NCBI GenBank assembly: GCA_003427395.1
Contig: BFEA01000026.1
Location: 5,383,225 to 5,447,224, forward strand
Length of the DNA stretch: 64,000 nt
Origin: Chara braunii
Taxonomy: Eukaryota > Plantae > Charophyceae
Direction of reading: 5' to 3'
The notes under the pieces were generated by a model. The model was given only the letters and a program-made list of their open reading frames with translations, had not been told where the DNA came from and did not search any database. Below, piece by piece: positions 1 to 64,000 of the stretch; position 1 is the first letter of the stretch, and every line of letters begins with the position of its first letter. Made by a program: the position numbers and the translations under genes.

Positions 1-11464: not shown

Positions 11465-11896
11465 GTTAAGTTTGCTCATAGTTGTTTATGTAGTACCACA
11501 ATTAAATTTATTTTATGAAGCAGATTTAAAAACAAACACGGTTGGTGAGTGGCTGATACTTGAAAGTTTTTTTCTGTAGATAGGAAAGCAAAGATCTTAC
11601 TGCATGATTACACCTTCAGTGGATGAAAATCAGATAGAGCGGTAAAATATTTTAGCGAGGCTGGGAGAGGATGGTGAAACCAAGTTCGGTTAAGTTTGGT
11701 CATAGGTGTTTATGTAGTACCGCAATTAAATCTGTTTGTTGAAGTAAATTTAAAAACAAACACGGTTGGTGAGTGGGTGATACTTGAAAGTTTTTTCTTT
11801 GGACAAGAAAGGAAAAATCTCACTGAATCATTAGAGTTTTAGTGAATGAAAATCAGATAGGGCGATAAAAAGTTTTAGTGAGGCTGGGAGAGGATG
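11465..11896. repeat. Diverged tandem duplication, unit about 225 bp
   Basis: GTTAAGTTTG.TCATAG.TGTTTATGTAGTACC...TTTAAAAACAAACACGGTTGGTGAGTGG...GAGGCTGGGAGAGGATG occurs twice. Confidence 0.85.
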
Positions 11897-13760
11897 ACAA
11901 GACCAAGTTAGGTGATGGGAGCATGGGTGGGTTGTTGGATAAACCGAGTGGTGAAGGTGACCGTTGGTAACTGAAACGATCTTGTAGCAGGATACACCAC
12001 CACCGTAGGTTTCCATAACAGGGAGAGAGGGGTTGGATGATGATGGATTTAGTGTCACGTGGCTGAGCTTTCTAGGCTTGGAAGGCAAGGAGACGTAAGT
12101 ATTGATTACCATGGGATGAACGCTTAATGCTTCATCGAAATCCCATGAATTGGTGAACTGGTCGTGATTCATATTTTTTTGTTTAATTTTTTACATGAGT
12201 GTGTATTATTGGTTTTGGAATGGTGTTCGACTCTTTTTACGAGAAACATGGAGTGAGCGCAATATTTTGTCTTTGAAAATATGGGGAGAAAAAAGGTTGG
12301 TTCAGATGGTGGAAGTCTTGGGGAGGAGGGGATCCACTAACGAAGAGAAAAGAGAGAGAAAAGTAGTTTTCGAGGAACAAATTTCTACACTTTTGGAGGG
12401 AAGGTCATGGTGGATAGATGCGTCCCAAGGGTGGGACATTATGATAGGGGGAGACAGGTTGATTGAACTTGATTCATGTTGGCCGTGAGGATGAAAAGGT
12501 TGGAATAATGTTAATCAACAGTTTGTTAAATTTGATTTTTTTTCAGTCCATTTGGGCTTAAATATTTTATTTCTGTGTGCAGCATACCATATTGAGCATT
12601 GGGAGTCCTAAGGACACCGTATGCTCAACATGGTACCTTCCACGACACTATTGGATGCATTTGGTTGTTTTTTTGGCCAAATTAGAGTATGCTAACTGCA
12701 GGATGATTAAACCCGAATACCCTTCTGTTATAAGATGCACTTTCATATGATCTCAAAACAGGAGGTTGGTGGATGAATTCACAACACCCTCAACCTCCCC
12801 AAAACCCAAGAGTAGACAAACACAGATACGAGGATGTTATTATTGTTCTGGGCATCAGGCTTATAGCCTTGGCCCCCCCCGCAGATCATGGACAAGCCTT
12901 AGTGGAAACATGCTTGAGACTGATGGCCAAATGAGACAGATCTCTCATAGGAAGAGCTTTGGAGCATGGTCCCATTAGTAATCGCATAGGAGTGTGACCG
13001 ATCTAGTATGACACTGAGTGGCTGCGGACTGACAGGTTCATTACGAATTTATGGGCCGAGAAAACAGGAAAAAGGCAAAAAAAAAAGAAAAAAACAGAGA
13101 CCTGCCACCGGAAATCAAGGCAGAGTGTTTCCCAGCCATCAGATCACAGATGACCTGATGGTGGTGGTTGCAACAACAGTGAACAAAGTAACTGCCACAT
13201 TTTCTGGAATAAACTTTACTTCTGTCAGTAGTGATCCTAACACCCTTCATATACTCCGTGATTGAAGGAGGGCTCCACCCAATGAGATAATTGCACAACA
13301 GCAAGTAAAATACTAAAAATTTTTTGTCCAGTGGGCCTGTGGCCGATCCCACCCTCTTCTGGGGTTGGCCACACCCCCAACCCATTAAAAAGATTCTGGC
13401 GGGAAACTTTCTTTGCGAGGGCATGCCTAGTGTTAAGGAGAGGAGGAGGGGAACAAAAATCTCCGTACTTTTTTGGGTAATACATGTAAAGTACTGACCG
13501 TGGGATCACGAGTACTGCACGACATGATTTGGGTCACTCAACTGTCCCACAAACTCGTTTTTATCTTATCCCGTTGCTAGTGGGACTATGCTCCTGGGTA
13601 TCAACAATGTCGTACTGGCTATCATATGGTATAAAACGGCATTCCAGAAAATGCCAAAGAAATAACTAGCTGCTCTGCGATTCGTGGTGTTGGCCTTCCT
13701 ATGGGACAATGGTCATGAGCAAGTCAAGTGTATCAACCTAAGAAAGTGGGGGGTTTAGGC

Positions 13761-13838
<78 letters not shown>

Positions 13839-14697
13839 ATCTCTCTTTTGTGCCCCCTCCCTCTATCTCTACCTCCCCTCCCCGAATGATGAGTGTCCCA
13901 AAACCAAACGGCCAAAACAGGACCAAAAGAGTACTTTACAATAAAACGAAAAAGAAATCTGAACCAACGGGCCTAACTCAGTTGGTACACCGTACACCCA
14001 TGAACTGTTGATATACAGATCCAAGTTCGAATCCAGATGCAGTCGGAATCCGATTAACAACATAACATATTTCTGAATTACCCAGGGCTGGTCAGTTCAA
14101 TGATGAAACATCACCAGGCTGTTGCCCAAGGAGGAAAAAAACAGATCTAAAAAAAAAAAGTTAAAAAAACTCGACTTTTTGTTTTTCTATTTTTCCTACA
14201 AACTACTTCGTTTTCTCTTGCTGTGTAAAACCTGTGGATAATTCATCCGCGGGTAGCCTACAAAGGAGTACAATGCGTTTTTCGTATACATATGCAAAAA
14301 AAAAAAGTACTACACGTCTTCGCACGCGCGTGCAAAAAAAAAGGTACGCAGGGCACACCTAGACGTTAGGATCAAAATTTTATGACCAACTTTAGAGAAC
14401 CGCATTTTCGATGGGAAACTTGATACAAAATAAATATATTGCATTCAGGGCGGGATTTTAGTATCGTGTTATTCGCCAGTCATGGGGTCATGATGTTCAT
14501 AGTGCCAAAACTAACACCAAAGGAGGCAACGAGCGACACAACCTGGAATCTAGTACTGAGGCACAAAGCTTCGGCACGACAGTCAGGCAATTGCTTTGCT
14601 ATACCCCTGCGCATCGGGTTATCTAACACAAAACTAGAATACAGGTCTACCACCATAAAAAAAAAAAGGGCTCCCCCTCCCCCTTCATGATCAGTTA

Positions 14698-15102
14698 GGG
14701 CCCGATCCCACCACCACACTACCAATGTAGTGGTGAAAATGTACTACGAAGATGTATGCAACCCTGGTGGGGCAAAAAAGAGAAATTGGATCCCACAGAG
14801 CCGATTTCTGTGGCTGGACCCGCAGGGACTCTTTATGAGCGCCAGTTTAGGGCAGACGGTTTCATGGTGCAGGTTGCCCCTCGCTGACGGACCTCGGACA
14901 TTCCAACCTCTACAAAATGGCACCCTCGTTGTCTTCACGAATGTTGTGGTATTTCCGTTTGTGCCCTTCGCGGACCTGCTGCCACGACACATACACAAAA
15001 AACGCGGGCAAAATATTTTGGCATCCGCGCTGACCTCGGAAATGTGTGGGATCTCAAAACTAGAGTGGAGGTGGGCTGCAGTGTAGTGGTGGGATCAGAC
15101 CC
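14698..15102. mobile_element. PIF/Harbinger-like MITE
   Basis: About 23-bp TIR (GGGCCCGATCCCACCACCACACT / AGTGTAGTGGTGGGATCAGACCC) flanked by TTA on both sides. Confidence 0.8.
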
Positions 15103-15338
15103 TTAGCCCCTTCCACACAAAAAGTGTTCCTGCCTCCCCTCGGTTTTTCAAGACGATCCTCATACTGAATGTGGCGATTTTGATAGTCAGGTGCATCTTG
15201 TAATAAATCCTCGTAATATGCGTAGCAACGTGCTCAAATGGAGGAAAAAACTTGAAAGAAGTAAAAAGTGCAAATATGAGAATGGACGCTGCCCTAGAAC
15301 ATGGGAAGATACACCTTTGTCTTTTGTGTAAAGCCTAC

Positions 15339-15435
15339 GGGCCTAGCTCAGTTGGTAAGGCACAAAAGTTGCATTCAGGATGTCGTAGGTTCAATCCCCA
15401 TTAGCCTCACGTACGTGCCTGGGCACGCTTGGGGC
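15339..15435 (+). mobile_element. tRNA-derived SINE head fragment
   Basis: A box TAGCTCAGTTGG and B box GGTTCAATCC; matches the SINE at 45061. Confidence 0.7.
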
Positions 15436-16557
15436 CTCGTTCCACTACTCGCCATCTGCCATAAACAGCGGTGAGACTTGGCGAGGCCGAAGAGTCAATT
15501 TTTTTAGCGGAAAACAGCGTTTGGTTCCATTACATCGCCGCCACGCGCACTGTGGTTGCTGTCCCGGGCTGCGCGCCGGATTGTGGCGGATGGCGGACTA
15601 ATGGAACGGTGGCGGTGTTCGGCCGCATGTCATGCACAAACCTCACGGCCCTCGCGACGTTCCGTTCGTCGTACGCCGTAAGAGTTGTTAGGGGTGTGGC
15701 CGAGGATTTTTGGCCGTGGGGTTTGAGTCACCCGGTCGAAACGGGGGACTCTTGCTTCAACCCGAGGTGCCGGGACGAGGGGTTGAGTTGTCGCCGAAGG
15801 CGGATAACGAGAGAACGGGGCAGCGATACCCCCGGGGCAGGTTCAGACTTCGTTGTCAGACTCGTCGAGTCCGTGCGGTCGACACAGCACGGGCTCGCCC
15901 GGGGTAAGACAGGGCGATGGGACCCAGGTTCGAAAACGGGCGGGGAGCACCCGCGTTGCGGGAGAGTTCGGGGAATCGAGTAGCCCCTTCATACCCCAGG
16001 ACCAGTCGTCGCCACGAGCACGAGTCTCCCTGGCGACACCAGTGATAGTTAAACTGCGGTCGCTAGGTGCTGTGCACAACAGACGAGGGCAACACCGTGA
16101 GGTCTGTGTACTACGATAAGATTAAAGGCGGAGAGGCAAATCGCTCGATCAACACAAACCCACTCCCGCGTATGTGGCATGCGTGGGTCGGGTTATAAAG
16201 ATGGATTGGCTCAATGCACCACAGCAGGTTCCGCATGTCCGCATCAAAGTATATGCCATTGTTATCTGCGATCGGAAAAGGTGCCATCGTGCTGCGACGT
16301 CCTGGGACAAGGTTCGAGCTCGGGCCACGGCCTGCGCTTCCGTTCGTCAGGACGAAACCTGTCTCCATGCGAAGATCAACGAATACCGCTGAAGACGGAT
16401 GTGCCCAACTCCCTTTCCCCATCTCTTCTTTGTGTCCTTACCCGAAACGCGGTGTCAGGCACTGGTGGTGGATATAGAGAGGTCGACCGCCTCACGAAAA
16501 CGCTGGTGACCGATCTCTTCGGAAGTATCCACCTCCTCTTGGGGTCTCGACCAGCGC

Positions 16558-16647
<90 letters not shown>

Positions 16648-16756
16648 NNNNNNNNNNNNNNNNNNNNNNNNNNNNNNNNNNNNNNNNNNNNNNNNNNNNN
16701 NNNNNNNNNNNNNNNNNNNNNNNNNNNNNNNNNNNNNNNNNNNNNNNNNNNNNNNN

Positions 16757-16827
<71 letters not shown>

Positions 16828-17982
16828 GGAAAGGAGGTAGGTGCGTAGCACACACACGCTTGCGCAATTGATCAAAAAGGAAGGGAGGCGGGGAGAGCCG
16901 ATGCCTTCATGCCGTCATGCAGACAATCGACACTCAATTCTTCCGCTCATCAAGCACATAGGCGCATACACACATGCATACCTAGAGAACTCTCACCGAA
17001 ACCTTTAACACCCATAGATTATCATACTCGACATGCATAACAGACTACCGCACTTTTGGAGTCATGCACACATCACACGGGGACAAAGCAGCAATGCAGA
17101 AAAAACTTCATCTTAAAAAATACAGAAATCTCACAACTGGCCACTCCGGGCCCAGTTCCCAACCGATCCGTCGAGACCACCGACAAACATAGCCACAGGG
17201 CCCTGCCGCTGTCGGCGTCTGATCTCCACCACCGCTCCGTCCCTCCGACTGTCTTACCCCCAAGTCCACCGCTAACTCTGCCACCTGCTGTCACTCCGCC
17301 CACCACGGGGCACGTCGAGCCTTTCCGGTGCCGCGGGCTTCGCGCATAGCTTGCTCATCTTACAGTCGAGATCAAAGAGAGTGAGAGGAAGGGTTTGCGA
17401 GAATTTATAGCGCAGAAGGTGGCGGAGAGGCTGTGCAAAGCACGGGGTGTAGATGAGCAGGACAGAAGAGGGGCAGAGTTTCCAGAAGAGTCGAAGGAGG
17501 CGAGTCGAATGGTCTGCGTGATTGGGGTGGTCGTCCAAGTGGGGTGCGCTTCCCGCGGCCACCACATTGCCCCGATCATCCCAATCAGACAGCCAATCAT
17601 TCGCAGGGAAAGGAGAAGGAGGGGATCAGACTTCGCTCAGAGGGAAGACAAAGAGACATGCAGGAGGGAGATACATAGCAAGAGGGGAAGATGGCGCGGG
17701 AATGCAAAGCGGGAGGACGGGTTTACGCGGCGCATAGCAAGAGGGAAAAATGGTGCGGGAATGCAAGGCGGGAGGACGAGTTTACGCGGCGCGCAAAAAT
17801 TCGAAAATCCGCCAGGTGTGCAAAAATTCAAAATTCCTACTCCTGTCAAGTCCCAACCGTTTCTTGAATTTCTTGGCACAGCCGCTAACCGGCCACGCAA
17901 GACTCGAGTTACATTTTCTATTCCGCCCCTACTCCCTTTGAACAAAAAAAAAAAAAAAAAAAAAAAAACCCCCCCCCCCCCC

Positions 17983-18027
<45 letters not shown>

Positions 18028-18675
18028 GAAAAATGAAACACCACCTTCGCCACGGTCTCGAATCCGTTCTTCGGGGTTCTACGTGGGATTTTCCCTTAGG
18101 GGTACCAGAACCCGTCGAGTGCGGATCTTGGCTTATCACACGCACCCTCTTCACAATGTGTTCGGGACTGGAAATCACTCCAGGTGCAGCGAAAACTCGC
18201 CAACGCTACAGGACAACGCAGGTTGACTGTCAGGGCCGTGGTGTCAGGGCCAATCGCCACGGGAAGCAGTTCGCGAGGGGTGAGGAGTACCGCCCTCCAC
18301 GAAGGGCTGTTCCAGGTGGGGGAAATGAAAGGCCTTGGCGACCGAGCGCCAAGCAATTTCAGAGCGAAATTCTGACAGCGTCCATTTGTGGCTATTGGCG
18401 ACGCAGTGGAACGAAGTCGCATCCGCCACGCGTGGCAGATGGCGAGTACTGGAACGAGGCCCTTGGTGTTCTACCAGCTAGAGATAACCCATTGGCTTTT
18501 GGCTGATGTTGTTGGTTGCTATGCAGTGACAATATTGGCCATTAGACACCGCCATGTGGGGTTGGGGGGGGTAGGGGGAGGTGCAGTGACTGGCCATTGC
18601 TCGGAGCTAGCACTGCTGATTTTCCCCATCGGCAATGCCTGCCCACCCCTCATCACCGTGATGACGGACTTGTAA

Positions 18676-19055
18676 GGGCCTCGCTACACCAATGTCGAAA
18701 CATCACGAATTTAGGAAATTCTCGACATTCCCTCTTTCGACAGAAAACCCCTCTTCGCCACACAACATGCCGAAGTGAAAAACTCACAAGTCCTGTGCAC
18801 AAAAGAGACAAACTGGGGTGAAGATAGGACAAGCGTGGTGCCTTTTTCGACATTCGGGCAAGAATTCGACATCCCATCCGAGGACTGTTGAAAATGTGCA
18901 AGTTGCAGGCTGGCAAACGAGCCCTTCTCGACAGGAGGTGTCGAAACCCTTTTCCTGACAGCTCTTGATTTTTTTTTGCATCTCGGATTTCGACATGCTG
19001 TGTGGTGAGGAGAAAATGTCGAGAATGCAGTTTTCGACATTGGTGTGGCGGGCCT
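18676..19055. mobile_element. Harbinger-like MITE, followed by related repeats to about 19580
   Basis: TIR GGGCCTCGCTACACCAATGTCGAAA / TTTCGACATTGGTGTGGCG; same GGGCCTCGC terminus as the elements at 21094 and 23607. Confidence 0.6.
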
Positions 19056-20234
19056 CGCCACACCTATCTCCAAAACAGCGATTTGGAGAGAAGTGGCATC
19101 ACCACACCAACTCCTGAAAATCGCAGTCAGAACGAATTTGGAGAGCGGTCAGAATTCGGTTCTCGGGAGTGCTCTCGAACTTTGTGGATCGCCCCGCCTG
19201 CAAAGCACCGGATTTGAGGAGTGGTCCGAGGCTCCTCCGATTTCGGCCCCAAACTGGAGAGTGCGCCTCGGCCGACAACCATCTGTTGCCACCGTTTTGT
19301 CTGGGTTTGCCACACCACTCTCAAAATGTGAAAAAGACAAAAATGTGGCGGGTGCATCTGGCCATGTTCTAGCGGGAAGTTCATTCTCATTTTGCACATT
19401 TCGAGAGTGGTGTGGCGAGGGTCTGCGCTGTCCAAAAAACGTCGGGCCTCGTCTGACGAATTGGAGACTGCCGCCTTGGAGAGCGCAGTGTGGCGACGAG
19501 CCCTCTGGAAACGTTTTTTCACATCTCCCGCGTTCGGGAGTGCTCCCGAACTTTTTTGCGTTTTCGGGATAGGTGTGGCNNNNNNNNNNNNNNNNNNNNN
19601 NNNNNNNNNNNNNNNNNNNNNNNNNNNNNNNNNNNNNNNNNNNNNNNNNNNNNNNNNNNNNNNNNNNNNNNNNNNNNNNNNNNNNNNNNNNNNNNNNNNN
19701 NNNNNNNNNNNNNNNNNNNNNNNNNNNNNNNNNNNNNNNNNNNNNNNNNNNNNNNNNNNNNNNNNNNNNNNNNNNNNNNNNNNNNNNNNNNNNNNNNNNN
19801 NNNNNNNNNNNNNNNNNNNNNNNNNNNNNNNNNNNNNNNNNNNNNNNNNNNNNNNNNNNNNNNNNNNNNNNNNNNNNNNNNNNNNNNNNNNNNNNNNNNN
19901 NNNNNNNNNNNNNNNNNNNNNNNNNNNNNNNNNNNNNNNNNNNNNNNNNNNNNNNNNNNNNNNNNNNNNNNNNNNNNNNNNNNNNNNNNNNNNNNNNNNN
20001 NNNNNNNNNNNNNNNNNNNNNNNNNNNNNNNNNNNNNNNNNNNNNNNNNNNNNNNNNNNNNNNNNNNNNNNNNNNNNNNNNNNNNNNNNNNNNNNNNNNN
20101 NNNNNNNNNNNNNNNNNNNNNNNNNNNNNNNNNNNNNNNNNNNNNNNNNNNNNNNNNNNNNNNNNNNNNNNNNNNNNNNNNNNNNNNNNNNNNNNNNNNN
20201 NNNNNNNNNNNNNNNNNNNNNNNNNNNNNNNNNN

Positions 20235-20891
20235 GGGGTCTAGTCCCACCTACAGCGTTGAGTTTTCTCAACGCTGAGCTTTCTATCACGTGCGGCATGG
20301 TGGGACGGAGCTCTGCCGTTGATGTATTGCGATCTGATGGTGCCGAAATACAGGAGAATAACCTATTAGATTTTGTCTTTTTGTAGAATTTTTATTTGAC
20401 GTGAAAACCGTTTTGTAGTATGCTTTGGCCCTTTTGGTTTGGGCGGAAACCATTGTGCGTTGAGAAAACTACCCTACCGAGGGTAGGGTAGATTTCTCAA
20501 CGGCCGTGCCTTTCCTTTTTTCGTTTTTTGAGACACCATTGCATCCTGAAACGGAGGAACTCTGACAGCTGTGTTTGGCTCTGTGGCATGAAACTCGTTT
20601 CCTTCTTTGGGCAATGAATGCATTTGGCCATCCACGTTGTCCCTGTCCATTTTACAAATGGTGACCTCCTGTCCCCTCACCACGGGGAGTAGCCCTTTTT
20701 CACGGAGACGGTCACTCCGACTGTTCCAGACAGTTTTCATTTCTCCGACTTACGTTATCAAAAATAAAGAGAAAAGCTGTTTCTAGCTTTTTTTCAGTTT
20801 TTTAATTTCTTGTTTCGAATTTATTAATGTCGAAATGGCGTCACACCGTTGAGTTTTCTAAACTCAACAACCTTAGGTGGGACCAGACCCC
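20235..20891. mobile_element. Harbinger-like MITE
   Basis: TIR GGGGTCTAGTCCCACCTA / TAGGTGGGACCAGACCCC, related to the 14698 TIR. The left flank is a gap. Confidence 0.7.
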
Positions 20892-20934
20892 TGGTTGGGC
20901 TTAAAAAAAAAAAAAAAAAAACACAGCAGACACC

Positions 20935-21013
20935 GCTACCGTCTTACCCCGAACATAACGCACCCCAAAAATGAATGTATACAGGGTGCATTGTGTTCGG
21001 GGGAAGACGGTGG
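20935..21013. repeat. Long imperfect inverted repeat (about 31-bp arms)
   Basis: GCTACCGTCTTACCCCGAACATAACGCACCC ... GGGTGCATTGTGTTCGGGGGAAGACGGTGGC. Confidence 0.7.
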
Positions 21014-21093
21014 CACTGGGAGTCTCCCGTCACACCGATGTCGGAGCTTTTGATAATCCTCGATTTCCCCTGAACATAACTCACCGTGATCAT

Positions 21094-21762
21094 GGGCCTC
21101 GCTGCACTACTCTCGAAATGTGCAAAACGAGAGTGAATCTTCTGCTAGAATATGGAAAGATACACGGCCATGATTTTTGCCTTTTGTGCATTTCAAGAGT
21201 AGTGCAGGGAGGCCCCATAGCTGAAAAGAGTGCAAAATTCCAGGCCAGATAAGGGGCCTCGCTGCACTACTCTCGAAATGTGCAAAACGAGAGTGAATCT
21301 TCTGCTAGAATATGGAAAGATACACGGCCATGATTTTTGCCTTTTGTGCATTTCAAGAGTAGTGCAGGGAGGCCCCATAGCTGAAAAGAGTGCAAAATTC
21401 CAGGCCAGATAAGGGGCCTCGCTGCACTACTCTCCACATGCACAAAAGACAAAAAATATGGCGGTGCATCTTTCCATGTTCTAGGAGAAGATTCTTTCTC
21501 ATTTTGCACATTTGAAGAGTAATGCAGTGAGGCCCAAGGACAGCTGTAATGGCCATGCCTTCTTTTTTTTTTTTTTTTAATTAATGGCCATGCCTTCCAC
21601 CCAGCAGCCGCCACTCTTTTCCGAAAAAATGACCACGGGCCTCCCTGCACTACTCTCCAAACGCGCAAACAAAATGAGAATGCATCGTCCTCTAGATCAT
21701 GGAAAGATACACCGCCATATTTTTTGTCGCTTGGGCATATGGAGAGTAGTGCAGCCAGGCCC
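21094..21762. mobile_element. Cluster of four ~122-bp TIR-bounded MITE units (the first two lie in an exact 160-bp tandem duplication)
   Basis: GGGCCTCGCTGCACTACTCT...AGAGTAGTGCAGGGAGGCCC; the first unit is flanked by CAT/CAT. Another copy at 37424-37545. Confidence 0.8.
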
Positions 21763-22161
21763 CACATCGTGTCATTTATTGGCAGTTATTGCTGTCACAC
21801 TGTTGCACAGATCAATCAGTTTGCAGTTTTTTAACTTTTTCTGGTTATGGGACCATGCCCTGGGGCGAGGTTCCATTAGCAACGAGGATTGGATTGAGCG
21901 CCCGAATGTGGACGTGTTCCATGCAGAGATGCAGAATATCAGATCGATCGCGATCTTCTTCACTGTTCGCCAACACGTCCACATTCGGGCGGGAAATCCT
22001 ATCCTCTTTGCTACCGTAGTGGGACTTCGCCCCTCGTCCTCAGTATCTGTTATTCACCATGTCAAGACAAAAAACAGGAAAAAAAACAAGAAAAAAAAAG
22101 AAAAGAAACTCTGGAGTACGGATTTTGTTTCCATTTAAAAATTAAAAACAAAACTCCTTAA

Positions 22162-22261
22162 TGCTAGGGGTGCTGATAAGAGCAGACACCTCTAGCATAC
22201 TCGGGGAGGCTCCATCTATTGGTGGGGAGCAACACCTGCTGGAAAGCGGGTCCAGCGTCCC
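22162..22261 (-). other. Structured 3' module (motif A pseudoknot, motif C pseudoknot, terminal hairpin)
   Basis: Near-identical to 28908-29015 (LINE 3' end) and 57194-57293. Confidence 0.7.
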
Positions 22262-23095
22262 TCGACATTATAGGAAGGGCCATTTTGTAAACAAGGGTTA
22301 TGTAACCGTGCCACGTGTCCGTCCTAATATATGCATGAGCTAACACCTGAATCGACACTTGGACACGCATCATCAATTCGATGGGCAGCATTGATTGCTT
22401 TCAACTGAGGGGATTAACTGGCCATCGCAGTCTAACATCTTACTTCTAGTCTGAATCCATCGTCATCTTCAAAAACGCTCTTGCAACGACCAAGGAGGAG
22501 GGGCTTTCAGACTAGGGACTTCAGAGAATCAATCATAGCAAAACCTTGGACACCCCCCCACGATCCTCATACTCTACGAATCCACTCAAGTGGGGGGCAC
22601 AGTTTACACAGATTACCCGAATTAACAGCCACCCACCAACCTAATTGATCAGTCAAAGACGTGGCAGGCCACCAATCACTCACTCAGGCAGCCATCTGGC
22701 CAGCCAATCTATAACACTAGGAGCGCTGATGACTGCCTGCTCTGACACGTGGCACAACAAACGCGGGAAATGAAAGTCACCAAGCGGTGTTGTCCAGTTG
22801 CCACGTGGCCAAGACAAAAAGCGACAATCCAGTGACGATGCAGCAGTGTGGCTTTCACTGACGCTCCCTCTCTCGCCACCTCCCCACTCCTCGCGCACTA
22901 TCCAACCCCCTCACGCCACCTCCCCACTCCTCGTGCCCACACCCGTCCTTTCCGTTTGCAAATCAACCCAATCTTCCTCGCCACTCGCCCATCCCCAATC
23001 GAGCTCACCGCCTCGCAATTGGTGTCGTTTCTATTAACCTCCTTCGGGTATCATAAACAATTTGAATATGTCCTTATGAAGTTTAACCTCCCTTA

Positions 23096-23377
23096 GGGTA
23101 ATCAGTAGGTATCAGAATAGGGTAATGATGGAACTGTAAGTACAGTCCCTCCTCCCCTTTTTACTTGGGCTTCAAGGTTTGAATTTTGGAAAGCCTTTGA
23201 CTGGGGACGCTGGACCCGGTTTCCAGCAGTAGTACGGGGTTGTTTCTAAAGTAAGCTGGTGAACTGGTTAGCGGTGCTCTTAAGCGAAACTGGCTGAGGC
23301 TGCCAGGATAACTCCGGGTTGAACTGTGAGGTCCCCGGCCTCTTTTCCAGCTATATGAAATACATTTCATGCTTTCC

Positions 23378-23403
<26 letters not shown>
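23096..23403 (+). mobile_element. Short poly(A) retroposed insertion (truncated LINE 3' end) carrying motifs A and B
   Basis: Poly(A) at about 23378-23403; 11-bp TSD AACCTCCCTTA at 23085-23095 and 23404-23414. Confidence 0.8.
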
Positions 23404-23408
<5 letters not shown>

Positions 23409-23606
23409 CCCTTATGTTGTGAGGGGAGCGCGGGTGGGGTCCCACATTACCGTTGCATGGCTTCAACACTGTGGGACGAGGTCCCCCTTACCTGGCTTCC
23501 TTGTTTCCGACTGTCAATTGTGAAGATCAATGGCCAGAAACGCAGAATCGTGGGAAGCAGAAGAGCCGTGCTGGCAGTTGACCTCCGTCACCTGCATCCA
23601 GATATC

Positions 23607-25494
23607 GGGCCTCGCTGCACTACTCTAGACTCTCGAAGTTTGAGGGTGGGTCTTCGCCGCACTTACTCCTGATTGGGAAACTCTTGAAACCCGATCGAGA
23701 GCTGTCAGATGCCACGCTACAACGCCACTCTCGAAACGTCCAGAGTCTCCCGCCTGCAAAAACCGAATTTGCAAGTGTCCTGGGGAGTTGCCCGCCCAGA
23801 GGCTCGTTTCGAGAGTGGACCTCCTGTCCCGGCGGTTTATCGGAGACAAGTCCAATGACACAGGCAATCAAATAGTTAGGCAACCAAGAGATGACCAATG
23901 ACTTGAGACCAAATGGAAATAGAGAGGAGTAGGGAGAGGACGGACGACTGGACAACTTTTGATAACCTTGCTCCAAGGCTGCAGGGCCTGTGGCACCAGA
24001 TGGACCACCTGCATCAGTTGAGGAACGCTGTCCCGTGCCAATGGACAGAGATATTGAGGGCGGGACTTGTGCCGGTAAAAGGGATGTGGTACAAGCAAGC
24101 ACAGCAAACACAGCAGGAACACGCAACTCTAATTTGGAGGATAGAAGACTATTCAGATCACGTGGAGATTCCCGCTACTTGTTGGAGAATGCAAGCCGGC
24201 CCACAGACTTTGGGAGAGCCGCTGCAACTCTGCGAAGAACAACTTCTCCTCCCGCCTGTTGACCAACTGGAACAGAAAGAATGTTACAGGCCATTCTTCA
24301 CTCAGCTTTCTGCATTTGAACTGCCGGTTGATCCCAGAGACTGGGCGTGGAAGCATCCGATGAAGAATGAATTGGTGGCCCTGCCAGAGTACTCTACAAA
24401 AATGGGATACCGGCTAATGACACAGCGACTGGACGTCAACTGGACTGTGGCAAGGAGATGGATGGCCACCGGGTGGATCGATGATTCCCTAACAAGGTTG
24501 GCAGCAGCTCTTCCGCCTTTCTGGAAACTTCTGATGGATTTAGTGGTTAGTAAGCACGCGAGCTTGCTCTGGCTTCTGATGCACCTGGCGCTCCCGGTTA
24601 ATACTTGGTGCGCCAAAAGAACTGCAAAGGCAGTGGCAGAGTGTCAAATATGTCCAGGAACCAGAATGGAAGACGTGCAACACTTCGCGCTACAATGTGA
24701 ATTGTCAAGATCCTTTTGGGAATGGTGGAGACAATCGGGTGTCCCGATACCGGGTGCGGACACCCGCTGGGGGGAATAATTTTATCCTCCTGGGAGTGGC
24801 GGCAAGGAAGACTGCAAAGCAGGTGCGGCTCGCTCACGCAGAGGAGACAATTCGAGGTGCCATTCTGTGGACCCTCTGGAACCTGAGAAACGCCAGAGTA
24901 CGGAAATGTGAACACATTACACCGCCAATGATAAGAGTTGAAGTGAAATACGCTATAAAACAGGCAATCTCTGCGGACTGGGAATACCGGGTCCAAAAAA
25001 AGGGTTTTTCAGCACAGGCGATTAAGTGGTTTTGGAGCAGATGGGACGCCTTCTCGGGTCTGGCTACAGTGGAAGTTAGGCCGGAAGGCCCGCCGATGTT
25101 GAGATTTTCGCCCTTTTTCTTACAATAGTATCTTGCAATGTGCTGTAGGCATAGCCGCTATCTCATTTTTTGGGGCTTGGTGCTGTCGTGAGGTTGATAG
25201 TTTTTAGTTAGTAGCCACATTGGAAGGTTGGAATTGCCAATAGGTAAGTTGGTAGATGACCTTTGTATCGATAGGCAGCTAGTTCAGTCACTGTTCTTTT
25301 CACTGGATTGGTTTTGCTTGAGATTGAATTTGTTGGTTGTTTGACTTTCATTTCATGATGAACGGTCCAGCTGGGTCTTTCACTGTGGCAGGGATGGGTT
25401 TGGCCGGGAGTGCCTTGCCCAGCCCGACATGCCACGGCATATGTGTAAGGGACGCCGGACCCGATTTCCGGCAATGGAAAGAGAGATCGTCATC

Positions 25495-25528
<34 letters not shown>

Positions 25529-25839
25529 AGACATGAACAAGGAAGCGAAAGAAAAGAAAAGAAAAGAAAAGACAAGAAAAAAGAAAAAAAAACAAAGAAA
25601 AAAAAAAGGAAAAAAGAAAAGAAAAGGAGAGAGTCCCGGCGGCCAGACTGTGTCCTGTAGCGCAGTGGTGCAGCTCTTCTGTCGCGTCGGACGACGCCCA
25701 GGGTTTCAAGAATTGATCTAGTGTCACAGGTTCTAGAGTAAGCGCAGCGAAGGCGGGTATTTCGAGAGTCTCGCCTCTCTGACAATGCGAGTCGAACTCT
25801 CAAAATATTTCGAGAGTCTAGAGTAGTGCAGCGAGGCCC
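23607..25839. mobile_element. Harbinger-like non-autonomous element interrupted by a LINE fragment
   Basis: Perfect ~31-bp TIR GGGCCTCGCTGCACTACTCTAGACTCTCGAA; 3-bp TSD ATC. Confidence 0.8.
23836..25632 (+). mobile_element. 5'-truncated L1/Tx1-like LINE (ORF2 C-terminus with zinc-binding domain, 3' UTR, A-rich tail)
   Basis: ORFs 23913-24779 (CQIC...EDVQHFALQC) and 24697-25128 (ILWTLWNLRN); poly(A) from about 25498; flanking direct repeat GTCCCGGCGG at 23826 and 25633. Confidence 0.85.
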
Positions 25840-25919
<80 letters not shown>

Positions 25920-25989
25920 CTTTTTTTTTTTTTTTTTTTTTTCCGCACAACAGAACTCGTGTATTTCGAAATAATCGTCAAACCCTTAG

Positions 25990-26385
25990 TGGCATTCAGG
26001 GGGTCTTGGGTTCAATCCCCTGGCTTCATGTACCTTCCTGGGCAAGCTTGGCGCCCGCCACCTAGAGATATGCTGTTGGTCCCCCCGAGTGGCATTGAGC
26101 AGAGGCTGCTGATGTTCATAGGGCGAGGGGACCGGAGGGGAGGCACAGTGACTGGCCCATCGAAGAAGCGCGGTCCTGATGCTACCGGCTGACTCCTGGC
26201 CGGTATCGCACCTGCTGGTGGGTGCAGCTCCCGCTTGTTCCCTCGTTGGAGGCTTGAGCACGGATGTGGCTGCTACGGGGTTCCCCGTAATACTATAATG
26301 ACAATTAAAAAAAGGCTTTAAAGGCTGTCCTGTCCGGATTCGACAGGTAATTGAATTGGCCTTTAAAAAAGTAATAAAAAAATAA
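25990..26385 (+). mobile_element. tRNA-derived SINE (A box missing)
   Basis: B box GGTTCAATCC; body aligns throughout with 45090-45500; A-rich tail. Confidence 0.85.
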
Positions 26386-28174
26386 AAAAATTGTCAATCC
26401 AGTGGCCTAACTCAGTTGCTAAGGCTAGCAAGAGGGGCAAGTCACCGCGAGTGCGCGGGGGTCTCACCGGCCGGTGGGCCCGGCGGTCTCGACCCTTCAT
26501 CCCTCGGCGATACCGAGGTAGCCGAGTGTGTTGACGCCATCGCCACCCGAGGTGAGGGTCAACCCATCTGGATTGACGAAAGGTGAAGTGCAAGTGCAAA
26601 CGGAAGGCGTGAGCGAGGTGATTGCATCTCGCGATCAGCACATAGAAGGTGTCCTTGCACAATAAGGACAGCGGGTATGGTGAGCAGTGAGTGACTGAAG
26701 ACTCTACAGGTAAGTGATATGGCTCTCGCAGGCGATCTACAACATGCGGCTGCTGATTGGATCTCCACCCTGCATGATGGTCGGCACCGACTGCTATAGA
26801 TGGTGGCTGCTCTCTCTTCACCGGCGCCGGAATGGATGGAGGTTGATGGGGGAGCGATCTCCCTGGTCCGCTGGGTGGAGAATACCATGGAACTCATGTT
26901 GGAGGTGGTCTGGGGTTTGGAGCAAGGACCCGATCCTATGCTTGATGCCCTCCTCGATCAGCGCCAGATAGACAATCTTATAAGGTAGTGCTACGAGGTG
27001 CTAGATGAGGGGCAGGTTCAGGGGACTGCCCTGGTCAATCGCTTGGGTGGAGCGCTGCCAGTGAGCATGGCTACTCCTGATCAGCTACTTGTCACCCACT
27101 CAGGAAAGGCAGCGCAGGGGGCAGCGTTGGGGGAGAGCTTGGCCGGAGAACTGTCAGTCAACTCAGCGGCATATAGGCAGTCTCCTATCACTCAACTTGT
27201 GACGACATCTACAACAGGATCACATATTATCACTGCTATACCGACTACAACATCTACATCAAATGAACTGGGAGTATTTTGCTATTCAAATGGTTGCTCC
27301 TGCGTGCACCACGATGACATCTGATGGAACCGGGGTGCTTAACAATCAATCATCGAGTTCATTGACATTCAAAAAGGTGACAAACGCTCCTGTGGGCATC
27401 AAGGAGATACCAAAGAAGTCGGGAGCTGTCTCTATTCAAACGATCGCTCCGGCGTGCATTGCGACACCATCTAACGAAACGGGGGGATTTTGCAATCAGG
27501 CATCGAGCTCACCATCAACAGTATCGATAATACTTCCTGTTGCGGGTGAGTTGTCGACAGTTTTGCCGAAGCCAGCGGGTAGTGAGGCTCCTATGCTTTT
27601 AGCGGGGATATTAATTGGCATGGCTTCACCACTGACACTGCCTCCATCATCTTCATCAGTTGCGCATGTTGTCCCAACACTTGCTATGGAGGCTTTGCAT
27701 GATTTGGGGTGTTCTTCTCCAATCAGGGAGACTGCTTCTTACTTTCCATCGGGCAAGCTGGCTTCCGGATCTTCATAGTGATCTGTCCTTCTCGCCTTTG
27801 CCGTTCAGCCTTTCGCACGTGGCGGCATGGGGCAGTGTGATGGGAAGCGGAAAACTCTCCCTCACCCCTCCCTCCTTTCTTGGTTCTCGATTGTATTGCT
27901 CTGGCTGACAGAAGGAAGAGGGGTGGAGGGGTGCTTGGAGAGGAAGCTTATCCACCTGTGGCTGATTGATGTTTAATTGTTTTGGTCTGATGGATCGTTT
28001 CCACCTTGGACACATGTGCCCTCCCTTGTGGCATGTCCTGTGTTCAGATTCTGTAGCGGTGGGGTGCCATGAGTACTGTTATACCTTGGTCATCATCATT
28101 TACTAATAGGGTTTGACTTGGTTGATGATCTGTAGGTATAGATTATAATTTTTTTCCAATTAGTGTGCTCCCAG

Positions 28175-28675
28175 GACGATGTATCAGTGTTTTTGGCCTT
28201 CCGGAAAAAGGATCGTGAGACCTTGCGAACGGCCAACTGGATCCGCTGGAAATTCGAGAAATGTTACCCTAGAGCTTTGAATCTAAAATGAACTGATGAC
28301 AAATCAGGAATCTGGGACTTTTTGGGCTGCCAAATGGAGGTCAAACAGGACTTTCCATACCCAGGCAACATACAATTGACAAAAAACGAGGGTACGATGT
28401 GGACATCCGGACAGGTAGTTTTCAGAACTGGTCATAATTCGAAGTCCTTGTCCAGTCGAAAGCAAAAACTGGTTGGAATTACTAGGTCGCTGCATAGGAT
28501 CGACAGGAATACAACTGTCCGAACCAGCATTCCCAGGCACGTCCTGACTCTGCGACTTGAGTCCGGGCTAAGAACTACGGTGACAATTTTTTTGGAGACG
28601 CGCTCAAAAATTTCGCCAGAACGTGAGACCGAATGTGGCAGTTCACAGCCAGTCTGCTGGCAGGATAGGTAGTAG
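28175..28675 (+). pseudogene. Second Penelope-like RT fragment (C-terminal half)
   Basis: DDVSVF..FEKCYPRALNLK*TDD.SGIWDFLGCQ..FPYPG..KNE..LHRIDRNTTVRTSIPRHVLTL aligns with the C-terminal half of 8567-10003. Confidence 0.85.
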
Positions 28676-28875
28676 AGTAGTTTGACTATTAATACGAAGT
28701 AGCTCGACGTTATTGTCCTCTTCCATCATGACATGGCATCCGGGAGATGTCCCGGTGGGAGAGTGGGAAGTGAGGTTCAGTTTTGGAGGAAGGAGGGAGA
28801 GTTTGTAGATGGTTATCGAGCCCGACCACTGGGTACTCGCGAACAATATTTTACTTCTCAAACGTTGTTATGTCT

Positions 28876-31800
28876 TTTATTTTATTTTTTAAACACAACC
28901 CCCTCCAGTGCTAGTGGTGCTGGTAAAAGCAAGCACCACTAGCACCTGGGGGCGGCTCCATCTATTGGTGGGGAGCGTCACGCCGTCACCTGCTGGAAAA
29001 CGGGTCCAGCGTCCCTCATACAATCTGAAAATGGATACATCGGAGAAGCATTGTGAAAGAATTCCTGCCAGCATTGATTACCCTGAGCTCCAGGGGATTG
29101 ACTGAGCAGATTGTAAGGAGGGAAGGGGAGCTCTTCATCCAGAAACCGACGCCTGATACATCGCTACTCACTAGTTCCTCCTTTCTCCCGAGCCATGTGG
29201 AAACCATGCTAATTGGGAACCAAGTCCAGAGACCCATAATCCTGGCTAAGTGTCATGAGGAAGGGTCCAGAAGGAGCCCCTGGGGGGCACCAGTGGGATC
29301 TCCTTTCGTCCTTATCTTTCCTGGACAAACAGATTATGGCTGGAGTTTGTAGGGGTGAGCTTTATATATATGTATATGTATGTAGATGTTTCGGAAGATG
29401 TTATTTTAGGAGAGAACCTCGACCAAGGAAAGAGCATGCGGCGGGAACGGGTCTGGAAAGGCCGAGGGTGGGCTGAGCGGGTAGTCAAGTCCTTAAAGGT
29501 TAGACAGTAATCTCTTATTTCTTCCAAAACCCGCTCCCCCTCTCCCCTATCTCCACTCCATTCCACTTTTGCAATCCATCCTTCTCTTTCCCCTCCTACC
29601 CAATCTGTGCAAAATGTTGTGATTCGCCTCCTAACATCCTTAATTTATGAGAAGAGATCTAGTTGTGCTTTCGTGTCAGACCACCTTTGCATAAGTTCAA
29701 ACTGCACCTGCTGCTGAATCTGTTCAGTGACCTTTGGTCCTTCAACTCTCACCTTCTCCATGGCCAAGGTGCATCTCTGCCACCAAAGGGCCCAGACCAC
29801 CGCCCTCCTTCCAAGTTTGTACATATTTTCGACGAAGGTTGAGGGTGTCCCTGCCAGAGGCCAATGGCCGGCCAATATGGCTTGCCAGGATCAGGGCCAA
29901 GAGATTTCAGATTCATTTTCCTCCACATGTGGTCCCACCATCTCCATGTATATTGGGGGATCGGACATTGCATGAAGATGTGCTCAATGGTCTCTGCCTT
30001 CTTATGGAAAGGGAAAAGACCCTGACACCGCTGGCACCAAGGAAGTAGCAAACCTCTTTGCTCTAAGATGGAGTGGTCAGTTAGCCAGTCGTTTGTTGGC
30101 AAGTAACAGTGACATTGCAGGGAGGTGATTTTCATAGGTTTAGATTTTTGTTCCTTGAACCAATGAATGGGTGATAGAAGAGAACGGTCCACATTCAAAT
30201 GTCTGGCCCATCGGTCATTGACTATGTCTCTCAACCGTTTTTTTAGTCTGAGCATTTTATAAGCAAATTTAACCTTCATCTGGTGCAGGCTGATTCGACC
30301 GGCCTTGGGGCCGCCTCCTTTCTGGGGGGTGGTCCAAGACCATTCCTCTGGGTCCAAGGCCAACTCTTGTATTGGTTTGGACGGTTGGTAAGACACCCTC
30401 TGTCCTTTCTCCTCAAGAACTCTCACCCGATACACGGACGGTTTCTCCATCCATTCGAAGGGAGTTCTCTGTCCTTGGAGAGTGCCTGTTCTGGTGATAG
30501 AGAAGTGTTCGACCAGGACTGTTTGGGGTGAGACCATATGTATCTGACCTATCCTCAAAGGGGTCTCCTTGCTTGCCACCCAGTCACCCTCTCTCAGGGT
30601 GGGGCCGCGTTTAAGAGTTTTGTACCATGCCAGAGGGATGGCTTCAACTAGGTCCTCCCGGCGTTCTTCGACGTGGTGACAATATCGTAAGGTACCACGC
30701 ATTTGGTCTTTTGTTACCCAATCCAGTTTATCTTTGTCCCAGAGATCCCCCACCCTGAGCACCCCTCTTTTAACCCGATTTTTCCAAGGTGAAGATGAAC
30801 TTTTCATGACACAGCCATTCAGGTCCTTTACCCATCGGTTCCCAAAGAGGGGTGGTCGGTAAACCTCCTCCCAACGGTTAGGAAAGTTCTTATCCGAGAG
30901 TGGGAGTTTGCACTAGGTTTCCAACAAGGAAGGCCAGAAGGTGTCAAGCGTTTGGCTTTTCCTGTCCAGTTCCTCCCTTCTCTGAGAGAGCTTGCGTGGG
31001 ACTGACCAGAAGCGGTCCTCCATCCATGTCAACGGATGGGTTTTGTGGGTGGTTTCTGGGGCTATTTGGGCCAGATGTTCCAGCGCTAAAACGCACCACG
31101 GACTCTGGGGGGCGAAAATGAGTTTTTTAATCCATCTTAGTTGTAAAGCCTGTACTTGTGTGGCCGGTCAATTATTTTCAGGCCACCCCCTGCCTTAGGT
31201 TGGATAATTAAATCCCAAGCTATCCGACTTATCACGTTACTCAGCTCTCTATCCCCCCTCCATAGAAAGACTGCTGCCTTTCTTTTTAGGTTTTTTAGGG
31301 CCGCGTTACTCAGTGACCATAATAGCGATTTGTACCATAATGTTGCAAAAAGAACATTGTTGATTACGAGAGCGCGGCCGAAAAAGGGATGTGTGTTTGT
31401 TTTTCTAGTTGTTTAGTTTGTGCTGAGCCGGTGTGCTGATCCACTCGTCATTTGTTTGTGGGCGACCCTCTGTGGTCATGGAGACTCTTAGAATTCTAAC
31501 AGGGGATTCTAAAGACAACCAATTAATTTGTGGTGTCTCTGGGCTCCCCCCCCCCTTGATAGTGGATCCACGACCCTTGAGTCTTGCTCCCCTAGTTGAC
31601 AGTCATGTCGGAAACCTTCGCGAATTTCTCCATCATCTGCTGAATTTCCTCCATGTTGTTGTGTGTAGCTTCTGCCATAATTGTGAGATCGTCCGCGAAG
31701 AGCGAGCACACCGGGATTGCCTCCTCCGGGATGTGTGTAACATGGAGTCTAGAAATGTTAATGACAAAAAAAAGGAAGGGGACAATTGAATCCTCTTGTC

Positions 31801-33540
31801 GGACCGACCGCTCAGGGGCGGTGCCAAACATCCATTGACTTGGATGCAGGTTGTGGCATTTTGGTGTAGGATTTTGATCCAACGCCTAAAATCTGGCCAA
31901 AAATTCATTTTTTCCAAACATTTGTCTAAAACTAACCAGTCCACATGGTCATAAGTTTTTTCGAAGTCGATAAAAACGAATGAGGCGTTCTGTCCGGTAT
32001 ATCTCGTGAGTTGGAGTACCTCATGGATTAACAGAATGTTCTCTTGTATATTCCTATTTTCCATGAAGACTGTTTGGGCCGAGTGGATGATGTCTTCCAT
32101 TACAGGGATCATTCTGTTCGCCAAAGCTTTAGACAACATTTTGTAGACCACTGTAAGGAGCGTTATTGAGCGATAGTTTCTAATATCCATTTTATCTCCT
32201 TTCTTGTACAAAAGGGTCAGAACCCCTTGCCCCACCCTTTCTTCCATTTCACCTGTGCGCCATACTTTCTTGTAAAAATCCGTAACATCCTGACTCATAA
32301 AATCCCGAGTTGCTTCCTAAAATTCCTTAGGGAAGCCGTCTATCCCGGTCTCTTCTCCTCCTTCATTTGAAGGAGGGGGGTCCATATCTCTTGTTTGGAG
32401 AGAGGGGGCTTCTAAGGATTCGTGCTGTTCAGGTGTTAATGTTTTGTTAACCGGATCCAAAAATTCTTTTAGATGTTGTTCGTGGTTTTGCTCGTCTGTC
32501 CTATCAATATGTGACTAAAAAAAGTCATTATAGAATCGTATGTAATCTTAGTACAGCGGGCCGTGGACACGGCCGGATCCGAGTCTCTGGCCTTTGGTTC
32601 ATAGCGAGTTTCGATTGTGGTTCTTTTAAAACGTGTTCTTGCTAAACCGAAAAAATGGGTGTTCATTGCGCCTTCCGTGGAAAACCTTGATAGCCTTGCC
32701 CTTATCTGGGCCCCTTGCCACCAATACTGTGCATATTTGAAAAGTTGAGATTTCAAATCCAGTATATATGCTTGTAGTTCAGCGGTGTCTGATTCCTGCC
32801 CTTGCGAAATATGTTGTTATTCTGCATCTACTAGATTTTGCATTGTCTTGATTTCATGCTGATATCGCTGAGTGGCTAGATGTTTGGAGTATTCATTACA
32901 TTTTTCGGCCAAAAGAACAGTCTATTGTTGAACCAGGCAATATGAGAGTTTTGTTGAGGGTGAGAATTTTTCTAGAAGTCCCACTCCTGCTGTAGGTATT
33001 CCTGGAAGGGTTTGAGCCTAAGTAGGGAGGTATTGAGTTTGTAGTAACTAGCCCCCTGGTCAGGTCTTTTACGAAAGGTCCAAACCGCCATACACATCCT
33101 ATGATCCAGACCTGGGTACGGGCTGGTCAGCAGTATGGCTGCTGTTGTGAGCCCTCCTCCCAAGTCGTCTGATGCCAGGATTAAATCGATCCAGGATTTA
33201 GACAGTCGGGCAGAGTCATTGTTACGAAAGCAGGTAAAGGTTTTCTCAATTGGGAAGCTCTTTCTGAAGGTGTCAAAAAGTGAGACATAAGCGCACAGGT
33301 GTCTTAGCATTCGCCCATCCTCTTCCGCGTTGTAAGAGGTGCTGGGGTGGACTTTCCATCGGTCCATCCATCTATCTGGTGCAGCGTTGAAGTCCCTGGC
33401 TAAGATTATCAGGACTCCCGGGGTGGGAAGTGTCTCAATTTTTTCGAAGAAGGTCCGCTCACGGGACGTGTTAGGGGCAAATAAGGATACAATGCACACT
33501 ATTTCTAGTTCTAGCGTGCCCAACACCTTCCAATCATTGG
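28876..33540 (-). mobile_element. Degenerate L1/Tx1-like LINE (ORF2: APE endonuclease, RT, zinc-binding domain; 3' UTR; A-rich tail)
   Basis: EN: LFAPN, DFNA, SWIDLIL, LDH. RT: NYRSITLL..YK.LSK.LANR, IDFEKTYDHV, VRQEDS, LFADD. C-terminus: CQRC..ETIEHIFMQC. Many stops and frameshifts. Confidence 0.92.
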
Positions 33541-34115
33541 CTTTTGATCGGTGATTGCGTGTTTGGATATCTCACCTTCATCTCACCTTAGTGTGCTCCC
33601 TTTTGGTTTGCGTAATCTGACTCCTCATCACAGGATATGTGTGTAGCTTTTGGATATCTCACCTTCATCTCACCTTAGTGTGCTTCCCTTTGGTTTGCGT
33701 CTGTGTTAACTACTGTTGCTCGGGGGAAGCTCGACCTAATTACGGATGAATCACTAAACTCTTTTGCCCTGTTATCATTCTCTTTGCCCTAATGGTATCT
33801 CCCCCACTCCTCACTGTGCAGAAGATTAAAGTAGGGGTAATTGAGGAGTGTAGGGCAGAGCTTGATTCTGCACACAACAGGGTTAATCCTTCCTCACTGG
33901 GGAAGCAATCAATGCCCCGTGCTCATGCTATATTCGTGTTATACAAGGAAACTATCTCCAGGGGAGCAGTGGCTGAGGCTCTTCCAGCCCTAATGGGAAG
34001 AGGTGTGTGTATAAGTGTTGTAATCAATCTCATAGTTGGAGCCTTGGGCACTGGACCCTTTTTTGAAAAAAAAACAAAAAAAAGGAAACCGAAAAAGAAA
34101 AAAAAAAAGCTGCGA

Positions 34116-34410
34116 GTGGCATTCAGGAGGTCGTGGGTTCAATCCCCATTGGCATCATGTACCTTCATGGGCATGCTTGGCTCCCGCCCCCTAGAGATAG
34201 ACCACTGGATCCCCCGATGGGCATTGAGCAGAGTCTGCTGATGTTCGTAGGGGAGGGGACCTGAGCGGAGGCACAGGGATTGGTCCTGTTGGCATGGTCC
34301 CTGATGCTACCGGCTGTCCCCTAGCCGGTATCACCCACCTGCAAGTCGTGAGCAGCCCCCACATGTTCTCTCGTGAACACGGTTCTGGCTGCTACGGGGT
34401 TCCCCGTATG
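34116..34410 (+). mobile_element. tRNA-derived SINE, diverged subfamily
   Basis: GGCATTCAGGAGGTCGTGGGTTCAATCCC head and shared body through GCTACGGGGTTCCCCGTA. Confidence 0.8.
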
Positions 34411-34665
34411 CCTACAATTAGGAGTAGTGGTAGGTAGGTAGTGTGAGGTGAAATTGAGAGAAGAATATAGCTTTATTAAAAAAATAAAAATAGAAAAAAT
34501 CGTCAAAGTTGAGGCCGGGGTCCTCATATTCTTCCCGGGAGAACACAATCACGGGCTTAATCCCACTTCACCTGCAGACTGCCAACGCTATGGGGAGCAG
34601 CTGCCCACACTCATCCTAGTGACACCTCACTTCTCCTACAGTACCCTAATAATCTCATTCCTCTC

Positions 34666-34699
<34 letters not shown>

Positions 34700-34968
34700 C
34701 AGATATCATCTCAGTTTACCACAGCCGCAAATTCTTTGCCGTGTACCCTCTTTTCTTTTTTGTGTGTGTGTGTACTTCCTTTTCTTTTCTTTTCCTTTTA
34801 AATTTTTCTTCTGCCGGGAGCTACATTGCTTGGCTCAGAACTGCTGCGGTCTCTAAACCACTGGAATTGTTTTTTTTTGGGGGGGAGGGAACCACTGGAT
34901 TTTCTTTTTCTTTTCTTTTACTTATCTTGTTTTACTAAAACCATTTGGATCTTGCTTGTATTGTCACG

Positions 34969-34973
<5 letters not shown>

Positions 34974-35008
<35 letters not shown>

Positions 35009-35140
35009 AGAAGTTGGTCTCCTTTATTAACCAATAACAGAAGTTCAGAAGAGGCCGGGGACCTCACAATTCAACCCGGATGAACATACTGGGGCCATTA
35101 CCCAGCTTCGGCAGAACTGGAAACTGGGTCCAATGTCCCA
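34974..35140 (-). mobile_element. LINE-type 3' end (motif A, motif B, poly(A))
   Basis: T-run at about 34974-35007; minus strand reads GGGACATTGGACCCAGTTTCCAGT...CCGGGTTGAATTGTGAGGTCCCCGGCCTC. Confidence 0.7.
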
Positions 35141-37763
35141 TTTACTCACTCTGTTATCTCAAAGAAACTTCTCAAAAAAATTCCCCTGAAGCACAGTGAA
35201 AAGGTATGAATACCTGTCCAACAACCTAAAACCACTTCAAATGCATTTCCGATGTGAAGCACCAGACCTTAAAATCAGCTATCACTACGGGATTGTAATC
35301 TTAAGCGTCTAAATTGACAGCACCCTTAAACTGTCACCAATTCAAAATCGATGTTCGAACAAATCTGTACCAGGCCTATGAGTCCAGCCTATGCAGGTGG
35401 GCAGAAAAAGGAAAAACGCCATTTGAAATTATAGTAGTTTTGGAATGACTAAACCGTAATGAACAAAGCCAAATAACAGATTTTGAGCTAGAGAGGAATC
35501 TGGAAAGTTCCAGAAAAGGATTCGCCCAACGAGCAGATCAATAAATTCCCACCGAAGGAAGACAGCACCAATACTGGCCCGACAGAGCAGCTAGTAGCCG
35601 TGGGGAGCCTGGGTTGCCGTGACGAGGTTTCCCACCTTGCACCCTTGGACCTCTGAAGGAACTGCCATCTCCCAGGCACCCTAGATCTCAATGGGTACAA
35701 CCCAAGTTTGCTCTCCTGCCAGCTAAATGTTATTCAGTCATGCCCTAGTAGGGCAGCAACGTTCCCACAACTAGTAGCTCTCCCACCACCTCCAATAGCT
35801 CCGTTGCCTTCTACGAACAACCCCCAACCTTCCACATTTACCAACCAAAAGCAAAGCCGAGAACCCATAGCGAAGATTCCTTGAAATAGCCTCTAGATCC
35901 ATGGAGGGTGATAGACAGACCAACTAAGAAGGGGGCAACGTGTGTAGCGGGGCACAACACAATCTAAGAGCAGAGCGATCCAGAGAAGACCAGCAGGATA
36001 CTATTACCGCCGCAGCCCATGGGGCACGGAGTTGTGGGAAAGTGAAAACAAGGTAATACAACAAGAGAGCTTGGGTGACGGGGCACAGAGTTGAGAAAAG
36101 TGAAAGAATCTAGACCATCAGATGCATCAACTATGTGGAAAGTAGGATGAGAATCCCACAACTATCTGCAGAGACCAACGAGGCAGAGTAACAGGGCACA
36201 AAGATGTAAAAGGTGAATGAATCTAGTCTGATGAGAGCGTCAGATGCATCGAATGCGTGAATGGCAGGATGAAAGTTCCGCGGCAGTCTGCCGAAGCCTA
36301 CAAAGCATAACTGTGGCTCCAATCAAGAGAGTTCAAGTAAGCAAGGCACCAAGCAATGAAAACTGCTTCCCACAGACACGAAACATGCATGCAGGGAAGG
36401 CGAGAGCGAGGAAATTCTTAGATTAGGTGAGATTAGGTGAGATAAAAGTTACGAGCAATTTTTGGAATTACTACGTTATATGAGGGCTCAGATATGGGAA
36501 TAGGGATGGAGGGTTGCCTGAACCCAACCATTTAAACCCGACTCAGAGTATGAGTAAATAACGGCATTACACGAGGGCTGCCTACGAGAATAATGAAGGG
36601 GGAATGCACCAAACACAGAATACAACCAGATACGGAGTACTAGTGACTAAATACGATCAAGGTTGCCAGTAACACCAAAGCACATAGCAGGAAGAGCTTC
36701 AAAGAGGGGGAAAGTATTTCCAAATATTATTGTGTACGTCCGTCATGAAGTAAGCCACTCGTAGGGAGTATTTAGCAAAGAATATGGCTAGGTTAATGCA
36801 CTCTAAATATTTCGTGCAAGAGAATGTCTTGGTTAATGCTCAGCGCCCTTGATCCCAACGGAGACGCTCCCACCACCATTAGAGGAACTCCCACTCCCAT
36901 TGGTGGAGCCGCCCCCCGTCGAGCTTCAGGTCTTCACGCTCCCAGTCAAGATAGTCAACAGTAGTTCTCATGTGCTCCTCTTAACACTAGTCCCAACACG
37001 ATCGGCTGCCCACCCACTGCCTCCAGAGGTGCCGCTGTTGGATGAGCCCGCTGTCCCGTACTAGACTCTCTCTCCCTTCGTCGTGTTCACACTGCAACGA
37101 GTTTTGTTACTTGAATCTTGTAGACTGTCTGTTGTAGGAGGAACTGGAATCGCCCTGCTCCCTGGTATTCCACAGGGAGACACAGTCCCTTGTCAGAGTT
37201 GAGGGCGATGGCCGAACCTAGGGATCGCCGAAGAAAACATCGTTCCGCCCCACAACCCGAATCCCACACCTCGATGCCGACGCAGAGTGCTGCCGTCTCT
37301 GGAGAGCGAGTACGCCTGGTAGCGCAGCGCTTCATCGGAGCGCTACCCCAAGGGAATTTTTTTCCCTTCCGGGGGTGGGAGATTTTTCAAGCCATATTTA
37401 ATGCATACAATTTTGCATATGTAGGGCCTCTCTCCACTACTCTGGACATGCACAAAAGACAAAAATCATGGAGGTGTATCTTCCCATGTTCTAGCGGAAG
37501 ATTCACTCTCGTTTGGCGCCTTTCGAGAGCAGTGGAGCGAGGCCCACATATAAGAGGACAACAAACGAGGGACTGTGACAAGCTGTTTCGTCGGAGTTTT
37601 TTTTTTTTTTTTTCAAATCAATCTTTATTGACATTGAGTCGGGAAACGGGCCCACCGACTCATATATATATATATCGTCACAAATATATCGTCAAATAGA
37701 ACTGCCCGGTAAACCGTAGGCAGAGAGGGAGAAGGAGAAGAGGACAACAAACGAGGGGCTGTG

Positions 37764-37828
37764 ACAAACTGTTCTGTTTCGTCGGAGTTTCACCGACTCA
37801 TCAGGAGGCTGAACCCTCAACAGTCTGC
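37764..37828 (-). ncRNA. Type III hammerhead ribozyme (5-nt duplication in stem III)
   Basis: Minus strand: GCAGACTG-TT-GAGGgttcagCCTC-CTGATGA-GTCGGtgaaactCCGAC-GAAA-CAG. Confidence 0.85.
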
Positions 37829-37934
37829 AGAATCCCCTCACTGATTATATATATATATATATATATCGTCAAATAGAACTGCTCGGAAAACCGTAGGCAG
37901 AGAGGGAGAAGAGGAAAACAAACGAGGGGCTGTG

Positions 37935-37994
37935 ACAAACTGTTTCGTCGGAGTTTCACCGACTCATCAGGAGGCTGAACCCTCAACAGTCTGT
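37935..37994 (-). ncRNA. Type III hammerhead ribozyme
   Basis: Minus strand: ACAGACTG-TT-GAGGgttcagCCTC-CTGATGA-GTCGGtgaaactCCGAC-GAAA-CAGTTTGT. All three stems pair; GUU triplet. Confidence 0.9.
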
Positions 37995-38405
37995 AGAATC
38001 CCCTCACTGATTACACTGTAAGTGATAATACCAAATTTGAAATAAAAATCAACTACTAAAAATAAATAATAATGATAAAAATTAGGGGAAAAGTTGGGAA
38101 AACAAACGAGAATGAAATTATTGAGTGGGGCAAGCACGTTTTGACACGGCTATCTTTGGTGATTTTTCGTTTTTTTTTGGCTATGACAAATGCCATGAAA
38201 ATTTATACATCTGTCGCTTACATAATAGAGAATTTACAAATAAAATTTGAAAAGATAATAATTTTTTTCATGCCCCGAAATGAAAGAAAAACAAGAAGTC
38301 AGAAGTGAGAAAAAACAATTAGCGAGTGGGCAAGCAAGTTTTGACACCACCATCTTTGCCGATTTTTCATGTTTTTTGGGCTGAACAGAATGGCTTCAAA
38401 CTTAA

Positions 38406-39262
38406 ACCACCAGTACCTACCGGTTGTTGAGGCCCGACCCTGAATATGCCCTGCACGCCGAATTTTGCCGAGCCTGCAGGGAGTGGGAAAAAATGTGGGA
38501 CATGTGCTGATGCTAGCAGGTACCAGCAGCAGGAACGTAGACAGACTCGTCGTTTTCTTGTTTCCACTACGGCATTGAATTCACCCGTGAAGGATCTTCC
38601 AAAAAAAAAAAAAAAAAAAAAAAAAAAAGGAAATCGGAAACCAGGATCTGCACATTATTCCCCTCACATTCGTTCATAGTGTGCAGAAGGGAAGCCAGAT
38701 TCATTCACGAAAGTTGCAACGTTACAGTTCCCTCTGCCAGGAAAGAGCAGCCAGTAATGAATGCTCCCCGTGGCTGAGGGGGAGTGAGGGCAGAAGCAGC
38801 CAAGGATTTTCTTCCAGAAAAAAGAGAAACAAAAAAAAAAGGAAATCGGAAACCAGGATCTGCACGTTATTGCCCTCACATTCGTTCATAGTGTGCAGAA
38901 GGGAAGCCAGATTCAGTCACGAAAGTTGCAACGTTGCAGCTCCCTCTGCCAGGAAAGAGCAGCCAGTAGTGAATGCTCCCCGTGGCTGACGGGGAGCGAG
39001 GGCAAGCAGCCAAGGATCTTCTTCCAAAAAAAAAGGAAACAAAAAAAAAAAGGAAATCGGAAACCAGGATCTGCACGTTATTGCCCTTACATTCGTTTCC
39101 ACATAGAGTACCTACGGGACATCGTGCAGTCCTTCAGAGGAATTCCCATGGGCCCACTAGCTCCCTCCCCCATCTGGATGCCAAGCCTTTGCCGAACCCC
39201 CTAAAGTCGCGGCGCGTTAACGGCCGCAACTTTTTTTTTTAGCTGGTAGAGGTACTGGTGGT
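38406..39262. mobile_element. TTAA-flanked non-autonomous TIR element containing a ~211-bp tandem repeat (about 38628-39090)
   Basis: TTAA-ACCACCAGTAC ... GTACTGGTGGT-TTAA; unit AAAGGAAATCGGAAACCAGGATCTGCAC starts at about 38626, 38838 and 39049. Confidence 0.7.
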
Positions 39263-41098
39263 TTAACAGGGATATACCTTACATCACAAAGAACTCACAC
39301 AAAAAAAATCAGAAAAAAGTTCAAAAAACTAATAATATTTAGGTGCGAAAATATTTTTTTGTGGGGTCCGAACCCTTTCAGGTTCAGGCCCCGTACGGGG
39401 ACCCGACGCCCGAACATTCGGGGGTCAGTTTAGGGGCCTCCGTACGTTCGGCCTGGCAACCCTGAAACTAACAATAAAATTATAAAAACAAGAAAAACTG
39501 AAAAAAGAATTAAAATTAGTGAGTGAGCGAACACGTTTTCCACATCGGCCTCTTTGGCGATATGTCAGTTTTTTGGCACAGCAAAATGCCCTGAAAATTT
39601 ACAGATGTCTACTTCACATAATACAAAACTCATTAAAAAATCAGAAAAGCTACGATTTACAAAGATTTGCGCTAGCGCAGCGGTAACGCTGCGTTAGCGC
39701 GTCGCTATTACACGCGACGCACGGGCGATAGGGGATCGCATAGCGCTGCTGCGCTAGTAGCAGGGCATAGCCAGAGCAGGTCGTTGGGGCGGCGGGGACG
39801 ATGGGGAAGAGGGTGTATGGGCGCCACGGTGGGTCTTGTCTCAAGAGTGCATTACCGTGCTCTCGTCGTTACCTGGTCCTGGTCGACATCTAGTTGGCAT
39901 TCCTAGTTGGCTGTGGTAGGATAGTGTGTATGTGAGGACGGTCAATGGGCGGGATCCGTGCGTCGCGTCATATCAGTATTTTCAACTGATCAGGGGTTTG
40001 CCCCTGGTTGCAGATATGGAACATTCGTTGTGGTTAAATAGTGTTAGTTCTTCTTTGGAAAATTGGGTTGCAATGAAGAGTTCTGGTGGTGGATGCAATT
40101 TCATCCGAGTGATGAGCTGGAGAAGATGGAATAGAGTGCATCGATAAAACGTCGACTTCCGGGAGAGAGATGATGGATTTTACTCTGCGAATGGTATCGC
40201 CTACAACGCTGACAAAATGTTCAGCCGGGGCTTCAGCTACGCCCAGGGATTGTCCACTGCCGCTGATGCTCCTACTTTGGACGTGGTGTTGCTCAAGACC
40301 TNNNNNNNNNNNNNNNNNNNNNNNNNNNNNNNNNNNNNNNNNNNNNNNNNNNNNNNNNNNNNNNNNNNNNNNNNNNNNNNNNNNNNNNNNNNNNNNNNNN
40401 NNNNNNNNNNNNNNNNNNNNNNNNNNNNNNNNNNNNNNNNNNNNNNNNNNNNNNNNNNNNNNNNNNNNNNNNNNNNNNNNNNNNNNNNNNNNNNNNNNNN
40501 NNNNNNNNNNNNNNNNNNNNNNNNNNNNNNNNNNNNNNNNNNNNNNNNNNNNNNNNNNNNNNNNNNNNNNNNNNNNNNNNNNNNNNNNNNNNNNNNNNNN
40601 NNNNNNNNNNNNNNNNNNNNNNNNNNNNNNNAAAAAAAAAAAAAAACTCGTTAAAAAAGTTCCAAATATTAAACAAAAAGTGAAAAAGTGAAAAAAACAA
40701 AATACTGAGTGGGGGAGCATGTTTTGACATCACCAACTTCGGTGATTTTTAATGCTGGCAGGGGCTGAACGCCGTCGGGTTCGGACCCCGAACGGGACCC
40801 CGAATGCCCGTATGTACGGAGGTCGGCCCGACGACCTCCATACCTATGGGTTGGTGACCCTGGTGGGGCCTAAACAATGTTATTATTTTTTGAAACTTTT
40901 TAAAAAAGTTTTGTAATATGTGAAGTACACATCTGTAAATTTTCAGTGCATTTGGCTGTGCCAAAAACAAAATGAAAAATCGCCAGAGATGGCGGTGTCG
41001 AAAACGTGCTCACTCTCTCACTAATTTTAATTCTCTTTTCTTCTTATTTTTATTATTAGTTTTATTTTCTGTATTTTTTTTTTCCAAATTTGATAGGA

Positions 41099-42375
41099 TT
41101 TTTTTTTTTTTAATAATAAATTGCAGCTTTATCACTTATCAATCCAAAATGAGGCCGGGAATCCCTCAACATCTCAACCCGGTGGAACTGGGGCCATTAC
41201 CCAGAATAGGCAAAAAGCTGGAAACCGGGTCCAGCGTCCCATTGTCTGCAACTTGAAAAAAAAAAAAAGGGGGAGACCTGGACAATCAACATTCAACCAG
41301 CAAGAAAGGAACCAACTACCACTACTAATTAAAGAGAAATCTAAGAGCATTACCCAGTGGTCGCTCGCAGGGGCAAACAAAACCGACACCCCTGCGAGGA
41401 GCCTGCTACGGCTGCTCAATCCTACTTGCCTCAAGTCCATCAAGCTCTCCGTTCCTTCGTTCCCCAGTGGCCCTCTCCCCTGTCTCCAATCTATGGTCGA
41501 TTGGCTGGGCGGACGACTGGAGCCAAATTGTTGCGTGGAGTGTCTCCACTGACTAGGCAGTCCACCGAGTTTTAACACCCGTGTATAGCCCCGAACCGAT
41601 GACAAGTATCCCTTCCTATGTAACAGATGCAAGCTGGCTGTTGGATGCCCAAGTGCGCAGAAACCAGACCGGGCCGCGGAAGGAATAGACTGCATCGACT
41701 GTAGCCACAGGAGGCTGGTGGCTTTTTGGTCCGGTAGTTTCTGCACTTGCTCCCACAACTTCAGGAGCTTTCTTTCGGCGATGACATCTGTAGGGGAGGT
41801 GCTCCATCTCTGGGTGGCCGTGGTTAACGGGGTTTTTGATACCTGTTTGAATTGGATGGCTCTACCCAGCTTAGTAGAATAGTGGCCCAGCGGGGTAAAG
41901 GAGCCTACTTTTTCCAGCTCCGCCCACCCGCAAAGATAAGGTTCCCGTCTTGACGGAGGCGGCCAGGCGTCCACCTGAGCATGTTTCTTTTCCATTACAA
42001 ACTTAGTCTACTGAACACCACACTCTCACCTCTTCCAGATTTTGGTCCACAGTCGCCACTTCTTCTCCTTTCCATGAAAGCAGGTCTCCTTCTTTTGTGA
42101 CCGTATTGGCCGGCCGGGCCCAAACTTGCGGACTTTTGTTCCTCCGGCAGTTGCGGGGCCCAAAACACGCCAACATTCCATCGGGTTATCTGGAGAACTG
42201 AACCAAGTATCGATTGCTGGTTGATCAGGTCCGCGCAAGAAGGGGATCCAGGAGGAGGGAATGACGCATTTCAGCGGCTTGAAATTAATGGCTCTATCGT
42301 GCAGTCTGGGAAGCTTTTGACGCAGTTGATCACCTGTAATCCAGTCCTGTCTTGAGTCATCCCAAATGTCTCTGA
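41099..42375 (-). mobile_element. L1/Tx1-like LINE 3' fragment
   Basis: DIWDDSRQDWITGDQLR..IPSSW and YSTKLG..RW..KLW..SLLWL align with the other ORF2 C-termini; motifs A and B and poly(A) lie downstream. Confidence 0.75.
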
Positions 42376-42755
42376 AAATTAGATAGGAATTTGGACGTAA
42401 TGCTCAGGCAAATGTTGTTTAGTTTAGTTTTCTTCATAACACAGTTTTTTTTTCAGGCTTTTGGATTTTATTTTTATTTTTTTTTTTCTTCTTGTTCCGC
42501 GTTCGGTCCGATCGGCCAAACCCATCCCCAAGGGGTCCCGTATGTTCGGGCGTTCGGATTCGAGCGTTCAGCCCGTTCCGAATGCAGGTTACCCTGGTCT
42601 TGTAAAAATTTTGGAGATCCCATATTTTTTGCTGTTTTTTTAAAAGTTTGTTTAGATTGAAAATAATAAAACATAAAAACGAGAAAAAGACACTCACAGA
42701 CCCCCCCCCCCCCCCACACGCACATGCTGTGACACACACACACACACACACACAC

Positions 42756-42793
42756 CTGTCTCTTATACACATCTAGATGTGTATAAGAGACAG
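42756..42793. other. Nextera mate-pair junction adapter (artefact)
   Basis: Exact CTGTCTCTTATACACATCT-AGATGTGTATAAGAGACAG next to a gap. Confidence 0.99.
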
Positions 42794-42863
42794 GAATATA
42801 GCNNNNNNNNNNNNNNNNNNNNNNNNNNNNNNNNNNNNNNNNNNNNNNNNNNNNNNNNNNNNN

Positions 42864-42928
<65 letters not shown>

Positions 42929-43198
42929 ACCTTACCCACCCAGCGCCCCTCCCAAAAAAATCTCTGCCAGCCACCCAACTTTTTCTTTTCTGCGCGACCA
43001 CCTCCACGACATCCCCTGCCCTCGTACAACCCCATGACGCGCGTGCACTCTTTTTTTGACAAGCGCGCACTTTGAAGCGCTTTGAGCGCGTTTGAGAGCA
43101 GGGGGGGTGGGCGGGGGGGGGTCTTTAAGCGCGCACTCACATGGTTTCATAGCTACCCCCTGAAGGGAAGAACGTCGGGTTGATGTGCATGGTGGTGT

Positions 43199-44200
43199 TC
43201 ACTCCTGGCTGGCTTGAGGCTGCAGGTTCGGTTGGATTTCAAGGAGCGCCCTGTTGAATGTCCGCACCTGCGCCCTTAGCTGACCTTGGTACTCAGGGCG
43301 AGGAATTCCTCCTCCCGAGACTGGCGAGGCACAGGGTGCAGCAGAAGAGGTCCCACCCTGAGTTTGCCAAGTACTCCAGCGACAAGTTTCTTCTGTATGG
43401 AAGCAGGTCCGAGAACGTTTACACCATTCAGACTCCGAAGATGCCATTCACACGTCCATTCGGCCGGCTTGGTGGATCTGCACCCAGATCTTGTCCTTCA
43501 TGTTGCCTCTGGCACCTTTGTCAAGGTCGAATCTCAGGTTGACCAACTTACGATCTGTCTCATCTGTTTCCGGTAGGTGGGTCTTCAGGAATTTGCCAAT
43601 TGTTATTATTTCGACGTGAGCGTGTATGAATACCATCTCGTCCAGGGGAACACCAACTGCAATTACCCAAAAGACATTCTCGTCCACTGTTTCCCGCCAA
43701 TCCCTTACTTCTGCCCACGTGATCCAGGGTTCGAACTCCGTTCGATAGGTGGTGTCGGCAAGGGCGATGTAGTCTATTCTCTTGGCCAGCATCCAGTCTG
43801 TGATCTCTTGAGGTCTCGGGATGTAGGAATGACATTTGGACTTTCCACTTGTATCCCTCTTCGCTTGAATTCTTCGCCAAAAGTCTCATCTCGTATCCAC
43901 ACATTCTCGTAATCGCAAACCATATCCTCCTTGACTTTCTTTGGCCAAAAAGCGAGCGCCACCTCTGAAAATAACCATTACTGTCCGCTGCTTCAACCAC
44001 TTCACCTTCATTTTATCAATCGAGTGATTGAAAATGAACATGACTTCCCTTCCGCTTACCTCCATCGTGCCTGGATCGATGTTGGTAGGGAGCATCCCTT
44101 CATAACGCGCTCTAATCATTTCCTTCACCCTGTCATCTTCCAACCGCTAATCCCCAGGGACTTGAGCCCTACCTTCCCTATCTCCCTCTGGGGTCCCTTC
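43199..44200 (-). pseudogene. Frameshifted LINE ORF1-like remnant with degenerate zinc knuckle
   Basis: Consecutive minus-strand pieces (43886-44143, 43774-43962, 43448-43792, 43199-43447) with FWVIAVGVP and WCKRSRTCFHTEETC, the layout expected for L1-clade ORF1. Confidence 0.6.
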
Positions 44201-45060
44201 AGGCTCCATCTTGATCCTATGAAAGACGTAACGAGTCTATCAACAACTCTGGGTAACTCAATGTAGAAGGCAAGGAGGACAATCGGACACAAGACTACCC
44301 ACTGATACCATCAACTATGGCGGCACAATCAGCCACAGCTCTTCATCACCAAGAAGGGATGGAGGTATCACCCACAAACCTCCGAGTAGACTTACCGGCC
44401 GGTAAGCAGCGGCGCTAAGACCAAGCCCAGCATCAGTGGCAGCACCTGCAGCCAACCGTCCCCGGCTCCTACTGTGTTTCCTCCATTGCATAGATTTTAA
44501 GAATAGATGCATTTTAGAAAAGAATTTTGATGTTTTCACCTTTTGCAGTTGTTCTTCAAGGTTTGTTTGGCTTTGTGGGCCTTGTGGGCTTATTTATGTG
44601 GTCTTTGGGCCTTTGTGGGATTTTTACTGGTGGGTTTGGGTTTGGGTTTGTGTGGCTTTTTAGGCCTTGTTGGAGCTGTTTACTTCCCAGGGTAGAGGAT
44701 TGTGAGGGCGGCGGTCTGGTATTAAGAAAAATGAGCCCAGTCTCAGAAATGCAATCAGACTCATTATCAGAGTCCAGTCTGCATCTCGGAGAGTAATAGG
44801 CGCACATCACCTCTGGCCTTTTTTTTTTCCAGGTTTTTTTTTTCCTTTCTTTCTTTTTTTGCGTCAAGTGGTGTATTAAAGGTCAACCCCCACTTGCCAA
44901 AATTATGCTCAGATTTAGAATCAGGCTCCACTTGCCCATTTTTTTTTTTTCGATTTTTCCGGCCAGGTGTATGCCACGGCAGTCCCAACAGTAGAGGAAA
45001 CAAAGCATGCCATAAAAGCACATATTGATAGAGGCTCGAAGAGCAGCACTTTATCCAGCA

Positions 45061-45505
45061 GCCTAGCTCAGTTGGTAAGGCAAATGGCATTCAGGAGGTC
45101 TTGGGTTCAATCCCTATTCGCCTCATGCACCTTCACGGGCAAGCTTGGCGCTCGCCACCTAGAGATATGCCGTTGGGCCCCCCGAGTGGCATTGAGCAGA
45201 GACTGCTGATGTTCATAGGGTGAGGGGACCACCACCAGAGGGGAGGCACAGTGACTGGCCATCGAAGAAGCTACTGTAGGTCCTGATGCTACCGGCTGAC
45301 CCCTGGCTGGTATCGCCCACCTGCTGTAGCAGGAGGTATCGCACCTGCTGGTGGGTGCAGCAGCTCCCGCATGTTCCCTCCTTGGAGGCTTGAGCACGGA
45401 TGTGGCTGCTGCGGGGTTCCCCGTAATACTATAATGACAATAAAAAAAGGCCTGAAAGGCCATCCTGTCCAGATTTGACAGGTAATTGAATTGGTTGGGC
45501 TTAAA
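45061..45505 (+). mobile_element. Near full-length tRNA(Ala-like)-derived SINE
   Basis: A box TAGCTCAGTTGG, B box GGTTCAATCC and a ~380-nt body shared with 25990 and 34116. Confidence 0.88.
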
Positions 45506-46299
45506 GAATTAGCACTTTGTGCCCAGCAAAGTGGAGATGTCAGAATTGCTGTACTTCGAGCCTGGAGGCTCGGAAACGTCAGGGCATATTCACACTAACA
45601 TTTTCCAGAATGCATCTGGCTGCAATTCCGGCCATACCTGGACGAATCTGACTGCAATCACATGCAGAGTTTTGTCAGGGCATATGCTCACACTACCGTT
45701 AGCACTTTTCAAAATGCATCTCGCTGCAATTACGGCCACACCTGGACACATTTCACTGCAATCACACCCCGAGCTTTGTCAACAAAGTCCTCGTGTGTGT
45801 GTATGCCCTCAGTACAGTACAAACAACAGTCCCTCCAGCGGCTGTGATGTTTTGGACCGGATACGACTGAACATTAGGAATCCATTCATACCTCCAGTAA
45901 ACGGCTCGGGCTCGGGAAAGACTCGCCCAAGTATCATCTCCAGAATGCCTTCTTCCTCAGACATTTTCCAAAGGCTACCAGTTACAGTGGACTTCTGATT
46001 TTTGCCTTGAGTCTGTTGCACCCGTCCTGGTCCCCACAAGCCGGGTCTATTTTTATTTTGAATTTCTCTGAAAGAAGTCCAAAGAACAGCAATTTTATTT
46101 TACTACCACTTAAATTTTTTATTTTTTTTTTTCCCCGGGACACTTAAACATTTGGAGGGCCTGTAGAGTCAAAAAAATAAAAATTCGAAAAATAAATAAA
46201 TTATTTCTCTCTTCTTGAAAGGTCAAGGTAAGGCAGGCTTTACTTTCTGAACCCAACGCCCACGACCCATCAGGGGCAAGCTCATGGTGGGTGAGGAAG

Positions 46300-59377: not shown

Positions 59378-59473
59378 CTGTTCACAATAAAACAACACAA
59401 CATATGGGTCTGTTAAAGGTGAAAAACACATTAGAGTACATGATGAGAAATACGTAACCACATTCTCTCTCTC

Positions 59474-59546
<73 letters not shown>

Positions 59547-59616
59547 NNNNNNNNNNNNNNNNNNNNNNNNNNNNNNNNNNNNNNNNNNNNNNNNNNNNNN
59601 NNNNNNNNNNNNNNNN

Positions 59617-59683
<67 letters not shown>

Positions 59684-59939
59684 CGTTAATTGCTCCGTGT
59701 CCGCCCATTTCAAAAGTCACATTCACTGTTCGGATATGCAATGTGCATTTCATAGCCAGGGAGAAAAGTTGCATGCTTTCTCCTGCTTTTTCCACCTCGC
59801 AATAAGTGTTGCCTTTCTGCTGAATATACCCATAAAGTCGCTGATTGAGCTGTTCTGAGTAAATGATCCTCATTCCAGCTGAGCTGGCACAGAGGAACTT
59901 TCCTCATATCACGAAGTTACTTTTGTCCACAAATAACAG

Positions 59940-61215
59940 AAATCAAACAATACAGTTCTCCGTCACTGCCGTCTAGGATCAAATAGTGCCACGGCCGTAG
60001 AAGTCAGGGATCTACAAGTACGCTCAGTTGTTGTCCAAGAGTGATGGACCGTAGTGTCGCATGCCCGAAGACAATCAGATATGGGCATGGCGCAGAACCC
60101 TAGAACCAACCAAGGAGAATGAGCAAAATACACTGCAGCGGAAGCCTGGATACACACAGATCTCACTCAAAACGACTCAGGCTGACTGCACTCACTAATC
60201 ATCATCAAACAAGGTGAGAAGGCATGACGCTCAACATCCAGACGAAGAGTGTCATGCCAGAACAGCATCCACAGATGAGGAGGCGGGAGAAGAGACAAAG
60301 GGGAATAGAAATGGAGATGTTGCCAACTCAAATGTCGCCCAAATGAAGTCTCCAAACATAGTCTCCCACCGTCTCTGTCCAGATATCGGTCTGAGTCCAA
60401 TGTCACCCAGTCCCAACTCTCGAAATCTCTCTCTATCTCTAGAAGAAAAGAAGAAGAAGAAGAAGGAAGAAGAAGTAAGAAGAAGGAAGAAGAAGGAAGA
60501 AGAAGGAAGAAGAAGAAGAAGAAGAAGAACCAGAGGGAGGGAGGAGGAAGATGGGTGATGTAGCTGGAGGGGGACGAAGAAGAAGAATCCTCTCGAAGTC
60601 TCTGGAAGGTGGAGCCAGATACTGACCAGCACAAAGGTGTCTCCTCCGAGCTGTGATGCAGGTGGAAGGCGCCGGAAGTCGAACAGGAGCTATCGTGCCA
60701 AGTCTGCAGGTGGGTCTCTCATAGTCTGGCCTCTGACATCAACCTCCTACTCCACTACTCTGCCTATCTCCTCCACCGAAGCAGCGCTCCCCAGCAGCGT
60801 GTAGACCTCAACCTCTAACTCTGCGTGCCACAACTTAGGCTGGCCCAGCTATATATAATGCTGGGCCTACTGCTGTGTGGCCCAAGGAGAAGTGAACTTG
60901 GCGCCCAGCTGAAGGAAACTGGCGCCCAAGGAGCCTCAATACACAGGACGAACAGAATGCTGCAATCTGGCGCCCAAACTGAAACAGGAGTGAACTTGGC
61001 GCCCAGCTGAAATGCTGCAATCTCCTGCCCAAACTGAAAGGGAGTGAACTTGGCACCCAAACTGGAACCCGACCTGAAAAAGAGTGAACCAGACCGAAGG
61101 AGACTGGGAAAATGGAATGCAGAGGCCCAAAAGGGAACGACTAACCCCCTGAGCCAACCCCCTAACCTATGGCCGGGCCCAGGGGGCCCGTGTGGTGCAT
61201 GCCACACGTAGTACA
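59940..61215 (-). mobile_element. LTR-like sequence organised like 4312-5628, with internal ~24-bp repeats
   Basis: Shared AATGTCACC/CTGA(A)GTCCAAT motifs, (GAA)n tract, TATA-like CTATATATA and GAGTGAACTTGGCGCCCA repeats; ends ...GTAGTACA. Left boundary not defined. Confidence 0.45.
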
Positions 61216-61567
61216 ATAGGTAAGCCTGTTATAGCTGCAATGAGCTATAATGATGCATGGGTACGGTATGGCCCCAGTGTCAGTGATTCACAGCGTTCAG
61301 TCAGGACAACGCAGGGGACATGCAAGTCTTGTCCCACAGCCAGCAGTAACTCAGCACCTAACTTCAGTGAGCTTCAGCAGAGGACTGCTGAAATCAGCCT
61401 GTGTGCTGACAATCTCACGACTGCTTGGAGTCACTGGCCGCTCATGAGCAACTTCCATCATGCATGAATGGCATCAGACTCCAATCTCTGGATCTTTATC
61501 CGTTCCTGTTAATCTTCTTGGCTCAATGAAAGCAGTTGCACCAAATCCAGATTTATAATCTTTAAAC

Positions 61568-61738
61568 CTGGGCTACCAGCCGGGCCGCCCGGGTCACCCT
61601 ACTTTCCCGGGCGGTCGGCCGTGCAAGGACCAGGGAACAACCTAGCAAAAAAGAAAAAGGAAAAAGAAAAAAAAAACGATGCTATGCAGAAAAATAAACT
61701 GAACAACTTTTGCCTCAGGGTCACATCGAAATTCTTCA

Positions 61739-61770
<32 letters not shown>

Positions 61771-61814
61771 GGGCCCGGCCAGGCAAGTGGTCCCAGGCCA
61801 TTCTGGTAGACTAG
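61568..61814. mobile_element. hAT-like MITE
   Basis: Imperfect 12-bp TIR CTGGGCTACCAG / CTGGTAGACTAG and perfect 8-bp TSD CTTTAAAC. Confidence 0.75.
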
Positions 61815-62322
61815 CTTTAAACATCATCCATCCATTCCTCCATTCATTCATCCACCCATCTTTTCAACCGTTCATCCGCCCATCCCTCCAAGTGTCCGTT
61901 CATTCATGTGTTCACCCGATACATACGCACATATCTACACGACTCCTGAGCCTTGTTTAATCTGCCCTACCTTTGTCTTCCTTTGCTTCGTCTTCCTTCC
62001 ATCTTTCTTCACTCCTATCCTCTCTCTCTTTGATGTGCATCTTTTTCGTAGCATGCAAGTGGGCCAGTACAGCACACGGAGATGTGCGCAGTTCGCGCTC
62101 GAGTGCATCAACGTGGCAAGCCTTGTATGTGAGAGGCCCAGTAAAGGGGGTGCCAAAAGGAGAAATAAAAGAGAAACGGCGAGAAAAGCAGAAATAAGGA
62201 AAGAGAAGAAAGAACTGCACAGGCAATAAAACCCTGCCCTACAATCTAACAATGTCACAGCAGCAAGAACCATCGAAAATCAGGCAGGAAAAATAGAAAA
62301 TTTTATACAGCAATAAGAATCA

Positions 62323-64000
62323 ATGCAGAGCGTCACAGCACTCAGAAACGGGCAATCAAGCCCAACCAGAATAAACTGGTACGCTAAGGGACTTCAGATA
62401 ATCAGCTGGAACATCAATGGCCTCGGAAACATTCTGACCGACGAAGACAAACTCAGAGACATCCGGACAGGCCTGGTGGGGAAGGACATCCCCAAACCAG
62501 ACCGTATACTCCTCCAAGAGACACATTTATCCAACCTGAACAACCACCGGAAGATACAACAGAGGATGGAGAGAGCTGTAGGAGGATGTGCAGTCACAAT
62601 GTGGTCCAACAGAGTCGGCCAAAGCAATAGAGGGACAGCGATACTGATCCCTAAAACGTCAAAAATCCTGACCGAAGGACATATCCTCAACAGCGAGGGG
62701 GATAGAAAGGAAGGGAGATGGTCGTGGATGGACATTAAGTGGCAAGGTGAGGATCTGCGAATTCTCAACCTGTACGCACCCAACACGGAATCCGACAGAC
62801 TGATCTTCTTTGAAAATATCAAACCCCTCATCCCCAACCCACAGCCAGTAATCATGGCAGGAGATTGGAACACAACCCTGGACCCAAACCTGGATCGGAT
62901 CTCAAGAACAGTACTAATGGGACCCACTAGAGCGAGCACCAGGATCCGAAACCTGATGACCCAATTCGAACTCTGCGACCCCCTCAGGGCACTGCACCCG
63001 GACAAGAGAATTTTCTCCCGGATAAGGAGAAACCTAGCAAATCGGACCTCGCTGTCCAGGATTGACTACTTCCTCATATCCGAGAGCCTCCTAGNGACAG
63101 TCAAAAAGGCCGAAATCCTCCCATCAGCAGCCTTCAAAGGTTTGGACCACAAACCCATCCAGATGCTGCTCAACTTCAATGTACCAGTACAAACAGGTCA
63201 AGGTTTCTTCAAGCTAAATAACTCACTATTAAGAACCGAGAGAATGAAGACGACAGTCCAAGAACAATGGGCTATCAATAAGCAGCGAGAATCAAGGAGA
63301 ATAAATAGTCACCAGTGGTTCATCGATAGCTACACAGAGTTAACACAAGCAGTATCAGCGGAATCTAGAGATATTGTTAGAGACCGAAAAAGAAGAAGGG
63401 AAGAACTCCAATTCGCGATGGCCGTCGCTGAAGAGAATCTGGCGGAGGACCCAACTAGCAGCTTCTACCAAGAACTTCTAGACGACACCAAGGAGGAACT
63501 AAACGAATGGAGAAGATGGGAACTCAAGAGGTTTACAAATACGGGCGAGGATGACAGACTATGCACTTAACGAGTCAATGACAAAATTCTTCTTCTCCAA
63601 AATCAAGGCGAACGCCAGGAACAGCATGATCGAGGCACTTAAAGACCCAGCGGACGCTGGGAGCACAAAAACCACAGGCCCGGAGATGGTAGGGATAGCC
63701 AGAGCCTTCTACGCAGATCTATACGAATCCAAGACCCCTTCACCCCCGACAACAACGAACCTAGCAGCCCGCCAGGTGATGCTATCGTACCTCGACAGAA
63801 CCATCTCGGACTAACAGGCGGATGGCCTAGACAGACCACTGACCCTGGCTGAACTGCACACAGCCTTGAACCAGATGGGAAACGACAAAGCCCCGGGCAT
63901 CGACGGCCTCTCAAAGGAATTCTGGAGCTGCTTCTGGCCAACACTGGGGGAAGACCTACTCGACTTTTTAAACAAAAGTATGCACAAAAGAGGCCTAGGT
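62323..64000 (+). mobile_element. L1/Tx1-like LINE ORF2 (APE endonuclease and start of RT), disrupted, runs off the window
   Basis: SWNINGL, LQETH, NLYAPN, GDWN, SRIDYFL, LDHKPI; then TKFFF, FYADLY, KAPGIDGL..EF. Frameshift near 63550 and stop at 63812-63814. Confidence 0.93.

Follow-up and report, generated by a model that had tools for sequence, protein, structure and literature searches.

The locus lies at positions 37550-38032 on the minus strand of a 64-kb window of the Chara braunii genome, the window being the whole stretch of DNA that was analysed. A 166-nt period at 37684-38013 (1.9 copies, 91% matches) was reported by TRF. On the minus strand this corresponds to two periods of ~166 nt (38013-37684) carrying one type III hammerhead each and followed by a broken third copy. 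The array units are joined by (TA)n, as the first-pass annotation had described, and beyond the (TA)n tract of the array no (TA)n run of five or more repeats is found elsewhere in the window. Coordinates of all features are collected in Table 1.

Table 1. Features of the array, related features of the window, and copies at the comparison loci L007 and L014 (5' starts in unit coordinates)
Feature	Position	Strand	Remarks
Copy 1, most complete	37866..38032	(-)	5' leader (at least from 38029-38032), hammerhead, 3' end ..TTTGACGA
Hammerhead 1, type III, canonical core	37935..37994	(-)	Rfam RF00008 45.8 bits; h1=4, h2=5, h3=9
(TA)10-11 tract separating copies 1 and 2	37846..37865	(-)	Tail or target microsatellite
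Copy 2	37689..37845	(-)	5'-truncated at ATCAG, without leader; from alignments with copy 1 and L014
Hammerhead 2	37771..37826	(-)	Core intact; 5-nt insertion CAGAA in 3' strand of helix III
9-nt fragment TTGTGACGA	37675..37683	(-)	(TA)n on both sides; variant 3' end ..TTTGTGACGA
Copy 3	37552..37662	(-)	Begins inside CUGAUGA right after (TA)6; 3'-truncated at 37552
MITE-like repeat adjoining copy 3	37424..37546	(-)	Outside the element; further copies at 21093-21536 and 19313-19420
Related type III hammerhead	1281..1340	(+)	GUC site, different context; Rfam RF00008 38.9 bits
Truncated copy	L007:15902		Start 75
Stacked truncated copies	L007:8183, L007:8086	(-)	Starts 75 and 82; (TA)10 between
Stacked truncated copies	L014:5080, L014:5218		Starts 46 and ~118
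Truncated copy	L014:7300	(-)	Start ~126; then a hammerhead-bearing copy identical to copy 1 of the window

No LTR, PBS or ORF with homologues is present in the array. One 68-aa ORF runs across a unit; as it has no homologue in the protein collection searched, the ORFs of the array are considered spurious. The only repeat in the array is the 166-nt period itself, and the LTR pair of a plant retrozyme (~350 bp, with a hammerhead in each) is therefore absent. Neither a tRNA-Met primer binding site nor a polypurine tract occurs in or beside the array, and no coding sequence was found beside it.

The profile search proposed in the first-pass annotation was run with Rfam RF00008 (Hammerhead_3). Hammerhead 1 was matched at 37937-37992(-) with 45.8 bits (E 7.8e-7 for the whole window) and hammerhead 2 at 37771-37826(-) with 37.0 bits (E 2.5e-4 for the whole window), both scores being below the gathering score of 48.5. 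In hammerhead 1, stem I (GAGG/CCUC), stem II (GUCGG/CCGAC) and a 9-bp helix III can be read directly, and helix III is extended by GAGGGG/CCCCUC (38000-38005 paired with 37924-37929 in unit 1). Copy 1 belongs to type III: it has the conserved core (CUGANGA..GAAA) and a U-H cleavage site, helices I and II are closed, and helix III is open. The minimum-energy fold of unit 1 is the hammerhead three-way junction (z -3.4, 0 of 200 shuffles), and the number of chance matches expected for the 29-nt core string is 0 (100 shuffles). Cleavage is predicted at GUU, between 37985 and 37984. A GUU site falls within the NUH rule and is usually cut more slowly than GUC. The initial description is supported in that the mobile element is non-coding, bears a type III hammerhead and has neither LTR nor PBS nor ORF.

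Two full units, each with a complete hammerhead core, had been described. The core and the GUU site are confirmed for both; an intact fold is not confirmed for the second. Contiguous helix III of hammerhead 2 measures 4 bp only, and in the minimum-energy fold of unit 2 the core CUG pairs with CAG, by which the core is sequestered. Hammerhead 2 is probably misfolded by its 5-nt insertion, which makes double cutting at the array unlikely; by these predicted folds, copy 1 looks to be the one array copy able to self-cleave. As a circle, the 166-nt monomer folds with 54% pairing (z -3.1), a structure dominated by the hammerhead; a rod-like viroid fold is absent from this circle and from the longer element (z -1.0).

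A 4-bp loop-loop kiss (UUCA/UGAA) had also been suggested. It is possible on paper and was rejected for want of covariation support, both loops resembling the generic type III consensus of Rfam. The hammerhead copy at 1283 has an altered loop 2 without a compensating change, and one phage hammerhead has the loop 2 of the array with a different loop 1. Metagenome and viral contigs contained the 29-nt core in two phage-like contigs only. Stem II and loop 2 of these are in common with the array unit, the type III hammerheads are otherwise unrelated, and the contigs are therefore no relatives of the Chara element.

The hammerhead at 1281..1340 (+) aligns with unit 1 over 88 nt at 85% identity. Its stem II has a G-U pair at the base, its loop 2 is altered, and its minimum-energy fold is not a hammerhead (z 0.1). 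Homology of the upstream flank of copy 1 to 1340-1500 was rejected, the best local alignment being 13 nt and within shuffle range. A 9-nt PBS-like string, TGGTATCAG, is found near this hammerhead copy only (at 1389) and is absent from the array. A Pol III or tRNA-derived head was likewise discarded, as ARAGORN finds no tRNA-like gene and the box resemblance is weak. With no such gene, and with a (TA)n tail while the LINEs of the window end in poly(A), the element is not classed as a SINE.

For comparison we used 12 Chara braunii loci from assembly GCA_003427395.1, a sample chosen beside Penelope-like genes and not random. The element occurs at four sites besides the window, as single or stacked copies, giving 11-12 sampled copies at 5 sites. 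Copy 1 is 100% identical to L014:7126-7232(-) over at least 107 nt, including 19-22 nt upstream of the 166-nt period, so that its homology with L014 runs upstream beyond the period. Judged by these alignments, 166 nt is not a natural unit of the element, contrary to the monomer of that length first proposed. Since the element begins 19 nt or more upstream of the period, unit 2 is a copy that has lost its 5' part. The 5' boundary itself is imprecise: the 19-22 nt leader is solid, and ~30 nt further out are weakly similar.

The remaining copies differ in origin as well as in length. Copy 2 has a 6-nt insertion in its CT-rich part when aligned with copy 1, and in its 3' half it shows no substitution against L007:15902, on another scaffold, versus three against the neighbouring copy 1. 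The 9-nt fragment is read as an extreme 5'-truncated copy of the ..TTTGTGACGA 3'-end subfamily, and this variant end is also found at L007:8087-8114(-), L014:5243-5266(+) and L014:7261-7276(-). The partial third unit reported earlier is present in corrected form: copy 3 keeps the 3' part of the ribozyme alone, carries a CAGCTTG variant common to L014:5080-5182, and is interrupted at 37600-37652 by a LINE-like fragment of ~55 nt that ends in poly(A). Its missing 3' end is not explained by target-primed insertion alone, and a later deletion or rearrangement is therefore assumed. The leader of copy 1 lies outside the period, copy 2 is 5'-truncated, and by their markers copy 3 and the 9-nt fragment belong to other subfamilies. 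We therefore consider the locus likely to be a stack of at least four separate target-primed insertions of one non-coding, non-LTR family into a single (TA)n tract. The tandem-monomer organisation of the first-pass annotation is replaced by unequal, independently inserted copies of different subfamilies.

Local tandem duplication of one inserted copy, by slippage or unequal exchange at (TA)n, would instead make the ribozymes decaying relics with no present role. Microsatellites promote slippage, the GUU site is common to units 1 and 2, and unit 2 contains two short internal duplications. We nevertheless hold this explanation to be improbable, because copy 1 reaches beyond the period, copy 2 is nearer to L007:15902 than to copy 1, and other subfamily markers are found in copy 3 and the 9-nt fragment. 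Moreover, the intact GUU variant is unchanged at two loci (the window and L014), and its recurrence at L014 with the same leader marks it as a trait of the subfamily, not as a mutation that arose locally.

The insertion-stack reading agrees with the copies at the other loci. All of those sampled have the 3' end ..GACGA or ..GATGA followed by (TA)n, and both single and stacked 5'-truncated copies without ribozymes occur. Among 11 copies there are at least 8 different 5' starts, none of them at the cleavage site. In the window and loci together (317 kb of non-N sequence), 9 of the 11 (TA) runs of at least six repeats adjoin a copy. One insertion lies inside a foldback host repeat with (TA)n on both sides, and a sister copy of this repeat has no insertion. 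At least 29 nt upstream of the cleavage site are retained in full-length copies, and the templates are therefore taken to be uncut, religated or nicked-but-paired RNAs.

It had been asked of the element whether its copies are terminal repeats of a coding element; the sampled copies (12 loci, 5 sites) are free-standing. A fragment of the terminal repeat (pLTR) of a coding retroelement, be it an autonomous Penelope-like element or another kind, is the least probable origin we weighed, and a very improbable one. Hammerhead-bearing Penelope-like elements do exist in the Chara genome and in the window, and Penelope-like elements form partial tandems and favour microsatellites (PMC8557442). However, no coding sequence adjoins the array, and the unit does not resemble the 3' regions of the Penelope-like element of the window or of 12 relatives, all of one family. 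These relatives have type I minimal ribozymes and ends outside microsatellites.

The RT ORF of the window has its best homologues all among Chara braunii proteins. Its Penelope-like element had been named as a possible helper, a role for which nothing speaks here: it has no sequence, ribozyme type or target in common with the unit, its ribozyme is type I minimal, and its 3' end lies outside microsatellites. No autonomous partner of the element was found in the window and sampled loci. The most natural candidate for the source of the reverse transcriptase would be a microsatellite-targeting Penelope-like element.

The proposed element would be ~165-195 nt long plus a (TA)n tail, with all insertions of the stack made into one (TA)n tract, each probably by target-primed reverse transcription. 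The cDNA would begin at the fixed 3' end (..GGGCAGTTCTATTTG(TG)ACGA, then UA repeats), paired with a nicked (TA)n target, and cDNA synthesis would often halt early, leaving copies with truncated 5' ends. Successive insertions into one tract would build head-to-tail piles that resemble a tandem repeat. In full-length copies the type III hammerhead would lie ~50-75 nt from the 5' end, and its unusually long helix III (9 bp and a 6-bp extension) would hold the two cleavage products together. Cutting may serve to process read-through or multi-copy transcripts, possibly with religation afterwards.

A true retrozyme would go further: both ribozymes of one transcript would cut, the ~166-nt RNA between the cuts would close into a circle, a helper RT would copy this circle, and the tandem units would come from rolling-circle or multi-round cDNA synthesis. 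Two hammerheads in the same orientation 166 nt apart suit this model, as does a long helix III that would keep the ends of the cut monomer together. A cDNA primed and ending in the UA tract of the circle would yield just what copy 2 shows, (TA)n and then ATCAG, and the sequence upstream of the cleavage site is kept in full-length copies. We still regard the model as unlikely. The stack has mixed subfamilies and unequal lengths, the leader of copy 1 is outside the period, and 5'-truncated, ribozyme-free copies are single and stacked at other loci. Two cuts are unlikely at the array with hammerhead 2 probably misfolded, and the circular monomer is not rod-like. Equally doubtful is its wider form, a type III non-LTR retrozyme of a streptophyte alga, in which transcripts of stacked copies would be cut, the ends held by helix III ligated, and a circle or nicked duplex copied into (TA)n.

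The family behind the insertion stack is a non-LTR retroelement without coding sequence that targets microsatellites and carries a type III hammerhead, and it is a variant of known ribozyme-bearing retroelements. Non-autonomous Penelope-like elements of the Chlamys/Naiad type, such as MRC1 of Chlamydomonas, often show 5' truncation and form head-to-tail partial tandems (Craig et al. 2021, PMC8557442). Their strong microsatellite bias is for (TA)n in Naiads and (CA)n in Chlamys, and some Chara braunii Chlamys subclades bear hammerheads (PMC8557442). The Chara family resembles them in being non-coding and 5'-truncated, in its partial tandems and in its microsatellite bias; unlike them, it has no adjacent inverted copy in the array. 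It also differs from Penelope-like elements, with their minimal type I ribozymes, in that its type III hammerhead is complete and helix III long, and its 3' end has no similarity to the one Chara Penelope-like family sampled.

Metazoan non-LTR retrozymes have type I hammerheads, true multimers and highly self-paired circular RNAs shown experimentally (PMC7229834; bioRxiv 10.64898/2026.07.22.740005), and a dependence on Penelope-like elements has been proposed for them (Cervera and de la Pena 2020, PMC7229834; Li et al. 2026, bioRxiv 10.64898/2026.07.22.740005), as it is here for the Chara family. Short non-coding units of 150-450 nt without LTR, PBS or PPT, arranged head-to-tail with one hammerhead per unit, are common to both; the Chara family is of type III, with unequal stacked copies and a poorly self-paired fold. 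Angiosperm LTR retrozymes have LTRs, a PBS, a PPT, a unit of 600-1000 nt and a 4-bp TSD site (Cervera et al. 2016, PMC4918200). With these the Chara family shares a type III hammerhead matching the Rfam Hammerhead_3 consensus including the loops, its non-coding and non-autonomous nature and the green lineage, whereas LTRs, PBS, PPT and a 600-1000-nt unit are lacking and the target is (TA)n. The distinction originally drawn from the LTR retrozymes of angiosperms and from the type I tandem retrozymes of metazoans holds.

Among ribozyme-processed non-LTR retrotransposons, the HDV-like ribozymes of R2, RTE and L1Tc (cited in PMC7761336) cut at their own 5' edge, and the whole ribozyme stays in the element RNA. 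The likeness to the Chara family is a self-cleaving RNA (here predicted) near the 5' end of a target-primed element, plausibly freeing the RNA from read-through transcripts. In contrast to these ribozymes, a type III hammerhead cuts internally, and the element RNA would therefore lose the 5' strand of helix III if the ends neither remained paired nor were joined again.

Eukaryotic type III hammerheads have been tied to angiosperm LTR retrozymes and viroid-like relatives, and short non-LTR ribozyme elements to animal type I hammerheads and Penelope-like elements (PMC7761336, PMC7229834). The hammerhead of the Chara family is of the plant/viroid type, which is uncommon for an element of its kind. 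No description of a Chara type III hammerhead family inserting into (TA)n was found in the literature searched. The point of interest is the family more than the array, which adds that apparent tandems can be stacks of insertions. A young charophyte family that joins a type III hammerhead to non-LTR microsatellite insertion links both pictures, and it bears on the origin of plant hammerhead RNAs. Should the doubtful type III retrozyme reading be true, type III hammerhead circular-RNA retroelements would be present in the sister lineage of land plants, and angiosperm retrozymes and hammerhead viroids would gain a candidate ancestor.

The array on the minus strand (38013-37552) reads as two periods of about 166 nt followed by a broken third, and the short tandem repeat claimed here by the first-pass annotation was recovered by Tandem Repeats Finder (37684-38013, period 166, 1.9 copies, 91% matches). 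Reverse transcriptase (RT) homologues were used as handles to obtain 12 Chara braunii loci of GCA_003427395.1 (L005-L016; 291 kb including 36 kb N). BLAST of unit 1 against these loci located the element at four sites besides the window, a small sample of copies drawn from transposon-rich neighbourhoods.

Element copies at the comparison loci L007 and L014, and the Penelope-like element of the window (start positions count along the ~166-nt period)
Feature	Position	Strand	Details
Single copy	L007:15902-15975	+	starts at unit position 75; (TA)12 on 5' side, (TA)6 on 3' side
Stacked pair	L007:8183-8107 and 8086-8018	-	starts at positions 75 and 82; (TA)10 between
Copy	L014:5080-5182	+	starts at position 46; 5' flank not TA
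Copy	L014:7300-7261	-	starts at about position 126, then (TA)4
Chlamys-type Penelope-like element	8149-10830	+	CSC-motif ORF, RT ORF, hammerhead pair

All copies have (TA)n directly after one of three terminal sequences, ..TTTGACGA, ..TTTGTGACGA or ..TTTGTGATGA; the 3' end is thus common, while at least 8 different 5' starts are found among 11 copies. The first copy in L014 is followed by a TA tract and a second copy starting at about position 118, and some 30 nt past the minus-strand copy and its (TA)4 there is another copy, with a hammerhead, that is cut off by an assembly gap. In the window and loci together (317 kb non-N), 9 of the 11 (TA) runs of at least 6 repeats directly abut a copy, and of the whole 64 kb the array alone contains (TA)n of at least 5 repeats, while (CT)n and (CA)n are common in the window. 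Such 5' truncation with a fixed 3' anchor is the pattern that target-primed reverse transcription leaves when it inserts into microsatellites. The single L007 copy sits inside a foldback-type host repeat (L007:15378-16394, 8183-8499 and 16362-16680; inverted arms of ~380 bp, central (TA)n), which is a recurrent landing site of the element; in the sister repeat at 16658 the (TA)n is unoccupied. The density of about 5 sites per 317 kb of this transposon-rich sample would, if representative, scale up very roughly to a genome-wide total of order 10^4.

The hammerhead copy in L014 matches window copy 1 (37866-38032(-)) at 100% identity across at least 107 nt. This identity reaches 19-22 nt beyond the 5' edge of the 166-nt period (ATTATCACTTACAGTGT), and for a further ~30 nt the similarity is weak. 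The element therefore exceeds the period in length, and copy 2 (37689-37845(-)), which begins at ATCAG immediately 3' of (TA)11, is a 5'-truncated copy. In its 3' half copy 2 has no substitutions and one 6-nt indel relative to L007:15902 on another scaffold, against three substitutions relative to the neighbouring copy 1. Copy 3 (37552-37662(-)) and L014:5080 carry CAGCTTG where copies 1 and 2 have CAGTTTG, and TTGTGACGA, between copies 2 and 3 with TA repeats on both sides, is a 9-nt copy of the other subfamily's 3' end. A tandem-monomer organisation had been proposed; with unequal copies, mixed subfamilies and a copy 1 reaching beyond the period, the pattern is not that of a multimer of one monomer. 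Repeated target-primed insertions at one (TA)n tract would instead give such head-to-tail piles.

Copy 3 starts inside CUGAUGA, immediately 3' of (TA)6, and is split at 37600-37652(-) by a fragment of ~55 nt (stem-loop, AATAAA, A17) similar to Chara LINE 3' ends (compare 25449-25500(+) and L013:13436-13456), with which it has a stem / CCCG.TTT loop / stem motif in common. The fragment's stem GTCGG/CCGAC overlaps the 5' strand of hammerhead stem II, so its 5' junction looks microhomology-mediated. Copy 3 ends at 37552, adjoining a MITE-like repeat beyond which no continuation of the unit was found. This repeat (~125-160 nt, terminal inverted repeats) occurs at 21094-21434 and 37424-37546, at the former as a tandem of 160-nt units without mismatch (2.1 copies, 100% matches).

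At the Rfam gathering threshold the sole matches in the whole window were two U6 snRNA genes 2.8 kb apart, 47567-47677(-) and 50395-50505(-) (72.6 and 65.0 bits), both with small internal insertions relative to the model. Hammerhead_3 (RF00008) matches were obtained with E-value thresholds, and all score below the gathering score of 48.5: unit 1 at 37937-37992(-) (45.8 bits, whole-window E 7.8e-7), unit 2 at 37771-37826(-) (37.0 bits, E 2.5e-4) and a dispersed copy at 1283-1338(+) (38.9 bits, E 6.8e-5). The window has three matches (up to 2 mismatches; 0 expected) to the 29-nt string that runs from CUGAUGA through GAAAC. Exactly this string, through stem II and loop 2, is also present in intergenic type III hammerheads just upstream of a gene start in two phage-like metagenome contigs (L001:8195-8223(-) and L002:3461-3489(+); L003 and L004 are their IMG/VR entries), where helices I and III are unrelated.

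A complete hammerhead had been described for each full unit. This holds for unit 1, where all parts were found (stem I GAGG/CCUC, stem II GUCGG/CCGAC, the GAGGGG/CCCCUC extension, site GUU), helix III has 9 bp, the predicted cut lies between 37985 and 37984, and the minimum-energy fold is a three-way junction (z -3.4; 0/200 shuffles). In unit 2, helix III carries 5 inserted nt on its 3' strand; the unit's minimum-energy fold pairs the core CUG with CAG after GAAA, thereby sequestering the core, and hammerhead 2 is probably misfolded. At the dispersed copy the site is GUC, the basal pair of stem II is G-U and loop 2 is altered, and the predicted fold is not a hammerhead (z 0.1). About 50 nt 3' of this copy, TGGTATCAG at 1389-1397(+) is a 9-nt match to the plant tRNA-iMet primer binding site, and just upstream the assembly has an 890-nt gap; the site may have an LTR-retrozyme-like layout. 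For a core-like string at 85-117(+) (CUGAUGA, 6-bp stem, GAAA) no legal helix III or cleavage site could be fitted and no Rfam match was found at E <=1.

The sampled copies demonstrate the 3' anchor, the truncations and the link to (TA)n; that the ribozyme is active and has a role is our inference. The intact GUU variant is unchanged at two loci (window copy 1 and L014) and is therefore part of a recently copied lineage; GUU is tolerated, or else copying can do without the cut. No sampled copy begins at the cleavage site, and the leader upstream of it is kept in full-length copies; the templates of these were thus uncut or religated, or had been cut while helix III (9+6 bp) kept the pieces together. 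The geometry of the array allows a 166-nt RNA to be released by two cuts, but this needs hammerhead 2, which is probably misfolded. The predicted fold of a 166-nt circle is 54% paired and hammerhead-dominated, the two units of a dimer transcript are predicted to be able to exchange helix III strands, and the longer element showed no unusual fold beyond the ribozyme.

The RT-like ORF of the window's Penelope-like element (8567-10003) has a weak RVT_1 match, with the CSC motif in the ORF just upstream. Its homologues number 54; every named one is a hypothetical protein of Chara braunii (27-58% identity), some of these carry CCHC knuckles, and one unnamed Logan match has a GIY-YIG domain. The element fits the Chlamys-type Penelope-like elements known from Chara braunii, among them a type with a hammerhead at its 3' end and an ORF with CCHC (PMC8557442). 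Its own hammerheads are minimal type I, a head-to-tail pair at 10736-10823; decayed versions persist 0.8-1.2 kb 3' of the ORF in the relatives from L005, L011 and L013, and homology stops ~15-20 nt past the ribozyme, in no microsatellite. No unit-like sequence was found in this element or its relatives. With type I ribozymes, 3' ends outside microsatellites and no similarity to the unit, the family is an unlikely helper, although its RT had been suggested as such. Since Naiads are biased towards (TA)n (Chlamys towards (CA)n) and non-autonomous Chlamys elements insert head-to-tail (Craig et al., PMC8557442), our best guess for the helper would be a different Penelope-like family.

In the literature surveyed, type III hammerheads go with viroid-like RNAs and with the LTR retrozymes of angiosperms, type I with animal non-LTR retrozymes, now argued to come from Penelope-like pLTRs, and minimal type I with Penelope-like elements. 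The Chara element shares type III with the angiosperm retrozymes but is non-LTR and microsatellite-targeting, and differs from the animal ones in being type III; no description of an element combining these three features was found there for Chara or any alga. Tandem hammerheads in Selaginella and Chlamydomonas have been mentioned without details (De la Pena, PMC5680766). What the array locus itself contributes is evidence that such hammerhead tandems are insertion stacks.
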